From the NCBI GenBank assembly GCA_046704725.1, contig JBJKRI010000003.1, positions 1-64,000 of the forward strand: 64,000 bases of DNA. Reading direction: 5' to 3'. How positions within the stretch are numbered: the first letter of the stretch is position 1; each line of letters starts with the position of its first letter. The notes under the pieces were generated by a model. The model searched no databases, was not told where the DNA came from, and saw only the letters and a list, made by a program, of their open reading frames with translations. Positions 1 through 64,000 of this stretch are shown here, piece after piece. Origin of the DNA: Candidatus Woesearchaeota archaeon (GTDB lineage: Archaea; Nanobdellota; Nanobdellia; Woesearchaeales; SKIA01). The position numbers and the translations under genes are program-made.

Positions 1-1
1 C

Positions 2-685
2 GCCACGAACGCCACGCTGAACGTCACGAGCCACGCGGCCTCGCCCACGGTCGGCCAGGCGGTGGCGGTCATATTCACCGTCCTCCTCCCCGAACTCCTG
101 CGCCGCCTGTTCGTCTTCATCGCCGCGCCCTTCCTCTATCCGGACATGTGGTGGCTGCTCGTCCACCTCATCCTCACGTTCGTGCTCTTCGAGATGTATT
201 TCGAGCGCCACGACGGGGAGGACCTCGGCTGGGGCGCCGCCCTGGCGAACAGCATCGTCGTCGTCTTCATCAGCATGGAGTTGTTGCGCAGCCTCTTCGA
301 CAACAAGGGTTCCCCCTTCACCGTCTTCTGGCAGATCCTCGTCGGCATCTGGCAGCACGGACTCTTCGCGGAGCGCAATTTCATCATCATCCTCGTCTTG
401 CTGCTCGGCGCCTTCGGCCTGTTCACCGCCGTCATCAACTACTTCCATTTCCTGCCGCGCCGCCTGGCTTTTCTCATCAGCGGCCACAAGGTGGTGAACC
501 TGCTCGCCTACTTCCTCATCGTCGTCGTGTATCGCTTCACGGCCGGCGAGCCGTTGCCGCTCGACACGGTGACCTTCGTCGCCTTGCTGCTCTTCGGCGC
601 CCTCTTGTGGAGCCTGCTCTTCTGGATCAATCACCGCGGCCACAAGCGCGCCGCCAAGAAGTCCCGCATCATCCCGTTCAAATGA
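2..685 (+). CDS. multi-pass membrane protein, probably 5'-truncated by the window edge
   Basis: The frame is open from base 2 (ATNATLNVTS..., two N-x-T sequons) through GTG62 to TGA685, with several hydrophobic helices. Confidence 0.7.
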   Translation, partial: ATNATLNVTSHAASPTVGQAVAVIFTVLLPELLRRLFVFIAAPFLYPDMWWLLVHLILTFVLFEMYFERHDGEDLGWGAALANSIVVVFISMELLRSLFDNKGSPFTVFWQILVGIWQHGLFAERNFIIILVLLLGAFGLFTAVINYFHFLPRRLAFLISGHKVVNLLAYFLIVVVYRFTAGEPLPLDTVTFVALLLFGALLWSLLFWINHRGHKRAAKKSRIIPFK

Positions 686-1167
686 GTTTCAGCGCTCGCC
701 CGAGGACCTCTTCTGGAGTGCCTCCGCCGCCGATGACCGTCTCCTCCGGAGCGGGATGCATCGTCTTGTGGAGCCGTTCGAGCCGCTCTTTCGCGACGAC
801 CATCGGGCGCGCGTCGTTGCGTGCCCGCACGGCCTCCCACGGCGTGTCGAGGTAGATGCGGACAGTTCTGGCATCTCTTCCGAGCTCGAGCACTTGCGCA
901 AGGTCCGTCACGCCGTCCTCGTCCGACCACGCGTCCTCGGTCACCACCGCGTATCCCGCCTGGAGATAGTTGCGCAGCGCGGTTGTCCCAGCTGATAGTA
1001 TGGTCCGCTTTTGTGCGGTCCTTGTGGTTGGTCATCACCCAGCGGAACTCGTCGACAATCAACAAAGCGGTCTTCCGCGTCTTCCGAAGGTGCGTTGCGA
1101 TATTGCGCGCGAGCGTGCTCTTGCCCGATGCCGGCAGTCCACGGATGATGATGAGTGATGGCTGCAT
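678..1167 (-). pseudogene. frameshifted P-loop kinase (AAA_33 / polynucleotide kinase-like)
   Basis: The N-half has GLPASGKST and DEFR. The C-half (ALRNYLQAGYAVVTED...RARNDAR) is in another frame, with the switch near 981-990. Confidence 0.75.
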
Positions 1168-1168
1168 G

Positions 1169-1540
1169 TCAGTACCGCACGGCTTTCAAGCCGGGTATGG
1201 AATCGAAGGCCGCATCACGCGTTGCGATGCGCTTTACTCCCGCCGCGAGCAGGGTGCCCGCGATCAACGCGTCGAACGAGCCGACGGGTTTTCCTTTGCG
1301 TTTTCCCGCCCGGAAGATGCGTGCCGCCTCGCGCGCGCCTCTCCTCTCGAAGGTCACGGTCTGCAGTTGGGACGCGAAGCGCAAGAACAGCCCCTCTTCT
1401 CGACCGCTGAGGTTCCCGCAGAGGAACTCGAAGACCACGGGTTCGCAGATGCACAGTGCATCCTCTTGCTCGAGCAAGGCTCGCGTGCCCTCCTCTCCTC
1501 TGAAGTGGTCGATGAGAAAGGACGTGTCGAGGGCGATCAT
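1169..1540 (-). CDS. vapC: VapC PIN-domain toxin
   Basis: IALDTSFLID, FDALIAG and IATRD..F PIN motifs; 123 aa; ATGA overlap with the upstream antitoxin. Confidence 0.92.
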   Translation of the reverse strand: MIALDTSFLIDHFRGEEGTRALLEQEDALCICEPVVFEFLCGNLSGREEGLFLRFASQLQTVTFERRGAREAARIFRAGKRKGKPVGSFDALIAGTLLAAGVKRIATRDAAFDSIPGLKAVRY

Positions 1541-1764
1541 CTCCAGGATCCCTCCGTGCGCTCGTCCAGTCCGCGGTTCATCTCATCGCGCAGTGTCTTC
1601 GCGTCGGGAAGGTCGCTTCCTGCGAACATCCCCCAGTACTGCAGGAGCGCTTCCTTCCTGCCCTTGAGGCCGAGTATCACGTCCGAGAAACTCTCCTCGC
1701 CTTTCTTCATGGCCTTGAGGAAGTCGTAGGCCTCGTCCGTTATGGTGATGGTTTTCGACGCCAT
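1537..1764 (-). CDS. vapB: VapB antitoxin (DUF217-like)
   Basis: MASKTITITDEAY..L...K...ESFSDVI signature, directly upstream of vapC. Confidence 0.9.
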   Translation of the reverse strand: MASKTITITDEAYDFLKAMKKGEESFSDVILGLKGRKEALLQYWGMFAGSDLPDAKTLRDEMNRGLDERTEGSWR

Positions 1765-1789
1765 AAACATACAAGTACTTGTATGTTTA
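1764..1789. promoter_or_regulatory. perfect 26-bp palindrome, probable VapBC operator
   Basis: TAAACATACAAGTACTTGTATGTTTA lies between the vapB start codon and a TTTAAA TATA-like box at 1786-1791. Confidence 0.75.
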
Positions 1790-1898
1790 AAGGCATTCCG
1801 GTCCATACGTACGCCCCGCAGGATACGTTCATGTGCCTTCGTCGGGGATTGTCGGAAATATCCGACAGATTCATCTTCTTTTCTTGCTTCCTGCACGC

Positions 1899-2267
1899 AT
1901 GGCGCTCAAGTACGTCGTCCAAGAGCATCACGCCACGCGCCTGCATTACGACCTGCGTCTTGAGCACAACGGCGTCGCGCGCTCGTGGGCGATCCCCAAA
2001 GAGCCGACGGCGGAGACGGGCGTCAAGCGTCTCGCCGTCCAGGTCTCCGACCATGAGGTCGAGTACATGGATTTCGAGGGGGAGATCGAGGATGGCTACG
2101 GCGCGGGAAAGGTCGAGCGTTGGGACAGCGGCACCTGGACGCCGGAGTCGGTGAGAAAGGACAAGATCGTGGCGCTCATCCACGGCGAGAAGTTGTCCGG
2201 CCGCTTCGCTCTGGTTCGGATGATGGGCAAGAATTGGCTCTTCTTCAAGGCCAAGGACAAGGATTAG
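1899..2267 (+). CDS. stand-alone LigD 3'-phosphoesterase (PE) domain protein
   Basis: YVVQEHHATRLHYDLRLE...SWAIPK...KRLAVQVSDH...YGAG.V..WD.G. Confidence 0.9.
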   Translation: MALKYVVQEHHATRLHYDLRLEHNGVARSWAIPKEPTAETGVKRLAVQVSDHEVEYMDFEGEIEDGYGAGKVERWDSGTWTPESVRKDKIVALIHGEKLSGRFALVRMMGKNWLFFKAKDKD

Positions 2268-2373
2268 TTTCTCTATGGAAATTTTCCTTATAGAAGCTAT
2301 TTGTAATGGCTTTGCCCAACAAATCCACAAAGAATTAACCTAATAGGCGACGAAAGGACTTATTAATCAATTT

Positions 2374-2700
2374 TCACATAGAATGATCGGTCAGCACAAT
2401 CATTGTTAGAAAATCTATGTACTCAACTGGGCTGACTCCAGAATCTTCTGCATTTTTTATTATATTTTTTTGAGTCACATTCATATTATGATCCTTGAAG
2501 AAAATTCCTTGTGCATGGTGATCGAACGTCCCTCCGAACTGTTCCTTTGGGTCTTTCACTTCTGGATGGATTGCACGGAACGCCTTGGTGAAAGACTTTC
2601 TGATATTTGTATCCACGCCAAGAAACTGCAACCTGAGGATGTGTAGATATAGTAGTTTTCCGTCTCGTCTAAGTTTCTCATCCTCCCAATTGACGCCCAT
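2374..2700 (-). CDS. hypothetical protein (AT-rich)
   Basis: 108-aa ORF in a low-GC patch; no recognised motif. Confidence 0.5.
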   Translation of the reverse strand: MGVNWEDEKLRRDGKLLYLHILRLQFLGVDTNIRKSFTKAFRAIHPEVKDPKEQFGGTFDHHAQGIFFKDHNMNVTQKNIIKNAEDSGVSPVEYIDFLTMIVLTDHSM

Positions 2701-2898
2701 CAACCTCTTAGTGGTATACAGTACATATAATGATTCTCACAATTTGGACAAAGAAATCTGCTGTTTAGGCAGAATCAGCATCCATGCAAGCTAAATATCT
2801 CCGCAGCGACGCGAACCGATACCGAAAAATCATTCCATATAGAAGATATAATCCTCCCGGGCGAAAACACATTTAAGATACTTCACAATCGTGAAGGC

Positions 2899-4011
2899 AT
2901 GCTTCCGGAGTGGTTCGAAAGGAAAAGGGCGGCGGCCAGGGCCGGCTACGCCTCGAAGAAGACCCCTCGTCTCGCCTACGGCCTCACCATCCGACTCAAT
3001 AGCCGCGCCCTCGTCCTCGACGGCAATGAAGCAACCGACAGCGAGCAGGTCGTCACGCTCGAGCATGAGGACTGCCGGATCGCCAGCCTCTTCGACATGC
3101 TAAATGATCCACAGGTCAGGCAGCATCTCTTCAGCACAGAGCCAGCAGAGCGCACGCGCATGGACGACTTCTCCGACGCCTTCTTCGACATCGGCCTTGT
3201 CGTCATCGTCCCGCCCGGAAAGGACGCCACGCTCACGCTCACGCGCACCATCACAAGCCAAGTCTTCAACGAGCGCACCCTCATCCTCTGCGGCAAGGGC
3301 AGCACCCTCACGCTCATCGACCGCTACCAAGGCGACTGCACATTGCGCGCCGGCGTCGTCGAAGCGATCCTCGAGGACGACGCCACGCTCCGCTACGCGT
3401 CCGTCCAGCACCTCGGAAAGGACGCGGTCGACCTCTCGAGCTACCGAGCGAGATGCGGAAAGGACGCGAAGGCCGACTGGTTCGTCGCGAGCATCGGTTC
3501 TGCCTTGTCGCGCGCGGAGGTCAGCACGCGTCTTGCAGGCGACGGCGGGAAAGCGCGCAGCTACGGCGTCTTCCTCGGCGACGGCACGCAGCAATTCGAC
3601 CTGTCCGCAGCCACTTTTCACGAGGGCGACCACACCGAATCCGACATGTATACGCGCGGCGTTCTCGACGGCAAGAGCAAGGCCGTCTATCGCGGCACGA
3701 TCGACATCGCCGCGAACGCCAACGGCTGCGACGGCTACCAGAAAGAGGAGACCCTGCTCGTCTCCCCCGACGCCGCCGCCGACGCGATACCCAATCTCGA
3801 GATCCGCAACAACGACGTGCGCTGCAGCCACGGGGCGACCATCGGTCGTGTCGACGAGGAGCAGCTCTTCTACCTCACCAGTCGCGGCATCCCGCGGAAC
3901 GAAGCGGTGCGCATGCTCATCGAGGGCTACTTCGAGCCGCTCACCACGCGCCTGGACTGGCCCGCTCTCTTCGAGCAGGTCAAGCCCCTGGTGGAGGCGA
4001 AGATCGCATGA
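2899..4011 (+). CDS. sufD: Fe-S cluster assembly protein, SufD/SufBD family
   Basis: C-terminal ADAIPNLEI.NNDVRCSHGATIG.VDEEQLFYL.SRGI is the SufD-type ending. Confidence 0.85.
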   Translation: MLPEWFERKRAAARAGYASKKTPRLAYGLTIRLNSRALVLDGNEATDSEQVVTLEHEDCRIASLFDMLNDPQVRQHLFSTEPAERTRMDDFSDAFFDIGLVVIVPPGKDATLTLTRTITSQVFNERTLILCGKGSTLTLIDRYQGDCTLRAGVVEAILEDDATLRYASVQHLGKDAVDLSSYRARCGKDAKADWFVASIGSALSRAEVSTRLAGDGGKARSYGVFLGDGTQQFDLSAATFHEGDHTESDMYTRGVLDGKSKAVYRGTIDIAANANGCDGYQKEETLLVSPDAAADAIPNLEIRNNDVRCSHGATIGRVDEEQLFYLTSRGIPRNEAVRMLIEGYFEPLTTRLDWPALFEQVKPLVEAKIA

Positions 4012-4493
4012 GCCGCGAAGCGTTCGTCGATGTCGTACGCCGCTGCGTGCTGGAAGGTGATTACACGCTCAAGAGCGGTCGTCATTCCGACCACAAGATC
4101 GACCTCGAGCTCGCCCTCGAACGTCCCCAGGACCTCAAGGTCATCCTCGAGCAGCTCGAAAGACACATCCCTGCGGGGGCTGTGGTGGTCGGCGAGGGAG
4201 GAGCGTACGGCTTCGCGAAGGAGTACGCGGACCGGCACGACGGGACGCCCTACGAGGTCGATCGCGCCGCACGCAGCATGACGCCCGAGCAGCGCTTCCG
4301 CGGACGGCCGGTCTTCGTCGTCGAGGACGTGGTCACCACGGGAGGGACGGTGAACGACGTGGCAACGATCGTCCACAACATCTACGGCGGAAATCCACGC
4401 ATCGTCGGCATCGTCCGCCGCGGACAGCCCGACCTTATCACATTCCCCGTCACGTACATCCTTGACGGGGCGGAGGTGGGCGTCGATGACTGA
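4008..4493 (+). CDS. type I phosphoribosyltransferase, PyrE-like (divergent)
   Basis: LKSGRHS...D N-terminal motif and VFVVEDVVTTGGT PRPP-binding motif; overlaps sufD and sufS. Confidence 0.75.
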   Translation: MSREAFVDVVRRCVLEGDYTLKSGRHSDHKIDLELALERPQDLKVILEQLERHIPAGAVVVGEGGAYGFAKEYADRHDGTPYEVDRAARSMTPEQRFRGRPVFVVEDVVTTGGTVNDVATIVHNIYGGNPRIVGIVRRGQPDLITFPVTYILDGAEVGVDD

Positions 4494-5652
4494 ATGGCCC
4501 TACAAAGCGACGGGCATCCACTATCTCGACAGCGCCGCCTCGACGCAGAAGCCGAAGGCCGTACTCGACGCGCTCCAGGAGTTCTACAGCATGCACTACT
4601 CCAACGTCCACCGCGGACTGCACCGTCTCGCCGAAGAATCTACCAAGGCATACGAGAAGGCGCGGGCGACCGTCGCCGCCTTCCTGGGAGCGCACAACCC
4701 CAAGGAGATCGTCTTCACGAGCGGCACCACAGAAGCGATGAACCTGCTCGCATCCACCTATCCGCTCACCGCCGACGACACCGTCGTCGTCTCCCTGCTC
4801 GACCACCACTCCACATTCGTCCCCTGGCAGCAGGCCGCGAAAAGAGCGGGCGCGACCTTCAAGGTCATCCCGCTCGCGGATGGACGCCTCGATTACGCGG
4901 CCGCGGAACGGCTCATCGAAGAAGGCTGCGCGGTGCTCGCCATCACACACCTCTCGAACGTCACCGGAGAGACCATCGACGTGTCCCGCCTCGCCGACAA
5001 GGTGCACGCGAACGGAGGTGTCATCTTCGTGGACGGCGCGCAAGCGGCGGCGCATATCGAAATCGATGTGCAATCCCTCGGAGCGGATGCGTACTGCATC
5101 AGCGCCCACAAGCTCTACGGCCCGACAGGCATCGGCGCATTGTATTGCCGTCAGGACCTCCTCGACACGTTGCCGCCCTACCAGTTCGGCGGCGAGATGG
5201 TGGACCAGGTCACCGTGAGCAAGACAACCTTCGCGAATCCCCCGGCGCGCTTCGAGGCCGGCACGCCGCCCATCATCCAGTCCGTCGGCTTCTCGACCGC
5301 GATCGACGTGCTCCACGCACATCAAAGCGACCTGAAGCGAATCGAATCCCTCGCCAAGGACGCTATCTCACGGCTTTCCGCGCTCCCCTTCATCACAGTG
5401 CACTCGGTCACAGAGCAAAACCCTGGAATCATCAGCTTCACGATGGAAGGCGTGCACGCCCACGACGTCGCGCAGTTCCTCGACAGCAAGGACGTCGCCG
5501 TCCGAGCCGGCCATCACTGCTGCCAACCGCTGCACGACACGTTCAGCATCCCTGCGAGCGTCCGCGCCTCGTTCGGCCTATACAATACGAAAGAGGATAT
5601 AGACGCGCTCATCGCAGCGCTCAAGGAGTGCAAGGAGGCCTTCGATGTATAG
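4486..5652 (+). CDS. sufS: cysteine desulfurase SufS
   Basis: YLDSAASTQKP, SNVHRG, SAHK (PLP lysine), RAGHHC (catalytic Cys). Confidence 0.93.
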   Translation: MTEWPYKATGIHYLDSAASTQKPKAVLDALQEFYSMHYSNVHRGLHRLAEESTKAYEKARATVAAFLGAHNPKEIVFTSGTTEAMNLLASTYPLTADDTVVVSLLDHHSTFVPWQQAAKRAGATFKVIPLADGRLDYAAAERLIEEGCAVLAITHLSNVTGETIDVSRLADKVHANGGVIFVDGAQAAAHIEIDVQSLGADAYCISAHKLYGPTGIGALYCRQDLLDTLPPYQFGGEMVDQVTVSKTTFANPPARFEAGTPPIIQSVGFSTAIDVLHAHQSDLKRIESLAKDAISRLSALPFITVHSVTEQNPGIISFTMEGVHAHDVAQFLDSKDVAVRAGHHCCQPLHDTFSIPASVRASFGLYNTKEDIDALIAALKECKEAFDV

Positions 5653-6028
5653 GGAGCACCTCATGGACCATTACAAGCATCCGCGCAACCACGGAGAGCT
5701 CGAAAGCCCGACCGTCTCGCACACCGAGAAGAATCCTTCATGCGGCGACACGATAACCATGGATTTTCTCATCGAGGACGGCAAGGTCAAGGACGTGCGT
5801 TTCCGCGGCGAGGGCTGCGCCATCAGCATGGCCGCGGCGTCCATGCTCGCTGAAGAGCTTCCGGGAAAGAAGGTCGAGCAAGTCGTTCTCATGCCGCGCG
5901 ACGAGATGCTCGAGCTCATCGGCGTGCCCCTCACCACCATGCGCGTCAAGTGCGGCTTGCTCGCGTTGCACACCGCCAAGAAGGCCTTGGCGAAAAACTT
6001 GGGAGAGGAGGCGAAGGGAGAATGGTAG
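5645..6028 (+). CDS. sufU: SufU/IscU-type scaffold or sulfur-transfer protein
   Basis: HPRNHG, NPSCGD, GCAIS.AAAS and RVKC motifs. Confidence 0.9.
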   Translation: MYREHLMDHYKHPRNHGELESPTVSHTEKNPSCGDTITMDFLIEDGKVKDVRFRGEGCAISMAAASMLAEELPGKKVEQVVLMPRDEMLELIGVPLTTMRVKCGLLALHTAKKALAKNLGEEAKGEW

Positions 6029-6669
6029 TCCGCGGCGTCATCTTCGACAAGGACGGCGTCCTGCTCGATTCCGAGAAGGTCAATATCGAGTCGGGCGTGC
6101 GCATCCTCAAGGAGCACGGTATCGAAGCGACAGCGGAGGATCGTGAAAGCATCCACGGCCGGCACGGAGCGTATTACCTTCCTGAATTCAAGGAGAAGTA
6201 TCGCATCACTGTCCCCTTCGACGAGCTCGACAATCGACATTCCGACATCTACTATGCACTGTGGGATGAGATTGCCGAATTGCTGCCCGGGGCGAGGCAA
6301 GCGGTCGAGTACTGCAAGGGACACGGTCTCGCCACGTGCTTGGTTACCAGCGGCGGCATGCGGAGCACAAGTAAGTTCTTCGAGCGCTTCGACTTCGATC
6401 TGTTCGAACATACAGTCACCTATGAAGACGTGGAGCATCACAAACCGGCGCCCGACAGTTACGAGAAGGCCGCAGAGTTGCTCGGCATCCCCAAGAACCA
6501 GCTGCTCGTCGTCGAGGACTCGCTCCCAGGCGTCCAAGCAGCGAAAGCTGCGGGCATCCAGGTAGTCGCCGTCGGAGACCACGACGGCGCAAGAGAGAAG
6601 GCTGACTACCGCATCGCCGACCTCACGCAGCTTCCGAAGCTCATCGAGAGCCTGGAGGATACGAAATGA
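6022..6669 (+). CDS. HAD-superfamily phosphatase
   Basis: IFDKDGVL, VTS, KPAP and VVEDS..G..AA motifs intact. Confidence 0.9.
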   Translation: MVVRGVIFDKDGVLLDSEKVNIESGVRILKEHGIEATAEDRESIHGRHGAYYLPEFKEKYRITVPFDELDNRHSDIYYALWDEIAELLPGARQAVEYCKGHGLATCLVTSGGMRSTSKFFERFDFDLFEHTVTYEDVEHHKPAPDSYEKAAELLGIPKNQLLVVEDSLPGVQAAKAAGIQVVAVGDHDGAREKADYRIADLTQLPKLIESLEDTK

Positions 6670-7436
6670 AACTGCTCGACATCAAGGACCTGCACGTGAG
6701 GATCACGGACGGCGACACCGAGATCCTCAAGGGCGTCACCTTCTCCGTCGAGGAAGGGGAGATCGTCGCGCTCATGGGCCCGAACGGCTCGGGCAAGTCG
6801 ACGCTCGCCTACGCATTGATGGGCCATCCGCGCTACGCCATAACCAAAGGAAAGGCCACCTTCCTCGGAAAGGATGTGAAGGACCTGTCCGCCGACGAGC
6901 GCGCAAAGCTCGGTCTGTTCCTTTCCTTCCAGTATCCTGCAACCGTCCCCGGCGTGACCGTGCAGAACTTCCTGCGCGCGGCCTACAACAACATGCACGA
7001 CCCGCTGTCCGTCCCGAAGTTCCGTCGTTATCTCAAGGAGCGGATGGAGGCTTTGCGCATGGACGCCTCGTTCGCCGAGCGCTACGTCAATGACGGCTGG
7101 AGCGGCGGCGAGAAAAAGCGCGGCGAGATACTGCAGCTGTCCGTGCTCGACCCGCGCCTTGCCATCCTCGACGAGACCGACAGCGGTCTTGACATCGACG
7201 CCATCCGCATCGTCTCCGAAGGCGTCAACAGGGCTCGCGACGCCTCGCCGGACATGGCCGTCCTCATCATCACGCACTACAAGCGCATCCTCGAATACGT
7301 CAAGCCCGACCGCGTCGTCATCCTGCTTGATGGAAAGGTCGTCGAGCAGGGCGGCCCGGAGCTCGTGGACAAGCTCGAGGCAGAGGGCTACGACTGGGTC
7401 CGCGACGGCGAAACACAAAAAGAAATGGAAAAGTAG
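6666..7436 (+). CDS. sufC: Fe-S assembly ATPase SufC
   Basis: GPNGSGKST, FQYP..VPGV, SGGEKKR.EILQ, LDETDSGLDIDA, ITHY. Confidence 0.95.
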   Translation: MKLLDIKDLHVRITDGDTEILKGVTFSVEEGEIVALMGPNGSGKSTLAYALMGHPRYAITKGKATFLGKDVKDLSADERAKLGLFLSFQYPATVPGVTVQNFLRAAYNNMHDPLSVPKFRRYLKERMEALRMDASFAERYVNDGWSGGEKKRGEILQLSVLDPRLAILDETDSGLDIDAIRIVSEGVNRARDASPDMAVLIITHYKRILEYVKPDRVVILLDGKVVEQGGPELVDKLEAEGYDWVRDGETQKEMEK

Positions 7437-7442
7437 AGGTGC

Positions 7443-7961
7443 TCAGTACGCGCCGAAACCGTTCGGCAGAGCGTGCGCAGAGACCCAGCGCGTGTGGTCC
7501 ATCATGCCTTGGTCCATGATGGCCTCATAGTTGTTCCAGATCAGATAGCCCCCTGGCCTCCAGTACTGGCTCTGGTTGCCTTCGGATCCGACCCAGATGA
7601 TCTTCACGTGCTCGGTCTCGTTCGATCCACCGGGGACCATGCCGTTCCACTCGTTCGTGAGCTTCGCTCCGACGCAAGCGGTCGCATTGTCGTTACCGGC
7701 AGCGTTGCACGCATCCCATGCAGCGTTCCACTTCATGACCAGATGGTCATTCGCATAGACACCCATATAGGCATCGCATGTCGAAGCGTTCCAACCGAGC
7801 TTTCCTTGACACCAACTCGAGCCGGTACCCACGAACACGTGCGCATTCGTATTGTATCCGAACTCGTCGAAGCCGTGGCCACCGCTCGCAGCCAACGCAC
7901 CCGACGCTGAAAGAGCGAGCGCGATCACCGCAACCATACCTACCAAAATCTTTCTCATCAT
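7443..7961 (-). CDS. secreted Cys/Trp/Gly-rich hypothetical protein (paralog A)
   Basis: Signal peptide ending ALA; GFDEFGYN, LVMKWNAAWDACN and NEWNGMVPGGS are shared with 8188-8697. Confidence 0.85.
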   Translation of the reverse strand: MMRKILVGMVAVIALALSASGALAASGGHGFDEFGYNTNAHVFVGTGSSWCQGKLGWNASTCDAYMGVYANDHLVMKWNAAWDACNAAGNDNATACVGAKLTNEWNGMVPGGSNETEHVKIIWVGSEGNQSQYWRPGGYLIWNNYEAIMDQGMMDHTRWVSAHALPNGFGAY

Positions 7962-8151
7962 ATCTCCCCCTCACCCCACTGGGTGATATAGCAGACACTC
8001 ATGTTGGCATCGGATAAAAGCCTTCAGAACCAAGAATTCGTGTAGCGGTGCATCCAACGAAAAGCGAATAGCCCGATGCCCAGATATGTGGCAGCGGTGC
8101 GTCCATCGTTCGTTTTCGACACCACGCTCGGAACACGACAGAATCACATGT

Positions 8152-8176
8152 GAAGAAAGAAGAGAAAAAGAAAAGG
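8152..8176 (-). terminator. oligo-pyrimidine (U-rich) archaeal terminator
   Basis: The minus strand reads CCTTTTCTTTTTCTCTTCTTTCTTC just downstream of the 8188 stop. Confidence 0.55.
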
Positions 8177-8187
8177 AATCGGTGCGC

Positions 8188-8697
8188 TTAGTTCCCACCG
8201 TAACCGTTCGGCGTGGAATGTGTGTTCCAGTAGTGAACACCATCAGTCATTCCCTGGTCCATGAGGATTTCATAGTTTCCCCAGACGGAAGCGCCGCCAG
8301 CTTTCCAGTACGGACTGTTCTCGCCTTGCGATCCGACCCAGATAATCTTGTAGTGCTCGGTCGTTCCCGAACCGCCGGGAACCATACCGTTCCACTCGTT
8401 GTCGACCCACGCACCCGCGCAATATGCGGGATTATCATAGCCATGGGCGTTGCACGCATCCCACGCGGCGTTCCACTTCATGACCAAGCGGTCGTTCGCA
8501 TAGGGGCTACTGCTGCACGATGAAACAGTTCCACCACCTGCTACGCAATAGCCTGTGTAAGTGCCGACAAACACGCGTGCGGCGTTGTTGTAGCCAAACT
8601 GGTCGAATCCGTGACCGCTGTTCGCAGCCAAAGCGCCTGATGCCGAGAGCGCCAGCGCGAGGACCGCGACGAATCCAATAAGTGTCTTTCTCATCAT
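8188..8697 (-). CDS. secreted Cys/Trp/Gly-rich hypothetical protein (paralog B)
   Basis: Tandem paralog of 7443-7961 with the same signal-peptide layout and identical blocks. Confidence 0.85.
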   Translation of the reverse strand: MMRKTLIGFVAVLALALSASGALAANSGHGFDQFGYNNAARVFVGTYTGYCVAGGGTVSSCSSSPYANDRLVMKWNAAWDACNAHGYDNPAYCAGAWVDNEWNGMVPGGSGTTEHYKIIWVGSQGENSPYWKAGGASVWGNYEILMDQGMTDGVHYWNTHSTPNGYGGN

Positions 8698-8831
8698 ATC
8701 GTCTCCGTCACCCCACGCGCGCGGGGTGACATGGATCCCTCATCCGTTATTCACGCTTAAAAGGTTTGGGGAAGATTGTTCCGTTGTCCAGTGCAAAGAT
8801 ATAGAATGAATATACTCATGCAGACGATGCA

Positions 8832-9422
8832 TCAGCGTCCATACACGTCTTTGCGCAGGCCGTCATAGTTCATCTTCACGGGCGGCTTGCGGTTGATGTG
8901 CAAGAGCACGAGTATCAGCGCGAGGATCAGCACGCCCGCGCCGACAAGGACGAGGATCTTCCAGAGTGGCAATCCGCTCGGAGCCGTTTGCTCCTGTGCG
9001 GCCGCTTGCTGCGCCTGCGCGACCACGGGACAGTCCTGCGGGCAGGTGTTCTCCTCGCCGGGCGCGCAGCGTCCGTCCCCGCAGACGGCTCCGACGGCCC
9101 GCGTCGCGACCACTTTCCCCGAGGGGTCGATGACCTGCAAGGTCTGTCCCGATGCGGGTGACAGGATGCCCACCCAGATGTCTGGCACGGTCTGCGCGCT
9201 CCCGTTCGCCGGCAATATGCTCGTGGTGAACGTGGTCTGCGCCACCACGTTCTGGTTGCTGTCGAGCAGGTTGAGCTTCCAGTCCCCGTGCAGCCAGGTC
9301 GGGTCCGCTCCGGTGGTCGCTTGCACGCTGGTGATGCTCACCGACGGCGTGATCTGGAGGTGCACCTGCAGTTGCGGCACGGTCGCCGCGACGAGCAGGA
9401 GCGCGAGCCAGGCCCATTTCAT
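8832..9422 (-). CDS. secreted, C-terminally membrane-anchored protein with a CGDG-C...CPQDC repeat
   Basis: Signal peptide MKWAWLALLLVAA, CGDGRCAPGEENTCPQDC, C-terminal TM helix and basic tail; ATGA overlap with the upstream gene. Confidence 0.8.
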   Translation of the reverse strand: MKWAWLALLLVAATVPQLQVHLQITPSVSITSVQATTGADPTWLHGDWKLNLLDSNQNVVAQTTFTTSILPANGSAQTVPDIWVGILSPASGQTLQVIDPSGKVVATRAVGAVCGDGRCAPGEENTCPQDCPVVAQAQQAAAQEQTAPSGLPLWKILVLVGAGVLILALILVLLHINRKPPVKMNYDGLRKDVYGR

Positions 9423-11728
9423 GGGAATCCCTCCAGAACGCTCTTGATCTGTTGCTGCTGCTTGTAGCTGTAGTACGGGTATTGGTGCTGCGACGTGCTC
9501 GCCATGATGGTGTTGTCTTCTGTCGTGAGGTGGAAGAGCGTGGCTCCGACATCCCTGCCCAATTGCTCGAGCATGCAGGTCTGCGCGTCCGTCGGGTCGT
9601 TGCCGTACGTGCAGAACGCGGAGCTGATGAGCCCGACCCCGGCGTAGCTCGATGGCAGGTACGACGCCTTCGACAATACCACGGCGGCGTCCGCGTGGCA
9701 CGCGCTGCGCGCTTGCGAGAGCACGCGGTAATCCACTTGCGGCAACTTGTACATGCCTTGCCCGGTGGCGATGGTGCTCGTCAGCGACGCGCTATAGAAG
9801 TCGATGTCCTTGGAGTGGTCTGGGATCTTGTCCAGCAACCCGTAGTACGCGTTCGCCAGGGTCCGCGCCTCGACGGTGAACGTGTCTTTGTCCAGGCCGT
9901 CGTTGATGATGACGATGCGCCAGTGCCAGGCCTTGTCCTCTCCCGCGAGCGGCGCGCATGTGTCCGACAATTGCTTCTGCGCGCACAGTTGGAGCGCGGT
10001 CTGACCTTGCGCGCGGTCCTGGTAGGTCATCACGTCCTTATAGACGGTCAGGTACCGCTGCACGAGCGTGCAGTCCTTGAGCTCGGTTGCCGCTTCGATG
10101 CTGAGTGCTCCCGCGCGTCCGTTCAGCGGCGGCATCGCTTTGAGTCCGTACTTGTCGAGCGAATCGAGTATCTTGTGGAGCTCTGCTGTCCGTTCGGTGT
10201 CCGAGAGCGTCCCTCGGCTGTCAATGAGGTCGCGCTCGTCCTGCACGACTGCTGCGGAAGCGTCGAGGCGCGGGTCGGGCCCCCAGCTCTTCGCGACGTA
10301 CTGCGCGAGCTTCACTCCGAGATCCCCTTGTCCCTGTTCGACCATCGCGCTGGCCTGCGCGAGCAGCGTGACGGGGTTCGGTTGCTTGGTGTTGCGCATC
10401 GCGTTCTGCAACAAGGCCACTTCTTCGTTGCCGACGGTGCGCGAGGTGATTGCGTCCGAGCGCGGCGTCAGTCCGCACGATGCGTGCTCGAACAGGCTGA
10501 CCCCACCGCTGCTGAGCTGCGTTCCTCGTTCGTCCACGAGCAGGTAGACCGTGCACGGCTGGTCGAGATCCTTGACGGTGTAGTGGCGGGCGTTCGGGCA
10601 CAGCTGGTTGTTGATGTCGGCGGTGATATCCGCGCGCAATGCCTTTTCGTTGTCGAGCGGGAAGGGCGTCGTGCTGTAGACGGGGATGACCCTGATGTGC
10701 AGGCGGTTCTTGATGTCTTCGATGGCTTGCGAGACTTGCTGCTGGTTGGTCGCGCTGCATTTGAGGTCCGTCCACATCGTGTCCGCGGTCTTCTGTATCC
10801 CCGTCGTGAGCATCTGGTCGGCCGCCGAGAATATCGTCGTGTCCTCGATGTTCCCGAAGACGCCTTTCTGGTCCTTGAGATTGTTGAAGCCGATGTCGCT
10901 GAAGATGTAGGCGGGCGCCGTCGAGTCTCCCGAATAGGGGATGACGTCGTATCCCACCTCCGCTGATGGATCCGCATACTGTTTGATGAGTTGCTCAATG
11001 GCTAGGCCGCGCGATATCGGGTATGTCTTCGCCTCGGCGGAGTTCTGCGAGACGATCGCGAAGAAGTTCTTCGCTCCCTCGTTCTGCTGCTTCGCGACGA
11101 ACGTCGCGATCTCCTGCTGCCAATCCTTGGGCGCCGCCGGGTTCCATCCTGTCTTCGTGTAGATGAGCTTGAGATAGTTGTTGTAGGTCCCCGCCGCTGC
11201 CGTGCTTGGCGCTGGGTCGTTGCTCGGTGCGGTCGTCGGGGTCGCGGTGGCGGTCGGGGCGTTCTGGGCGAAGGATCGGATGATGGTGACGCGCAATTGA
11301 CCTGCGGTGATCGTGCTCACCGCACCGGGATTGACTGTGATCTCGTTGGACGGCACGCCGAGCTTCTTCATCTGTGAGATTAGGACATTCTCGACCTGCG
11401 TCTCCGCTCGTGGCGGGGATGCCGTCGACCCTTCGCTGGGACTGTATTGGGCGCCGAAGGTGTACGGCATATTCCAGTCGCTGTGCACCGTGGCGAGCCA
11501 GTTCTCGAAGGCGGGCTGGTTCTGCAGGTTCACGAGCGATCCGAGAGGGACTTTTGTCCCGTCGGAGAGCGTCGCGTAGTGCGTGTAGCATACGATGAAG
11601 TACAGTGGTTTCCCGTCCGGGCCGTCGTGGGCCCCGCATGACGTCGTCGCTGCGTGCGCCGCAGGCAACGCCAGGACGATCGCGAGCAGTGCGAGCGTGA
11701 GAGCGATCGCTACTTGGTGACGCAGCAT
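9419..11728 (-). CDS. large secreted protein with a degenerate peptidase M64-like C-terminal domain
   Basis: Signal peptide MLRHQVAIALTLALLAIVLALPAAHA and a Thr/Ala linker; the C-terminus RIVIINDG...IDFY...C.AD..VVL...EQLGR..G...L.ED resembles M64 without HEXGH. Confidence 0.75.
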   Translation of the reverse strand: MLRHQVAIALTLALLAIVLALPAAHAATTSCGAHDGPDGKPLYFIVCYTHYATLSDGTKVPLGSLVNLQNQPAFENWLATVHSDWNMPYTFGAQYSPSEGSTASPPRAETQVENVLISQMKKLGVPSNEITVNPGAVSTITAGQLRVTIIRSFAQNAPTATATPTTAPSNDPAPSTAAAGTYNNYLKLIYTKTGWNPAAPKDWQQEIATFVAKQQNEGAKNFFAIVSQNSAEAKTYPISRGLAIEQLIKQYADPSAEVGYDVIPYSGDSTAPAYIFSDIGFNNLKDQKGVFGNIEDTTIFSAADQMLTTGIQKTADTMWTDLKCSATNQQQVSQAIEDIKNRLHIRVIPVYSTTPFPLDNEKALRADITADINNQLCPNARHYTVKDLDQPCTVYLLVDERGTQLSSGGVSLFEHASCGLTPRSDAITSRTVGNEEVALLQNAMRNTKQPNPVTLLAQASAMVEQGQGDLGVKLAQYVAKSWGPDPRLDASAAVVQDERDLIDSRGTLSDTERTAELHKILDSLDKYGLKAMPPLNGRAGALSIEAATELKDCTLVQRYLTVYKDVMTYQDRAQGQTALQLCAQKQLSDTCAPLAGEDKAWHWRIVIINDGLDKDTFTVEARTLANAYYGLLDKIPDHSKDIDFYSASLTSTIATGQGMYKLPQVDYRVLSQARSACHADAAVVLSKASYLPSSYAGVGLISSAFCTYGNDPTDAQTCMLEQLGRDVGATLFHLTTEDNTIMASTSQHQYPYYSYKQQQQIKSVLEGFP

Positions 11729-12003
11729 ACGGTCCCTCCCGCCGGGTAGCTGTATACCACCCAGTTGTCTTGTTGTTGGTATGTGGCCGATGCGCTGCAG
11801 GTACCTCCCTGCACCGCCGTCCCGCCTCTGCTCGCGCATTCGTTCGCGCCGATGCACGTGCCTTGGTAGATCGATTGGCAGTTGTTGATGGTCTTCTGCG
11901 CGTTCTGCGTCTGATGGGTGATCAATACCGCCATGATGAGGAGCACGAGCAGCGCCAGCGCGATCATGACGATTACTCCTGTCGCGATCTCACCTCGTGC
12001 CAT
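11710..12003 (-). CDS. class III signal peptide (pilin-like) Cys-rich protein
   Basis: MARG/EIATGVIVMIALALLVLL, six Cys, C-terminal VCCV; TTTTTATA box about 25 nt upstream. Confidence 0.8.
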   Translation of the reverse strand: MARGEIATGVIVMIALALLVLLIMAVLITHQTQNAQKTINNCQSIYQGTCIGANECASRGGTAVQGGTCSASATYQQQDNWVVYSYPAGGTVCCVTK

Positions 12004-12078
12004 GCGCTTGCCCCGCACTCGGCGCTATAAAAAGTGTTGCGCTGCGCTCCGTGCGATCCGTCCTGGATAGACGTCCGG

Positions 12079-12100
12079 TTTCCATAGGAAATCAGGGGGT
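12079..12100 (+). promoter_or_regulatory. ORB-like Orc1/Cdc6 binding box upstream of tbp
   Basis: TCCATAGGAAATCAGGGGGT is 18/20 identical to the box at 29439-29458. Confidence 0.65.
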
Positions 12101-12274
12101 GCGGGAGTCGATTTTCGAGGAGAGCCCCTCTCCAGCGGGAATTTCTCACTTTCAAGGAGTTTATCGAACCTGTATGCTGCGTTCGGTATATCCGAATAAT
12201 CATTCTTTATAAACAAACATTTATAAGGAAGCTCTGTTCTTTAGCTGTTTTATAAGGCGTTGGGGGTATAACGC

Positions 12275-12823
12275 ATGGCACAAAAACCGAAAACAGAAGT
12301 CGAAATCGTGAACATCGTCGTCTCGACGAACCTCGAGCATCCCATACCGCTCGAGAAGATGGCGGCGACACTGTCGAACACCGAGTACAATCCGGAGCAG
12401 TTCCCGGGACTGGTCATCCGCATCAAGGACCCCAAGACGAGCGCGCTGATCTTCAGCAGCGGCAACGTCGTCTGCACGGGCGGACGCACCATGGAACAGG
12501 TCGAACAGGCAATCAAGGAGATCATCAAGAGCCTGGACAAGATCGGCGTCAAGATCACCGTCACCCCGCGCATCCAGGTCCAGAACATCGTCGCGTCCGG
12601 CGCAATCGGTATGAAACTCAACCTCAACGTGCTTGCCATGCGCCTCGAGAACACTGAGTACGAACCCGAGCAGTTCCCCGGACTCGTCTACAAGCTCAAC
12701 GAAGCAAAAGCGACGTTCCTGCTGTTCAGCAACGGCAAGGTCGTGTGCACCGGCACCAAGAGCGAGCAAGAGGTCCACAACGCAATGGACATGCTCGTGG
12801 ACCGTCTCCAGGAATTCGCGTAG
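12275..12823 (+). CDS. tbp: TATA-box binding protein
   Basis: Two repeats of NIV.S...EY.PEQFPGLV...L.FS.G.VVCTG. Confidence 0.98.
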   Translation: MAQKPKTEVEIVNIVVSTNLEHPIPLEKMAATLSNTEYNPEQFPGLVIRIKDPKTSALIFSSGNVVCTGGRTMEQVEQAIKEIIKSLDKIGVKITVTPRIQVQNIVASGAIGMKLNLNVLAMRLENTEYEPEQFPGLVYKLNEAKATFLLFSNGKVVCTGTKSEQEVHNAMDMLVDRLQEFA

Positions 12824-13056
12824 GATTGCATTCTCAATCCGAGCAATCCGATGGCTACGCCCGCGCGCTGAGCAGCAGGACAAGAAATATTTTCCATAAA
12901 AGCGACGTCCCTTCCCACTGGACATGCACGCACACAGCGTCTTAATGCATGGACGACCCATTCTCCACGAGAAACGCGCGACACCCGGAAAATGCCGGTT
13001 CGGTTCCTTTTCTTTCCGATAGGCATTCATTAAGGAGCGCGCGTCGCAAAAACACG

Positions 13057-15072
13057 ATGGACGCCACGACCCAGATCGCGCAGCTGCAGGAGTTCTTCGA
13101 GACCACGGTCCACGCGCCATTGCTGGAAGCGATCCGCACGGGCAGGAACACCCTCGCGGTCGACTTCGAGCTGCTCGCGCAGTTCGACCCCGAGCTCGCG
13201 ACCATGCTCCTCGACGAGCCGGAGAACACACTGAAGGCGTGCGAGATCGCCATCGAGCAACTCGAAGGCCAGAAGTCATTCTCCGTGCGCTTCCGCGAAC
13301 TCCCTGGAGCGCAGCGCATGCCCGTTCGCGACCTGCGCGCCAAACACCTGAGCAGGTTCGTCCAACTCACCGGCATCGTCCGCCAGAAGACCGACGTCCG
13401 CCCGCAGATCACGAGCGCGCGCTTCGAATGCCCGAGCTGCGGCAACATCATCAGCGTCCTGCAGCTCGAGAGCAAGTTCCGCGAGCCCAACCGTTGCGGC
13501 TGCGGTCGCAAGGGCAAGTTCCGCCTCCTGAGCAAGGAACTCGTGGACGCCCAGAAGATCGTGCTCGAGGAGTCGCCCGACGACCTCGAGGGCGGCGAGC
13601 AGCCCAAGCGCCTCAATATCTTCCTGCGAAAAGACCTCGTCAGTCCCATCACCGACAAGAAGACCAATCCCGGGAGTAAGGTCGTCGTGACGGGTTATCT
13701 CAAGGAAGTGCCCATTCCTTTACCATCCGGCGGCCAGTCCACTCGCTACGACATCGTGCTCGAGACCAACCACGTCGAGCCCGTCGAGGAGGACTACAGC
13801 CAGATCAGCATCAATCCCGAGGAGGTCGAGCAGATAGAGACGATGAGCAAGGACCCGCGGATCTTCGACAAGCTCGTCAACAGCCTCGCGCCCGGGGTCT
13901 ACGGCCACGAGCGCATCAAGGAGGCCATCATCCTGCAGATGCTCGGCGGCGTCAAGAAACGCCGCTCCGACGGGGTCTCCGTGCGCGGCGACATGCACGT
14001 CCTGCTCGTGGGCGACCCGGGAGCGGGAAAGTCCATCCTGCTCAAGCGCAGCCAGGAGGTGGCGCCGAAGAGCCGTTTCGTCTCGGGAAAGGGCACCTCC
14101 GGAGCTGGTCTGACTGCGGCTGTCGTCCGCGACGAGTTCTTGCGCGGCTGGGCCTTGGAGGCTGGCGCTTTGGTGTTGGCCAACAAGGGTTTCGTCATGA
14201 TCGACGAGCTCGACAAGATGTCCCCCGAGGACCGCTCGGCCTTCCACGAGGCATTGGAGCAGCAGACCGTCACTATCTCGAAAGCCAACATCCAGGCCAC
14301 ATTGCGCTGCGAGACCGTCGTCCTCGCCGCCGCGAACCCAAAGTTCGGCCGCTTCGACCCGTATGAATTGCTGGCCAAGCAAATCGACCTTCCTTCCACG
14401 CTCATCAACCGCTTCGACCTCATCTTCCCCGTGCGCGACCTGCCCGGAGAGGAGAAGGACCGCAAGCTCGCCGACTTCGTCCTGCGCCTGCACCAGACCG
14501 GTGACGTCCAGGAGGTCCCCATCGAGACCTCGCTTCTCACCAAGTACATCAGCTTCGCCCGCGGGCGATGCTTCCCGCACCTCTCCGAGGACGCGGTCCA
14601 AGAGATACAGAAGTTCTACGTCACCATGCGCAACGCCGAGGGGAGCGCCGACGGTATCAGCGCGATCCCCATCTCCGCCCGCCAGCTAGAAGCGCTCGTG
14701 CGCATGTCCGAGGCCTCGGCCCGCTCGCGCCTCTCGACAGAGGTCACGCGCGACGACGCCAAGCGCGCCATCGACCTGCTCATGCATTGCCTGCAGCAGC
14801 TCGGCGTGGATCCGGAGACGGGCAAGCTCGATATCGACCGTCTCGGCACGGGCGTCACCGCTTCCTCGCGCAACCAGGTCCACACCATCAAGGAGATCAT
14901 CCGCGAGCTCGCCGACCTGACCGGCGACGCTCTTGTCGCGGAAGAGGAGATCCTCGCCAAGGCCAAGGAGAAGGGCATCGACGACGACAAGACCGACGAG
15001 ATCCTCGAACGTCTCAACCGCATGGGCGACATCTTCCGCCCCAAGCCCGGCTTCTACTCGATGATGAAATGA
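13057..15072 (+). CDS. mcm: replicative helicase MCM
   Basis: Zn finger CPSC...CGC, GDPGAGKS, IDELDKM, AAANP, NRFDL, C-terminal winged helix. Confidence 0.97.
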   Translation: MDATTQIAQLQEFFETTVHAPLLEAIRTGRNTLAVDFELLAQFDPELATMLLDEPENTLKACEIAIEQLEGQKSFSVRFRELPGAQRMPVRDLRAKHLSRFVQLTGIVRQKTDVRPQITSARFECPSCGNIISVLQLESKFREPNRCGCGRKGKFRLLSKELVDAQKIVLEESPDDLEGGEQPKRLNIFLRKDLVSPITDKKTNPGSKVVVTGYLKEVPIPLPSGGQSTRYDIVLETNHVEPVEEDYSQISINPEEVEQIETMSKDPRIFDKLVNSLAPGVYGHERIKEAIILQMLGGVKKRRSDGVSVRGDMHVLLVGDPGAGKSILLKRSQEVAPKSRFVSGKGTSGAGLTAAVVRDEFLRGWALEAGALVLANKGFVMIDELDKMSPEDRSAFHEALEQQTVTISKANIQATLRCETVVLAAANPKFGRFDPYELLAKQIDLPSTLINRFDLIFPVRDLPGEEKDRKLADFVLRLHQTGDVQEVPIETSLLTKYISFARGRCFPHLSEDAVQEIQKFYVTMRNAEGSADGISAIPISARQLEALVRMSEASARSRLSTEVTRDDAKRAIDLLMHCLQQLGVDPETGKLDIDRLGTGVTASSRNQVHTIKEIIRELADLTGDALVAEEEILAKAKEKGIDDDKTDEILERLNRMGDIFRPKPGFYSMMK

Positions 15073-15073
15073 G

Positions 15074-15895
15074 TCACGCGACGCGTATATTTTCTTTCTT
15101 CGCTTCTTTGATAGCTTCATCAAGGCTTTCATCCACGAGCGAACGGAATTCTTTCCGGTGCATCCGCTCACCTACCGTCAGTTGTGCGGCCTCATAGAGC
15201 TTTCCGATCGCGAAGGGACGCACCCCGCTCACCGTGACCAGAAACGCGTCTTTCAGAGGGCCGACAGAATGCTTCATGCGCTCAGTCTGCGCGGCTGAGA
15301 GCAGCGAGTCAGCCACGAGATTGGGGAATGACGGTTCGGGATGCAGACTGAGAAGGTACTTCATGTTTTCGAGGAAAAGGGCGCTCTCACCGATGGCATC
15401 ATAAAGAAACTCTGGTTGATACATGCGTTGGGTTGGTGAAACATGCCCGAACCGAACACCATCCTGAAAAGCGTAGACCATCAAGAATTCATTGTTGAAT
15501 GAATTAAGATCCTCCCGTTTATTCATCATTCGCGTATGCCATCGCCTGATAGAAGAAGATAGCATCCCGTCCGAACGAGCGAGACGCGCCTCAATCTCCT
15601 GCAACGAAATCCCGTACGTGTGTTCTGCAAAGGCCGATACTGCTTCCCGATAAATGCGCCATTCAACATCGTGGAGGAGTTTGAGCGGATCGTCTCCTTC
15701 CTTCATCTCATTCGCGAGCGCTGACAGAACGTCTTCCGAAAAGTCGAGATATCCCGCATAACCGGTCGTGTACGTGTCCTGCGCCACAATCTTACTCCTA
15801 GTCCCGAGAAGGGCGTCGTCATCGCTCGAAACGAGCTGGCGCTCGCCCATGAGCAGTCCGTGCTCGTCTGTGGCCGCAGCGACGATAAGCGTCAT
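15074..15895 (-). CDS. proteasome-beta-like Ntn-fold protein
   Basis: MTLIVAA...LLMGERQ...SKI...TGYAG...DAIG pattern with a Thr1 after the Met. Confidence 0.55.
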   Translation of the reverse strand: MTLIVAAATDEHGLLMGERQLVSSDDDALLGTRSKIVAQDTYTTGYAGYLDFSEDVLSALANEMKEGDDPLKLLHDVEWRIYREAVSAFAEHTYGISLQEIEARLARSDGMLSSSIRRWHTRMMNKREDLNSFNNEFLMVYAFQDGVRFGHVSPTQRMYQPEFLYDAIGESALFLENMKYLLSLHPEPSFPNLVADSLLSAAQTERMKHSVGPLKDAFLVTVSGVRPFAIGKLYEAAQLTVGERMHRKEFRSLVDESLDEAIKEAKKENIRVA

Positions 15896-15977
15896 GGGGC
15901 CGTTGCTCGCAGCTTCCTCATAAGCCCTCCGCTAGGCTTATTAAGCACGCCGATTGACTGGTGACGGGGGAATGCAC

Positions 15978-16571
15978 ATGCGACAGGTAGCGCATCACGT
16001 CTATGTCAAGGAGCTCTTGGAGGGTTCTTATGAGGAGCGTGAGGGCTGGGAGCCGAACATCCTCCACACGGGCCGCGGCGACCTCTCGCGCTGCAACGTG
16101 GTGGGCGTGCTCTTGTCATTGGGCGGAGAGCAGGTCCTCGACGACGGCACCGGGCAGGTGTCGTTGCGCGCCTTCGACCCTGTTCCGGGACTGGACAAGG
16201 CGTCATCGGGCGAGGTCGTCCAGGTCGTCGGGCGCCCAAGGGTCTATCAGCAGCGCTCCTACATCATCCCCGAGAGCGTCCGCTCCGTCGGTCCGGACTG
16301 GGCGCGCGTCCGCAAGGCCGAGCTCGGAGAGCCCAAGGCATTCGTCGCTCCTGAAAGACCCGCTCCCAAGAAAGAGCCCGAGCCGCAGTTCGACAACAAG
16401 GCGGAGTTCCTCATCTCCATCATCGGCGGCCTGGACGAGGGGGAGGGCGCCGACGTGCAGGACGTGGTGAAAAAGAGCGGTCTGGGCAAGGACGCCGACC
16501 GCATCATGGAGCAGCTCCTGCTCGACGGCGAGGTCTTCGAGATCCGCCCCGGCGTTGTGAAGGTGCTGTGA
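15978..16571 (+). CDS. RPA2-like OB-fold ssDNA-binding protein with C-terminal winged helix
   Basis: SR.NVVG...LDDGTG..VVGR.R.Y and a C-terminal GEVFEIRPG.VK.L. Confidence 0.8.
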   Translation: MRQVAHHVYVKELLEGSYEEREGWEPNILHTGRGDLSRCNVVGVLLSLGGEQVLDDGTGQVSLRAFDPVPGLDKASSGEVVQVVGRPRVYQQRSYIIPESVRSVGPDWARVRKAELGEPKAFVAPERPAPKKEPEPQFDNKAEFLISIIGGLDEGEGADVQDVVKKSGLGKDADRIMEQLLLDGEVFEIRPGVVKVL

Positions 16572-16978
16572 CCCCCGAAGAGGTCTATCACGAGCTGCTC
16601 GATCACGGCGAGTGCGTGCTCGCCACATCATCGTCCGACGGGAAGCCGGAGGCTGCCACGGTCTTCTACGCCGTCGCGGATGACGGCAGCCTCCATATCA
16701 GCACCTTCACATCCTACCGCAAGTACAAGAATCTCATCGACAATCCGCGCGTGAGCGTGGTAGTGACTGTCGATGTGCGTTCGGTGCAGATTGACGGCGT
16801 GGCAGAAGAGCTCTCGGGCGAGGAAGCGATACGTTCGCAACGGTTGCAGGATGCCAAGCACGGCATGATGAGCAAGTACGCCGAGGATCCCCGCACGCGC
16901 TACTTCCACATACGCCCGGCATGGGTGCGCGTGTATGTCGACCACGGACATCACGTCCTCTTCGGGGAGGACAAATGA
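16568..16978 (+). CDS. pyridoxamine 5'-phosphate oxidase-like FMN-binding protein
   Basis: VLAT...G.P...V.Y...T...RK.KNL..NP.VSV. Confidence 0.85.
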   Translation: MTPEEVYHELLDHGECVLATSSSDGKPEAATVFYAVADDGSLHISTFTSYRKYKNLIDNPRVSVVVTVDVRSVQIDGVAEELSGEEAIRSQRLQDAKHGMMSKYAEDPRTRYFHIRPAWVRVYVDHGHHVLFGEDK

Positions 16979-17412
16979 CGCTCTCTGCTGAGGACGCGGA
17001 GCTCCTCGACGCGGCCAAAGAGGCGTCGAAATACACATACAATCCGTACTCCGGTTTCGCTGTCGGCGCTGCGCTGCGTCTTTCCGACGGTTCTGTCGTG
17101 ACAGGCGCGAATATCGAGAACGCGTCGTACGGCGCGGTCATCTGCGCCGAGCGCGCCGCGGTCGCGCACGCCTATTCGCAGGGCCGGCGCGATATCGTCG
17201 CTATCGCGGTCATCGCTCCTTCCGACAAGTCAGAGGAATTGACCGGCCCGTGCGGCATCTGCAGGCAGGTCCTGCTCGAGGTCTCGCAGGTGGCTGGCGT
17301 TCCTATAAAGGTCATCCTCTCCAACGGCGACAGCTCCAAGACGGAGGTCACGGATATCGCTTCGCTCTTGCCGCGCGCTTTCGGCCCGGACAATCTCGGC
17401 ATCACTTCCTGA
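16975..17412 (+). CDS. cdd: cytidine deaminase
   Basis: YNPYSGF.VGAAL, GANIENASY, CAER.A, PCGICRQ. Confidence 0.95.
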   Translation: MTLSAEDAELLDAAKEASKYTYNPYSGFAVGAALRLSDGSVVTGANIENASYGAVICAERAAVAHAYSQGRRDIVAIAVIAPSDKSEELTGPCGICRQVLLEVSQVAGVPIKVILSNGDSSKTEVTDIASLLPRAFGPDNLGITS

Positions 17413-17818
17413 TGACTCTGGGAAGAACCATCCACGCCGCTTGATTTCCGAAGCCGGTCTTGTCGATAGCGAACGGCTCCACTGTCTGTATGTCTGATAG
17501 GTGGATGAGCACGGCGTGCCGCTTGTTCCTCACTCCTTCAAAGAACCTGCCTTTCTCTTCCATCACCCCCAATCCTTTCGCATCCTTTTCCACGATACGC
17601 ATGATGCGCTCGGGCGTCAGGTCGGAGTGCTCCTCCACGTGCGAGACGCGTGCCTTGGCCACGACCGGACCGCCGCTGCGCTTGAGCCAGACCATTTCTC
17701 CAGACGATATCCGTCCGTACGGCGCCCGACGCGTCCGGTACCAGCGGCTCTCGATCGTCTTCTCGCCCGAGAGGATGCGAGACAAGAACGGCTCCTTGAG
17801 TATGGCGACGTGTTCCAC
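17402..17818 (-). CDS. ASCH domain protein
   Basis: HVAIL...F...ILSGEKTIESR motif. Confidence 0.85.
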   Translation of the reverse strand: MEHVAILKEPFLSRILSGEKTIESRWYRTRRAPYGRISSGEMVWLKRSGGPVVAKARVSHVEEHSDLTPERIMRIVEKDAKGLGVMEEKGRFFEGVRNKRHAVLIHLSDIQTVEPFAIDKTGFGNQAAWMVLPRVIRK

Positions 17819-17861
17819 AAGAGTGTCAGTGAACCTGAGCTACAAAGATGTTTCGCCGGAT

Positions 17862-18104
17862 TCAGGTCCAGCGCTCCCACAGCGCGCGCAGCGGCAGCAA
17901 TACCAACGTGCTCAGGACATACGCGATGGCCGGCACTCCAGCGCTCAGCCAGGGGTCTGGAGCGTTGATGAGCGTGAGGAACACGAGCATGGTGATATAT
18001 GTCAGAACAGCGATCGACGCCCGGCGCGTCACGCTCGTCTCCCACTGCTTGTCCTTCTCTACGCGTTTGTTCCGTTCTTCGATGGCGTGTAGTCTGTCTT
18101 TCAT
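17862..18104 (-). CDS. small membrane protein
   Basis: 80 aa: IEERNKRVE.DK.WE.S..RR followed by two TM helices. Confidence 0.75.
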   Translation of the reverse strand: MKDRLHAIEERNKRVEKDKQWETSVTRRASIAVLTYITMLVFLTLINAPDPWLSAGVPAIAYVLSTLVLLPLRALWERWT

Positions 18105-18105
18105 T

Positions 18106-18963
18106 TCAGTAGAACACCGGCGTGATCCAGGCTTCCCATACGCCTGCCAGGAACAAGATGATGATGGAGAGGATGATCAGGTCGGCCGCGTCTATCACGA
18201 CGTGCTCGAACTTCTTGCTGCGCCAGTGGTGTTTTATCACCGCGACGCTGATGATGCCTCCCGCGAGTCCGGCGATGATGTAGGCGATGACCTCGAGCGC
18301 GCCGTGTATGCCGTATCGAAGACCAAGCACTTGCGCGGGTATCATCAGGTAGGAGGCGATCTTCGCCAACCCGCCGCCGCTCGCTGCTTCCGAGAGCTTC
18401 AGTCGGATGGCGTTGCCCGCCGCCAAGGCGATGACTGAAGCGTTCCACGTCAGGATGTACACCGCGCCCGCTCCGTACAGGAAGCTGAAGAGCACGCAAT
18501 ACCCCAACACGCGCAGGTTGTTGAGGAAGATCCGCGCGAAGAACGGCACGCCAGACAGGCCGGTCGTCGTCGCCATGCCGCTGTTGATGTTCTGGTAGGT
18601 GTGTATCTGCGCGCTGAAGATGTTCTGCGTGGTCGCCGTCGGCAAGAACAGGTAGGCCGCCGTCAGCCCGAGCGTCACTCCGACGAAGAGCAGGAAGTAC
18701 GCGCTCACGGCCTTGCCGTGCTCCTTGATGAGCACGCGTTCCTCCAGGTCGGACAGGTCCTTGTCCTCCTCGTACTTGATGGTGTTGTACAGGAAGGGGA
18801 TACTCGCCGCGGTGATGAAGAACACCATCACCATGCTCGCGTTCTCCGGGAACAATACGAGACTGAACAGGATGCCTATTCCTGCATAGGCGAACCCGAC
18901 GAGCACGAGCCACGCGGGATGCAGTTCCGCCTTGAAGGGATTGGTGATGGACTCAAGGACCAC
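18106..18963 (-). CDS. SpoIIM/DUF95-family membrane protein
   Basis: IFLNNLRV...SFLYGAG...WNAS...HG.LE...AG..EA.ITP; GTG start with a TATA box about 25 nt upstream. Confidence 0.85.
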   Translation of the reverse strand: MVLESITNPFKAELHPAWLVLVGFAYAGIGILFSLVLFPENASMVMVFFITAASIPFLYNTIKYEEDKDLSDLEERVLIKEHGKAVSAYFLLFVGVTLGLTAAYLFLPTATTQNIFSAQIHTYQNINSGMATTTGLSGVPFFARIFLNNLRVLGYCVLFSFLYGAGAVYILTWNASVIALAAGNAIRLKLSEAASGGGLAKIASYLMIPAQVLGLRYGIHGALEVIAYIIAGLAGGIISVAVIKHHWRSKKFEHVVIDAADLIILSIIILFLAGVWEAWITPVFY

Positions 18964-19097
18964 GCTACGTGCCTTCTCGGCTCGTTCGCTTATAAAGGTC
19001 GCGGCTCGCCCAGACACCAGCACTACAAAATACTGTATCTATATGGCATAGAGAATACGCACAATGCATATTTGTAGCGTGCGGGCCGATTCCTCAT

Positions 19098-19808
19098 GTG
19101 GCATTGCAGCGACTCGCCCGTTACGCAGAACCCGTCCGGATTGCGGCGGGTGTGTTGCTGCTCCTTCTCGCAGGATTCTGGACGCGCTTCAGCACTGTCT
19201 CCGCTACCGCCCTGGCGTTCGCCGTGCTTCCCCTGTTCCCGCCCATCGGCGATGCCATCGCGAAGAAAGTCTCCCACCGTGCCGCCTACAGGCTCTATTT
19301 CCTCGTCCTGTTCGCAGCCCTCATCTTTGCGCTGTTCACCTCTCCAGGCATGGCGGGCATCAACGGTACGGCCGTCGTCCATGGCAATCGTGTGGTGACC
19401 GCGCGTGTGGGTGACGCGACGGCCATCGACGACGTCCAGTACGTGGTGACGCATGTCGAGACTCTTCCGAACGTGTACCTGCCGACCGGCGACCTCCAGC
19501 CCAAGAACGGCCAATTCCTCTTCGTCGAGGTGCAGTTGATGAATCTAGAAGGGGAGCAGCGTATCGTGCCCGCGCCAACCTTCACGCTCGAGAACCGCGT
19601 AGGTAACGTTTTCACCCCTGATCTTGTTGCGGAGCAAGCTTTGGGGAACACCGGCTTCCGGCCGTTCTCGTCGAGCGAGCTGCTGCAGTACCACCAGCCC
19701 ATCGATCGCGTCATCGTCTTCGACGTTCCCAAGGACAAGCGCGGCTGGTGGCTGCACGCGAAGGGCAACTGGATCTTCACCGACGAGTTGGTGGTGGCGC
19801 TGCAATAG
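19098..19808 (+). CDS. membrane protein with a DUF4352-like Ig-fold extracellular domain
   Basis: N-terminal TM helices, then F.FV.V...N......F.L....G..F....IVFDVP. Confidence 0.7.
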   Translation: MALQRLARYAEPVRIAAGVLLLLLAGFWTRFSTVSATALAFAVLPLFPPIGDAIAKKVSHRAAYRLYFLVLFAALIFALFTSPGMAGINGTAVVHGNRVVTARVGDATAIDDVQYVVTHVETLPNVYLPTGDLQPKNGQFLFVEVQLMNLEGEQRIVPAPTFTLENRVGNVFTPDLVAEQALGNTGFRPFSSSELLQYHQPIDRVIVFDVPKDKRGWWLHAKGNWIFTDELVVALQ

Positions 19809-19968
19809 GCGTGCCGCAGAGCAGGCAGTTCTCGTCATCGTTCACGCGGAAGTTCCCGCAGTTCCTGCAGTAGTTCTCCAGGCAGCGCGTGCATGCGTAC
19901 GTCTCGCTCACCCACCACTCACAGCTCCCCTCTGTTTTGTGTCTTTCGGAATGCTGGATCGTGAACAA
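19777..19968 (-). CDS. putative small zinc-finger protein
   Basis: 63 aa with CTRC, CRNC and CLLC; overlaps the convergent gene end. Confidence 0.4.
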   Translation of the reverse strand: MFTIQHSERHKTEGSCEWWVSETYACTRCLENYCRNCGNFRVNDDENCLLCGTPIAAPPPTRR

Positions 19969-20041
19969 ATAAAGTTTCTATATAGAACCTACTATATCGA
20001 AAATAAATAGGATTCATAAAGCGAGCGTCGTTCGCTCCACC

Positions 20042-21199
20042 ATGGAGGTCGTTGTCCATCACGCCGAGATCGCCCTCAAGGGCGGCAACCGCGGTTTCTT
20101 CGAGAAGAAGCTCTGCGAGAATCTCGAGGGCGCCGCCAAACGAAAGAACCTGTCATGCAAGGCGCGCCGCGACCAGGGCCGCATCCGTTGCAGCTTCGAC
20201 GGAAAAGAGAGCGATCTCGATGCCGTCTTCGGCAAGACCTTCGGCGTCAAGGACTACGCGGTCGCCACGCGTATAGAAAGAACGGAAGAAGCGCTCCTCG
20301 AAGAGGCCCAGCGTCGCATGAAAGCCAGTGAAGCGAAGACCGTCCGCTTCGTGACAAAGCGCGCGGACAAATCCTTCCCGCTCACCTCATTGGACATCAA
20401 CAAGCGCCTGGGCGAGGTGGCCAACAAGCACGCAAAGAAGGTCGACTACAGCGCGGGCGAGTACACGCTCCGCACCGAGGTCACAAAGGACGCCATCTAC
20501 GTCTACGACGAGAAACGTCCCGGCCTCGGGGGATTGCCGGTCGGCACAGCAGGAAAGGTCCTCGTCCTGTTCTCGGGCGGCATCGACTCCGCGGCAGCGG
20601 CGTACCTCGCCATGAAGCGCGGCTGCAGATGCGACTTCCTGCACCTGCACGCGCTCAGGAACAACGATGACGTGCTCAAGACGAAGATCCCGCGCATCAT
20701 CGAGGCCCTCAACGACTACCAGCCGCGCGCGGTCCTCCACCTCTCGCCCTACCACGAGTATCAGTTGCGCACGATCGGCGCCATCCCGCAGCCCCTCGAC
20801 CTGGTCGCCTTCAAGCACCTCGTCCTGCGCATCGGGCAGGGATTGGCGAGAAAGCACGGCTACAAGGCGCTCGTCACGGGCGACAGCATCGGGCAGGTCG
20901 CCAGTCAGACCCTCGACAACCTGCGCACCCAGAGATACGGCATCACCGCTCCCATCCTCTCCCCCCTCATCACCTATGACAAGCAGGAGATCATCGACCT
21001 CACGAAGAGAGCGGGGACCTACGAACTCTCCATCGAGGAGTACAAGGATTGCTGCAGCATCGTCAGCAGGAAACCCGACACCCACGCCAAACCGGAAGCA
21101 TTGAAAGAAGCCCTCGAGAAGAGCGGTTTCGAGGAGGTCGTCAAGGCGACGGTCGACGCGACGACTTCTTCTTCGATCCCACAGACTGCACGACCCTGA
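20042..21199 (+). CDS. thiI: tRNA 4-thiouridine synthase ThiI
   Basis: EIALKG.NR..FE, THUMP region, GGLPVGT, SGGIDS, GDSIGQVASQT, DCC. Confidence 0.93.
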   Translation: MEVVVHHAEIALKGGNRGFFEKKLCENLEGAAKRKNLSCKARRDQGRIRCSFDGKESDLDAVFGKTFGVKDYAVATRIERTEEALLEEAQRRMKASEAKTVRFVTKRADKSFPLTSLDINKRLGEVANKHAKKVDYSAGEYTLRTEVTKDAIYVYDEKRPGLGGLPVGTAGKVLVLFSGGIDSAAAAYLAMKRGCRCDFLHLHALRNNDDVLKTKIPRIIEALNDYQPRAVLHLSPYHEYQLRTIGAIPQPLDLVAFKHLVLRIGQGLARKHGYKALVTGDSIGQVASQTLDNLRTQRYGITAPILSPLITYDKQEIIDLTKRAGTYELSIEEYKDCCSIVSRKPDTHAKPEALKEALEKSGFEEVVKATVDATTSSSIPQTARP

Positions 21200-21395
21200 T
21201 GCTGTCCACCAAGGCCCAGATCCACGCGGCGGCCATCGCGAAAATCCCGATGATCACTATCGCCAGTATCGCTCCGACAATCAATAGCACTAACTGCCAG
21301 ATGCCGTGCGTGCGGTCCCCCCAGAAGTATGTCCCCAGGCCAGGGACGCAGAGATTGATGATGAGCATCGCCAGCGCTTCGGTCTCGTTCGCCAT
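21141..21395 (-). CDS. TM2-domain-like small membrane protein
   Basis: PGLG.YFWG....GI.QL...IWALVD. Confidence 0.7.
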   Translation of the reverse strand: MANETEALAMLIINLCVPGLGTYFWGDRTHGIWQLVLLIVGAILAIVIIGIFAMAAAWIWALVDSIRVVQSVGSKKKSSRRPSP

Positions 21396-21477
21396 GTTCC
21401 GCTGATGTCTTCCGGAGTTATAAGGCTATCGCGGTGCTTTCCACAAGTCATATGAGGAGATGGTGCCTAACCGTTCC

Positions 21478-21918
21478 ATGTTCGTCCGCATCAAGCGCAT
21501 AAAGGGGAAGCCGTACGCCTATCTCGTCGAGAACGTCTGGAAGGACGGCTCATCGCGCCAGCGCGTCAAGAGGTATCTCGGGCGCGTCATACAGGTACGC
21601 GACCAATCCGCGCCGAGCGTGCCCCCTTCCGTGAAAGGAGATGACCTCATCTGGCATCTCATCGGAGAGGAGCTCGCTCCATTAGGTGATGTGCGCATCG
21701 ATATCAGCAAGAGGAAGGTCACACGCGACGGACAGGAGGTCGTGCTCGCTCTCAACGGCGGATTCCTCTGCTCGTATACCGTCAAACAGGTCTTCCGGGC
21801 GCTCAACGTCACGGGCGAGGACCACCCAGGAACGGCCCTCGCGGAGGCTTTCAGCCGAGCCGGCCTGCGCATACCCCAGGACCGCTTCGTCTCGCTCTAC
21901 TTGAGGTACCGTTCATGA
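21478..21918 (+). CDS. hypothetical protein with an IS1634-transposase-like N-terminus
   Basis: MFVRIK.IKG..YAYLVEN.W......Q....YLG; no DDE domain. Confidence 0.65.
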   Translation: MFVRIKRIKGKPYAYLVENVWKDGSSRQRVKRYLGRVIQVRDQSAPSVPPSVKGDDLIWHLIGEELAPLGDVRIDISKRKVTRDGQEVVLALNGGFLCSYTVKQVFRALNVTGEDHPGTALAEAFSRAGLRIPQDRFVSLYLRYRS

Positions 21919-22187
21919 TATTCCTCCTCTTCCAGCTCCTCGACCTGCTCACCGCGGTCGTCCTCGTCCTCGCGCAGTTCGGGCTCGTCTCCTGGCAGAT
22001 CCTCCTCTATCATGGCAGCTACCTCATCGCCAAAGGGATCTGGTACCACACCGACCCCCTCTCCTGGATCGACGCGGGCATCGGGCTCTACCTCATCCTC
22101 ATGATCTTCGGCTTGCGCTCCGTCTTCAGCTTCATCGCGGCAGGCTATTTCCTCTACAAGCTCTCGCTCTACCTCATCTACTCGTAG
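21915..22187 (+). CDS. small membrane protein
   Basis: 90 aa, hydrophobic, YLIAKG...D; ATGA overlap with the upstream gene. Confidence 0.7.
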   Translation: MIFLLFQLLDLLTAVVLVLAQFGLVSWQILLYHGSYLIAKGIWYHTDPLSWIDAGIGLYLILMIFGLRSVFSFIAAGYFLYKLSLYLIYS

Positions 22188-22944
22188 AGCTCCACAGGTG
22201 CATCGCCCAGAGCGCCGCCACAGCGAGCAGCAACGACAGGACGTACGAGAACGTCCCGCTCAAAAGCGCGATCATCCCGAAGAAGAACATGAACGCCAGG
22301 CAGAAGATCCACGCCGCGACCGACCACCACAGGATATGCAGTCCGTCGCCGGGACTGTTCGGCACGACATCCTGGAAGTAGCGCAGCTTGATCAGGTTGA
22401 TGAGCTCGAAGGGGACCAGGCTGAACATGCCGTGCAGGAACGCCCCCATCACCACCACCATGAACAGATGGTAGCCGGTCAGCACGTACAGCGACTTGAA
22501 CAAGATGATGGCGAGCGTGGTCCCCGCCAGGCCACCGATGGCGACCTTGGCGCCGCTTTTCGGAGTATCGTAGCTGTAGTGCTTGTGCATGCGTCGCTCG
22601 GGATGCGCGTCGAGCTCGATGAGGTTCGGAGTGAAGAGCGGGACGTATCCTTGGCTGTAGATACCGATGAATGCCGACACGACAAGCCCTGCACTGAAGC
22701 GAACGATACGCACGGTGTATCCCTCTAACGACGCGACGAGCTTGTGACCGCCCTCGTGGAGGTAGACCGCGACGGCCATGCCGACGAACACGAACAGGAG
22801 ATTGCTCAGTCCGGTGACGGCGTTGAAGCTCGCACCCCCCCACAGCCGGAAGGTGAGCAGGAACGCGGCTAGCGCCGCGAGGATCAGTATGGATAAGACC
22901 TCGTCACGCGTCAGCGTGATGTGGCGCGTCCGTTCCGTCCGCAT
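22174..22944 (-). CDS. M50/site-2-type membrane metalloprotease
   Basis: HEGGH within a TM helix and a later GDG motif; lies downstream of traB. Confidence 0.8.
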   Translation of the reverse strand: MRTERTRHITLTRDEVLSILILAALAAFLLTFRLWGGASFNAVTGLSNLLFVFVGMAVAVYLHEGGHKLVASLEGYTVRIVRFSAGLVVSAFIGIYSQGYVPLFTPNLIELDAHPERRMHKHYSYDTPKSGAKVAIGGLAGTTLAIILFKSLYVLTGYHLFMVVVMGAFLHGMFSLVPFELINLIKLRYFQDVVPNSPGDGLHILWWSVAAWIFCLAFMFFFGMIALLSGTFSYVLSLLLAVAALWAMHLWSSTSR

Positions 22945-23602
22945 GCCCCGCCTTCGCCTGGAGCGTATTTAAGCGTTCTGTCATGCCCGGAACGTGCCCC
23001 GCGCCCACGACGGCCAGGATGCGCGCCTCGTGGCGTGATTGCTGCAGTCCCAACAGCTGGCGCGCCATGTGGTCGTTGCGCTCGTGCACGAGCACACGCG
23101 CGATCGCTGGGCTGATGCGGTCCAGCTCGGTCAGCATCTCTGTGACGAGCTTCTCGTCGGGCACATCGCGCAGGTCGAACTTGACGCGCGTGAAGCGGAA
23201 CAATCCCTTGAACAAGCGCAGTTTCTCGCGCCAATTGAAGGCCTTGCTGAACCGGCGCAGCGTCACCTCGATGGGCCGGTCGATGAGCGCGACGGGGATA
23301 TCCTTCTCCGCCGCCGCCAGGACGGCGGCCTTCATCTCGTCTCCCGGCGCTGTTCCGATGCGTCCGCCCATCTTCACCTCCACCCAATGCCCGAGCTTGG
23401 CGAACAATGCTCCTGAGAGCCCGACGGCCTTGACCGTCGCGCGCAACGACGTCTCGGGCTGCGCCCCAGACAAGAGCTGGTGCAGCCGCGCCTGGTCCAG
23501 CTCCACGGCCACGATGTCATACTCCCCCGACCGCACGGCTTCGCGCACGCGCTCTGCGCTGCGCGGACTGATATGGCTCGTCCCGATGATGTGGATGCTC
23601 AC
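22904..23602 (-). CDS. TraB/PrgY family protein
   Basis: IIGTSH.S..S, VAVELD..R, PGDEM..A, LIDR.I..TL.R, ERN..MA, VVGAGH..G. Confidence 0.9.
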   Translation of the reverse strand: MSIHIIGTSHISPRSAERVREAVRSGEYDIVAVELDQARLHQLLSGAQPETSLRATVKAVGLSGALFAKLGHWVEVKMGGRIGTAPGDEMKAAVLAAAEKDIPVALIDRPIEVTLRRFSKAFNWREKLRLFKGLFRFTRVKFDLRDVPDEKLVTEMLTELDRISPAIARVLVHERNDHMARQLLGLQQSRHEARILAVVGAGHVPGMTERLNTLQAKAGHADGTDAPHHADA

Positions 23603-23627
23603 GCCCTGGTGAGCGAACGGCCCTTTA

Positions 23628-24170
23628 TCATGGTATGGGATACGCTCGGGTGATGCCGCCGATAGCGACCCGGGCGATCTCCTCGCCCGAAGGTTGGCGC
23701 TGCTCGTACCACACGATGTGGGGTTCCACACCGATCTGCTTCTCATCGGATTGACGGACGATCCCTGCGAGGTATATCGGTTCCCTGTGTTGCAGCGCGA
23801 GATAAAGGATGTTCTGCGCGCGACGCAGGACGGCGCCTCCGCCGACGGAGACGATGGTCCGGTCAGGTTCCCTGAAAGGAGCACGCACGCTGACGGAACT
23901 CGAGAGATACGAATTGAAGTGCTGCGTGACCTGCCCCCGAACGAATACGGGCGATCCCAACTCTGGTTGCCCTTCCAGAGCAGGGTACTTTTCATGGATA
24001 CGCTCGCACAGCGTCGCATAGTTCGCAGGGGCGCCATCAGCGAGCCTCAATAATGAATACAGGTCGTCAACACCCTCGGCACGCAAGGGACGCGTCCACA
24101 ACTCCGCAGTATCAGCCACTAAAAAAATCCAGTCCCGCCCCTCGTATTTAGGTGTTGCGGCTATCCGCAC
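23628..24170 (-). CDS. hypothetical protein
   Basis: 180-aa ORF filling the gap between neighbours; no motif recognised. Confidence 0.5.
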   Translation of the reverse strand: MRIAATPKYEGRDWIFLVADTAELWTRPLRAEGVDDLYSLLRLADGAPANYATLCERIHEKYPALEGQPELGSPVFVRGQVTQHFNSYLSSSVSVRAPFREPDRTIVSVGGGAVLRRAQNILYLALQHREPIYLAGIVRQSDEKQIGVEPHIVWYEQRQPSGEEIARVAIGGITRAYPIP

Positions 24171-24514
24171 CAGACGTCGCCGTAATGGAAGTCGGTCTCC
24201 TCCAGGTCGGCGTGGGGCGTGCCGTGCTCCTCGAAGTTCGCCGCCATATGCTCGTTGGGCTCGGTGGTCATGCCTTCCTCGATGAGCAGCCGGCGCTGCT
24301 TGCGCATGAGGTCGTCGATGTCGTCGCCTCCGCGCACCTGCAGCGCGAGCATGTCCGTGTACTGGTAGAACAGGAGGTTCATGATGCCGTGCTGCATCAT
24401 GTAGATCTTGAAGCGCGGCGATGCGGTCTCCCGGCGCAGTACCTTGTATATGGGGTCGTCCCAGTTGTACTCGCCGTACAGCGTGTATTCCGTCACGCTC
24501 TTATGCGTAGTCAT
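24161..24514 (-). CDS. degenerate 4Fe-4S dicluster (GlcF N-terminal-like) protein lacking ligand cysteines
   Basis: YTLYGEYNWDDPIYKVL..E..SPR aligns to CxxCGxCxxxCP.Y...E..SPRG; FYQYTDMLALQVRG aligns to FY.CxxCxxCxxxC. Confidence 0.7.
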   Translation of the reverse strand: MTTHKSVTEYTLYGEYNWDDPIYKVLRRETASPRFKIYMMQHGIMNLLFYQYTDMLALQVRGGDDIDDLMRKQRRLLIEEGMTTEPNEHMAANFEEHGTPHADLEETDFHYGDVWCG

Positions 24515-25667
24515 GCAGCCTCCCCCGGTTGAGGATGTCGTTGTAGTCGTACTCGTCCTTGAGCTTGATGAGCGTGTTCCGCAATCGCTGCGGCACGTGC
24601 TTCTTCTTGACCAGTCCGTAGCCGAACTGCCCGGAGACATCCCCGCCCAACGCCTTCACCTTCTCGTAGAAGGCCGTGCGGTCCTGCTCCCCGAAGAACG
24701 GGTGCACGATGCCCATGCCGATATGGCTGACAGCCGGCAGTTCTTGTTCCTCGCACCACGCGAGCAGGTCGTACATCTTCTCGGGCGCGACGGAACAGTC
24801 CTCGATGATCGGATGGCCCGCGCGCATCGCCGCGTCCCACGCCTGGTCGCGCCCCTTCCAGATGCGGTCCTGGCTCTCCGGATTGACGATCTCCCCCTTG
24901 TCGCCCTCGTACTCGACGAGCAGATGATGCTTCTCCTCGATGCCGGACAGTCGGCTCATCTGCGGATTCATGTACTCCAGGCTGAGAACCGTGAGGTCCT
25001 CCTTTTTCTCGTCCACAGCGGACAACAGTTCGTGCAGCTGATCGAACGGCAGCACGTCGGTGCTGCGTTTCTCGATGATAGGATACACGCGGATCTTCGC
25101 GCTGATGATGATGGCGCACGTGCCTTCCATGCCGATGAACTTCGGTTCTTGCTCCGGGTAGTGCTTTCCCGTTCCGTCGATGACCTCGAGCTCCATGACG
25201 TGCTTTCCCAATCGCCCGTGCTTGTGGCTGCGCCGGTCCATCTGGTTCATCGCGAGCAATGCGCCGATGGTCGCTACGTTCTTGCTCCCGGGCACGACGG
25301 GAAACGTGTGTCCGTGCTTCTCCAGGACCCGTTGCAGGTCCGACAGGACGACGCCTGTTTCCACGCGCACCCACCCCTCCTTGAGGTTGAGCGTGCTGAT
25401 GCGGTCGAAGTGCGCCATGTCGAGCACGATGGAGTTCTCCGGAACCACCATGCCGAGCGGATTCGCCCCGAGGCCCCGCGTGACGACGGGGATGTTCGTG
25501 CGGTTGGCGTACACGAGTATCTGCCGCAGGTCTTCGGCATTCTTCGGGAACAAGACGATGCGCGCTTTTCCTTCCAGTCCGCTCGCGTCATAGCCGTACG
25601 CGAGCAGGTCGTTGGGATTGTCCAGCGCGTTCTCCACGCCCAATAACGGTCCGAAGTGCTCTCTCAT
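24501..25667 (-). CDS. FAD-binding oxidoreductase, GlcD / D-lactate dehydrogenase-like (divergent)
   Basis: Y.YDAS, V..RG.G, ATIG, G.EGT..II, H.G.G..HP, SGQFG.G, D...ILN.G. Confidence 0.85.
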   Translation of the reverse strand: MREHFGPLLGVENALDNPNDLLAYGYDASGLEGKARIVLFPKNAEDLRQILVYANRTNIPVVTRGLGANPLGMVVPENSIVLDMAHFDRISTLNLKEGWVRVETGVVLSDLQRVLEKHGHTFPVVPGSKNVATIGALLAMNQMDRRSHKHGRLGKHVMELEVIDGTGKHYPEQEPKFIGMEGTCAIIISAKIRVYPIIEKRSTDVLPFDQLHELLSAVDEKKEDLTVLSLEYMNPQMSRLSGIEEKHHLLVEYEGDKGEIVNPESQDRIWKGRDQAWDAAMRAGHPIIEDCSVAPEKMYDLLAWCEEQELPAVSHIGMGIVHPFFGEQDRTAFYEKVKALGGDVSGQFGYGLVKKKHVPQRLRNTLIKLKDEYDYNDILNRGRLHDYA

Positions 25668-25981
25668 CGGTCGTCCCCCGAACCCTTGATGGTCCCGTTC
25701 GCGAATCGTTGTTCCAGCTTCTCGAGCATGAGCGCACAGAGCTGTTCGAGCGAGTAGCCGATCTCGTGCGCGTACGCGATCACGTATGTCAGCACGTCGG
25801 CGAGCTCTTTCGCCACATTCTGGTCGGTGGGCTTGTTCGGATCCTGGCGCAGCTGCTTCTTGCGCTTCTCGGCGACCTCTCCCGCTTCTCCGCAGACGGC
25901 GAGCGCGAGAAAGGTCTTGACGTCCTCCGCGCTGTAGCGCATGGTCTTGAGCGCCCGTTCCTCTAGTTCGTCCAAGTTCAT
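25664..25981 (-). CDS. MazG-like nucleotide pyrophosphohydrolase
   Basis: GEAGEVAEK.KK...ELADVL.Y...KL..R...G.I.GSGD.R. Confidence 0.9.
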   Translation of the reverse strand: MNLDELEERALKTMRYSAEDVKTFLALAVCGEAGEVAEKRKKQLRQDPNKPTDQNVAKELADVLTYVIAYAHEIGYSLEQLCALMLEKLEQRFANGTIKGSGDDR

Positions 25982-26646
25982 ATCTCGACGAGCACCTCCG
26001 AGAGTTCCATGACCTGCGCCGAGGTGTTCCGCTTGAGATGCAGGTAGTCCTCGGGCGAGTCGGTGATGATGAGTTGCGCCGGTGCGGTGCGGGCGCGCCG
26101 CATCGCGAGCTTCGCCGCTAATCGTGGGCTGTTGTTGATGAGTCCTGTCGACGTTCCCAGGCATTGCGTTCGTTCCTTGCACTCGTCGAACTCCTTGAGG
26201 TGGAATCCCGCCCGTACGAGGATCTCGCGCGGCTGGTGCACGATGCTGTTGCGCCGCACCTGCGTCGTATTGTCGTGGAAGCACGCTTCTGCGTTGTTGA
26301 AGCGCTGCACCTTGGCGATGTTCTCGTGCACGACCTGTGTGGTGTGCTTGGCTTCGATGCCTGGATAGAAGCGCCGGAGCATGTAGACCGCTTCTGGGCT
26401 CGAGCTGATGACGGTCTTGACCTTCATCGCTCTCAATCGCGCCAGGAGCTTCTTGCGGTGCTCCTCGAACTTCTCGTGGTATCCCTCGTCCCACAACGCC
26501 CAGCCGGTGTTGAGGTCCTCGACCAGGTCGAAGGCGATGCCGAAATCGCTCAGGAGGCTCTTCCAGTTCACGACCAGGTCCGGGAAGTACTTCGTGAGCG
26601 TGCTTCCTGGATAGTAGATGGTCTTCTTGAGCGAGAAGAGGGGCAT
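25978..26646 (-). CDS. degenerate CCG-domain (GlcF/HdrB-like) protein lacking ligand cysteines
   Basis: YYPGS, LNTG, SSPEA, FHDNT, QCLG and TDSPED occupy the YFPGC, CCG, CPxC, HDxC, CCG and TxCPxC positions. Confidence 0.8.
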   Translation of the reverse strand: MPLFSLKKTIYYPGSTLTKYFPDLVVNWKSLLSDFGIAFDLVEDLNTGWALWDEGYHEKFEEHRKKLLARLRAMKVKTVISSSPEAVYMLRRFYPGIEAKHTTQVVHENIAKVQRFNNAEACFHDNTTQVRRNSIVHQPREILVRAGFHLKEFDECKERTQCLGTSTGLINNSPRLAAKLAMRRARTAPAQLIITDSPEDYLHLKRNTSAQVMELSEVLVEI

Positions 26647-26668
26647 GGAGGAGGACGGCGAAACTGCG

Positions 26669-27391
26669 TTAATATAGGTTATGGTCGCCCTGTATGGCAG
26701 AGTAGAAGCGCTCCATGTGAGCGGTCCGGAGGTACTCGAGGCGGAACAGGGTCTCCTCAGCATCGGGCGAGCGTAACGGCTCAATCTCGTTGATGTACTT
26801 GGGAATCGTCGCGAATGGCGGTTGCTGCCTCCAACTCTGTACAAGGTTCGCGAGGCGATAGGCCGCTGTATTGACAAGCCGTTCACGTTTCGACCTTCTC
26901 GTAGCCATCGTCACTTGTTCGGACGCGATGCTGACGATACCCCGCTCGGCCGCACGCTCCCACAAACCGCTCGAGCCGACGATGCTCTCCGTCCAAGACG
27001 TGGGTTCCCCGAGCTGGGCGCGGACTTTGGCATCCATTTCCGTTCCCCAGTAGAGCATGATCGCAGGAAGGTCATCCGCTCGATATCGGAATCGATTGAT
27101 GTTTGCGCGTACGTCCCTGAACTCGCTCAGTGAGAGGCTCGCGAGCCGTACACCTCTCAAGTAATCAAATGTTGGATGGTTGAACGTTTCGGATCGGACA
27201 TCCGCTTCAGGTCCTGCGAAAGCTGCGATCCACCGTCCGGCCTCCTGCAGTGCACGATAATCTACCCGATGCCCGGGCGCGAATCTCGAGCTGCTGAGGA
27301 CTGGGACTTGATTAGGGACAGCTCCCCAGTCGCTCACAAGGTGCTGCACTCTGCGCTCCGGATCCTGTACGAGCATCAATCGGAGTTGCAT
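26669..27391 (-). CDS. hypothetical protein
   Basis: 240-aa ORF with atypical codon usage and a TTTATA box upstream. Confidence 0.55.
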   Translation of the reverse strand: MQLRLMLVQDPERRVQHLVSDWGAVPNQVPVLSSSRFAPGHRVDYRALQEAGRWIAAFAGPEADVRSETFNHPTFDYLRGVRLASLSLSEFRDVRANINRFRYRADDLPAIMLYWGTEMDAKVRAQLGEPTSWTESIVGSSGLWERAAERGIVSIASEQVTMATRRSKRERLVNTAAYRLANLVQSWRQQPPFATIPKYINEIEPLRSPDAEETLFRLEYLRTAHMERFYSAIQGDHNLY

Positions 27392-27440
27392 ATGGGTCGC
27401 CTATATTGCTTGTATAAAAACACTGGCTGCGTGGCGTGCA

Positions 27441-28226
27441 TCACGCTTTCTTCTTCAGGCCGGGGAACGCCAGTTCGAAGACTTGGGTGATCGCCGTCAC
27501 GAAGTACGGGGCGTCCACCCAGATGGCGACGTCGTAGTTCGGGTGCACCTCGTCGTCGGGCAGGAGCATGAAGACCATCTCCTTGCCGTCGGCGATGAGG
27601 AAGCGCGCGTCGACCTTGTCCGTCTCGTGGACCTGGACGTGCTCGGGCACGTCCTTCACGTGTCCGCTCACGATGGCCTTGATGGTCACGCCGCGCTTGG
27701 CCGCGTCCGCGAGCTCTTTGCGGAGCGCGTCGAGCTTGCGCGAGAGGCCGTCTGGCGTGGTCATGATGAGGATTTCTTTCTCGGCGCCCTTGATGAGGGC
27801 GCTGAACTGCTCGTACGCGGAGTGCCTGTTGCGCAGCGCGCCGCTCTTGTCGGCGGGCTCCACCATCTCCACTCCTTGTGTGTGCAGCGTGCTCAGCTCG
27901 TCGAGGATCTCGCTCCCCTTGAGCTCCTCCATCGTCTTGACTTGCGTCTCCGCGTCCTGGCGGATCTGCTTCTTGACCCGCTCGAGGACCTCCATCGGAG
28001 GCAGCGCGACGTACTTGATGGGCTTGCCGAGCTTCTGGACGATGAATCCTTTCTTCTCGAGGCTCTCAAGGACGTCGTAGGAGCGTGAGCGCGGAACGTT
28101 GGCGATGTCGGAGAGCTCGCCCGCCGTGCTGACCCCTCTGCTGAGCAGGGCGGTCCACAGCTTGGCTTCGTAGCTGTTGAGCCCGAGTTGGCCGAGCTTC
28201 TTGATGAAGTCCTTGGTAACGAGCAT
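27441..28226 (-). CDS. TrmB-family transcriptional regulator
   Basis: LGLNSYEAK...LL..G...A.ELS..A.VPRSR.YDVL.SLE.KG. Confidence 0.92.
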   Translation of the reverse strand: MLVTKDFIKKLGQLGLNSYEAKLWTALLSRGVSTAGELSDIANVPRSRSYDVLESLEKKGFIVQKLGKPIKYVALPPMEVLERVKKQIRQDAETQVKTMEELKGSEILDELSTLHTQGVEMVEPADKSGALRNRHSAYEQFSALIKGAEKEILIMTTPDGLSRKLDALRKELADAAKRGVTIKAIVSGHVKDVPEHVQVHETDKVDARFLIADGKEMVFMLLPDDEVHPNYDVAIWVDAPYFVTAITQVFELAFPGLKKKA

Positions 28227-28286
28227 GTTACAACCGGAGAAGGGCAACGAGTATATAAACCTTTTCGCCAAATAGAAGTGGTGACA

Positions 28287-29165
28287 TTATGGCATGCCGA
28301 CGCATGCCCCGTCCTGACAGGTTGTGGGGCAATTGTAGAGCACCGCCTCCACCTGTCCGTGCGGTCCGCACGAGAACTCGCGGAGCTGTCCATTAGGGAG
28401 GCACGCGTCCTGCGCGCCGCTCGAGAGCGTGCCGCGCACGCCATAATTGATGCCGCCGTCGGAATCGGTGCACGAACCGTGATCAGGGACAGGGACCTGC
28501 CGGCAGGTCGCGGACATCACGCGCATCTGCGAATTAGCGGGTGTGGGCGCTCCGGGCGCCCGCGAGGCGTACTGCCCGGCGAGGCGTATCTCCACTGCGC
28601 GCTTCTCCAGGATTGTCCCGTTCGGCGCGAGACGCACGTATTGCGCGCCGATGTTGCTGCAGTACAGGTAGTTGACATTCTCACCCATCGATGAGCCCCA
28701 ATGGCAGCTCATGCCGCCGCCGAGCTCGTACGCCGTGTAGCCTGTGTCCCACTTGGTGTTGACCAGCGCCGCCGAGGGCGGCTGGTACACGATGATGCTC
28801 GAGGGCACGACGGTGTTGAGGCACGGCGCCCATAAGGGGGTGCTGTTGTAGATGAATGGCGTGCTGTTCGCGGAGCCCGTCCTGCTCGTTGCCTGCACCA
28901 CGAGCTTGTGCACGCCTGGCGTGAGGTTGACGGGTATCGTCCGTGGCGTGTCGTTGCCTGCGAGGCCGTGGCCCGCCGGTTTCCCGTCCACGATGATCGT
29001 GTAATTGAGGATTCCTGCGTGCGGGTCCGTGAGCACGAAGGTGAGATTCATCCCGCCGATGATTGTCGCGCCGTCCTGCGGCGAGACGATCCTGCTCGTC
29101 GGCATCGTGTGCGGTGCGCAACCGGCGAGGATGAGCAATCCTAGGAATGCAGCGAGGTATCGCAT
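28287..29165 (-). CDS. lipoprotein with an Ig-like domain and a Cys-rich CTDSDGG repeat
   Basis: Lipobox LAGC, SP.DG..I Ig-like segment, CTDSDGGINY.V.G...D.C....L.E..C...C...C.DGAC. Confidence 0.8.
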   Translation of the reverse strand: MRYLAAFLGLLILAGCAPHTMPTSRIVSPQDGATIIGGMNLTFVLTDPHAGILNYTIIVDGKPAGHGLAGNDTPRTIPVNLTPGVHKLVVQATSRTGSANSTPFIYNSTPLWAPCLNTVVPSSIIVYQPPSAALVNTKWDTGYTAYELGGGMSCHWGSSMGENVNYLYCSNIGAQYVRLAPNGTILEKRAVEIRLAGQYASRAPGAPTPANSQMRVMSATCRQVPVPDHGSCTDSDGGINYGVRGTLSSGAQDACLPNGQLREFSCGPHGQVEAVLYNCPTTCQDGACVGMP

Positions 29166-29204
29166 GGTCGTGACTGCGATTGAGCGTATTTAAAGCTGTG
29201 CGCA

Positions 29205-29510
29205 TCCCCTTGATTTCGTGTGGAAACAGTCTCGTTGAGGAATGAGGCTTTCCTCGTGCGCTTGATGTGGTGTTGGAATGATTTTGCATCTGCGCTCTTT
29301 TCATATATACAATACATTTCTATATAGAAAGAGAAGAGAGAGAAGAGGAACAAGAATCATTCCATGACTCGCACTGGACATTGACCGGATGACCCTTTAA
29401 ACACGGAAAAACACCCCGTGGTTCGCGTGCAGGCAATCTCCATAGGAAATGAAGGGGTCCCATCCCCACTCCAACACATAGGACGCAACACAGTGTTCCA
29501 CCGGCAACAG
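29205..29510. other. probable chromosomal replication origin (oriC)
   Basis: ORBs at 29205-29224 (minus strand, TCCACACGAAATCAAGGGGA) and 29439-29458 (plus strand, TCCATAGGAAATGAAGGGGT) flank an AT/purine-rich tract at about 29295-29360, directly upstream of cdc6. Confidence 0.85.
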
Positions 29511-29570
29511 AGCTTATATACCTCCGTTTCGGATGCAAAATGGGAGCGTCGAGAGGCGCTCAGGGGGTGT

Positions 29571-30776
29571 ATGTTGTCAGAGACCAAACTCATCGGACTT
29601 TTCGAGAAGTTCCTGAAAAAAGAATCCATCTTCGAAGACAAGCGCGTGCTGCAGAGCCACTACGTACCGGAAGAGCTCGAGCATCGTGACGACCAGATCA
29701 AGCAGATCGCGTCCATGCTCGCTCCTGCCTTGCGGCAGGACCGGCCGAGCAACCTGTTCGTCTACGGCAAGACGGGCACGGGCAAGACCGTCGTCACCAA
29801 GTACGTCAGCCAGAATCTCATGGAGGTCGCGCGCACGCAAGGCATACCGCTGCGCATCATCTACCTCAACTGCAAGCTCAAGCGCGTCGCCGACACCGAG
29901 TACCGGCTCATCGCAGAGCTCACCCGATCATTGGGACGCCAGATTCCCGCGACAGGATTGCCGACCGACGAGGTCTACGCCAACTTCTACGAGATGGTCG
30001 AGAAGCAGGCGTGCGTGCTCATCCTCGTCCTCGACGAGATAGACCAGCTCGTCAACAAGGCGGGCGACGACATCATCTACAACCTGACGCGCATCAACAG
30101 CGACCTCAAGCACAGCCAGATCAGCATCGTGGGCATCAGCAACGACCTTGTCTTCGCGGACACGCTCGATCCGCGCGTCAAGAGCTCGTTGTCCGAGGAG
30201 GAACTGGTCTTCCCGCCCTACAACGCGCTGCAGATACAGACGATTCTCAAGCACCGCGCCGAGAACGCCTTCAAGGACGACATCCTCGCGCCAGGAGTCC
30301 TCGCCAAGTGCGCGGCCTACGCCGCGAGAGAGCACGGCGATGCGCGCCGCGCATTGGAATTGCTCCGCGTCTCCGCTGAGCTCGCCGAGCGCGACGGCGT
30401 CGAGCGCGTCGGCCTGCGTCACGTGGACCTCGCCGAGGAGAAGATCGAGAAGGACCGCATCGTCGAGATCGTGCGCACCCAGCCAAAGCAGTTCCAGGCC
30501 TGCCTCTACAGCATCTTCTCGCTGGGTGACAGCAAGAAGGTCTTCACGGGCGACGCCTATGAGGTGTATCGAGCCTTGTGCAAGCAGATCAACCTGCGGC
30601 CCTTGACGCAACGACGCTTCAGCGACATCGTCGGAGAGCTCGACATGCTGGGCGTCATCAACGCCAAGGTCATCAGCAAGGGCCGTTACGGGCGCACGCG
30701 CGAGATCAGCCTCTCGCTCTCCAAGACGCTACAGCCGAAAGTGCTGGACATCCTCAAGGAAGACCTCTCGCTATGA
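29571..30776 (+). CDS. cdc6: Orc1/Cdc6 replication initiator
   Basis: YGKTGTGKT, LDEID.L, LDPRVKSSL, FPPY, HGDARRA, SKGRYGRTR. Confidence 0.97.
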   Translation: MLSETKLIGLFEKFLKKESIFEDKRVLQSHYVPEELEHRDDQIKQIASMLAPALRQDRPSNLFVYGKTGTGKTVVTKYVSQNLMEVARTQGIPLRIIYLNCKLKRVADTEYRLIAELTRSLGRQIPATGLPTDEVYANFYEMVEKQACVLILVLDEIDQLVNKAGDDIIYNLTRINSDLKHSQISIVGISNDLVFADTLDPRVKSSLSEEELVFPPYNALQIQTILKHRAENAFKDDILAPGVLAKCAAYAAREHGDARRALELLRVSAELAERDGVERVGLRHVDLAEEKIEKDRIVEIVRTQPKQFQACLYSIFSLGDSKKVFTGDAYEVYRALCKQINLRPLTQRRFSDIVGELDMLGVINAKVISKGRYGRTREISLSLSKTLQPKVLDILKEDLSL

Positions 30777-32185
30777 ACATCGTCGAACGGTTGCTGGAAC
30801 GCGATATCCTGGTCGACCCTGAGCGGTTCAAGACCCTCTCGGAGCAGCAGGTCAAGCAGCTCGACCACGCCTTGGACGGCATGAGCGACGAGCAGGTCGA
30901 GGAGTTCTTGTCCCGCGGCTCTGTCGAGATACTCTGGAGCTATACCAAGCGGCCGTCCAAGCGTACCTACCAGGATTTCGTCGGCCACTTCAACCGTCGG
31001 CTCGAGCAGATAGGCGCGCTGCTGCGTCAGCGGCAGGAGCTCGCCAGCCCGACGAGCATCGCGCGCATCAAGGAGAACGACCGTGTCGCGGCCATCGGCA
31101 TCGTCTGGGAGAAGCGCGAGACCAAGAACGGCCACATCATCCTCGAGCTCGAGGACCAGACCGGAAAGACCAACGTATTGCTCAGCAAGAACCGTCCCGA
31201 GCTCCTGGAGCTCGGACAAGACATCATGCTCGACGAGGTCATCGGCGTCACCGGGAAAGCCGGCGACGGCATCATCTTCGCCGACGCGATCATCCATCCG
31301 GACATCCCCGTCAGCCACGAGCTCAAGAAGGCGCCCGACGAGTCGTACGCCATCTTCATCAGCGACCTGCACTTCGGTGGCAAGAATTTCTTCTATGACG
31401 GTTGGGAGCGTTTCATCCGCTGGCTCAACGGCGAGGTCGGCGGCAAGCAGCACGCGCACATCTCCAAGCGCGTCAAGTACCTGTTCATCATCGGCGACCT
31501 CATCGAGGGCGTCGGCATCTATCCCGGTCAGGAGAACGACCTGAAGATATCGGACGTCAAGGAGCAGTACGTGGAGTTCTCCAAGCACATCGCGCAGATC
31601 CCGCAGCGCATCCAGATCGTCATGTGTCCGGGCAACCACGACGCCGGCCGCTTGGCGGAGCCGCAGTACGACCTCTACCAGGATTTCACGGCCGACATGC
31701 TCGACCTTCCCAACGTCCACCTGGTCAGCAACCCGAGCGTGGTGCGCATCCACCGTTCGAAGGATTTCGGCGGTTTCGACGTATTGCTCTATCATGGTTA
31801 TTCCTTCATCTACTACGGCAACAACGTGCCGAGCATCTTCAACGAGGGCGCGGTCAACCGGCCGGACCTCATCATGCGCTACCTGTTGCAGCGAAGGCAC
31901 CTCGCGCCCACGCACACCAGCAACCTCTACATCCCCGACCCCGTCGCGGACCCGCTCGTCATCAGCGACGTGCCCGACTTCTTCGTGACGGGTCACACCC
32001 ACCACGCCGTGCAGGACACCTATCGCGGCGTCACCTTGCTGAACTGCTCGTGCTGGGTGCCGATTACCGACAACCAGCGCAACTACGGCCTGACGCCCGA
32101 CCCGGGAAAGGTCCCTATCGTGAATCTCAAGACGCGGCAGGTACGCCTGCTGCCTTTCGTCAAGACGGAGGAAGACGATGCCTGA
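30773..32185 (+). CDS. polB: DNA polymerase D small subunit DP1
   Basis: OB fold, SDLH.G, GDLIEGVGIYP.Q, PGNHD, YHG, RRHLAP, GH.H. Confidence 0.95.
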   Translation: MNIVERLLERDILVDPERFKTLSEQQVKQLDHALDGMSDEQVEEFLSRGSVEILWSYTKRPSKRTYQDFVGHFNRRLEQIGALLRQRQELASPTSIARIKENDRVAAIGIVWEKRETKNGHIILELEDQTGKTNVLLSKNRPELLELGQDIMLDEVIGVTGKAGDGIIFADAIIHPDIPVSHELKKAPDESYAIFISDLHFGGKNFFYDGWERFIRWLNGEVGGKQHAHISKRVKYLFIIGDLIEGVGIYPGQENDLKISDVKEQYVEFSKHIAQIPQRIQIVMCPGNHDAGRLAEPQYDLYQDFTADMLDLPNVHLVSNPSVVRIHRSKDFGGFDVLLYHGYSFIYYGNNVPSIFNEGAVNRPDLIMRYLLQRRHLAPTHTSNLYIPDPVADPLVISDVPDFFVTGHTHHAVQDTYRGVTLLNCSCWVPITDNQRNYGLTPDPGKVPIVNLKTRQVRLLPFVKTEEDDA

Positions 32186-35100
32186 ATACGCCGAGGGAAA
32201 GCTGCCCGACGATCTCATCACGTATTTCGAATCGCTCAACACCGAGACGGACCGCGCCTTCGCCATCGCGAAAGCGGCGCGCGCCAAGGGCTACGACCCG
32301 GCCGTGGAGCCGGAGATCCAGATCGCCAAGAACATGGCCGAGCGCGTCGTCGGTCTCGTCTCTGTCGCGGCGCCGCAGATCGTCGGTTCGGGAGTGGTCG
32401 AGCGTATCCAAGATCTCGAGCGCCAGTACGGCATCCTCGACTGGCGCGTCGCCTTCACCATCGCCTTGGAGGTGGGCCAGCAGAAATACTGCAGTTTCAA
32501 GGACGAGCGTGAGGCCATGGAGGTCGGCATCCGCGTCGGTTTCGCCTACGTGACCAACGGCGTGGTCTCCAGCCCCTTGGAGGGTTTCGTCAATCTCGAG
32601 TTCGGAAAGCGCATGGACGACGGCAAGGAGTACTTCCGCATCAAGTACGCTGGGCCCGTGCGCAACGCCGGCGGCACCGCGGCGGCTGTCAGCGTGCTCA
32701 TCGCCGATTACGTGCGAAAGCACATGGGCTACGCCGAGTACGATCCGCAGCCCGACGAGGTGCAGCGCTGTATCACCGAGCTGGGCAACTATCACGAGCG
32801 CATCGCCAACCTCCAGTACTATCCGTCGGACGCGGAGGTGGATTTCCTTGTCTCGCACATGCCCATCGAGGTCGCCGGCGACCCGACAGAGAAGATCGAG
32901 GTCTCCAACCACAAGAACCTGCCGCGCATCCCCACCAACAAGCTGCGCTCGGGCTATTGCCTCATCTACTCCTCGTGCATCCCCCTCAAGGGTCCCAAGC
33001 TCTGGAAGCGCCTCGCCAAGTGGGGAAAGGATATGGGCATGGAGCAGTGGGACTTCCTCGAGGAGTTCTTGGAGGTGCAGCACCGCGAGAAGGCCAAGGC
33101 CAAGAGCACGGACAAGGAGGAGGAGACCGTCGGCGTCGCGCCCGTCTACACCTACATCAAGGACCTCGTCGCTGGAAGGCCGGTCTTCGGCCATCCCTTG
33201 CGTCCAGGCGCCTTCCGCCTGCGTTACGGACGCAACCGTTTGTCCGGCCTGTCCGGGCAATCATTACATCCCGCGTCGAGCATCATCCTCAACGAGTTCA
33301 TCGCGACGGGAAGCCAGCTCAAGGTCGAGCGCCCCGGCAAGGCCGCGGCCTTCACCATGTGCGACGAGATCGACGGTCCCATCGTCCGATTGCAGAACGG
33401 TGATGTGCTGCGCGTGCAGACCGCCGAGCAGGCGCGCCGGCTCTCGCCCGACGTGGAGAAGATATTGTTCTCCGGCGACGTCCTCATCTGTTACGGCGAC
33501 TTCCTGGACCGCGCGCATCCCTTGGTGCCCGCCGGTTATGTCGAGGAGTGGTGGGTGCAGGAGCTCGAGAAGGCGGGTTGCGCTGTCCCCGAGGAATTAT
33601 TGGCCGAGCCGTACAAGACAGCGATCTCTTTCGAGGAGGCCATGCGCTACAGCAAGGAGCATGGCGTTCCCTTGCATCCGCGATTCACCTATTACTATTC
33701 CGTCGCTTCTGTTCCGCAGTTGCGCACCCTTTGGGAGGCCATCCGTAAGGCGCCGCACAAGGACAATCTCATCCTCAAGAACCGTCCCGAGGTCAAGGAG
33801 GCGCTCGAGGCGATCGGCGCGCCGCACCGCGTCGTGCAAGAGGAGTATCTCGTCCTGACCGGCGATGACGCGAAAGCGCTGCGCACGTGCCTCTCGCGCG
33901 AGATGCCCGAGGACTGCTCGGACCCGATGGAGTTCATGCAGGCGGTCAGTCCCGTCTTCGTGCGCGACAAGGCCGGCACCTTCATCGGCACGCGTCTCGG
34001 ACGCCCGGAGAAGGCGAAGATGCGCAAATTGCGTGGCAGCCCGCACACCTTGTTCCCCATCGGCGAGGAGGGCGGTCGCTTGCGCAGCGTGAACGCCGCC
34101 CTCGAGGTCGGTCACGTCAACAGCAGCTTCGAGATCTACTATTGCCCGTCGTGCAAGGAGGAGCGCGTGACCCGTCGCTGCCCGGTCTGCGACGGATTGT
34201 GCGAGGAGCGCTACTACTGCCGCCAGTGCGGCACGACCGAGCGCGCGGAGTGCGACCGCGGAAAGCACAGTCGCGCGAAGGAGATGTCCGTCCCTATCGG
34301 CGAGTACATGGATTTCTGCATGCGGCGCATGGACACCAAGGTCATGCCCGACCTCATCAAGGGCGTTCGCGGCACCGCGAACGAGGACCACGCGGTCGAG
34401 CACTTGCTCAAGGGTTTCTTGCGCGCGAGAAACGACGTGTATGTCAACAAGGACGGCACGGTGCGCTACGACGCTTCCGAGGTGCCGGTCACGCATTTCC
34501 GTTGCGACGAGATCGGCATCGACGTCGCCACGGTCAAGCGCTTGGGCTATATCCACGACATCCACGGCGAGCCCATCGAGCGCGAGAGCCAGGTCATCGA
34601 ATTGTTCCCGCAGGACGTCATCTTGCCCGCGTGCGACGAGGCTCCCGATGAGAAGAGCGACGACGTGTTGTTCAAGACCTCGCGTTTCATCGACGAATTG
34701 TTGGTGCATCTCTACGGCGAGAAGTCTTTCTACAACGCCAAGAGCCCGAAGGATCTCGTCGGTCATTTGGTGTTGGCCTTGGCGCCGCACACGAGCGCTG
34801 CTACTGTGGGGCGCATCATCGGGTTTTCTAAGACGCAAGGACTCTTCTTCCATCCCTACCTGCACTCCGCCACCAGGCGTGACTGCGACGGCGACGAGGG
34901 CTGCGTCTTCTTGGTGCTTGACGCTTTCCTGAACTTCTCCCGTCGCTACCTCCCCTCGTCCCGCGGCGGAACGATGGACGCTCCGTTGGTACTGACGACG
35001 GTATTGGCTCCTGCCGAAGTCGATGACATGGTATTGAACATGGATATCGCCTGGCGCTATCCGCTGGAATTGTACGAGGGGGCGCAGGAGTTCAAGATGC

Positions 35101-35630
35101 CTTGGGACGTGAAGATCCCTGTCATCGGCAAGACGCTCGGCACGCCCAAGGAGTTCTACGGCATGGGCTTCACCCACGGCACGGCGAGCATCAACGCGGG
35201 CAACCGCGTGAGCGTCTACAAGACCTTGCCGTCCATGCAGGAGAAGCTCGAGTCACAGATGGACCTCGCCAAGAAGCTCGTCGCCGTCGACGAGCGCGAC
35301 GTCGCGCGCTTGGTCATCGAGAAGCACTTCATCCGCGACCTCAAGGGGAATCTTCGCAAGTTCTCCCAGCAGGTCTTCCGCTGCGTCAAGTGCAACGAGA
35401 AGTATCGCCGCCCGCCCCTGCGCGGCTCGTGCACGTGCGGCGGGCGCATCATCTTCACGATCAGCGAGGGCTCTGTGGTGAAGTATCTGACCCCCGCCGA
35501 GTCGCTCGTGCAGACCTACGACCTCGACCCCTACCTCGCGCAGTCGATCGACCTTACGCGCCGGCGCGTCGAGGAGGTCTTCGGCAAGGATCCCGAGAAG
35601 CAGCTCGGATTGGGTGCGTGGTTCGGATGA
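32178..35630 (+). CDS. polC: DNA polymerase D large subunit DP2
   Basis: RLRYGR, GTRLGRPEKAK, DGTVRYD, LAPHTS, RRDCDGDE, GGTMDAPL, FRC.KC; no intein seen. Confidence 0.97.
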   Translation: MPEYAEGKLPDDLITYFESLNTETDRAFAIAKAARAKGYDPAVEPEIQIAKNMAERVVGLVSVAAPQIVGSGVVERIQDLERQYGILDWRVAFTIALEVGQQKYCSFKDEREAMEVGIRVGFAYVTNGVVSSPLEGFVNLEFGKRMDDGKEYFRIKYAGPVRNAGGTAAAVSVLIADYVRKHMGYAEYDPQPDEVQRCITELGNYHERIANLQYYPSDAEVDFLVSHMPIEVAGDPTEKIEVSNHKNLPRIPTNKLRSGYCLIYSSCIPLKGPKLWKRLAKWGKDMGMEQWDFLEEFLEVQHREKAKAKSTDKEEETVGVAPVYTYIKDLVAGRPVFGHPLRPGAFRLRYGRNRLSGLSGQSLHPASSIILNEFIATGSQLKVERPGKAAAFTMCDEIDGPIVRLQNGDVLRVQTAEQARRLSPDVEKILFSGDVLICYGDFLDRAHPLVPAGYVEEWWVQELEKAGCAVPEELLAEPYKTAISFEEAMRYSKEHGVPLHPRFTYYYSVASVPQLRTLWEAIRKAPHKDNLILKNRPEVKEALEAIGAPHRVVQEEYLVLTGDDAKALRTCLSREMPEDCSDPMEFMQAVSPVFVRDKAGTFIGTRLGRPEKAKMRKLRGSPHTLFPIGEEGGRLRSVNAALEVGHVNSSFEIYYCPSCKEERVTRRCPVCDGLCEERYYCRQCGTTERAECDRGKHSRAKEMSVPIGEYMDFCMRRMDTKVMPDLIKGVRGTANEDHAVEHLLKGFLRARNDVYVNKDGTVRYDASEVPVTHFRCDEIGIDVATVKRLGYIHDIHGEPIERESQVIELFPQDVILPACDEAPDEKSDDVLFKTSRFIDELLVHLYGEKSFYNAKSPKDLVGHLVLALAPHTSAATVGRIIGFSKTQGLFFHPYLHSATRRDCDGDEGCVFLVLDAFLNFSRRYLPSSRGGTMDAPLVLTTVLAPAEVDDMVLNMDIAWRYPLELYEGAQEFKMPWDVKIPVIGKTLGTPKEFYGMGFTHGTASINAGNRVSVYKTLPSMQEKLESQMDLAKKLVAVDERDVARLVIEKHFIRDLKGNLRKFSQQVFRCVKCNEKYRRPPLRGSCTCGGRIIFTISEGSVVKYLTPAESLVQTYDLDPYLAQSIDLTRRRVEEVFGKDPEKQLGLGAWFG

Positions 35631-35989
35631 CTAGCGCCTCCTCAGCGAAGCGCTTGAAGAAATTCCAGCGAAGATGGGCAAAGAAATGTGCCGAGATTAA
35701 GACGCAAAGCTTTAGTGCTGAGCAAGCGGGCAGTATCTACAATGATTTTCACTCAGAGATGGTTGATATTCTATTTTTGGAGCGTAATCGACAGTGGAGG
35801 GATGATATCAAAATAGTGTCTACCGATGTACATCATGCTCTGGAGGTGGCGAGGTATAACTATGAGCACCAACGAAAGAATATCTTTGATCGGATATTTG
35901 GCGGAATACGTAATCTGTTCGTTGGTAAGAACACTGTGCAGGTCCCAGGAGCTACACCCAGCGATTCACACCAAATCCGTAAATCCTGA
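35627..35989 (+). CDS. hypothetical protein (AT-rich)
   Basis: ATGA overlap with the DP2 stop; 120 aa; low GC. Confidence 0.5.
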   Translation: MTSASSAKRLKKFQRRWAKKCAEIKTQSFSAEQAGSIYNDFHSEMVDILFLERNRQWRDDIKIVSTDVHHALEVARYNYEHQRKNIFDRIFGGIRNLFVGKNTVQVPGATPSDSHQIRKS

Positions 35990-36068
35990 TGTGGGTATTA
36001 TCTTGTGATTTCACCGTGGCTGCACTGCGACAATGCGCGAGTCGCGTGTTTTCTCATGGCGGTTCTGT

Positions 36069-36362
36069 CTATGGGAAGTCCTCGTACGGCGGCGTTCGCT
36101 TGCGCCCGACCGGTCCGCGTGTGGTCTTGTAATAATCGTATGCTTCTTGCACGACGGTCGGCGCTGTGCTGTTGAGCAGTGAACCGACGTTCCATTGGGT
36201 CATACCCTCGAACCGTTCTTGGATCCTGTAGAGGATCGCCGCTAGCTCTTCAGGTGGCACGACCATTTCTGCGTGCGACAAGCTGTCCTTATAGAGCTCG
36301 TCGAGTTGCTCCGTGAGTCGTTGCTGTGCCCTTTGCATGCCGCCCGGGTATTGCGCAAGCAT
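36069..36362 (-). CDS. hypothetical protein
   Basis: 97-aa ORF; no motif. Confidence 0.45.
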   Translation of the reverse strand: MLAQYPGGMQRAQQRLTEQLDELYKDSLSHAEMVVPPEELAAILYRIQERFEGMTQWNVGSLLNSTAPTVVQEAYDYYKTTRGPVGRKRTPPYEDFP

Positions 36363-36389
36363 ATATTCTTTCGCACGCTATCTTGTAGC

Positions 36390-36719
36390 ATGGAGGTATC
36401 AGAGGTCATCGATCAGGTCAAGGGCATACCTGCCATCGTCGAGGGAAAGCGCGATACCGCTTCCTTGCGCGAGCTTGGTTTCACAGACATCCACGAGCTC
36501 GACACGGCGCTCTTCCATATCGTCGAGCGTTTCGACAAGGGAGCGACCGTGCAGATCCTCACCGACCTCGACAAGAAGGGAAAACAGCTGTACCGTCGTC
36601 TCTATCACGAGTTCTCGCAGCGCGGCGTGCGTGTGGACAATCGCTTGCGCGAGGCGCTGTTCAACACGGACCTCTCTCACATCGAGGGCCTCGCCGGCTG
36701 GCTCGACAATCACGCATAA
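36390..36719 (+). CDS. small TOPRIM-domain protein
   Basis: IVEGKRD..SL..LG, ILTDLD.KG, IEGL. Confidence 0.88.
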   Translation: MEVSEVIDQVKGIPAIVEGKRDTASLRELGFTDIHELDTALFHIVERFDKGATVQILTDLDKKGKQLYRRLYHEFSQRGVRVDNRLREALFNTDLSHIEGLAGWLDNHA

Positions 36720-36751
36720 GGCTTATATGCGTCCGTCCGCCTCGATTCCGC

Positions 36752-37000
36752 ATGCGTTTCGACGATTCGGCTTCCATCGAGGGTTTGGCGGTGCTCGGTC
36801 CTTGGCGGGCTGGCTCTGTGCGCGCCGATCTGCGCGTGCATCGTCTTCTCGGGGAAAAGCACCCCGCGCAGGAGCGTCTCGACCGACGGTATGCTGGTGA
36901 TTCCAGATACGTCGCCGGTCAGTTCGCGGCGCACACGTATCAGTTCGCTGCTTTGCTTGTCCCTATCGCTCCGCTCTTCTACGAGTTGCTCAAGCGCTAG
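36752..37000 (+). CDS. hypothetical protein
   Basis: 82-aa ORF preceded by CTTATA about 25 nt upstream. Confidence 0.4.
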   Translation: MRFDDSASIEGLAVLGPWRAGSVRADLRVHRLLGEKHPAQERLDRRYAGDSRYVAGQFAAHTYQFAALLVPIAPLFYELLKR

Positions 37001-37407
37001 ATCGCTTTCTTGAGGGCGTGCTTGGCGCCGCAGGCCTGGCATTTCAGGAACAGCGCCTGCCCGATCTTCTCGATCTTCGTGTCTGGTTTTCCGCAGTCGC
37101 TGCACAGCACGTACGCTTGCGCGTACTCGGCGATCTTGTCGTTGATGCGCGATGCCGACAGCTTGCTGTTGAAGATGGCGTACTGGTCCTTCTTGATGAC
37201 GCCTTTGGCTGCGAGCTCTTTCGAGAGGAACTTGAGGACGTGGCGCATGGGCCTGTTCAGGTCGTCCGCGATCTGCGCGAAGTTGCTGATGATGGTCGCG
37301 TTGCCCTGGATGTGCCCTTTGACGCGCGGCAGCTCGAAGCGTTCGCTCCCTTCGGCTATCTCGGGGAGCTGTTCTTTCGCTCGCTTGAGCATCTCCGCGT
37401 ATTCCAT
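36997..37407 (-). CDS. eif2b: translation initiation factor aIF-2 beta
   Basis: ERFELP, T.I.NF, KEL, YV.C..C.KPDT, C.ACGA. Confidence 0.95.
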   Translation of the reverse strand: MEYAEMLKRAKEQLPEIAEGSERFELPRVKGHIQGNATIISNFAQIADDLNRPMRHVLKFLSKELAAKGVIKKDQYAIFNSKLSASRINDKIAEYAQAYVLCSDCGKPDTKIEKIGQALFLKCQACGAKHALKKAI

Positions 37408-37502
37408 CGTCTGCGAGAATGGCACGCGTTTCTTAAAGGTGTGGGTAGATTATTTCTATATGGAAGGAGAGGATTAAGTAGGAGTCTTTATTCCCTCAGG
37501 TC

Positions 37503-37964
37503 ATGTATCGCCGGAACGTCGCGGACGCGATCCACACGGAATCCCTGCCGATGGCCGTAGAGCTCGGGCAGGATGTTGGCAGTGCCGGCAGGCGGTTCAG
37601 CCTTGCAGGTATGTTCTACATGCCTGTGGACGATGAGCGACCAGGGCTCATAACAGTCATCTCGCATCATCTCGCCGCATTGTCCGGTCTGTTGCACGGA
37701 GAGACTGTGGACGCGCGTCTTCACCAGCAAGGGCTCCTAGCGAGCGGCACGCTCGCGCTCAACGACCTAACAGTGAAGGGTGAGTTCACGTACTGGAGAA
37801 ATCCAGGTCTCGGCCTACCGCGGAGCTTCACCGTCAATGGTGGATGGCACCAAGGTGCCTATGGCGGTCTTTGGCAATCGGATGGGGTGAAGGGGATGTT
37901 CTATCTGCGCCCATATCTCGATTTCCGATCGGATGGCCCTGTGGAACAGCGACGCGTCGGCTGA
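37503..37964 (+). CDS. hypothetical protein
   Basis: 153-aa ORF with a possible beta-rich fold (G.W..G...G.W...G.F.L). Confidence 0.5.
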   Translation: MYRRNVADAIHTESLPMAVELGQDVGSAGRRFSLAGMFYMPVDDERPGLITVISHHLAALSGLLHGETVDARLHQQGLLASGTLALNDLTVKGEFTYWRNPGLGLPRSFTVNGGWHQGAYGGLWQSDGVKGMFYLRPYLDFRSDGPVEQRRVG

Positions 37965-38017
37965 CCACTGGACAATCACCCGCAATGAAATAAAAAGCCC
38001 CTTCACATTTCTTTCCC

Positions 38018-40180
38018 GTGATCTCGTTCACGCCGCGATTGTACCAGCAGACCATCGTCGGCACGGCCTCCTTGCACAACACGCTCGTCGTGCTCCCGAC
38101 CGGTCTTGGCAAGACGCACATCGCCATCATGCTCGCGGCCCACCGGCTCAAGCAATACCCCAAGAGCAAGATCCTCGTCCTCGCCCCGACAAAGCCGTTG
38201 GTGGACCAGCACACCAAGACCTTCGCCGAGCACCTGCCCGATGCGGAATCGCTCTCCACCGTCCTCACCGGTCGCGTCTCCCCCGAGAAGCGCCAGACAG
38301 AGTACGAACGCGCCACCTTCATCTTCAGCACCCCGCAGACCATCGAGAACGATCTGCTATCGGACCGCGTCTCCCTCAAGGACGTCAGCCTCCTCGTCCT
38401 GGACGAGGCGCACCGCGCCGTCGGCGACTACGCCTACGTCTACATCGCCAAGCAATACCGCAAGCACGCATCGCACGAGCGCATCCTGTCTCTCACCGCT
38501 TCGCCGGGAAGCGACAAGCAATCCATCGAGGAGGTCGTGCGTAATGTCGCGGCCGAGAAGATCGAGGTGCGCACGCAAGACGATCCCGACGTCAAGCCCT
38601 ACGTGCAGGAGATGGAGGTGCAGTACCGCGAGGTCGACCTCCCCCCGCAGCTCACCGCGCTGCGCGACGTCGTCGCGCGCCTCATACGCAACCGCCTGTC
38701 CATGCTCAAGCAGCACGGTTTCATCAATGACACGCAGCTCAACAAGACGCAGCTCCTCATGGCCCAGAAGGAACTGCAGGGACAGCTGCGCGGCGGACAG
38801 CCCGACCCCATGGTCTGGCGCGCCCTCTCCGTGCTCGCCGAGGTCATGAAGGCGCAGCACGCGCAAGAGCTCTTGGAGAGCCAGGGCGTCTCCGCGGTGG
38901 TGAGCTATCTCTCATCCTTGGAGCGGCAGGCCGCGAGAGGCCAGTCCAAGGCCGTCAAGAACCTCGTCTCCGACCCGGAGTTTCGCCATGTCATTATGAC
39001 CGCGCAGTCCCTCGAGGAAAAAGGCGTCGAGCACCCCAAGCTCGCCACGTTGTTGGCGCTGGTCAAGCTCACGCTCACCAAGAACAAGAGGGCGAAGATC
39101 ATCGTCTTCTCGCAGTACCGCGACATGGCGCAGAAGATCGTCAAGTCATTGGGGGAGAAAGCGCGATTGTTCGTCGGCCAGCAGAAGAAGGGCGAGACCG
39201 GGTTGACGCAGAAAGAGCAAAAAGAGATGCTCGCCGAGTTCCGCGAAGGAGAGTTCCCCGTGCTCGTCGCGACCGCCGTCGGCGAGGAGGGACTCGACAT
39301 CCCCAGCGTCGACCTCGTCGCCTTCTACGAGCCCGTGCCCAGCGCGATACGCACTATCCAGCGCCGCGGCCGCACCGGACGGCACGACACGGGCCATGTC
39401 GTCGTGCTCGTCGCCAAAGGCACGCGCGACGAGGGCTATCGCTGGTCCGCCCATCACAAGGAGAAGCGCATGCACCGCGCCCTCCAGCAGGTCGCCGCCG
39501 CCCCGGCCCCCAAGCAGCAGTCCACGCTCTCCGAGTTCACGCAGGAGACGGTCATCTATGCCGATAGCAGGGAGAAGGGTTCGGGCGTCCTCAAGGAACT
39601 CCAGTCGTTGGGCGTCAAGCTCGTCCTGCGACAGTTGGACGTCGGCGACTACGTCTTGTCCAAGCGCGTCTGCGTGGAGTTCAAGGCCGTCGACGATTTC
39701 GTCAACAGCATCCTCGACGGTCGGCTCATGGCGCAGATGCGCGCCCTCACCCGCTACCAGCGTCCCTTGCTCGTCGTGCAGGGCGGTGATTGGTATTCGC
39801 AGCGCAACGTCCATCCGAATGCCATCCGTGGAGCCCTTTCGGCGATCAGCGTGAGCTTCGGCGTTCCCATCCTGACGACGCAGAACGACAAGGACACCGC
39901 TTCCTTGCTCGCGTTGATCGCGCGCCGGGAGAAGGACGGCGGCATCGGCGCGGCTGAGTTCGCCGCACCGCGCCCCCAGAACGAGCAAGAAGAATTGGTC
40001 GCTGTGGTCGCGCAATTGCACGGCGTCGGGCCCGTGCTCGCGCCTAAGTTGCTCGCATTCTTCGGTACGCTGCGTGACCTCGCCAACGCGTCCGTCGATG
40101 ATTTGACGTCGGTCGAGGGGATAGGGAAGAAGAAGGCCGAGGAGATCTACGCGGCCTTGACACGCCGGTTCGAAGCGTGA
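38018..40180 (+). CDS. hef: Hef (FANCM-like helicase + XPF/ERCC4 nuclease + HhH)
   Basis: LPTGLGKT, DEAH, TASPG, EEGLDIP, QRRGRTGR, D.RE...GDY...VE.K, terminal HhH. Confidence 0.95.
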   Translation: MISFTPRLYQQTIVGTASLHNTLVVLPTGLGKTHIAIMLAAHRLKQYPKSKILVLAPTKPLVDQHTKTFAEHLPDAESLSTVLTGRVSPEKRQTEYERATFIFSTPQTIENDLLSDRVSLKDVSLLVLDEAHRAVGDYAYVYIAKQYRKHASHERILSLTASPGSDKQSIEEVVRNVAAEKIEVRTQDDPDVKPYVQEMEVQYREVDLPPQLTALRDVVARLIRNRLSMLKQHGFINDTQLNKTQLLMAQKELQGQLRGGQPDPMVWRALSVLAEVMKAQHAQELLESQGVSAVVSYLSSLERQAARGQSKAVKNLVSDPEFRHVIMTAQSLEEKGVEHPKLATLLALVKLTLTKNKRAKIIVFSQYRDMAQKIVKSLGEKARLFVGQQKKGETGLTQKEQKEMLAEFREGEFPVLVATAVGEEGLDIPSVDLVAFYEPVPSAIRTIQRRGRTGRHDTGHVVVLVAKGTRDEGYRWSAHHKEKRMHRALQQVAAAPAPKQQSTLSEFTQETVIYADSREKGSGVLKELQSLGVKLVLRQLDVGDYVLSKRVCVEFKAVDDFVNSILDGRLMAQMRALTRYQRPLLVVQGGDWYSQRNVHPNAIRGALSAISVSFGVPILTTQNDKDTASLLALIARREKDGGIGAAEFAAPRPQNEQEELVAVVAQLHGVGPVLAPKLLAFFGTLRDLANASVDDLTSVEGIGKKKAEEIYAALTRRFEA

Positions 40181-40453
40181 GGACCTTGTATTCCTGCTCT
40201 CCCGGTCCACCAAGATACTCGGCCGGCTGCTGCGCGAGGGGGAATCCGGGATTCGTGTTCGCGGGAACCTCGTACGTGCCTCTGAGCGCCGCCCGCTCGG
40301 CCAGCGGTTTCGCGGGCAGGGTGTACGCGGTGAATGCCGTGGCGAGGGCTGCGATGCCGATGAGCTTGTGCATGACATAGGCGTGCGCTCCGTGCTTTTC
40401 TTGTTTGTGGTGGAGCAGCGCATCTTTTATACTCCTGTTCATAGGAATCAGTC

Positions 40454-40774
40454 ATGGGCATCTTTTTCCTCTCCGAGCAGCGACGGAAAGAGGGCAAGCA
40501 TTGGTGGGTCCTCTCTGCCGAGAGCACCCCGTTCATCGGGTATCTCGTCTTGTTCTTGATCGTGCTCGCCTCGGCGATCTGGCCGTTCACCTTCGTCTAC
40601 GTTCTCGGTCATGCGTATATCGTCGTGATGCCAGTCCTCATCGCGCTCTTCGTCGGATTGACGGGCGACCTCGCATACGAGTCGCGCCCGTTGTTCTTCG
40701 TGCGATTTCGGAAGAAGCGTTTCACCATCGAGCGCCTCCCTAATGGCACGCGTCGCGTCTGGATCGAGCGTTAG
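40454..40774 (+). CDS. small membrane protein
   Basis: 106 aa with two TM helices. Confidence 0.55.
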   Translation: MGIFFLSEQRRKEGKHWWVLSAESTPFIGYLVLFLIVLASAIWPFTFVYVLGHAYIVVMPVLIALFVGLTGDLAYESRPLFFVRFRKKRFTIERLPNGTRRVWIER

Positions 40775-40848
40775 TCCTTGGCGCCCGCGCCGTTCCGGAC
40801 ATGCTTCTCCACAAGCTTTATTTTCTCCACTCTTTCGTGGTCCTGTAA

Positions 40849-41571
40849 ATGTTCCCCGGACACCCATCAACGTACGTCCTCATCCCCGAAGCAGACGGCG
40901 AACCGCAATTCTTGTTCGCGCGGAGTTGTCTCCCAGAGAAGTATTTCCGTAGCCACAGCTCCAGTCTTCCTCCAGGGCTTCCGCAGAACCAATTCAAGCG
41001 CGCCAGCAAGGCCGGGTTCCAGAACACCATATCTCCGCATGGTTTCGCCGGTTTCATGACCATCGACGAGGCGGCTGAGGTGGCGCGTCTCCTGGGCCGT
41101 TCGCTGCCAACTCCCTCTCAACTCGCGCGGGCGCTCGCGTATCTGGAGAGCGAAGAGCCGCTCTACAACGAGTTCTTGCTGCGGTACGACGATAAGGAGG
41201 CGCAACAGTTACGCGATGACGTTCTCTTTTCCCTTGCTCCCCGGATCGAGTTCCTGCAAGGGTATGTCCGGTATGACAGCATGTGCTATCACTTCGGTCT
41301 TGAGAACACCCGTGATCTGTCGGACAAGGTCAATCTGTACAATGCGTTGCCCGTCGGACGCCACGCTATCTCCAGCGAGCGGTGGATGCGCGATAATATC
41401 GCAGGCTTTCCGACAGCCGAGGCGAAGAAGGGTCGTAGCGATATGGAGTTCTCGTTCACTGACGACGGCCGCGATCTCGGCGTGTACTGGGATGCGAGCG
41501 TTAATCGGCTCGCGATCGTGTCGCGCCACAAGGCTCCGCTCGGGGCGGTCCGTCTGGTACGTCACCCGTAA
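40849..41571 (+). CDS. hypothetical protein
   Basis: 240 aa; EA......G..LPT and a C-terminal G.VRLV are weakly FGE-sulfatase-like. Confidence 0.55.
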   Translation: MFPGHPSTYVLIPEADGEPQFLFARSCLPEKYFRSHSSSLPPGLPQNQFKRASKAGFQNTISPHGFAGFMTIDEAAEVARLLGRSLPTPSQLARALAYLESEEPLYNEFLLRYDDKEAQQLRDDVLFSLAPRIEFLQGYVRYDSMCYHFGLENTRDLSDKVNLYNALPVGRHAISSERWMRDNIAGFPTAEAKKGRSDMEFSFTDDGRDLGVYWDASVNRLAIVSRHKAPLGAVRLVRHP

Positions 41572-41574
41572 CGG

Positions 41575-41919
41575 TCAACCGCTCTCCAGGACGCGTGCGA
41601 GCACCACGGCATTGTTGTGCTGCGTGTCCTTCGCCGCGTACACCAGTGTGACGCGCTTTTGTGCCCGGAGGCGTTCCAGCGCGTCCTTGTGCGCCGGGAG
41701 CTCTTTCTCGTAGCGTTCGGCGAATTCCCTAAAGCGCCCGGGTTCGTGGCCGAACCACTTGCGCAGCCCGTCGCTCGGCGCGAGCTCTTTTTCCCACGCG
41801 TCGATACGCAACTCCTTTTTTGAGACGCCGCGCGGCCAGAGCCGGTCCACGAGGACGCGATAGCCGTCGTCCTGTGATGCAGCCTCGTACGCTCGCTTCA
41901 GCCGGATCTCCACGCGCAT
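41575..41919 (-). CDS. DUF488 family (YeaO-like) protein
   Basis: KRAYE....DGYRVLVDRLWPRGVSK...W.KELAPS..LRKWFGH...HNNA.VL. Confidence 0.93.
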   Translation of the reverse strand: MRVEIRLKRAYEAASQDDGYRVLVDRLWPRGVSKKELRIDAWEKELAPSDGLRKWFGHEPGRFREFAERYEKELPAHKDALERLRAQKRVTLVYAAKDTQHNNAVVLARVLESG

Positions 41920-41936
41920 CTCCACGTCCGCATGGT

Positions 41937-42935
41937 TCAAGTGTCTTTCGGCAGCACGAGGGGCTTTTTTCCCACGATGATGATGTTCTCGTGCCGTACG
42001 CCCTCGTCGTAGTACAGTCCGGGCTCGATCGTCACGACCATTCCTTCCTCCAATGTCATGTCGCTGCGCTCTGACAGGTTCGGCGCCTCGTGGATGTCCA
42101 GTCCCACGCCGTGCCCCAACGAGTGGATGAGCCCGTGCTCGTCGTCCGTCGGAAAGCCGCGTGTCTCCAGTTCTTTCGTGGCGTACGCGGCGATGTCGGC
42201 CACCTTCGCTCCGGGAACGCATTTCTTGACGCACGCGTCGTGGACTTCTTTCACGGCGTCGAGCATCTTTTGCGCGTTTGCGTCGTCCCCAACAATCACT
42301 GTTCGGGTCATATCGCCGTAGTATCTCGTGCGTTCCGATTGTGGGAAGATATCGATGATGACCGGTCCTTCTTTGATGGCACCGGTTCCGCGGTGGTGCG
42401 GCAATCTCGTCTGTCCTGCCGAGCTGATGATGAGGTCGGGGCAGTCGTAGCCATGCCGGATGAGCTGCGAGCGCGCCTCCGCCTTGAGGGCTTCGCTCGT
42501 GAGCGGCTCCCCCTTCCAATGGAGGATACCGTCCTTGAGTTCGGCTTCCTGCAAGCGCTTCTCGATGAGCGCGATGGCTCCGGCCGCTTCTTCCTGCGCT
42601 TCCTCGATCGCTGCCAGTTCATCTTCATTCTTGATGCGTCGTTCGGGGAAGACCTCGCGCACGACCTCCGCTTTCCCGGGGATACGGTCCACAATGCCGT
42701 GCGGAAAGTCGAACGGCACCTTCGCCTCTTTGACGTTCTTGAGCGCTTCTTTCAGGCTCGTGAGTTCGCGCACCTCGATGTCGCCGACGATCTCCTCTCT
42801 CGCCCGCAGGAATTCGAAGCCGGGCACCCAAAGAGTGCGTTTCTTGTCCTCGATGTAGAGCACATCGACATCGCTGTTCCAGCGGCAGCGATAGTAGATG
42901 TCCGCGCTGTCCGCGCGGCCGAAGAGCACGAGCAT
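41937..42935 (-). CDS. Xaa-Pro aminopeptidase (M24)
   Basis: PHH.G, IIDIFP, YYGDMTRT, HSLGHGVGLDIHEAP, TIEPGLY, GVR.E. Confidence 0.93.
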   Translation of the reverse strand: MLVLFGRADSADIYYRCRWNSDVDVLYIEDKKRTLWVPGFEFLRAREEIVGDIEVRELTSLKEALKNVKEAKVPFDFPHGIVDRIPGKAEVVREVFPERRIKNEDELAAIEEAQEEAAGAIALIEKRLQEAELKDGILHWKGEPLTSEALKAEARSQLIRHGYDCPDLIISSAGQTRLPHHRGTGAIKEGPVIIDIFPQSERTRYYGDMTRTVIVGDDANAQKMLDAVKEVHDACVKKCVPGAKVADIAAYATKELETRGFPTDDEHGLIHSLGHGVGLDIHEAPNLSERSDMTLEEGMVVTIEPGLYYDEGVRHENIIIVGKKPLVLPKDT

Positions 42936-43022
42936 GCCCGTGCCGTGGCCCGCCGCCTCATAAAGCTTTGGCACTGGAAAGACCGCGTGAACGTTTTTAT
43001 AGCGCCTTTCCACCCTCTCCCC

Positions 43023-44540
43023 ATGCTCCCTCTGCACGTCACCTTGTCCTATTACAAGCGCGCGGACATCCGCAAGGCCATGGCCGAGCAGTGCCGCGGC
43101 AAGGAGGTCGCCATCAAGTACGGTAATGGCTTCGGAAAGCGTCCCGACATGGTCGTCTACGACAGCGACATCCTCTCTTTCGCCCAGAAGAAAGCGACGA
43201 GCTTCCACGTGAGCGAGGAGACCTGGAGCAATCCCATGCAACTCGCTCCGGGCATGCGCAAGGCGGACATGGACGCGTTGCGCGTGGGCTGGGACCTCGT
43301 GCTCGATATCGACTTCCCCGTCTGGGAGGCGACGCGCGTCATCGCCGACGCACTCTGGAAGCAGCTTTTGGAGGAGGGCGTGCCTGAGAAGGCCATCACC
43401 GCGAAGTTCTCCGGCAACAAGGGCTTCCACATCGCTGTGCCCTTCGAGGCATTTCCCGACGCGGTGCTCGACGAGGACGGGAAAGAATTGCTCGTCTCCG
43501 ACCTGTTCCCTGACGGCGTGCGCAGCATCCTCGGTTACCTAGTCTCCCGCGTGGACGGTCCCGAGAACGGCTTCTCCCTTTCCGAGCGGCTCGTTAAGGA
43601 TTTAGGTGCGGACGCGTTGCGCTCCATGCTCGTGGAGGTCTGCGAGTCCTGCGGGAGAAAAGCGCCTGGCCGCGCGGTCGAGGGCAACGAGTTCGTCTGC
43701 GAGCGCTGCGGCTATCGCGAGCGAAAGGACGTCGATTACATGGACTGCCCCAAGTGCAAGACCATGGGCCGCACGACCTTGCTCACGCCCGTCGGTCGCG
43801 CCAACTCCGAGCCGTGCAAGTGCGGCTCCAAGCGCTTCCGCAAGAAGGTCGACCTCGCGGTCGACACCATGCTCGTCTCCTCGCGGCACATGTATCGCCT
43901 GGCGTGGAGCCTCCACGAGAAGAGCTTCGACGGGAAAAGAGCGCTTGTCTCATTGCCGATCCCGCCGCGGCGCATGCACGATTTCGACAAGGAAGAGGCC
44001 GGCGCGAAGCACGCGAAGACCGATACCCCCTTCCTCTCCCGTGACGTCCCGCGCGATTGCGCCTCCGCATTGCTGCAGCGCGGCCTCGCCTACCGCGCCC
44101 CCGACGCCGAGGACAGGCCCTCGTTCGCGGAGATCGAGTGGGCCGGCGACGCCGCGCCGGAGGAGGCGTTCCCCCCGCCCATCAAAAAGATGCTCACGGG
44201 CATGGAGGACGGACGCAAGCGCGCCTTGTTCGTGCTCACGAACTTCCTGCGCAGCGTGGGCTGGTCCTACGAGATGATCGAGGCGCGCCTCGACGAGTGG
44301 AACAAGGCCAACCCCGAGCCCTTGCGCGAGGTCGAGCTGCGCGGCCACATCCGCTACCACAAGCAGAAGGGCCAGAACGTGTTGCCGCCGAACTTCGACA
44401 ACGACATGTACTACAAGGATCTCGGCGTGCTCGAGCACGACGAGTTGAGCCGGCGCGTCAAGAATCCTGTGCAGTACGTCCGTCTCAAGATGAAGCAGGG
44501 CGGCTCGCGCGAGCAGACCACATCCTCCGGGCGTGCGTAG
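43023..44540 (+). CDS. fused DNA primase PriS-PriL (DPANN type)
   Basis: WDLVLDID, KFSGNKGFH and R...SLHEK (PriS); FPP.I...G..DGRKR..F.L..FL...PPN...KNP..Y (PriL C-terminal domain). Confidence 0.9.
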   Translation: MLPLHVTLSYYKRADIRKAMAEQCRGKEVAIKYGNGFGKRPDMVVYDSDILSFAQKKATSFHVSEETWSNPMQLAPGMRKADMDALRVGWDLVLDIDFPVWEATRVIADALWKQLLEEGVPEKAITAKFSGNKGFHIAVPFEAFPDAVLDEDGKELLVSDLFPDGVRSILGYLVSRVDGPENGFSLSERLVKDLGADALRSMLVEVCESCGRKAPGRAVEGNEFVCERCGYRERKDVDYMDCPKCKTMGRTTLLTPVGRANSEPCKCGSKRFRKKVDLAVDTMLVSSRHMYRLAWSLHEKSFDGKRALVSLPIPPRRMHDFDKEEAGAKHAKTDTPFLSRDVPRDCASALLQRGLAYRAPDAEDRPSFAEIEWAGDAAPEEAFPPPIKKMLTGMEDGRKRALFVLTNFLRSVGWSYEMIEARLDEWNKANPEPLREVELRGHIRYHKQKGQNVLPPNFDNDMYYKDLGVLEHDELSRRVKNPVQYVRLKMKQGGSREQTTSSGRA

Positions 44541-44611
44541 ATTTATATCCGGGATGCCCCGGAAAACAGGGATTGGCGACCGCGGATCTGGGGGACATCG
44601 GCGAGCAGGTC

Positions 44612-45022
44612 ATGTCATTGCTGCAGGAGCTTCCTCGGACGCTGCGGACGTCGAGCTTCCGGCTCGACGGGCATGGACGGGGCGTGTCGATTTTCGCGAA
44701 ATATGACGGCGTGTCGTTGCAGATGAATTGCGCTCAGCACGGCAGCGCGCTGGCGCTCAGCACGGGCACCGATGAGCCGAGCGACCGCTACTCTGTACGA
44801 AATCCGCTGGTGTTTCGTGGGCATCGCCTCGATCTGTACGATGCCGATTCGCTCCTCCTCAGCATGCGGATCGAACCAGGAGATGAGACGCATCATTTTG
44901 TGATCCTCGGGCAAAACGACCACGTGATCGCGAGCGGATATCTCTTGCAGGACAACGCTTATGAACATCAGTATCCAGGGTCTGCGCATGACCGTGGATA
45001 CCCGGTTCGGCACGTATCCTGA
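44612..45022 (+). CDS. hypothetical protein
   Basis: About 136 aa; start uncertain. Confidence 0.4.
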   Translation: MSLLQELPRTLRTSSFRLDGHGRGVSIFAKYDGVSLQMNCAQHGSALALSTGTDEPSDRYSVRNPLVFRGHRLDLYDADSLLLSMRIEPGDETHHFVILGQNDHVIASGYLLQDNAYEHQYPGSAHDRGYPVRHVS

Positions 45023-45629
45023 GAAGTTCGCGAAGTACGTCAGGCCGACCGATCTGGTCGATTTCGATGTCGCCGCCGTGAAAAAGCAGGCCCACGAGCT
45101 CACGAAAGAGGCGACGACCGCCCGCGAGGCGCTGACCGCGATCCATTCTTTCGTCTCGTCGCTGCCGCTCGGCTTCGATAGGGAGGATTCGCCCGCGAGC
45201 GTCATCTTGCGCAATCACCGCGCGCAGTGCAACACCAAGACCACTCTCTTCATCGCCATGGCGCGCACGATCGGCATCCCCGCGCGCCTCCATGCTTGGA
45301 GCATCAAGCGTAAAGCGCACAAGGTCTCCTTACCCAAGCTCGTCTACTTGTTCACGCCCCGCGTCACGCTCTTCACGCTTCCTGAGGTCTATCACGGTCG
45401 GGAGTGGTGCACGCTCGACGCGGTGCTGAGCGAGGACGGTGAATCCGATCCTCACGACTGTCCGTTCGACGACGCTCCTCATCGGGACCGCCCGATTCCC
45501 AAGGAGCTCATCGTCGAGGACCTGGGCAGCTTCTGGCACCCTGACACGTTCTGGGCCACGTTCGGCACGAACGCCGACGGATGGAGAAAGCTGGCCTTGC
45601 CGTTCGTTCGTCCGCGGAAACGCTCTTAA
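44988..45629 (+). CDS. transglutaminase-like domain protein
   Basis: Y..PT...DF, AS..L....AQCNTK..LF.A.AR..GIPAR, EV...W..LD. Confidence 0.8.
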   Translation: MTVDTRFGTYPEKFAKYVRPTDLVDFDVAAVKKQAHELTKEATTAREALTAIHSFVSSLPLGFDREDSPASVILRNHRAQCNTKTTLFIAMARTIGIPARLHAWSIKRKAHKVSLPKLVYLFTPRVTLFTLPEVYHGREWCTLDAVLSEDGESDPHDCPFDDAPHRDRPIPKELIVEDLGSFWHPDTFWATFGTNADGWRKLALPFVRPRKRS

Positions 45630-45652
45630 ACCCGTTTTCCTAGGAAAGTGCT

Positions 45653-46198
45653 ATGGTACTTGCCCGCGCGTTCGCTTCGCTCATCCTCATGTTCATGATT
45701 ATCGGCGCCGTCGCTGTCTATCTCTCGAACGTGAAGGGACAGCCGACCCTCGATACCTTCACCCTCGACACCCCGACCGCTGCCGGCCCGAGCAGGATGG
45801 CGTTCTCGGGCACGCTCTCCATCAAGAACCCGCTCAGCGAATCGATTCCCGTCACGAGCATCAACTACACCATCTATCTCCAGGATTCCGGCGAGACGAT
45901 CGCCAATGGCACGATGCCTGCCTTCACCCTCAAGCCTAATAACGTGACGACAGAGGCCTTCGCGCAGAACATCACATGGGCCCCCTCTTCTTCGGTCATG
46001 GACCATCTGCTCAGCCAACCGCAGGTCTTCTTGCGCGTGAATGGCACCGCGTACCTTGACATGGGGAAAGGACGTGTCCTTCCCGTACAGTTCACGGCGA
46101 AGACGGATGCCCGCGATTACGTGCAGAGCGCGTACATCGGCGGCACCCAGGTGCAGAGCGCGCCCGTGGGCGGCAGCAACCTCAAGATCTTTGGATGA
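45653..46198 (+). CDS. LEA_2/WHy-domain membrane-anchored protein
   Basis: N-terminal TM helix, L.I.NP....IP...I.Y.I......IA.G. Confidence 0.75.
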   Translation: MVLARAFASLILMFMIIGAVAVYLSNVKGQPTLDTFTLDTPTAAGPSRMAFSGTLSIKNPLSESIPVTSINYTIYLQDSGETIANGTMPAFTLKPNNVTTEAFAQNITWAPSSSVMDHLLSQPQVFLRVNGTAYLDMGKGRVLPVQFTAKTDARDYVQSAYIGGTQVQSAPVGGSNLKIFG

Positions 46199-46709
46199 GG
46201 TCTTCCACCGTCCGCTCCAGCGCGGGGAATTCCGTGTAGCCACTCTGCGCGTCGAGCAGTCCACCGCCGCGCACGATGTGCAGTTCCGCCGACAATGGCG
46301 TGCGCAATGCGAGCACGGCGTACAACGGCATGCGCGGATCGTCGTCCGCGTGGAAGAACACGATACGCTCCGCGTTCTCTTTGATGGCGGGATAGTCGAA
46401 CGTGCGCTGCATGAACGTCGCTGACGCATCATCGGGCGGGGGCATGGCGACCAACAACAACGCCTTCATCTTCTCTTTCTCCGCGCGCGCCAGAACGAAC
46501 GGCACTCCCATGCCGTACGCGACCACGATCGCGTCCTCCAAAGCGACGTCCTGGGCGTCGAGCATCTTCTCCCAGTCGTCGAACGTCCCTTCGACCGGGA
46601 GCTGCGGTCCGACGAAGGTCGCTCCCAATGACTGTGCTCGTCGTTTGAGCGAGGGCGCCCAGTGCTCTCGCGGGCTCCCGGCGTGGCTGTGCAGGTAGAC
46701 GACGCGCAT
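46182..46709 (-). CDS. RBBP9/YdeN-like alpha/beta-hydrolase, catalytic residues substituted
   Basis: H...G....W.P.L, VAYGMG (for VAHSLG), DDP..P, GGGL (for GGH), G...FP. Confidence 0.75.
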   Translation of the reverse strand: MRVVYLHSHAGSPREHWAPSLKRRAQSLGATFVGPQLPVEGTFDDWEKMLDAQDVALEDAIVVAYGMGVPFVLARAEKEKMKALLLVAMPPPDDASATFMQRTFDYPAIKENAERIVFFHADDDPRMPLYAVLALRTPLSAELHIVRGGGLLDAQSGYTEFPALERTVEDLIQRS

Positions 46710-46739
46710 GTGTCGCTCCGAGGATGACGGGATATAAAC

Positions 46740-47318
46740 CTACGTATGCAACTCGGAGAGCAGCGACGCGTCCCCGAGCACGATGACCCGCACGCCTTTC
46801 TCACGGAAGTATTTCGCGCTCTCGGATTCCTCTCTGGCCACGAAGACGTCTGGAAGCCCGTGCTCGGCGACGAAGCGTTCGAATACGGCTGCCGCATCGT
46901 CCTTCTCATCGGGGAGCGAGCACGCCTCGACGCTGTATAATCCCTCTGCGTCAGCAGCTTCGAGCAGTCTGTCCAATGCGTCATTGGTATTGGTCGTGAC
47001 GACCGCGAGCTCGGCTCCGGTCTTGCGCAACGCCTCGATCACATCCGACCGCACGCTTTCCGGATGCTTCCGTACGAAGGACACGACAGCGTCGAAGTAG
47101 CGTTTCCGCGCGTGGCGCGTGCGTTCCTCGTCGGTCGCTTCCGGCTCGAGCCGTCGCATCACCTCGTCCACTCCGCGGAAATACTCTTTCCGGGAAGTCC
47201 ACTCCTTGACGGACGGGTCGTTGAGTTCCTCCGCTGCCTTGGCGAACCATTGGGCGTGCGCCTTGTCCCAAGCCTCTGGTTTGATGAGCACGTTCTTGGC
47301 AGACGTCGCGATGAGCAT
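46740..47318 (-). CDS. HAD-fold protein lacking the catalytic Asp motif
   Basis: IATSAKNVL in place of FD.DG.L; LAVVTTN retained; motif IV degenerate. Confidence 0.65.
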   Translation of the reverse strand: MLIATSAKNVLIKPEAWDKAHAQWFAKAAEELNDPSVKEWTSRKEYFRGVDEVMRRLEPEATDEERTRHARKRYFDAVVSFVRKHPESVRSDVIEALRKTGAELAVVTTNTNDALDRLLEAADAEGLYSVEACSLPDEKDDAAAVFERFVAEHGLPDVFVAREESESAKYFREKGVRVIVLGDASLLSELHT

Positions 47319-47382
47319 GCACACTGCATACTGGTGCGCTTCTTATGGTTTTCCTGCTTCGTCCTGAGGAGCTCTCCGTGAC

Positions 47383-47402
47383 GTTCCACCTGAAACGAGG
47401 GT
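47383..47402 (+). promoter_or_regulatory. ORB-like box upstream of the ribosomal operon promoter
   Basis: GTTCCACCTGAAACGAGGGT, about 30 nt upstream of TTTTAAA at 47432-47438. Confidence 0.45.
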
Positions 47403-47459
47403 CCGCGTCCCGCGTTTCCTCACCGGAATGCTTTTAAATGAACCAGCGTTCGCCCCGAT

Positions 47460-47584
47460 ATCGACGATGCACGCCCTCAGGACGTGTATCGGCTGACGCC
47501 TGAGAACCGCGCTGCGCGATTCTAGCATACCGCGGGACTAATGGGCGTTCACCAACCGGCCACCAGCATAGGCCAAGGACAACA
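47460..47584 (+). promoter_or_regulatory. structured 5' leader of the rpl3 operon
   Basis: About 125-nt UTR with stems 47465-73/47483-91, 47495-500/47544-49 and 47507-11/47531-35. Confidence 0.5.
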
Positions 47585-48559
47585 ATGCCGACCACACGAG
47601 CACCACGCAAGGGAAGCCTCCAGTACTGGCCCAGGAAGCGCGCCAAGCGCCAGCACGCGCGCGTCCGTAGCTGGGCGACCGCCAAGGAGCCCAAGCCCCT
47701 CGCTTTCGCCGGTTTCAAGGCCGGCATGACCCATATTCTCGTGACGGACAACCGCAAGCACAGCCCGAGCAAGGGCCAGGACATCAGCATGCCCGTCACC
47801 ATCATCGAATGCCCGCCCCTCAAGATCGCGGGCATCCGCTTCTACAAGAAGAACACCAAGGGCTATGGCGAAGCGGCAGCCACCGAGGTCCGCTTCAAGG
47901 CCGACAAGGAGCTGCTCCGCACCACCAAGTGGAAGGAAACGGGCAAGCTCGACGGCATCAAGCCCGAGGAGTACACGCGAGCGACCCTCCTGGTCCACAC
48001 CCAGCCCGCATTGACGGGCATCGGCCAGAAGAAGCCGCAGTTGTTCGAGGCGGGTTTCGCCGGCTCTGTCGCCGATGCGATCGCGTACGTCAAGGAGCAC
48101 AAGGAGATCGCCGTCGCCGACGCCCTCGCGCCGGGCCAGTTCGTTGACTCGCACGCGGTCACGACAGGCCGCGGCACGCAAGGCCCCGTCAAGAGATTCG
48201 GCATCGGCTTGCGCAGCCATAAGAGCGAGAAGAGCAATAGAAAGGCCGTCCTCGGTCCAGAGGGCTACGCCAAGGTCACCTTCACCTCGCCCCAGGCGGG
48301 CAAGATGGGCTACCACCTGCGCACCGAGCACAACAAGCAGATCATGGGCCTCCTTGAGGCCGACAAGCTCCAGGTGAGCGGCGGCATCATCAACTACGGC
48401 GTCGTCAAGAACACCGTCGTCCTGCTCAAGGGCAGCGTCGGCGGCTCCAAGAAGCGCCTCATCACCCTCACGCACGCGACCCGCGCGGACCCCAAGGTGT
48501 CCACACAGGCCATGGAGATCACGCACATCGCCACGAGAAGCCAGCAGGGGAACCAATGA
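47585..48559 (+). CDS. rpl3: 50S ribosomal protein uL3
   Basis: PRKGSL.YWPRKRA, GFKAGMTH, G.QGPVKRFG. Confidence 0.97.
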   Translation: MPTTRAPRKGSLQYWPRKRAKRQHARVRSWATAKEPKPLAFAGFKAGMTHILVTDNRKHSPSKGQDISMPVTIIECPPLKIAGIRFYKKNTKGYGEAAATEVRFKADKELLRTTKWKETGKLDGIKPEEYTRATLLVHTQPALTGIGQKKPQLFEAGFAGSVADAIAYVKEHKEIAVADALAPGQFVDSHAVTTGRGTQGPVKRFGIGLRSHKSEKSNRKAVLGPEGYAKVTFTSPQAGKMGYHLRTEHNKQIMGLLEADKLQVSGGIINYGVVKNTVVLLKGSVGGSKKRLITLTHATRADPKVSTQAMEITHIATRSQQGNQ

Positions 48560-49458
48560 AACTCACCATCCGCACCGCGAAGAACGAGGAGAAAGGAACC
48601 ATCGAGTTCCCCATCGTCGCGGAGATCCGCCCCGACCTCATCCGCCGTGCGGTGCTCGCGTTGCAGAGCCGCACGCGCCAGCCCTACGGGGCCGACCCGC
48701 GCGCGGGTCTCAAGCACTCCACGCGCATCAGCAGGCGCCGCCGCGATTATCGCGGCAGCTACGGCTACGGCATCAGCCGCGTGCCGCGCAAGATACTCAG
48801 CCGTGCTGGAAGACGCATGTACTGGGTCGGCGCGGAAGCCCCCGGCACCGTCGGCGGACGCAGAGCGCACCCGCCCAAGGCCACCAAGAAGTGGGCGCAC
48901 AAGATCAACAAGAAGGAAAACCGCAGGGCCATCGACAGCGCGATGGTCTGCGCACTGACCCCTGAGGTCGTCTCCGCGCGCGGGCACAAGGTGCCCAAGC
49001 ATTATCCCTTCGCGCTCGATGCGAGCGTCGAATCCCTCTCCAAGACCAAGGATGTCCTCGCCGCCCTGCAGGCGCTCGGACTCTCGGACGACCTCGCCCG
49101 CGGCGCTTCCGGCGCCAAGAGCGTGCTCCTCGTGACCGAGAACGAGGCCTTCGCGCGCGCCGCGCGAAACATCCCTGGTGTCGACGCGTTCCGCGCCGAC
49201 GAGCTCAACGCGCACATGCTCGCTCCCGGCGGCCATCCGGGACGCGCCACGCTCTTCACCGTCACCAGCATCAAGCGCCTTTCCGGCGAGCCCGCTCCCA
49301 AGAAGGAGAAGGCTCCCGCCAAGGCCGCGAAACCCGCTCCGAAATCTCCTGCTCCGAAGAAACCCGAGGAGAAGGTCGAGAAGAAGGAGGCGGCTCCGAA
49401 GAAGACCGCGAAGAAGACCGCGAAGAAAGCCGCCAAGAAGGCGGAGGTGAAGGCATGA
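48556..49458 (+). CDS. rpl4: 50S ribosomal protein uL4 with a Lys/Ala/Pro tail
   Basis: [30 protein letters not shown]. Confidence 0.96.
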
Positions 49459-49703
49459 CCGTCATCATCCACCCGATCTCCACCGAGAAGAGCATCCGTC
49501 TCATGGAGGCGGAGAACACGCTCGTCTTCGCTGTCGACAGGAAAGCCACCAAGGCGGACATCAAGAAAGCCGTCGAGGAGCTCTTCAAGGTCAAGGTCGC
49601 CGGTGTCAACACTGTCAATACGTTCAAGACAAAGAAAGCGTACGTCACGTTCGCCGCCGACACGCCGGCGATCGACGTCGCCACCAAGCTGGGGTTGATG
49701 TAG
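49455..49703 (+). CDS. rpl23: 50S ribosomal protein uL23
   Basis: P..TEK, N.L.F.V, KKAYV. Confidence 0.96.
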
Positions 49704-50417
49704 ATGGGTAAACCGATCATCGCGCAGAAACGGGGCAAGGGCTCGCCGACGTACACCGTCAGCAGCCATCGCTTCAAGGGCAAGGCCAAGCAATACGCGG
49801 ACGGCGAGGCCATCATCGTGGACATCGTCCACTGCGCGGCCCACAGCGCCCCGCTCTGCCTGGCGGAGCACATGGACGGCACGCTGTACCTCACCATCGC
49901 TGGCGAGGGAGCCACCGTCGGCGACATCGTGCAGGTCGGCACGGGAGCAGAGCTCGCGGTCGGCAACACGCTCATGCTCAAGGACATGCCGGAAGGCACG
50001 CCCGTCTTCAATATCGAGTCGCAGCCCGGCGACGGCGGACGATTCTGCCGCACGTCCGGCAGCGCCGCGCGCATCGCGCAGAAGACCGAGAAGACCGTCA
50101 CTGTCATCTTGCCGAGCAAGAAGACGCGCTCGTTCCCGGCCACGTGCCGCGGCACCGTGGGCGTCCCCGCCGGTGGCGGGCGCAAGGAGAAGCCGCTGCT
50201 CAAGGCCGGTACCGCGTTCCACAAATACGGTGCCCGCAACAAGCTCTGGCCCAAGACGAGCGCGACGAAGATGAACGCGACCGACCACCCGTTCGGCAAC
50301 ACGCGCAGCCTGCGAAAGGCCAAGGCCAAGCCGGCTCCGCGCAACGCCCCGCCGGGACGCAACGTCGGTATGATCCGCCCACGCAAGTCGGGCCGCAGCA
50401 AGGGGAGGAAGCGCTAG
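49704..50417 (+). CDS. rpl2: 50S ribosomal protein uL2
   Basis: MGK.I..Q.RG.G, GDGG, LPS, MNA.DHPFG. Confidence 0.97.
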   Translation: MGKPIIAQKRGKGSPTYTVSSHRFKGKAKQYADGEAIIVDIVHCAAHSAPLCLAEHMDGTLYLTIAGEGATVGDIVQVGTGAELAVGNTLMLKDMPEGTPVFNIESQPGDGGRFCRTSGSAARIAQKTEKTVTVILPSKKTRSFPATCRGTVGVPAGGGRKEKPLLKAGTAFHKYGARNKLWPKTSATKMNATDHPFGNTRSLRKAKAKPAPRNAPPGRNVGMIRPRKSGRSKGRKR

Positions 50418-50798
50418 ATGGCGAAAAAGGAATTCACGTTTCACGGACACACGCTCGAACAGCTTAAGGCATTGCCGCGCGACGAGATGCTCGCGCTCCT
50501 GCCCAGCAGGCAGCGCCGCAGCATCAAGCGCGGGTACACGGATGCCGAGCGCAAGGCCGAGCTCAACATCCTTGCCAAGGACAAGGTCAGAACGCACGCC
50601 CGTGGCGTGGTCATCATGCCGCAGATGGTGGGCAAGACGATCCTCGTCCACAACGGCAAGCAGTTCGTGGAAGTCAAAGTGCAGGAGGAGATGATCGGGC
50701 ACCGCCTGGGCGAGTTCGCCCTCACGCGCAACCTGGTCAAGCACAACTCCCCCGGAGTCGGAGCGACGCGCAGCAGCTCGGCGCTCTCGGTGAGATAA
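50418..50798 (+). CDS. rps19: 30S ribosomal protein uS19
   Basis: RTH.R, HNGK.F, MIGH.LGEFA.TR. Confidence 0.97.
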   Translation: MAKKEFTFHGHTLEQLKALPRDEMLALLPSRQRRSIKRGYTDAERKAELNILAKDKVRTHARGVVIMPQMVGKTILVHNGKQFVEVKVQEEMIGHRLGEFALTRNLVKHNSPGVGATRSSSALSVR

Positions 50799-51433
50799 TG
50801 GCATACGGATACGCATACCAGGGCAGTGGCGAGGTCGCGCGAGGCGTCGCCCTCGACCAGTCCGTCAGCGTGAAGAGCGCTGTCATGGTCGCTGCCTTCG
50901 TCCGCGGCAAGCCCGTCGCTCGTGTCGAGCGCGAGCTCGACGCCGTCATCGCCATGCGCGCAGCGGTCCCCTTCACTCGTTTCAGCGAGGGCGCGGGCCA
51001 CAAGCGCGGCATCGGCCCGGGCAAGTACCCCGTCAAGACCGCGACGGTCTTCCGTCAATTGCTCGCCAGCGTCAAGGCCAATGCCGAGGACCTCGGCATG
51101 GGAGACGACCTCATCGTCATCGGCGCCACCGCTAACAAGGGCGCGGAGCAGCCGCGCTACGGCCGCCACCGCGGACGCGTCGGCAAGGCCACGCACGTCG
51201 AGCTCGTCCTCGCCGAGCGCGAGCCCGGCAAGAAGGCCGCCAAGGCTCCTGCGAAGACCGAGAAGCCCACCAAGGCTCCTGCCAAGAAGGCTGCGAAACC
51301 CGCTCCCAAGAAGCCCGCGGAGAAAGCGCCGGTGAAGGAAGCCGCGAAACCCGCTCCGAAATCTCCCGCCAAGAAAGCGGAGAAGAAGGAACCTGCTCCG
51401 GCGAAGAAAGAATCCAAGGAGGCTGATGCCTGA
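50798..51433 (+). CDS. rpl22: 50S ribosomal protein uL22 with a Lys/Ala/Pro tail
   Basis: VPF.RF, GKYPVK, ANAE, THVE.VL. Confidence 0.95.
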   Translation: MAYGYAYQGSGEVARGVALDQSVSVKSAVMVAAFVRGKPVARVERELDAVIAMRAAVPFTRFSEGAGHKRGIGPGKYPVKTATVFRQLLASVKANAEDLGMGDDLIVIGATANKGAEQPRYGRHRGRVGKATHVELVLAEREPGKKAAKAPAKTEKPTKAPAKKAAKPAPKKPAEKAPVKEAAKPAPKSPAKKAEKKEPAPAKKESKEADA

Positions 51434-52164
51434 TGGCCATCGAGCGTAAATTCATCCAGCAGAACATGCGCGAGTTCCGTATCCGCAAGTTCGTCGAGAA
51501 GAACGTGTCCCGCGTCGGATTGTCCGATGTGACTGTCAAGAAGACGCCGATCGGCGACAAGATCGTGATCCGTGCTTCGCGCCCGGGCCTCGTCGTCGGC
51601 CGCGGCGGCAGCAACATCCAGCTGCTCACGCGACAGCTCAAGGAGGAGTTCGAGCTCGACAACCCGCAGATAGAGATTGAGGAGATCGAGAAGCCCGACC
51701 TCGACGCGGACGTCGTGGCTGAGCGCATCCTCAATAGCTTGGAGCGCTTCGGCAGCGGCCGCACGAAAGGCATCGGCTATCGTGCCATGGCCGACAGCAT
51801 GAACTCCGGCGCGCTCGGTATCGAGATTCTCATCTCCGGGAAGATCCCGAGCATGCGCGCCCGCAGCTGGCGGTTCTACAACGGCTATCTGAAGAAAGCG
51901 GGTGACCTCGCTGTCGAAGGCGTCCATCACAGCGTCAAGACGGTCACCCTCAAGTCGGGAGCGGTGGGCATCAAGGTGCGTATCATGCCGCCGGACATCA
52001 CCCTCCCGGATCACATCACACTCACAGAGTCTCCTGTAACAGAGGTCGAGGAGGTCACCGGGAAACCGGAGGCCGCCGAGACCGAAGCGGCCGTAGAGAA
52101 GGCCGAGAAGGCTCCTGAGGACGCGCCGGAAGCCAAGGCATCCGGTGCGGAGGACACCGCATGA
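51433..52164 (+). CDS. rps3: 30S ribosomal protein uS3
   Basis: RPGLVVGRGG, GA.G.EI.ISGK, G.KV.I.PP. Confidence 0.97.
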   Translation: MAIERKFIQQNMREFRIRKFVEKNVSRVGLSDVTVKKTPIGDKIVIRASRPGLVVGRGGSNIQLLTRQLKEEFELDNPQIEIEEIEKPDLDADVVAERILNSLERFGSGRTKGIGYRAMADSMNSGALGIEILISGKIPSMRARSWRFYNGYLKKAGDLAVEGVHHSVKTVTLKSGAVGIKVRIMPPDITLPDHITLTESPVTEVEEVTGKPEAAETEAAVEKAEKAPEDAPEAKASGAEDTA

Positions 52165-52346
52165 GGTTCAGCGAACTCTCCGCGCTCTCTCCCGAGGAAC
52201 GGGAGGATAAGCGAAAGGAGATCGAGCTGGAGCTCATGAAGGAGCGCGCGCAGATCGCGAGCGGAACCGCCCCGAAGAATCCGGGGATGATCCGCGAGTA
52301 TCGCAAGACCCTCGCGCGCCTCCAGACACTCGAGAAGACCAAATGA
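52161..52346 (+). CDS. rpl29: 50S ribosomal protein uL29
   Basis: NPG.IRE.RK..AR..T; expected position in the operon. Confidence 0.93.
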   Translation: MRFSELSALSPEEREDKRKEIELELMKERAQIASGTAPKNPGMIREYRKTLARLQTLEKTK

Positions 52347-52654
52347 GCAAGATATGCCCAACCTGCGGACTCCCTGAAGAACTGTGCGTATGCCAGGATA
52401 TCGCCAAGGAGTCGCAGCGGATCACGGTCTCGATCGAGAAGAAGCGGTTCAGCAAGGAGTACACCGTCATCGAGGGTATCGATGCCGGTGAGATCGACGT
52501 CAAGGAACTGGCGAAGACCCTCAAGCACAAGTTCGCGTGCGGAGGGACGGCCAAGGGCGGTCGGATCGAGCTCCAGGGCAACCACCTCAACGAGGTGGGC
52601 GCCGTGCTCATGGACCAGGGCTTCTCGCCAGAGACCATCGACGTGAAGCGATGA
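52343..52654 (+). CDS. translation initiation factor aIF-1 (SUI1)
   Basis: CP.CGLP.ELC.C, LK...ACGGT, IELQG.H. Confidence 0.96.
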   Translation: MSKICPTCGLPEELCVCQDIAKESQRITVSIEKKRFSKEYTVIEGIDAGEIDVKELAKTLKHKFACGGTAKGGRIELQGNHLNEVGAVLMDQGFSPETIDVKR

Positions 52655-52917
52655 TCCGCCACGACCTCATCGGTCGCAGGATCGTCGTCCTCGAGGCGTC
52701 AAACAAGGACCTCGTCGGCATCGCCGGCGAGGTGGTCGACGAGACCAAGAACACGCTCCGCGTCCGTACGGACCGGGGCGAGAAGACCGTGCTCAAGGAG
52801 CAGGTGACCATCGACGTCGATGGGACCCGCATCGAGGGCGCGTTGCTCACGCAACGTCCGGAGAAACGGACGAAGCTCAAGCTCAAACGATGGCAACGAA
52901 GAAAACCACCACAGTAA
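52651..52917 (+). CDS. rnp1: RNase P protein subunit Rpp29
   Basis: H.LIG, GI.G.VVDETKNTL, G..L..RPE.R. Confidence 0.93.
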   Translation: MIRHDLIGRRIVVLEASNKDLVGIAGEVVDETKNTLRVRTDRGEKTVLKEQVTIDVDGTRIEGALLTQRPEKRTKLKLKRWQRRKPPQ

Positions 52918-53210
52918 AGCCCGCCGGGACGGCGGCCCGAGACAGCGCGAGCGCTAGCCTGCGCGGAAAGCAGTTCGAGGGCGTCGTCGTATCGGCGAAG
53001 GCGACCAAGACCGTGTCGGTCGAATGGGAGACGCGCTCGTACATCAAGAAGTACGAGCGGTACGAACGCCGACGCTCCAAGGTCGCGGCCCACAACCCCG
53101 AAGGCATCGACGCCAAGGAGGGTGACGTGGTCCGCATCAAGGAGTGCAGGCCGCTCTCCAAGACCAAGCACTTCGTGGTCACCGAGATAATCGAGAGGAA
53201 AGGACAATGA
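52890..53210 (+). CDS. rps17: 30S ribosomal protein uS17
   Basis: RG..FEG.VVS, KYERYE.R, ECRPLSKTK.F. Confidence 0.97.
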   Translation: MATKKTTTVKPAGTAARDSASASLRGKQFEGVVVSAKATKTVSVEWETRSYIKKYERYERRRSKVAAHNPEGIDAKEGDVVRIKECRPLSKTKHFVVTEIIERKGQ

Positions 53211-53608
53211 AAGGACTCACGTCATCCGTCACCAAGGGACTGCAAGTCGGCTCCCGCTTGCCGACCGCCGACAATAGCGGAGCGAAGATCGTGGAGATCG
53301 TCTCCGTGCTCGGCGGCAAGACAGTCAAGGGACGCCGCTCGTCGGCTGGCGTCGGCGACATGGTCATTGTGACGGTCAAGAAGGGCCGTCCTGATGTGCG
53401 AAAGCAGGTCATGCACGCCGTCGTGGTGCGCCAGCGCAAGGAGTTCCGCCGCGCTGACGGGATGCACGTGAAGTTCGAGGACAACGCGGTCGTCGTCTGC
53501 AAGGACGAGAAGGGGAACCCGAGAGGGACCATCTTCAAGGGGCCGATAGCAAAGGAAGCAGCGGACCGGTGGCCGCCGGTCGCGAACGTGGCTTCCATCA
53601 TTGTGTGA
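53207..53608 (+). CDS. rpl14: 50S ribosomal protein uL14
   Basis: ADNSGAK, AVVVRQ, FEDNA.V. Confidence 0.97.
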   Translation: MKGLTSSVTKGLQVGSRLPTADNSGAKIVEIVSVLGGKTVKGRRSSAGVGDMVIVTVKKGRPDVRKQVMHAVVVRQRKEFRRADGMHVKFEDNAVVVCKDEKGNPRGTIFKGPIAKEAADRWPPVANVASIIV

Positions 53609-53612
53609 TACT

Positions 53613-53972
53613 ATGAAACAAGGATTCAAGACCGGATGGAACGCGAGCTCCCAAGCGCGCAAGCAGCGTAAGTTCCGAGCGAACGCGCCGTTGCACCGCA
53701 AGAGCGTGTTCCTCAATGCCACGCTCTCCAAGGACCTTCGTGAGAAGCACAAGCGCCGCTCGCTGCGTGTCCGCCAGGGGGACGAGGTCGAGGTGCTCCG
53801 CGGTGCCTTCAAGGGCAAGAAGGGCGTCGTCGACAGCGTGGACACCCGCAACCAGCGCCTGGTCGTCCGCGGCGTCGAGCTCGCCAAGCGCGACGGCTCG
53901 AAGGCGCCGCACCCGGTCAACGTCAGCAACGTCCGCATCACCAAGCTCATCGAAGACAAGAGGAGGATCTGA
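53613..53972 (+). CDS. rpl24: 50S ribosomal protein uL24
   Basis: S.Q.RKQRK, LS..LR, GD.V.V.RG. Confidence 0.96.
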   Translation: MKQGFKTGWNASSQARKQRKFRANAPLHRKSVFLNATLSKDLREKHKRRSLRVRQGDEVEVLRGAFKGKKGVVDSVDTRNQRLVVRGVELAKRDGSKAPHPVNVSNVRITKLIEDKRRI

Positions 53973-54644
53973 ATGGTACGCAATCACCTGAAACGCATCG
54001 CGGCCCCGCGCAGCTGGGCCTTGCACCGCAAGGAGCGCACGTTCATCACGCGCCCGAACCCCGGACGCGCGTTCGGACTCGCCATGCCGCTCAACCACGT
54101 CATGAAGGTGCTGCTCAACAAGGGCCGCACGACAAAGGAGGTCCGTCACATCCTCTTCCACGAGGAGGTACTCGTCAACGGCCGCCGAGAGTTCGACCAC
54201 CGCAGGCCCGTCGGCTTCATGGACGTCATCAGCTTCCCCTCCACCAAGGAGCACTACGCGCTCAGCCTCTCCGCGAGGGGCATCCTGTCGGCCATGCCGC
54301 AAGACGACGCGAAGAAGCGCCTCGTCAAGGTGCGCGGCAAGACCCGCGTCGCGGGAAGGTTCCAGCTCAACTGCCAGGACGGCACGAACATCCTGCTCGA
54401 CAAGGACGCGTACAAGACGGGTGACACGCTCGTCCTCACGGACGGCAAGGTTGCAAAGCACCTTCCGCTCGCCGTCGGCGCGCACATCACGTTGACGGGA
54501 GGGAAGCACCTCGGCAAGAGCGGCGTGGTGAAGAGCCTCGAGGGCGATGACATCGTCTTCGAGAACGAGAACGGCACGTACTCCACGACGCGAAACCACG
54601 CGTTCGTCACGGGAACCAAGGAACCGGAGGTGCGTCTGCGATGA
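53973..54644 (+). CDS. rps4e: 30S ribosomal protein eS4
   Basis: HLKR.AAP.SW, PVG.MDV, GG.H.G. Confidence 0.96.
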   Translation: MVRNHLKRIAAPRSWALHRKERTFITRPNPGRAFGLAMPLNHVMKVLLNKGRTTKEVRHILFHEEVLVNGRREFDHRRPVGFMDVISFPSTKEHYALSLSARGILSAMPQDDAKKRLVKVRGKTRVAGRFQLNCQDGTNILLDKDAYKTGDTLVLTDGKVAKHLPLAVGAHITLTGGKHLGKSGVVKSLEGDDIVFENENGTYSTTRNHAFVTGTKEPEVRLR

Positions 54645-55150
54645 ACACGATGCGCGAGGTTCTCCTGGAGAAGGTGACCCTCAACTTCGGCGCCGGCAAG
54701 GATCAGGCACTGCTCGATAAGGGCGCACAGCTCATCGAGATGATCACGGGCATCGCGCCCGTCAGGACCGTCACGCAGGCCCGCATACCTGCCTGGGGAT
54801 TGCGCCCCGGCCTGCCCGTCGGCCTCAAGCTCACGCTCCGCGGCGAGAAGGCCGTGGATGTCGCTTCGCGCCTGCTCGAGGCGCGCGAGCGCAAGCTCAA
54901 GGATTCCTGCGTGGACGACAACGGGAACGTCAGCTTCGGATTGACCGAGTACATCGACATCCCCGGCGTCCGCTACGACCCGAAGATCGGTATCATCGGC
55001 TTGCAGGCGTCCATCACGCTCAAGCGTCGCGGCTACCGTGTCGCGCGCAGGAAGATGCGCAATGCCCGAGTGGGAAAAGCGCATCGTATCACCAAGGAGG
55101 AGGCCAAGGAGTTCATGGTCAAACACTTCAAGGTGGAGTTCACGCAATGA
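54641..55150 (+). CDS. rpl5: 50S ribosomal protein uL5
   Basis: EKV.LN.G, G.K.TLRG, GN.SFG, YDP.IGI.G. Confidence 0.97.
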
Positions 55151-55377
55151 CCGTCAGCAACTGGAAAAAAGCGTTCAAGCAGCTCAATGCGAAGCCGGCC
55201 GTGAAGCGCAAGTACGTCAAGCACAACAAGCCCGCCGAGCGCGCCCACGGCATCGCGACGCGTGCGTGCGGACACTGCGGTCGTCATCGTGCGCACATCA
55301 ACAAGTACGGCCTGCACCTGTGCAGGCAATGCTTCCGTCAATATGCGAGTGAACTCGGGTTCAAGAAATTCAGGTGA
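55147..55377 (+). CDS. rps14: 30S ribosomal protein uS14 (Zn type, N-terminally extended)
   Basis: CGHC...KYGL.LCRQCFR. Confidence 0.95.
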
Positions 55378-55380
55378 AAC

Positions 55381-55773
55381 ATGACGCTCAATAATCCCCT
55401 ATCGAATGTGCTGTCCGCCATCGACAACAGCGAACGCGTCTCCCACAAGGAGATCGAGCTCGGCGTCAACAGCAAGGTCATCCGCACCGTCCTTGACATC
55501 CTCAAGGAGCGCGGTTACGTGACGGGCTACGAGGTCATCGAGGACGGACGCGGCGGTCGCGTCCGCGTCACGCTCGCGGGCACCATCAACCGCGTCGGTG
55601 TCATCACGCCGAGCTTTCCCGTCAAGAAGACGGACTACCAGCGCTTCGAGAAGCGGTACCTGCCCGCGCGCGACTTCGGCATCCTCGTCGTGAGCACGAG
55701 CCGCGGCATGATGACGCACAACGAGGCGAAGGAACTGGGAATCGGAGGACGGCTCATCGCCTATTGCTACTAA
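55381..55773 (+). CDS. rps8: 30S ribosomal protein uS8
   Basis: IN..G.I.P, LPA.DFG, STS.G.M.H.EA. Confidence 0.97.
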   Translation: MTLNNPLSNVLSAIDNSERVSHKEIELGVNSKVIRTVLDILKERGYVTGYEVIEDGRGGRVRVTLAGTINRVGVITPSFPVKKTDYQRFEKRYLPARDFGILVVSTSRGMMTHNEAKELGIGGRLIAYCY

Positions 55774-55777
55774 GACC

Positions 55778-56323
55778 ATGAAATCCACTATCACTGAAGA
55801 ACTGGCCATTCCGGAAGGGATACAGGCGGCCTATCAGGAGAAGGTCTTCTCCGTCACGGGCCCTGCGGGCACCGTGCAGCGCACGCTCTGGCAGCCTCGC
55901 ATCACGCTCTCCGTCTCCGACGGCAGGATCGTCCTCGAGGCCAAGGATGCGTCGCAGCGCGAGAAGCGACACCTCTACACGATGCGCTCGCACATCAGGA
56001 ACATGCTCAAGGGCGCTTCCGAGGGCCACGTCTACCGGCTCAAGGTCTGCTCGGGACACTTCCCCATGAACGTCGCCGTCTCGGGCGACACGCTCACCGT
56101 CAAGAACTTCTTGGGCGAGGCCGTGCCCCGCACCCTCAAGCTCAAGCAGGGCGCCGAGGTCAAGGTCGATGGCGACACCGTCGTCGTCAAGGCCACGAGC
56201 CTCGAGCTCGCGGGCCAGCAGGCCTCTGACATCGAGCAGCTCACGCGCATCACCAACAGGGACCGTCGCATCTTCCAGGACGGATTGTACATCATCGAGA
56301 AGGATGGGGAGGCGGTCCAATGA
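55778..56323 (+). CDS. rpl6: 50S ribosomal protein uL6
   Basis: HI.NM.KG, HFPM, NFLGE, D.R.FQDG.YI. Confidence 0.97.
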   Translation: MKSTITEELAIPEGIQAAYQEKVFSVTGPAGTVQRTLWQPRITLSVSDGRIVLEAKDASQREKRHLYTMRSHIRNMLKGASEGHVYRLKVCSGHFPMNVAVSGDTLTVKNFLGEAVPRTLKLKQGAEVKVDGDTVVVKATSLELAGQQASDIEQLTRITNRDRRIFQDGLYIIEKDGEAVQ

Positions 56324-56838
56324 GGTTCATCAGGCACGCGGCCCACCGCAAGAAGCGTCTCGGCCAGAAGTGGCGCAAGCCCCGCGGCTTGCACAACAAG
56401 ATGCGCGACCATAAGCGTGGCGCATCCCCCATGGTCCAGGACGGCTATCGCACCGACAAGACCAAGCGCGGCAAGCGCAAGGGTTTGCTCGTGACCGTCA
56501 TCCGCACGGAGAGCGACCTCTCTTCGTTGGACCCGAAGGTGCACGGCATCGTGCTCGGTGCTGTCGGCATGCGCAAGAAGCTGTCATTGCTCGACGCGAT
56601 CATCAAGGGAGGCTTCACGCTCCTGACCGGTGATGCTGTCGCGAGCAAGAAGCGCCTCCAGGAGAGCTATGCTGCCCGCCGCTCCGAGGTGGAGCAGAAG
56701 CACGAGGAGCGCAAGGCCAAGCAGGAGGAGCGCGAGAAGAAGGCCGAGAAAGAGGAGCCGAAGAAGGAATCCGACGAGGACGAGGAGAAGTCCAAGGAGG
56801 AGCGCGAGAAGGAGAAGGTCCTGACCAAGGCGAGGTAA
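56320..56838 (+). CDS. rpl32e: 50S ribosomal protein eL32 with a charged C-terminal tail
   Basis: WRKPRG..NK.R, GY, VG.RK. Confidence 0.93.
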   Translation: MRFIRHAAHRKKRLGQKWRKPRGLHNKMRDHKRGASPMVQDGYRTDKTKRGKRKGLLVTVIRTESDLSSLDPKVHGIVLGAVGMRKKLSLLDAIIKGGFTLLTGDAVASKKRLQESYAARRSEVEQKHEERKAKQEEREKKAEKEEPKKESDEDEEKSKEEREKEKVLTKAR

Positions 56839-56842
56839 GACG

Positions 56843-57292
56843 ATGAAGCTCACGACACAAAAACGATTGGCGGCGCAGGTCCTCAAGTGCTCCGCGAAGC
56901 GCATCCGCTTCGACGAGGAGCGTCTCGAGGATATCAGCGAGGCCATCACCAAGCAGGATATCCGCGTCCTCATCAAGGAAAAGGCGATCACTAAGGAGCA
57001 GGAGACCGGCATCAGCCGCGTCCGTGCCAACAAGCGTCGCGTCCAGCGCCGTAAGGGTCGTCAGCAGGGCACCGGCACGCGCAAGGGCACGCGCAATGCC
57101 CGAGCGCCCAGGAAGGACACCTGGATGCTTCGCATCCGCGCCCAGCGCCAGCACTTGCGCGACCTGCGCGAGAACCGGACCATCAGCGACGAGTCGTTCC
57201 GCGACTTGTACGCGAAGGCCAAGGGCGGTTTCTTCAGGAGCCGCAGGCACATCAACTTGTACATCGAAGAGCATAGCATGAGGAGGGGCTGA
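56843..57292 (+). CDS. rpl19e: 50S ribosomal protein eL19
   Basis: QKRLAA, AIT..DIR.L, G.RKG...AR, Y.K.KGG.F. Confidence 0.97.
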   Translation: MKLTTQKRLAAQVLKCSAKRIRFDEERLEDISEAITKQDIRVLIKEKAITKEQETGISRVRANKRRVQRRKGRQQGTGTRKGTRNARAPRKDTWMLRIRAQRQHLRDLRENRTISDESFRDLYAKAKGGFFRSRRHINLYIEEHSMRRG

Positions 57293-57294
57293 AC

Positions 57295-57792
57295 ATGGCA
57301 TCGACACAACGATACACGCTCAAGGCGCGACGCCGAAGGCAGGGAAAGACGGACTATCGCAAGCGGTTGTCGCTCCTCAAGAGCCGGCAGACGCGTCTTG
57401 TCATCCGGAAGAGCAACGCGAACACGACCGTCCAGCTCGTGCGCTACGAGCCCGATGGTGACGTCGTCGTGGCGCAGGCCTCTACCTCGCAGCTCTCTGC
57501 GCTCGGTTGGAAGGGCTCCACGGGGAACCTCCCCGCCGCGTACCTCGCAGGCTATCTCGCCGGCGCGCGCGCGAAGAAGGCCAAGGTGAAGAGTGCGATA
57601 GTGGATATCGGCATGCAGCGCGCTTTCCACGGCGGACGGTTGTTCGCCGCGGTCAAGGGCGTCATCGACGCGGGTGTCTCGGTCGCGGTCAACGAGGAAG
57701 CGCTCCCGTCCGAGGAGCGCGTGTCCGGTGCGCACATCAGCGAGAAGCTCGCATCCCAGGTGGCTGACATCAAGAAGAAGGCAGGTGCATGA
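57295..57792 (+). CDS. rpl18: 50S ribosomal protein uL18
   Basis: RRRR.GKTDY..R, RLV.R.S, N.PAAYL.G. Confidence 0.97.
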   Translation: MASTQRYTLKARRRRQGKTDYRKRLSLLKSRQTRLVIRKSNANTTVQLVRYEPDGDVVVAQASTSQLSALGWKGSTGNLPAAYLAGYLAGARAKKAKVKSAIVDIGMQRAFHGGRLFAAVKGVIDAGVSVAVNEEALPSEERVSGAHISEKLASQVADIKKKAGA

Positions 57793-58898
57793 TCATGGAA
57801 GAGTGGAAACCCAAGACGGATCTCGGCCGGCGCGTGAAGGCCCGGCAGATCACTGATATCAATGAGATCCTCGATAACGGCTGGACGATCCTCGAGCCGC
57901 AGATCACCGACACTCTGTTGCCTGGCATGGAGCACGACCTGCTCATGATCGGCCAGAGCAAGGGAAAGTTCGGCGGCGGCCGCAGGCGCGTCTTCCGCCA
58001 GACCCAGAAGAAGACCCAGGAGGGCAACAAGCCCCACTTCGCCGCGTACGCCGTCATCGGCAACGGCGACGGTTTCGTCGGCCTCGGCTATGGCAAGGCG
58101 CGCGAGACCGTGCCTGCGCGTGAGAAAGCGGTGCGTCAAGCGAAGATCAATGTCTTCAAGGTCGCTCGTGGCTCCGGCTCGTGGGAGAGTCGTGTCAAGG
58201 AGCCGCACACCGTGCCGTTCTCCGTGGAGGGCCGTTGCGGTTCTGTGCGCGTGCGTCTCATGCCCGCCCCCAAGGGTAAGGGTCTTGTCGCGGAGAAAGA
58301 GGTCCAGAAGATCCTCAAGGCCGCTGGTATCCAGGACGTGTGGATGCAGTCCTTCGGCCAGACCAAGAACAAGGTGAATCTCATCAAGGCGACCGAGCAG
58401 GCCTTGCGCAAGCTCGTCACCACCAAGCTGCGCGACGCGGACATCGCGAACCTCGCGGTCGTCTACGGCAACACCAAGCCACTCGCGATCGCGTCTCCCG
58501 ACGAGATCATGCAGCGCGAGCGTCCCTCGCGCAAGATCTCCGTCGAGAAGCCCGCCAAGAGCGAGGACAAGCCCAAGGCTCCCGCAAAGGGTGCTGCGAA
58601 ACCCGCTCCGAAATCACCCGCGAAGACTGAGCAGGTGAAGGAGGCAAAGGCTCCTGCCAAGAAGGCGGAGCCGGCCAAGAAGCAGACCGCTCCGACGGAG
58701 GCTTCGGGAACGCCCCTCTCAGGGATATCCGGCGTGGGTCCTGCCCGCGTCAAGAAGCTGAACTCTGCCGGAGTCTCTTCGGTGGAGCAGGTCGCGTCCA
58801 TGGAGGTCGCTGACCTCGCCGAGAAGGCCGGTATCGCCGAGGGCAACGCCCAGAACATCATCGAGGCGGCCAAGGACCTGGTCGGAGGCAAGAAATGA
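57789..58898 (+). CDS. rps5: 30S ribosomal protein uS5 fused to a Lys/Ala/Pro linker and an HhH domain
   Basis: W.PKT.LG, G.GSWE, PAPKG.GL, G.T; C-terminal ISGVGP....L..AG....Q.A......L....GI. Confidence 0.95.
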   Translation: MIMEEWKPKTDLGRRVKARQITDINEILDNGWTILEPQITDTLLPGMEHDLLMIGQSKGKFGGGRRRVFRQTQKKTQEGNKPHFAAYAVIGNGDGFVGLGYGKARETVPAREKAVRQAKINVFKVARGSGSWESRVKEPHTVPFSVEGRCGSVRVRLMPAPKGKGLVAEKEVQKILKAAGIQDVWMQSFGQTKNKVNLIKATEQALRKLVTTKLRDADIANLAVVYGNTKPLAIASPDEIMQRERPSRKISVEKPAKSEDKPKAPAKGAAKPAPKSPAKTEQVKEAKAPAKKAEPAKKQTAPTEASGTPLSGISGVGPARVKKLNSAGVSSVEQVASMEVADLAEKAGIAEGNAQNIIEAAKDLVGGKK

Positions 58899-59230
58899 TC
58901 GCTGCTGTCCAGATCCGTGGCGGTATCGGCGCGCGCCAGTCCGTCAAGGACACTTTGCGCATGCTCGGTCTCGGTCGCGTCAACAGCTGCGCGCTCTTCG
59001 AGGAGTCGCCCGCCAACCAGGGCATGCTCTTCAAGTGCAAGGATTTCATCGCTTACGGCCCTATCTCCGAGGAGACGGCCAAGAAGGTCCAGAAGCTCAT
59101 GTCGGGAAAGACCGCCCGTCTGCATCCCGCGCGCGGCGGCCTCAAGTCCGTCAAGCGCGCTTATGGCGACGGCGGTGACCTCGGCTCACGCGACGACATG
59201 GACAAGCTTGTCGGGAGGATGCTCCCATGA
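58895..59230 (+). CDS. rpl30: 50S ribosomal protein uL30 (short)
   Basis: IRG, TL..L.L..VN, GML, RLHP.RGG. Confidence 0.95.
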   Translation: MIAAVQIRGGIGARQSVKDTLRMLGLGRVNSCALFEESPANQGMLFKCKDFIAYGPISEETAKKVQKLMSGKTARLHPARGGLKSVKRAYGDGGDLGSRDDMDKLVGRMLP

Positions 59231-59730
59231 GCGTGACCAAGCCCAAGAAGGCGCGTCGCTACCGTGGTTCCAAGACCCATGGCGGCGGCAGCATGAAGAA
59301 GCGCCGCGGCGCCGGTCATCGTGGCGGTCGCGGACGCGCGGGCAGCGGAAAGCGCGGCGACGCCAAGAAGCCTTCCTATTGGAAGACCTGGACGATGGGC
59401 GCGCACGGCTTTGTCCCGCACGATCGCGAGCGTTTGCAGATCATGAACCTCTCCGACCTCGAGCGCTACCTGCCCGATCTGGAGAAGGCCGGCTTCGCCA
59501 AGAAGGCCTCCGGCGGTTTCTCGATTGACCTGACCGCAGCGGGGATCGACAAGCTCCTCGGCACGGGCAGCGTCTCGCAGAAGTTCGCCATCACCGTCGA
59601 CGCGGCTTCGGCCAAGGCGGTCGATCGCGTCTCGGCGGCCGGCGGTTCCGTCTCCGTCAAGGAGAAGGTCGTCAAGGCCAAGAAGGCCCCCTCCAAGAAG
59701 AAGCCTGCGGACGACGAGTCCGAGGAGTGA
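59227..59730 (+). CDS. rpl15: 50S ribosomal protein uL15
   Basis: RGS.THG.G..K..RG.G..GGRG.AG, KLLG.G. Confidence 0.97.
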   Translation: MSVTKPKKARRYRGSKTHGGGSMKKRRGAGHRGGRGRAGSGKRGDAKKPSYWKTWTMGAHGFVPHDRERLQIMNLSDLERYLPDLEKAGFAKKASGGFSIDLTAAGIDKLLGTGSVSQKFAITVDAASAKAVDRVSAAGGSVSVKEKVVKAKKAPSKKKPADDESEE

Positions 59731-60453
59731 TCAGAATCTATCAGCTGTGAGGTCCGGTACGGGTTCCCATATTCTGTCTTCTGGAATATAGCCCGCTCGG
59801 GCTCGCCAGTACGCCTTTCGGTGTTCGAGGGTTTGTCCAGGGCTCATCATTCCTTTCTTGGTTATTCTATCGAGTTCTTTTGCTTTCGCTCCGTCGATGA
59901 GGTTTCCGCTCAGATGGAACTGCGCGGTCTGTAGCCGTTGGGTGAGGAGCGTGTCCCGGGGGAAGCGCTCCCACACCGCTTCGAGCGATGTCTCTTTGGC
60001 CATCCGTAGGTAGCGTTGGAAGACATAGTCGAGCTCTCCCAAGGTTTCGGTGATGGGGATGTCATGGTCGAACGCGTAGGGATGATCGGCGAAGTTGCGT
60101 GCGTTGACGATGGCGCAATCGCTGTTCTCGTTGTCTAGCCGGATCCTCGCTCGTTCCAGGCTTGGCATGCTCGCTTCCAGGAAGAATTCCTGATACGTCT
60201 TTCCGGTATGGGAGGTCATTGGTCCGAAGCGTCGGAGGTAGTGGAACGAGAGCGCGCCGTACATGAGGTCTCCTACAGTTATCCCTGTCTCTTGCGCTGT
60301 CTCTTCGACGATGGTGTCGAGCATCGTCTCTTGGTCGTGCTTTCCTCCGGGCAGGCAGTACAGGCCGTTGCCATTGCTGCTGTTCGCGCGGCGGAGGATG
60401 AGCAGCCCTTCGGGCGCTCGCAGAGCGACCCTGATGACGGGGATGATGTCCAT
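59731..60453 (-). CDS. Nudix-fold protein with a divergent Nudix box
   Basis: LLILRR...LPGGK.D.ET.....EETAQETGI, L..E. Confidence 0.75.
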   Translation of the reverse strand: MDIIPVIRVALRAPEGLLILRRANSSNGNGLYCLPGGKHDQETMLDTIVEETAQETGITVGDLMYGALSFHYLRRFGPMTSHTGKTYQEFFLEASMPSLERARIRLDNENSDCAIVNARNFADHPYAFDHDIPITETLGELDYVFQRYLRMAKETSLEAVWERFPRDTLLTQRLQTAQFHLSGNLIDGAKAKELDRITKKGMMSPGQTLEHRKAYWRARAGYIPEDRIWEPVPDLTADRF

Positions 60454-60544
60454 CCATGTGGGAATCCTCCGGGCCTCATAAAGCCTCTCCCAAGGGTTCT
60501 GGGCAGCGCCAATCTTATAAAGGACGGGCCGGTTTCCGCTTGCT

Positions 60545-61972
60545 ATGGGACTGATAGAGCGTATGGCGGCCGCCTTCCCGGAGGTCTCGCGGCCCACGCA
60601 GAAACACCTCGGCTTCAACCAGAAGTTGAAGTGGACGCTCATCATCCTCGTCGCTTTCTTCATCCTCGGCGTCACGCCATTGTTCGGCCTCGACCCGAAC
60701 AGCCAGTTCCGCTTCGCCCAGCTCGAGCTCATCCTGGGAGCGTCGTTCGGTAGCGTCATCAGCCTGGGCATCGGGCCGATCGTCACCGGTTCCATCGTGC
60801 TGCAGCTGTTGACCGGAGCGGGCATGCTCAATATCGACACGAACACCGAGGAGGGCAAGAAGAAGTTCCAGGCCCTGCAAAAGATCATGTCCATCTTCTT
60901 CGTCGTCTTCGAATCCTGTATCTACGTCTTCATGGGCGGCCTCGCGCCCACGCCCGGCGCCGGCAACTTCGTCGCCCTGGAGTTCATCCTCATCGTCCAG
61001 CTCATCATGGGCGGATTGCTCATCATGCTCATGGACGAGGTCACGAGCAAGTGGGGCTTCGGCTCCGGTATCAGCTTGTTCATCGCCGCGGGAGTCTCGA
61101 AACAGATATTCATCCGGGCCTTGTCGCCCTTCCACCAGACCGTTCAGGGAGTCGCTTCCGAGGGTTATGTCGGCGCGATCCCCGAGATGTTCCGCAGCGT
61201 CGCCGCTGGCGACACCACGGGCGCGGCCATCGCGTTGGCGAGCATCGCCGCCACGGTCATCATCTTCGTCGCCGTCGTCTACACGCAAGCGATGAAGGTG
61301 GAGATCCCCTTGTCGTTCGGGCGTATCCGCGGACACGGCGTGCGCTGGCCATTGAGCTTCTTCTACACCAGCAACATCCCGGTCATCTTGGTGGCTGCCT
61401 TGTTCGCGAACATCCAGTTGTGGGCGCGATTGCTCCAGAACTGGGCGACGAGCAGCGGCTCGGCCCTCATCACCTCCATATCCCATATCATCGGCCAGTA
61501 CTCCGGCCAGTCCCCCGTCTCGGGCTTCGCACTGTACATCACGCCGCCCAACCTCCTCCAAGCGTTCGTCACCAGCTCCGTCACGGGACAGATGCTCTTG
61601 TCGGCCTTGGTCTACGTATTGATGATGGTCGCCGGCTCCACGCTCTTCGCGTACTTCTGGGTCCAGACCGCGGGTCTGGATTCTCGCAGCCAGGCCAAGA
61701 ATATCATGGCCTCCGGACTGCAGGTGCCTGGCTTCCGCAAGGACCCACGGGTCATGGAGCGCTTGCTGGACCGGTACATCATGCCGCTCGCCATCATGGG
61801 CGGTATCGCCGTCGGCCTCCTGGCCGCCTTGGCAGACCTGCTCGGCGCGCTCACCTCGGGAACAGGCCTCTTGCTGACTGTCATGATCATCTACCAGCTC
61901 TACGAGAGCATCGCTGCAGAGCAGGTGTATAGCATGAGCCCGCTGGTCCGCAAGTTCTTCGGCAAGGACTGA
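60545..61972 (+). CDS. secY: preprotein translocase SecY
   Basis: LGIGPIVT.SI..QL, KWG.GSGISLFI, Y.SNIPVIL, PGFR, GTGLLL.V.I. Confidence 0.98.
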   Translation: MGLIERMAAAFPEVSRPTQKHLGFNQKLKWTLIILVAFFILGVTPLFGLDPNSQFRFAQLELILGASFGSVISLGIGPIVTGSIVLQLLTGAGMLNIDTNTEEGKKKFQALQKIMSIFFVVFESCIYVFMGGLAPTPGAGNFVALEFILIVQLIMGGLLIMLMDEVTSKWGFGSGISLFIAAGVSKQIFIRALSPFHQTVQGVASEGYVGAIPEMFRSVAAGDTTGAAIALASIAATVIIFVAVVYTQAMKVEIPLSFGRIRGHGVRWPLSFFYTSNIPVILVAALFANIQLWARLLQNWATSSGSALITSISHIIGQYSGQSPVSGFALYITPPNLLQAFVTSSVTGQMLLSALVYVLMMVAGSTLFAYFWVQTAGLDSRSQAKNIMASGLQVPGFRKDPRVMERLLDRYIMPLAIMGGIAVGLLAALADLLGALTSGTGLLLTVMIIYQLYESIAAEQVYSMSPLVRKFFGKD

Positions 61973-62011
61973 ACCAACCCCTTTTTATAGCCGCCTCCTC
62001 TCCACCTTTCC

Positions 62012-62749
62012 ATGGCCATAGAGTCTTTCCTGGACCCTGTCCTCGGCTGGTTGCTGCCGCTGCCCATGTGGCTCTCGCTCCTCATATTCGCCGTCTTCAT
62101 GACACTGGTCATCACGCTCGTCCAGAAGTACATGACCGACCAGAAGGAGATGAAGCGCCTCAAGGAGAAGGTCAAGTCCTCCCAGGAGGAGATGAAGAAG
62201 TATCGCGACGAGCCCAAGAAGCTCGCGAAGATCCAGCAAGAGGCGATGCAGACGAACATGAAGTACACCATGAAGTCGCTCAAGCCCACGCTGTACACGA
62301 TACTGCCCTTCCTCATCCTCATCGCCTGGATGTCCGCGCACTATTCGCTCGCTGCCATCCCGCCCAACACGCCCGTCATGGTGCACGTCCAGCTCGAGCA
62401 GCCGGGCCGCGTCACGCTCACCAGCGATGCCACCGTGCTGGGCAACGCCACCAAGGCCACCGTCGAGAAGCAGGTCTATTGGGAGGTGAAGGGGCCGCCA
62501 GGGAACCACACCCTCAACTTCACCTCTTCGGGCGTATCCGTCACACAGGATCTCATCATCGGCTCGACGCCCACGCAGAAGATCGTGAAGCAGGGCTCGC
62601 CTTTCGTCGAGACCCAGGTGGACTATCCCAAGGCCACGCCCTTCGGCGATTTCTCCATCTTCGGTTACATGCCTGGCTGGCTGATGACGTACTTCTTGTA
62701 CAGCATCGTCTTGAGCATCGGCATCCGGAAGATCATGAAGGTCTACTAG
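62012..62749 (+). CDS. DUF106 / EMC3-TMCO1 (Oxa1 superfamily) membrane insertase
   Basis: TM helix, coiled coil, KP.L.T..P, GW...Y...S...RK; located after secY. Confidence 0.88.
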   Translation: MAIESFLDPVLGWLLPLPMWLSLLIFAVFMTLVITLVQKYMTDQKEMKRLKEKVKSSQEEMKKYRDEPKKLAKIQQEAMQTNMKYTMKSLKPTLYTILPFLILIAWMSAHYSLAAIPPNTPVMVHVQLEQPGRVTLTSDATVLGNATKATVEKQVYWEVKGPPGNHTLNFTSSGVSVTQDLIIGSTPTQKIVKQGSPFVETQVDYPKATPFGDFSIFGYMPGWLMTYFLYSIVLSIGIRKIMKVY

Positions 62750-62786
62750 GCGCTACGCTTTTATACCGTCGTACGCCCAGCACGCC

Positions 62787-63221
62787 ATGCGCGCCTGGTT
62801 GTTGATCCCCTTGTTGCTCGTCGTCGCGGCCTGCATGCCGCGCGGCCCCACGGGCAACATCGTCGCGCCCCCATCGCATTCGGTGAACGGCAACACCGCG
62901 GTCACGACAGAGATCTTCCCCCACACCGACCAGCCCGCCACCGTCCGCGTCACAGCGACCGGCGATATCGTCTATCGCGCCTTCCGGGTGGACGGCCAGC
63001 CCTACACCCTCGTCGGCCAGGAAAAAGACAACCAATGGCTCACGGGATCGGGCACGGCCATCGTCTATCTCTGGCCCGGCACGCACACCATCGACGCCTA
63101 CACGTGCACCCAGACACTCACGAGCTGGAAGTGCGGCTGCACCAACGGCAACGATTGCGGCCACTGGATGCAGGAGACGATCGACGTGCCCAACGCCTCC
63201 ACCCCCGCCCTCCCACAATAG
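62787..63221 (+). CDS. lipoprotein with a Cys-rich C-terminus
   Basis: Lipobox VAAC; YTC......WKCGC.....CG.W. Confidence 0.7.
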   Translation: MRAWLLIPLLLVVAACMPRGPTGNIVAPPSHSVNGNTAVTTEIFPHTDQPATVRVTATGDIVYRAFRVDGQPYTLVGQEKDNQWLTGSGTAIVYLWPGTHTIDAYTCTQTLTSWKCGCTNGNDCGHWMQETIDVPNASTPALPQ

Positions 63222-63333
63222 CTGTTATTCCATTCCAATATCGTCTTTTAAGGAGTTATGAACAGCGAACGGACTGCCCCCATCAAGGAAGAAAGGCCGT
63301 CACCTTTAAAAATCGCCACTGATTCGCCCCGGT

Positions 63334-63603
63334 ATGGTACACGGAGCGAACAAGAGCGGCTCACGGAAGCGCGTCTTCGTGCGCACGACGTCCAAGACGG
63401 CGGTGCGCTATCAGGAGAAGCGCCCCTCCAAGCCCCACTGCACGTGCGGCAGGATCCTGCAAGGGACCGCCCGCGGCACCCGCGTCGACATGAAGAGGCT
63501 GTCCAAGACCGAGAAGCGCCCCTCGAGGCCCTACGGCGGACACCTCTGCAGCGTCTGCGCGAAGAAAGCGCTCCGTGCCCAGGCAAGACTCTCTTCGGAC
63601 TAG
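63334..63603 (+). CDS. rpl34e: 50S ribosomal protein eL34
   Basis: C.CG..L.G, K.EKRP.RPYGG.LC..C. Confidence 0.95.
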   Translation: MVHGANKSGSRKRVFVRTTSKTAVRYQEKRPSKPHCTCGRILQGTARGTRVDMKRLSKTEKRPSRPYGGHLCSVCAKKALRAQARLSSD

Positions 63604-63645
63604 GCGGCGACGCATCCAAGGTTCTGAGGAGGAGAGGGAACACAC

Positions 63646-63996
63646 ATGTATGATATCGGAAGGCTCTGTATGAAGGTCGCCGGCCGCGACGCGGGTAGGT
63701 ACTGCCTAGTCGTCGACGCCAAGGACGGCAAGCTCCTCGTGGACGGACAGACGCGCAGGCGTCTTGTCAACGAGCACCATCTCGAACCCCTCGACAAATC
63801 GGTCAAGCTCGCAAAGGGCGCATCGCACGCTGATGTGGTCAAGGCACTCGGAACGCTCGGCATCGCCGTGAAAGAACCGAAGGAGCGCCCCAAGAAGGCC
63901 AAGACGGAGAAGAAAGCCGACAAGAGCGAGAAGCCGACCAAGAAGGCGTCCGCCAAGAAAACCAAGAAGGCGTCCGCCAAGAAGGCGAAGCAATAA
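63646..63996 (+). CDS. rpl14e: 50S ribosomal protein eL14 with a Lys-rich tail
   Basis: IGR.C.K.AGRDAG..C.VV, RRR.VN..HLEP. Confidence 0.95.
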   Translation: MYDIGRLCMKVAGRDAGRYCLVVDAKDGKLLVDGQTRRRLVNEHHLEPLDKSVKLAKGASHADVVKALGTLGIAVKEPKERPKKAKTEKKADKSEKPTKKASAKKTKKASAKKAKQ

Positions 63997-64000
63997 AATG

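What the first reader, a model, noticed from the sequence alone, without database searches (positions are those of the whole stretch)
24161..26646. Intact GlcD/GlcF-like dehydrogenase operon with essentially all Fe-S cysteines substituted
Seen: four overlapping genes on the minus strand with normal codon usage. The 26646 protein keeps the CCG-domain scaffold, but ligand sites read YYPGS, LNTG, SSPEA, FHDNT, QCLG and TDSPED. The 24514 protein reads Y-T-L-Y-G-E-Y-N-W-D-D-P at exact CxxCGxCxxxCP spacing, followed by E..SPR, with a second motif FYQYTDMLALQVRG. The FAD subunit has lost conserved glycines and reads GQFG for GEHG. Known: GlcF/HdrB/HdrD-type proteins need these Cys for [4Fe-4S] clusters. 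Inference: coordinated ligand loss without stops or frameshifts suggests a cofactor-free, repurposed complex (structural, sensing or binding) rather than decay. This is my best candidate for an undescribed system in this window.
Basis: partly seen in the sequence, partly recalled or inferred. Interest (0 to 1): 0.85.

Follow-up and report, generated by a model that had tools for sequence, protein, structure and literature searches.

The report
Iron-sulfur-free relic of a flavoenzyme complex
A small archaeon keeps three genes of a flavin and iron-sulfur dehydrogenase under selection even though almost every cysteine that should hold the iron-sulfur clusters has been replaced, so the complex must now work without them.

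Summary
On the minus strand lie a 222-aa HdrB/GlcF-C-like CCG protein (25978-26646), a 388-aa GlcD-like FAD protein (24501-25667) and a 117-aa HdrC/GlcF-N-like protein (24161-24514). A MazG-like gene (25664-25981), found only in this genome, sits between the first two.

The gene order CCG, FAD, ferredoxin-like recurs in relatives of the same order. There the CCG protein keeps 8-10 of 10 ligand cysteines in 43 of 50 loci, and the small protein keeps 8 of 8 in 32 of 40.

In the window's genus (4 genomes) the counts are 1/10 and 0/8. The sister genus is intermediate: one whole cluster's ligand set is gone.

This is not decay. There are no stops, dN/dS is 0.04-0.09 for the closest pair, 22 metagenomic homologues each exist for the CCG and the small protein, and the former ligand neighbourhoods of the CCG protein are its most conserved parts.

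SufBD and radical-SAM genes persist, so the loss is specific to this operon. The flavoprotein's catalytic GEHG motif was lost earlier (GQFG here), while its FAD-binding domain still scores well.

This is a new cluster-free variant of a known complex. Its present function is unknown.

The parts
25978..26646 (-). Gene A: 222-aa two-domain CCG (HdrB / GlcF C-terminal half / LutA-like) protein, with 1 of 10 cluster-ligand Cys left (C162).
   Evidence: Translation. NCBIfam partial hits to the CCG regions of LdhH, TfrB and DsrK, E 2e-11 to 5e-5. No Pfam CCG hit. AF2 model pLDDT 94.5; Foldseek to LutA model 9a6l_A, EtfD 9ojn and HdrB 5odc_B, TMq 0.73-0.84. Ligand columns.
25664..25981 (-). Gene B: 105-aa MazG-like nucleotide pyrophosphohydrolase domain protein. 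It is inserted between A and C with ATGA overlaps on both sides, and only in this genome.
   Evidence: Pfam PF03819 E 3.6e-8, 34 bits against cut-off 22. Found in 1 of 5 genus genomes with this query. Absent between A and C in L002-L004. Junctions. GC3 0.82.
24501..25667 (-). Gene C: 388-aa GlcD-like FAD-linked oxidase-family protein with a remodelled active site. It reads GQFG for GEHG; the H-x6-H motif is kept; three conserved Gly positions are changed.
   Evidence: Pfam FAD_binding_4 111.9 bits and FAD-oxidase_C 40.4 bits. TIGR00387 glcD 106 bits against cut-off 568. PDB sequence hits to D-LDH 8jdc, LctD 7qh2_C and D2HGDH 6lpn. Motif tables.
24161..24514 (-). Gene D: 117-aa Cys-less homologue of the 2x[4Fe-4S] HdrC / GlcF N-terminal domain, with 0 of 8 ligand Cys. 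It carries a clade-specific acidic C-terminal tail ending in WCG.
   Evidence: Translation. No Pfam or NCBIfam hit. hhalign to Cys-bearing orthologues: probability 99.4, E 5.4e-22. Those orthologues hit Fer4_8 and HdrC 5odc_C. AF2 pLDDT 80.7; best fold hit HdrC, TMq 0.62, E 0.3. Tail conservation.
27441..28271 (-). TrmB-family regulator upstream and on the same strand. This is context: it is syntenic with the operon in the genus and in the sister genus. The real start is probably an internal Met about 15 codons in.
   Evidence: Pfam TrmB E 5.5e-20. Synteny Orc1/Cdc6, TrmB, A, C, D, TraB, M50 in G001, G004 and G006.

Best explanation
Origin (shown). Genes A, C and D descend from a three-gene, split GlcD/GlcF-type flavin and iron-sulfur dehydrogenase. 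It consisted of an FAD subunit, an HdrC-like 2x[4Fe-4S] relay subunit and an HdrB-like CCG subunit. This operon is patchily present in the archaeal order that holds the window's genome.

What changed (shown). In the window's genus both Fe-S subunits have replaced their cluster ligands: 9 of 10 in A and 8 of 8 in D.

Consequence (inferred from established Fe-S chemistry). A and D can no longer carry clusters or relay electrons.

Still in use (shown). The proteins are kept by purifying selection, and the genome still makes Fe-S clusters for other proteins.

Likely order of events (shown as a pattern across relatives; the direction is inferred):
1. The flavoprotein's catalytic Glu-His (GEHG) was lost.
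2. One whole cluster of the relay subunit was lost.
3. All clusters were lost.

Most likely present mode of action (inferred, not shown). The three proteins still form one complex. The C subunit probably still holds FAD but no longer does canonical D-2-hydroxyacid dehydrogenation. A and D serve as cluster-free structural or ligand-binding subunits. The old cluster pocket of A's second CCG domain has become a conserved polar site (H124, D125, T127, R131, C162, S197, D200).
For: Homology.
- A.
- D: hhalign probability 99.4 to Fer4_8-positive orthologues.
- C.
- The A-C-D gene order is conserved. All 9 loci carry A followed by C; D is seen after C in 7 of them (in the window), and L006 ends at the contig end. 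It holds in most loci.

Ligand counts, leaving out L010.
- A: 1/10 in 4 of 4 genus genomes that hold the operon; 8-10/10 in 43 of 50 loci.
- D: 0/8 in the same 4; 8/8 in 32 of 40.
- Sister genus G006: A 9/10; D reads CCCD/ATQC.

Selection.
- No stops in 9 of 9 matches.
- For L002 against L003, dN/dS is 0.040 (A), 0.087 (C) and 0.091 (D).
- All pairs with the window are saturated at synonymous sites, yet 59-72% identical in protein, although GC3 is 0.86-0.91 here against 0.30-0.50 in kin.
- 22 further A homologues at 54-75% identity and 22 D homologues at 50-74%.
- In A, columns within 2 of a former ligand have mean entropy 0.31 bits against 1.07 elsewhere. None of 10,000 random column sets was as low.

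The loss is specific to this operon. SufBD was found in 5 of 5 genomes and radical SAM in 5 of 5.

Order of events. On 42 rows: GEHG with intact Fe-S 16; no GEHG with intact Fe-S 14; no GEHG with Fe-S lost 8; GEHG with Fe-S lost 0.

FAD domain. It scores 101-122 bits in the genus against 122-137 in canonical kin. The C-terminal catalytic domain scores about 40 bits or falls below the reporting threshold, against 52-77.
Against: No experiment or expression data exist, and no sequencing run could be listed.

FAD binding is not shown. Three conserved glycine positions of the FAD loops are changed.

Assembly of the three proteins is not shown.

In D the former ligand neighbourhoods are not more conserved than the rest: 0.90 against 1.07 bits, p 0.20. 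That fits a merely structural role.

The operon was not found in one genome of the same genus (G002, 97% complete). It is therefore dispensable there, or unassembled.

dS for the only unsaturated pairs is 1.1-2.2, near saturation, so the dN/dS values are rough.

The fold models used alignments that include Cys-bearing homologues.
Confidence: 0.6

Rival explanations
1. Fully redox-dead pseudoenzyme complex. FAD is lost as well, and the three proteins act only as a scaffold, a small-molecule sensor or a regulator partner, for instance together with the syntenic TrmB regulator.
For: The GEHG catalytic pair is lost (GQFG). The glycines of RGxGTxxxGG, TIGG and NAxG are changed in the genus, and the changed forms are conserved there. 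The C-terminal catalytic domain score is weak. TrmB is syntenic in the genus and in the sister genus.
Against: FAD_binding_4 still scores 101-122 bits, far above the 26.4 cut-off. The H-x6-H motif is invariant in the clade. TrmB is not next to the operon in more distant relatives, so the link may be mere synteny.
Confidence: 0.22
2. A new redox or catalytic centre has replaced the clusters. Candidates are a thiol/disulfide relay between the invariant C162 of A and the conserved C-terminal WCG tail of D, or a mononuclear metal site built from H124, D125, C162 and D200.
For: C162 is invariant in 49 of 49 sequences. The WCG tail is clade-specific, and its Cys is present in 22 of 23 sequences. Six of 10 former ligand columns of A are invariant in the clade (S, A, T, C, S, D). 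The tail has pLDDT below 50, which fits a flexible arm.
Against: This is pure inference from conservation, with no structural or chemical test. C162 is also conserved in cluster-bearing homologues, where it is a cluster ligand, so its retention may be historical. One clade member has Ala in place of the tail Cys.
Confidence: 0.1
3. Simple decay: the genes are pseudogenes on their way out.
For: The operon was not found in G002 of the same genus or in G005 of the same family. Catalytic and ligand residues are lost in all three proteins.
Against: The frames are open in all 4 genus genomes and in all 22 metagenomic homologues each of A and D. dN/dS is 0.04-0.09. Protein identity stays at 59-72% across a GC3 shift from about 0.4 to about 0.87. 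The genes have native codon usage and coupled ATGA junctions.
Confidence: 0.03
4. Clusters are still bound through non-cysteine ligands (Asp, Tyr, Ser, His).
For: Asp replaces single ligand Cys in some Cys-rich relatives (L005, L007, L020, L045, L050). D20 and D200 are invariant.
Against: D has 0 of 8 Cys, with Tyr, Met, Leu and Gly at ligand positions, and A has 1 of 10. No [4Fe-4S] site without any Cys is known to me (recalled, not searched).
Confidence: 0.03

Closest known systems
Glycolate oxidase GlcDEF of E. coli (GlcD flavoprotein with GlcF Fe-S/CCG subunit), and fused relatives such as YdiJ
   Same: The domain set is the same: FAD_binding_4 with FAD-oxidase_C, a 2x[4Fe-4S] domain and two CCG domains. 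A canonical relative's D matches GlcF positions 23-117 and its A matches GlcF positions 281-403. Its C matches glcD TIGR00387 at 187 bits and YdiJ at 150 bits.
   Different: GlcF is split here into two genes that flank the flavoprotein gene, and no GlcE is present. All scores lie far below the equivalog cut-offs. In this genus all Fe-S ligands but one and the GEHG motif are gone.
Heterodisulfide reductase subunits HdrB and HdrC
   Same: The best solved-structure fold matches of the models are HdrB for A (TMq 0.73-0.78) and HdrC for D (TMq 0.52-0.62). The profile of Cys-bearing D orthologues hits HdrC 5odc_C at E 6.4e-12.
   Different: There is no HdrA. The partner is a GlcD-like flavoprotein. 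There are no cluster ligands, so no non-cubane clusters and no disulfide-reducing site of the Hdr type.
LutA of the LutABC lactate-utilisation system, and mycobacterial EtfD
   Same: These are the top fold and sequence-profile matches of A: 9a6l_A at E 2e-11 and 9ojn at E 5e-11 by fold, and 9ojn_A at E 4.4e-12 by profile.
   Different: No LutB or LutC partners are present, and there is no membrane or ETF-linked context. The Cys motifs are absent here.
Archaeal RNA polymerase subunit D, whose ferredoxin-like domain has lost its [4Fe-4S] cluster in some lineages
   Same: It is a precedent for a cluster-binding domain kept as a structural module after loss of the ligand cysteines.
   Different: That case is a single domain of a non-redox enzyme. 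Here two dedicated electron-transfer subunits and the active site of their flavoprotein partner have all changed.

Membership tests
CCG domain proteins (Pfam PF02754; HdrB, GlcF C-terminal half, LutA, SdhE) | Two copies of the Cys motif CXnCCGXmCXXC (as worded in the abstract of PMC2754724, seen in the listing) | tested here: not met
   1 of 10 ligand columns is Cys in P0001 and in the 3 other genus genomes.
CCG domain proteins (Pfam PF02754; HdrB, GlcF C-terminal half, LutA, SdhE) | Match to the Pfam model above its gathering score | tested here: not met
   No PF02754 hit for P0001 at E up to 1. 0 of 4 genus genomes ring, while G006 does.
CCG domain proteins (Pfam PF02754; HdrB, GlcF C-terminal half, LutA, SdhE) | Common descent and fold | tested here: met
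   Full-length alignment with PF02754-positive orthologues. Profile hit to EtfD at E 4.4e-12. The predicted fold matches LutA, EtfD and HdrB at TMq 0.73-0.84. The fold is a prediction, not a solved structure.
2x[4Fe-4S] dicluster ferredoxin domain (Pfam Fer4_8 PF13183; HdrC, GlcF N-terminal half) | Two CxxCxxCxxxCP motifs | tested here: not met
   0 of 8 ligand columns are Cys in the 4 genus genomes and in the 22 homologues of A2.
2x[4Fe-4S] dicluster ferredoxin domain (Pfam Fer4_8 PF13183; HdrC, GlcF N-terminal half) | Common descent from Fer4_8-positive proteins | tested here: met
   hhalign of A2 against A6: probability 99.4, E 5.4e-22 over 105 columns. A6 members hit Fer4_8 at 1.7e-13 and 4.9e-12. 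The gene position is the same in each operon.
2x[4Fe-4S] dicluster ferredoxin domain (Pfam Fer4_8 PF13183; HdrC, GlcF N-terminal half) | HdrC-like fold | tested here: inconclusive
   The only fold hits are HdrC chains, at TMq 0.52-0.62 and probability 0.95-0.99, but E is 0.3 and the model pLDDT is 80.7.
GlcD / D-2-hydroxyacid dehydrogenase branch of the VAO-type FAD-linked oxidases | FAD_binding_4 and FAD-oxidase_C domains above the Pfam cut-offs | tested here: met
   111.9 bits against 26.4, and 40.4 bits against 21.2.
GlcD / D-2-hydroxyacid dehydrogenase branch of the VAO-type FAD-linked oxidases | Equivalog score for GlcD (TIGR00387, cut-off 567.9) | tested here: not met
   106.4 bits. Even the canonical relative L009 reaches only 187 bits.
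GlcD / D-2-hydroxyacid dehydrogenase branch of the VAO-type FAD-linked oxidases | GEHG motif. Its Glu as metal ligand and its His as catalytic base are roles recalled from the D-LDH and D2HGDH literature, not read here. | tested here: not met
   The motif is GQFG in the window and GQ[FH]G in 15 of 15 clade members, against GEHG in the canonical relatives.
GlcD / D-2-hydroxyacid dehydrogenase branch of the VAO-type FAD-linked oxidases | Bound FAD | not testable with these tools
   Only indirect evidence exists. The domain score is kept, but three conserved Gly positions are changed.
MazG nucleotide pyrophosphohydrolase domain (gene B) | Pfam PF03819 above its cut-off | tested here: met
   34 bits against 22, E 3.6e-8.

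The most novel reading that the evidence does not exclude
The complex is a working enzyme of a new kind, not a fossil. After the flavoprotein's old active site died, the HdrB-like pocket of A was rebuilt into a cluster-free catalytic or redox site. That site would use the one surviving, invariant Cys162 with H124, D125, R131 and D200. The flexible acidic WCG tail of D would supply a second thiol. The result would be a flavin/thiol (or mononuclear-metal) system replacing a flavin/Fe-S system, which would show how an Fe-S electron-transfer module can be converted to iron-free chemistry.
Probability: 0.1. Interest if true: 0.85.

Novelty: new variant of a known kind. Interest (0 to 1): 0.6.

Why it matters
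Fe-S ligands are usually treated as the defining and least replaceable residues of HdrB/HdrC/GlcF-type proteins, and annotation pipelines rely on them. Here both proteins drop out of Pfam altogether.

This locus shows that two dedicated electron-relay subunits can lose every cluster and still be kept by selection alongside their flavoprotein partner.

The relatives give a natural series of intermediates. The catalytic pair goes first. Then one complete cluster goes, with the same four-ligand pattern (C4-C7 lost; C1-C3 and C8 kept) in three families. Then everything goes.

That series makes a general question testable: what do Fe-S scaffolds do once the metal is gone? It also flags a set of DPANN proteins that automatic annotation calls 'hypothetical' or, wrongly, 'Fe-S oxidoreductase'.

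Tried and rejected
Complex prediction. Chains C, A and D with FAD, D as partner. Verdict: 'no answer (no support, and no evidence against)', because a control with chain 1 replaced scored almost as high. I do not use it either way.

Sequencing runs. None was listed for 24161-26646 and no RNA holder was listed, so there is no expression evidence either way.

Protein Atlas for P0004. No usable hit.

Cys-less D profile A2 against PDB sequences. Nothing below E 5.7. Homology had to be shown through orthologues instead.

The search for related loci in genome contigs for two other Cys-poor CCG representatives, P0154 and P0161. No locus was found, so I could not see whether their partner genes have also lost Cys.

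Genome-wide loss of Fe-S proteins as the cause. Rejected: SufBD and radical SAM are present in all 5 genomes searched. The genus does have very few ferredoxin-type domains. Only an ABCE1-like frame of about 580-600 aa rang for Fer4_7, and my crude ORF scan found only one CxxCxxCxxxCP motif.

Independent Fe-S losses on the tree. Parsimony gives at least 2 changes. The rows concerned (L058, L060, L061) have long branches and unsure placement, so I do not claim a precise number of events. The tree is midpoint-rooted, so the direction of the GEHG change rests on GEHG being general in the wider family (P0068-P0076).

Literature. Searches listed no paper on Cys-less CCG, HdrB, HdrC or GlcF homologues. 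In PMC8421398 and PMC11606122 I saw only the passages returned by 'find', and neither mentions this operon. For PMC2754724 and PMC10025160 I saw only the search listing.


Full report
WHAT IS THERE

Between 24161 and 26646 the minus strand carries four tightly coupled genes.
- A, 25978-26646, 222 aa.
- B, 25664-25981, 105 aa.
- C, 24501-25667, 388 aa.
- D, 24161-24514, 117 aa.

The A/B and B/C junctions are ATGA overlaps, and C/D overlap by 14 nt. GC3 is 0.82-0.90, as in the flanking genes.

What the libraries say:
- C carries FAD_binding_4 (111.9 bits) and FAD-oxidase_C (40.4 bits).
- B carries a MazG domain (34 bits against a cut-off of 22).
- A has no Pfam family. NCBIfam gives partial matches to the CCG regions of LdhH, TfrB and DsrK (E 2e-11 to 5e-5).
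- D has no match in either library.

The first search of related genomes found A homologues in 9 of 41, none with an internal stop. All 9 loci carry A followed by C. D is seen after C in 7 of them; for the window it comes, and L006 ends at the contig end.

A profile search of 401 genomes of the order found 57 with a match. I read 30 loci from that call and fetched 20 more. One locus (L010) comes from a genome flagged unpublished and is left out of all counts.

Ligand columns were defined as the columns that are Cys in most rows. The counts are:
- A has 1 of 10 Cys in the 4 genus genomes that hold the operon, and 8-10 of 10 in 43 of 50 loci. The other three loci have 6, 4 and 3.
- D has 0 of 8 Cys in the same 4 genomes and 8 of 8 in 32 of 40 loci.

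In D the eight Cys have become Y,Y,Y,D and Y,M,L,G. In A they have become S,N,T,S,A,T,C,L,S,D.

The FAD protein reads GQFG for GEHG, RGLGANPLGM for RGAGTGLAGG, TIGA for TIGG and NQMD for NAxG. It keeps the H-x6-H motif.

HOMOLOGY IS SOLID DESPITE THE MISSING PFAM HITS

- The Cys-bearing orthologues of D hit Fer4_8 (1.7e-13 and 4.9e-12) and HdrC 5odc_C (6.4e-12).
- A profile of 23 Cys-less D proteins matches a profile of 15 Cys-bearing ones at probability 99.4, E 5.4e-22, over 105 columns.
- The profile of A hits mycobacterial EtfD 9ojn_A at 4.4e-12.
- The AlphaFold model of A (pLDDT 94.5) matches a LutA model, EtfD and HdrB at TMq 0.73-0.84.
- The model of D (pLDDT 80.7) finds only HdrC chains, but weakly: TMq 0.52-0.62, E 0.3.
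- Both models used alignments that include Cys-bearing relatives.
- A canonical relative (L009) scores best against glcD and YdiJ for C, against the GlcF N-terminal part for D, and against TfrB, LdhH, GlpC and the GlcF C-terminal part for A. All scores lie far below the equivalog cut-offs.

The ancestor was therefore a split GlcD/GlcF-type (equally, HdrC/HdrB-type) flavin and Fe-S dehydrogenase of unknown substrate.

NOT DECAY

- For the closest pair (L002 against L003), Nei-Gojobori dN/dS is 0.040, 0.087 and 0.091 for A, C and D. dS is 1.1-2.2, so these values are rough.
- Every pair that includes the window is saturated at synonymous sites. GC3 is 0.86-0.91 in the window against 0.30-0.50 in kin. 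The proteins nevertheless stay 59-72% identical.
- The large protein collection holds 22 further A homologues (54-75% identity, all 221-232 aa) and 22 D homologues (50-74%).
- Fourteen C homologues at 47-64% identity carry GQ[FH]G.
- Among 1.84 billion representatives at 50% identity, the Cys-less clade is a single cluster at 397 bits. The next hit scores 250 bits.
- Within the clade, columns of A within two positions of a former ligand have mean entropy 0.31 bits against 1.07 for the rest. None of 10,000 random column sets was as low. Six of the ten former ligand columns are invariant.
- In D the difference is not significant: 0.90 against 1.07 bits, p 0.20.

THE LOSS IS SPECIFIC TO THIS OPERON

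SufBD (two or three matches each) and radical-SAM proteins (two to four each) are present in all 5 genomes searched of the genus and its sister genus. One SufBD copy lies in the window itself, at 3259-3927.

HOW IT HAPPENED

On a tree of A and C with the trait columns masked, the four genus rows form a clade (SH-aLRT 99). That clade is sister to the neighbouring genus G006 (support 100).

G006 is an intermediate. A keeps 9 of 10 Cys. D reads C,C,C,D / A,T,Q,C. In the classical dicluster pattern (recalled knowledge), C1-C3 with C8 bind one cluster and C4-C7 bind the other. So one cluster keeps all four ligands and the other has lost all four.

The same pattern appears in two other families: L058 reads CCCG/FNTC and L060 reads CCCS/YDAC. 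L061 has lost most ligands (A 3/10, D 2/8).

Among 151 family representatives, 97 have 10 of 10 Cys. Several others have lost one whole CCG domain's Cys, or all of them: P0154 has 0/10 and P0161 has 1/10.

All eight rows with Fe-S loss lack GEHG, and none of the 16 GEHG rows with a known D has lost a ligand. These rows are related, so this is a pattern and not a statistical test.

The likely order is therefore: the catalytic pair first, then one cluster, then all clusters.

WHAT IT DOES NOW

This part is inference. Without ligands, A and D cannot relay electrons.

C keeps a strong FAD_binding_4 score: 101-122 bits in the genus against 122-137 in canonical kin. Its catalytic domain score drops to about 40 bits or below the reporting threshold, against 52-77.

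My best reading is a cluster-free A-C-D complex. C probably still binds FAD but no longer acts as a D-2-hydroxyacid dehydrogenase. A offers a conserved polar pocket where the second CCG cluster used to sit.

The rivals are:
- a fully cofactor-free pseudoenzyme or sensor;
- a new thiol or metal centre that uses the invariant C162 of A and the clade-specific WCG tail of D;
- clusters bound through non-Cys ligands;
- decay, which the data contradict.

CONTEXT

- Synteny Orc1/Cdc6, TrmB, A, C, D, TraB, M50 protease is shared with G001, G004 and G006.
- The MazG-like gene is specific to this genome.
- Two flanking ORFs (26669-27391 and 23628-24170) have no Pfam match, no homologue in the kin loci, and GC3 of only 0.65.
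- The operon was not found in G002 of the same genus (97% complete). There the TrmB orthologue is followed by a different gene.

VERDICT

This is a real, well-supported and unusual variant of a known enzyme type, and the end point of a recurrent loss of Fe-S clusters in these small archaea. Its present function is open.

Noticed in passing
window 25664-25981 (-): A MazG-like pyrophosphohydrolase gene is inserted between the CCG and FAD genes, with ATGA stop/start overlaps on both sides and native codon usage (GC3 0.82). With this query it was found in none of the four other genomes of the genus.
   Followed up: partly
whole window and genome G000, against L035 (G001) and L036 (G004): The window's genome has 60.6% GC, with GC3 of 0.82-0.91 in these genes. 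Loci of two genomes placed in the same genus have 39.6% and 42.6% GC, with GC3 of 0.30-0.50. This is a very large compositional shift within one genus.
   Followed up: partly
window 24161-24205 (-), C-terminus of gene D: A clade-specific acidic tail, DLEExD...(V/I)WCG, ends the small protein. W and G are invariant and the Cys is present in 22 of 23 sequences. The sister genus ends in ...PFW without the Cys-Gly. The tail is modelled with pLDDT below 50.
   Followed up: partly
window 26669-27391 (-) and 23628-24170 (-): Two ORFs of 240 and 180 aa flank the operon on the same strand. They have no Pfam match and no homologue in the syntenic loci of G001, G004 or G006, and their GC3 is 0.65 against 0.82-0.90 for their neighbours. 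They may be recent insertions or not genes at all.
   Followed up: partly
L037 (G006), L058 (G284), L060 (G112): In three different families the small ferredoxin-like protein has lost exactly ligands C4-C7 and kept C1-C3 and C8. That is one complete cluster lost and the other kept.
   Followed up: yes
window 3259-3927 (+): A SufB/SufD-family gene lies in the same window (PF01458, E 3.2e-76). A second copy is on contig C5.
   Followed up: no
genome G000, contig C6 76732-96327 (-) and 145582-152256 (-): My crude ORF scan shows giant open frames of 6531 and 2224 aa elsewhere in this 1.18-Mb genome. I did not examine them.
   Followed up: no
genus g1 genomes (G000, G001, G003, G004): The only Fer4_7-type match in each genome is one frame of about 580-600 aa, which I take to be ABCE1-like from its size and recall (not tested). 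These genomes therefore hold very few ferredoxin-type domains overall.
   Followed up: partly

Follow-up and report, generated by a model that had tools for sequence, protein, structure and literature searches.

Introduction

From archaea to humans, the large primase subunit, PriL, carries a conserved [4Fe-4S] cluster. There is no agreement on what this cluster does: proposals cast it as structural, as a redox switch for DNA charge transport, or as dispensable in vitro.

The N. equitans primase NEQ395 has C289, C364, C376 and C384 as the ligands of its [4Fe-4S] cluster, according to the available text of its description (PMC10250227). The same text reports four single Cys-to-Ala mutants that lost their colour and A410 and kept their activity, two of them above wild type. 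The R301A+R303A double mutant abolished priming, and R301A, R303A and F306A singly reduced it strongly, with elongation spared. The contribution of the cluster is called 'enigmatic' there, and growth data from yeast cluster mutants are also cited. As far as these partial sources go, the evidence for dispensability in vitro comes from engineered proteins, namely the NEQ395 Cys-to-Ala mutants (PMC10250227) and a PriX-PriL chimera from S. solfataricus (PMC5700102). PriS with the PriX-PriL(deltaCTD) chimera retained wild-type primer synthesis, and this PriX precedent implies, within the available part of that paper, that initiation needs no cluster. The PriCT and helix-bundle domains have been proposed as homologues of the Fe-S_N sub-domain of PriL (PMC5862659, available in part). 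Our literature search found no published account of fused primases that naturally lack the ligand Cys, and supplementary alignments might contain some that went unremarked.

Here we describe a fused primase gene in a Candidatus Woesearchaeota archaeon (GCA_046704725.1). The window, that is, the whole stretch of DNA analysed, comprises the first 64,000 nt of contig JBJKRI010000003.1. We propose, with a probability of about 0.85, that this gene encodes the sole AEP replicative primase of the cell, a PriS-PriL fusion that has lost the [4Fe-4S] cluster and primes without a cofactor in its C-terminal domain (CTD). The absence of the cluster, the filling of its cavity and the activity of the enzyme are inferred.

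Results

The reading frame is open over 42090..44540 on the forward strand, and the gene proper occupies 43023..44540 (+), encoding 505 amino acids plus a stop (protein P0002). The ATG at 43023 is the most likely translation start. A TATA-box-like element, TTTTTATA, was read from the sequence at 42994..43001 (+), 21 nt 5' of this ATG, and its function is inferred. This short distance suggests that the archaeal transcript may be leaderless or near-leaderless. When 8000 candidates were scored, 2705 homologues were found at E<=1e-3. The best 120 of these had E<=5.5e-109, a query coverage of 94-100% and lengths of 459-574 aa. Among the homologues listed, the named sources were Woesearchaeota, Nanoarchaeota or DPANN, and many contained PF01896 and PF04104. 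In P0002, an AEP (PriS) catalytic domain at the N-terminus is joined in one chain to a PriL-CTD-like domain at the C-terminus, which is the architecture of the fusion type. The open frame and the homologues confirm that P0002 belongs with the monomeric PriS-PriL fusion primases of DPANN archaea labelled Woesearchaeota.

The PriS-type AEP catalytic domain (aa 1-345, 43023..44057, +) was assigned from motif columns, Foldseek and profile matches. Conserved columns mark motif I (D95/D97, 43305-43313), motif II (SGNKGFH, aa 130-136, 43410-43430) and motif III (D281 with R288/H289, 43863-43889), all on the + strand. In a 135-sequence alignment, D95, D97, K128, G131, H136, R288 and H289 were invariant and D281 was nearly so (>=90%), in agreement with an initial sequence-only reading that had called the catalytic motifs intact. 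Foldseek matched the full AF2 model to Prim-PolC, P. furiosus primase, LigD PolDom and human and yeast Pri1 (E 4e-6 to 1e-3), and the family profile matched eukaryotic PriS at E about 1e-6. Within this domain lies an insertion (43641..43823, +) whose eight Cys are arranged as the pairs C207/C210, C226/C229, C242/C245 and C265/C267. Its family consensus, CxxC..CxxC..CxxC..CxC, also occurs in Cys-containing homologues, and its profile matched Zn-ribbon proteins and eL43 weakly (E 0.03-0.9). From the Cys positions, the consensus and these weak matches, the insertion is predicted to form two zinc ribbons, the identity of the metal being inferred. A linker (aa 346-378, 44058..44156, +) follows, recognized by a dip in AF2 pLDDT, with a block mean of 63 at aa 361-370, and by low conservation, as it is among the least conserved regions.

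The remainder is a PriL-CTD-like helical domain without any Cys (aa 379-492, 44157..44498, +), which was identified by sequence, profile and fold. The family profile aligns it to Pyrococcus abyssi PriL (9f26_B, E 1.2e-6) and places the ligand columns on LFPPC, PPNC, LC and HC..RNP, whose aligned Cys we take to be the cluster ligands of that protein. The AF2 model of the CTD (130 residues) had a pLDDT of 93.8. With VIA-align, its best matches were the yeast PriL Fe-S domain (6di2_A; Z 8.8, rmsd 3.7, 118 aligned), S. solfataricus PriX (5of3_C; Z 7.7, rmsd 3.5, 90 aligned, 24% identity) and human PRIM2C (8d0k_E; Z 7.0). Photolyases came next, at Z about 4.4-5.0, as expected for the PriL-CTD fold. 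A Z of 8.8 falls within the range that the tool rates as possibly common among helical models. Foldseek with the CTD model gave nothing at E<=0.001. Each of its best 11 matches was either a PriL Fe-S domain or the PriL chain of a primase complex (E 0.5-1.6), and the matches to PriL Fe-S domains, at E 0.5-2.5, were not significant. Matches of P0002 to curated models were below threshold for PF04104 (15.5 bits vs a cut-off of 22.4, E 0.011, aa 376-448) and NF002588 (16.2 bits vs 439) and weak for PriCT_1 (E 0.18), and a single-sequence phmmer search of the PDB returned only a weak Zn-finger match. The assignment to PriL rests on VIA-align and the sequence profile, and on these two grounds the initial identification of the region as a PriL CTD stands. 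AF2 models no cofactors and had Cys-containing homologues in its alignment, so stability of a cluster-free domain does not follow from the confident fold.

The Cys of P0002 are at positions 24, 207, 210, 226, 229, 242, 245, 265, 267 and 346, with none beyond 346. The sequence-only reading had pointed to the span 44169-44485 (aa 383-488) as devoid of Cys, with FPPPI, PPNF, LGVL and ELSR..KNP at the ligand sites, and this proved accurate. These segments begin at aa 383 (FPPPI), 455 (PPNF), 467 (LGVL), 474 (ELSRR) and 480 (KNP). The ligand columns hold P386 (44178..44180; FPPC in homologues), F458 (44394..44396; PPNC), L470 (44430..44432; G[VI]C) and S476 (44448..44450; LC..KNP), all on the + strand. 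F458 was placed by alignment and the other three by alignment and profile. When 267 homologues were aligned with MAFFT, these columns read CCCC in 190 sequences and contain no Cys in 57. Scoring only complete CTDs (n=260), with a shift of 1-2 residues tolerated, gave four ligand Cys in 198, three in 5, one in 4 and none in 53.

One source of such a result could be an error of assembly, binning or reading frame. We found no support for this. All of the nearest 28 homologues, independent database proteins from several sources, lack the ligand Cys, as do the CTDs in 7/7 genomes of the GTDB family (f1), 6 of them besides the source genome, and all 505 codons of the gene are open. Loss in every close relative and in 6/6 other family genomes cannot be put down to chance, and an artefact can be practically dismissed.

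Another possibility is that the CTD still holds a metal or cluster, either through ligands other than Cys, such as His472/Asp473/Glu474 of 'EHDELS', or through Cys borrowed from the PriS insertion or from a partner. The Cys-less clades do read H-D-E-L-S where Cys-containing homologues have P-D-x-L-C, and the insertion offers eight Cys. However, we know of no [4Fe-4S] site in which all four Cys ligands have been replaced, a point of general knowledge that weighs against this explanation. The replacements, Pro, Phe, Leu and Ser, resemble the filling of a cavity and not ligation. At the second site, the residue is Phe in 39, Tyr in 17 and Ile in 1 of the 57 Cys-less sequences and is thus aromatic in 56/57. 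Homologues that keep the ligand Cys have the insertion just as often, and it resembles Zn ribbons, so it does not compensate for the lost ligands, and one genome of the same family (G005) has a Cys-less CTD without any insertion. For these reasons, a retained metal site seems very improbable, and loss of the cluster remains our preferred interpretation.

The CTD also carries a conserved patch, D396-G397-R398-K399-R400...F403 (44208..44231, +). Across the 135 aligned sequences, G397 and R400 never varied. Of the 57 sequences without ligand Cys, all had G397, K399, R400 and W426, 56 had D396, 56 had N427 and 52 had F403, while position 398 was R in 40 and K in 17. By their distance from the first ligand alone (+12, +14 and +17), R398, R400 and F403 may correspond to R301, R303 and F306 of NEQ395. 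In the 19-sequence Cys-less clade, mean pairwise identity was 0.72 for the CTD, 0.66 for PriS-N, 0.62 for PriS-C, 0.53 for the linker and 0.40 for the Zn insert, and a Cys-containing comparison group gave the identical ranking of regions (0.64 vs 0.58).

These data bear on the idea that the CTD is a decaying remnant under relaxed constraint, with initiation passed to another primase. Candidates for such a primase exist. A PF01896 search of the genome found this gene and one further AEP (contig C6; open frame 317 aa; L001 ORF 313 aa), which by our reading, without a family scan, appears LigD-PolDom-like and of the NHEJ type. A Toprim_4 (DnaG-like) gene is located on contig C5 (146602-146787, 40.6 bits), and a second priming activity can therefore not be excluded. 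On the other hand, DnaG is general in archaea, and the available part of a preprint on Nanobdellota lists it among the core genes (10.64898/2026.05.13.725050). The CTD is the best-conserved region in the Cys-less clades, its initiation motif is kept, including R or K at position 398 in 57/57, and its fold matches PriL-CTD and PriX. The frame is intact in G000, G001, G002, G004, G005 and G006, and the match in G003 has one TAA. Judged from this conservation, the Cys-less CTD is under continuing purifying selection and is not decaying, and we give the idea of a remnant very little credence.

We also searched for a second replicative primase. The genome is 1.18 Mb in 8 contigs, is not closed and is 99.7% complete (99.69%). 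A PF04104 profile search of it gave no match, with control matches in 4 archaea. This search missed the gene's own CTD too, so it excludes only a canonical PriL. Family HMMs run with --max found no second PriS or PriL CTD, matching this gene alone among 15,340 six-frame ORFs. A canonical priL elsewhere in the genome would have refuted the original claim, and neither PF04104 nor the family HMMs revealed one in this 99.7%-complete assembly.

Other Fe-S proteins of the genome were then compared. Two SufBD-core genes are present, one of them inside the window at 3259-3927, in line with the earlier impression that the SUF genes look intact, and the genome encodes at least 3 radical-SAM proteins. 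The two Cys motifs of ABCE1 are present, with 8 Cys in its Fe-S domain, and XPD retains the four Cys of its Fe-S region. The pattern C-x6-C-x2-C-x5-C is preserved in both Nth and a MutY-like glycosylase. The genome-wide trend of Fe-S Cys loss that had also been suggested is thus not seen, and we reject a general economy of Fe-S in this genome. The retention of these genes and Cys indicates that the ligand loss is specific to the primase. Elsewhere in the window, an FAD-oxidase gene was identified in 24161-26646. The neighbour at 25981-26886 (-) had no Pfam match, and our impression that it encodes a Cys-poor CCG-type protein is unconfirmed.

Oxygen exposure was considered as a discriminating correlate of Cys loss. 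Fe/Mn SOD was found in 7/7 genomes of family f1 and in 14/34 genomes searched from other families, several of which have CCCC primases. This distribution supports such a link neither way; because the f1 genomes are mutually related, the count is no test of it.

Of 22 genomes examined that belong to the order but not to family f1, none had the Cys-less primase and all 22 had CCCC. Among 150 representatives of the protein family, 111 had all four ligand Cys and 29 had one or none, and these 29 were spread over about 17-20 separate FastTree lineages. In a whole-protein IQ-TREE phylogeny, four CCCC sequences (P0031, P0032, P0034 and P0037) grouped with a 9-sequence clade that has TFLS at the ligand positions (SH-aLRT 99), and together they were sister to the 19-sequence PFLS clade. 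An AU test rejected monophyly of the 28 Cys-less sequences (p 0.017), for a group that was named after the tree had been seen. A CTD-only tree without the ligand columns (110 columns) united all 28 with an SH-aLRT of 99. Mean PriS identity was 0.64 between TFLS and the four CCCC sequences vs 0.44 between TFLS and PFLS; for the CTD, the values were 0.60 vs 0.62. Whether the two nearest Cys-less clades share a single ancestral loss is unresolved: the clades may have lost the Cys in parallel, with compensation that converged, or an ancient CTD exchange may have taken place. Relatives that bear the cluster ligands are 45-49% identical to P0002 over their full length; for P0031, identity is about 43% in the PriS part and about 58% in the CTD.

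On this evidence, we somewhat favour the broader view that the primase [4Fe-4S] cluster has been lost recurrently in DPANN fused primases, each loss converging on F/Y at the second ligand, with at least one parallel loss or CTD exchange, a point on which the PriS and CTD trees conflict, and that these cells replicate with a wholly cluster-free primase. Should this hold, cells can do without the cluster, which would be structural and not a universally required redox switch. The Cys-less forms would then offer a cofactor-free, oxygen-insensitive model primase.

Discussion

The first reading of this DNA had proposed a natural Fe-S-free fused replicative primase. Sequence, phylogeny and fold prediction support that proposal, and the absence of iron and the primase activity are inferred. 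In the mechanism that we suggest, the N-terminal AEP domain would catalyse, and a flexible linker would tether the PriL-CTD-like helical domain. The latter would hold the initiating nucleotide or the primer 5' end through its conserved DG[RK]KR..F patch. The cluster, which in eukaryotes and other archaea pins the CTD together, would have been lost as its ligands changed to Pro, Phe, Leu and Ser. Hydrophobic and aromatic packing most likely fills the vacated space, a role inferred for the Phe and Leu. With that space filled by packing, the enzyme could prime without a cofactor or a redox-active centre in its CTD.

The system amounts to a natural experiment inside cells. A whole archaeal family and many other lineages of DPANN rely for replication on a sole primase without the cluster ligands, and Fe-S biogenesis and Fe-S DNA-repair enzymes are retained in cells with this ligand-less primase. 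The need for the cluster therefore becomes testable with natural pairs, such as P0002 and the Cys-bearing P0031. For biochemistry, P0002 would be a single-chain and probably air-stable primase, its activity being inferred.

Compared with known systems, P0002 is most readily set beside NEQ395 and the fusions of DPANN cluster 2 and Undinarchaeota. As described in the available parts of PMC3914693 and PMC7414124, these are also single chains in which a linker joins an N-terminal AEP domain to a PriL-CTD-like one, and each is the only AEP replicative primase of its genome. The DG[RK]KR..F patch of P0002 corresponds by offset to the residues of NEQ395 that serve initiation, R301, R303 and F306. NEQ395 has four Cys ligands, whereas all four positions are non-Cys in P0002. 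NEQ395 is also shorter (393 aa vs 505 aa), and P0002 has in addition the eight-Cys, double Zn-ribbon-like insertion in its PriS domain.

S. solfataricus PriX is likewise a cluster-free, helical relative of the PriL CTD that supplies the initiating-nucleotide site. Unlike P0002, PriX is a separate third subunit beside a cluster-bearing PriL and corresponds to the N-terminal sub-domain only, as far as the available text indicates (PMC5862659). P0002 keeps the whole fused CTD, including the C-terminal loops where ligands 2-4 normally sit, and its genome has no cluster-bearing PriL. The [4Fe-4S] domain of archaeal and eukaryotic PriL/PRIM2 (PF04104) shares the fold, and the frame FPPx...PPNx...KNP of P0002 aligns to P. 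abyssi PriL. P0002 differs from these proteins in that it has no ligand Cys, falls below the Pfam gathering cut-off and lacks the PriL N-terminal domain.

The PriCT-1, PriCT-2 and helix-bundle domains found in primase-polymerases of plasmids and viruses, such as that of pRN1, are also cluster-free, fused to an AEP domain and helpful for initiation. The CTD of P0002 matched the pRN1 structure 3m1m weakly (Z 3.9). Those systems belong to mobile elements, whereas the gene for P0002 is chromosomal, vertically conserved and close to forms that bear the cluster ligands.

The fused primase and its four ligand positions

The primase gene (P0002, 505 aa) occupies 43023-44540 on the + strand, within a longer open reading frame (ORF) at 42090..44540 (+) that also holds the span 44169-44485, which corresponds to aa 383-488. 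The ATG at 43023 was taken as the start; it is the first in-frame ATG past a divergent gene on the opposite strand (ORF 41937..43430), which overlaps the upstream part of the long frame. Read from its translation without a family scan, the divergent ORF would be an M24 Xaa-Pro-peptidase-like gene. The primase ATG is preceded, at a distance of 21 nt, by a TTTTTATA element (42994-43001), which suggests that the mRNA may be leaderless. The M24-peptidase-like gene begins near this element, so a single short intergenic region would contain both promoters.

Ten Cys residues are found in P0002 (24, 207, 210, 226, 229, 242, 245, 265, 267, and 346). An eight-Cys insertion in the PriS part (window 43641-43823, aa 207-267) contains four CxxC/CxC pairs, is predicted to form two Zn ribbons, and is common to most family members. 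No Cys occurs in the final 159 residues, as the sequence-only reading had claimed for the C-terminal domain (CTD, aa 379-492). The motifs that it listed in place of the Cys motifs are all present: FPPPI at 383, PPNF at 455, LGVL at 467, ELSRR at 474, and KNP at 480. The alignment to DPANN fusions that it proposed was run, and the four P0002 positions (P386, F458, L470, and S476) fall in the Cys columns of the homologues. FPPC, PPNC, G[VI]C, and [NS]LC..KNP are found in most of the 120 nearest homologues, while P0002 to P0028 and P0033 have FPP[P/A/T/M], PPNF, [L/F/M], and [S/T] at these positions. In the 267-sequence alignment, the four columns were all Cys (CCCC) in 190 sequences and contained no Cys in 57. 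Because the third Cys sits one position later (GVKC) in some sequences, a shift of 1-2 residues was also permitted; among 260 complete CTDs, this scoring gave four Cys in 198, three in 5, one in 4, and none in 53.

The family profile places the same columns on LFPPC, PPNC, LC, and HC..RNP of Pyrococcus abyssi PriL. In NEQ395, the monomeric fused primase of Nanoarchaeum equitans, the cluster ligands are given as C289, C364, C376, and C384 in the consulted portion of PMC10250227. Their spacing (75, 12, and 8) is close to that of the P0002 columns (72, 12, and 6). The observation therefore holds, and these columns are homologous to those of cluster ligands.

Family membership and fold

P0002 alone scored below the PriL cut-off of PF04104 (15.5 bits against 22.4, aa 376-448) and under the curated cut-offs of the NCBIfam PriL model NF002588 (E 0.005, aa 379-494) and of LigD Prim-Pol (E 0.006). 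At E<=1e-3, 2705 homologues were obtained among 8000 candidates scored, and 562 matches were found when 1.84 billion representatives were searched. The best 120 of the 2705 had E<=5.5e-109, 94-100% query coverage, and lengths of 459-574 aa. Wherever the source gives a name, the homologues are from Woesearchaeota, Nanoarchaeota, or DPANN archaea, and many carry PF01896 (PriS) and PF04104 together. A 135-member family profile matched eukaryotic PriS chains (E about 1e-6) and P. abyssi PriL (9f26_B, E 1.2e-6).

The full-length AF2 model (pLDDT 93.5) was matched by Foldseek to AEP enzymes, namely Prim-PolC, P. furiosus primase, LigD PolDom, and human and yeast Pri1. A CTD-only model (aa 376-505, pLDDT 93.8) was compared with 48,161 chains. 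It matched the yeast PriL Fe-S domain (6di2_A; Z 8.8, rmsd 3.7, 118 aligned), S. solfataricus PriX (5of3_C; Z 7.7, rmsd 3.5, 90 aligned, 24% identity), and human PRIM2C (8d0k_E; Z 7.0, rmsd 3.8, 111 aligned). Photolyases and cryptochromes ranked after PriL and PriX, with Z of about 4.4-5.0. Foldseek of the CTD model also placed PriL Fe-S domains and PriL chains on top, at non-significant E values (0.5-2.5). P0002 is a monomeric PriS-PriL fusion of the type known from N. equitans and DPANN cluster 2 (PMC3914693, PMC7414124, and PMC10250227, each available in part). By homology, architecture, and motifs it belongs to the DPANN fused-primase family, without that family's usual Fe-S-ligand feature.

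Constraint on the Cys-less domain

Mean pairwise identity in the 19-sequence Cys-less clade was 0.72 for the CTD, 0.66 for PriS-N, 0.62 for PriS-C, 0.53 for the linker, and 0.40 for the Zn insert; the values for the Cys-bearing comparison group were 0.64, 0.58, 0.56, 0.39, and 0.36. In each group the CTD is the most conserved region, which gives no indication that constraint has been relaxed. All 57 Cys-less sequences (at most one ligand Cys) have G397, K399, R400, and W426; 56 have D396, 56 have N427, and 52 have F403. At position 398, 40 carry R and 17 carry K. From their offsets to ligand 1 (+12, +14, and +17), R398, R400, and F403 are inferred to be the counterparts of NEQ395 R301, R303, and F306, a mapping made without the NEQ395 sequence itself. 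As far as the available text of PMC10250227 goes, Ala mutants of these three residues keep primer extension and fail at initiation.

The PriS catalytic motifs, which had been read as intact, consist of residues invariant in the family alignment (D281 nearly so). The replacements at the ligand positions are non-random: position 2 is F in 39 of the 57, Y in 17, and I in 1, position 3 is mainly L (27), and position 4 is mainly S (32). The obvious reading, made without contact measurements, is that the aromatic side chain at position 2 would occupy the cluster cavity. CTD conservation, the priming motif, the PriS residues, and the non-random replacements all suggest that the Cys-less CTD is still working, though its activity is unmeasured.

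Search for another primase in the genome

The window's genome assembly (1,183,702 bp, 8 contigs, 99.69% complete) was searched for a canonical priL, which would have refuted the reading. PF04104 had no match in it, and a control search was positive in four archaea. Since PF04104 also missed the divergent CTD of P0002 itself, this excludes only a canonical PriL. HMMs built from the CTD and PriS parts of the family were then applied (--max) to the full set of 15,340 six-frame ORFs (40 aa or longer). The P0002 gene was the sole significant match (2.5e-51 and 3.8e-103), the next best having E 3.2 and 0.28; neither search found a priL elsewhere. PF01896 matched the P0002 gene weakly and a second AEP gene on contig C6. 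The latter (G000:C6:159222-160172, +; L001 1072-2013; 313 aa) meets the PF01896 cut-off. Read from its sequence without a family scan, it would be a LigD polymerase-domain (NHEJ) protein and not a replicative primase. A Toprim_4 (DnaG-like) gene is present on contig C5, as is usual in archaea.

Other Fe-S proteins

The genome has two SufBD-core genes, one inside the window at 3259-3927, in line with the intact SUF genes seen earlier, and at least three radical-SAM proteins. ABCE1 keeps both ferredoxin-like Cys motifs, XPD has four Cys in its Fe-S region, and Nth and a MutY-like glycosylase keep C-x6-C-x2-C-x5-C. The suggested general trend of Fe-S loss is contradicted by these retained proteins. 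The loss of cluster ligands is specific to the primase and not an organism-wide giving up of Fe-S proteins.

The 24161-26646 locus contains a FAD-linked oxidase (PF01565 and PF02913; window 24504-25667, -), and the adjoining ORF (window 25981-26886, -; 302 aa) has no Pfam match. Outside the window, an endonuclease III gene with an intact Fe-S Cys motif (G000:C3:118571-118978, -) adjoins a divergent Fe/Mn superoxide dismutase gene (119194-119448, +).

Distribution and origin of the loss

The primase was searched in 40 GTDB relatives. A Cys-less CTD was found in 4/4 same-genus genomes (PFLS or PFFS at the ligand positions) and in one genome of the same family, G006 (TFLT). Another, G005, has a 471-aa primase (L033 888-2303, -) with FPAV, PPNY, and GLL, no ligand Cys, and the Zn insertion wholly missing. 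All 22 genomes examined from other families of the order had CCCC. Left out of this count are nine genomes with CTD matches whose loci were not read and two genes cut at contig ends (one in G020, with a separate CTD fragment unread on another contig); one relative, 79% complete, gave no primase match. The same-genus match in G003 (L004, G003:C23:131-1567, -) has one in-frame TAA, which may be a sequencing error or mark a broken copy.

Among 150 representatives at 50% identity, 111 had four Cys, 3 had three, 29 had no more than one; the remaining 7 fell short of the length needed for scoring. The best 80 loci of the GTDB species collection comprised 69 with CCCC, 6 with four Cys and a shifted third, 4 Cys-less, and 1 incomplete gene. 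Among the public MAG records with this DPANN-type fused primase (L041, L045, L047, L051-L053, L055, and others, plus L075), many bear the title 'uncultured Methanosarcinales archaeon' and one the title 'Alphaproteobacteria bacterium'; mislabelling or contamination of these bins is probable. The 260-sequence FastTree splits the Cys-less sequences into 20 maximal clades and requires at least 17 state changes, a count probably inflated by tree error. Several of these clades are well separated and have different residues (S/A-Y-x-x versus P/T-F-L-S). Judged from the sequences, ligand loss recurs beyond the window's family. Fe/Mn superoxide dismutase is present in 7/7 family genomes, including the window's, and in 14/34 from other families, several with CCCC primases. 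Oxygen exposure as the driver of loss is compatible with this distribution, which does not discriminate.

Near P0002, the number of losses is undecided. In the whole-protein IQ-TREE, four CCCC sequences (P0031, P0032, P0034, and P0037) group with nine Cys-less TFLS sequences (P0021-P0028 and P0033; SH-aLRT 99), and the sister of this combined group is the PFLS clade of 19 sequences that includes P0002 (SH-aLRT 100). Monophyly of all 28 Cys-less sequences was rejected by the AU test (p 0.017), the group having been named after the tree was seen. The CTD-only tree without the four ligand columns (110 columns) places all 28 together (SH-aLRT 99). Mean identity of TFLS to the four CCCC sequences versus PFLS is 0.64 versus 0.44 in the PriS part and 0.60 versus 0.62 in the CTD. 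The PriS and CTD phylogenies are incongruent for the TFLS clade. The cluster may have been lost in parallel in the TFLS and PFLS clades, followed by convergence at neighbouring residues, or a Cys-less CTD module may have passed between lineages long ago; parallel loss and CTD exchange remain undecided.

Comparison with known primases

The interpretation of P0002 as an Fe-S-free replicative primase is supported by sequence, fold prediction, and the genome search; metal content and activity are inferred. The evidence supports a PriS-PriL fusion primase acting with a PriX-like, cluster-free initiation domain, of which neither property has been measured. In the parts available of PMC10250227 and PMC3914693, the fused primase is consistently described with an Fe-S-binding domain. 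No report of natural fused primases without cluster ligands was found in the literature searched, which was available in part; supplementary alignments, which were not covered, might contain some unremarked. The nearest natural precedents are PriX, a cluster-free paralogue that works alongside a cluster-bearing PriL (PMC5700102), and, in primases of mobile elements, the PriCT and helix-bundle domains (PMC5862659). The engineered precedent is NEQ395, in which, from the text accessible, single Cys-to-Ala mutants at all four ligands lose colour and A410 and keep activity, two of them exceeding the wild type (PMC10250227).
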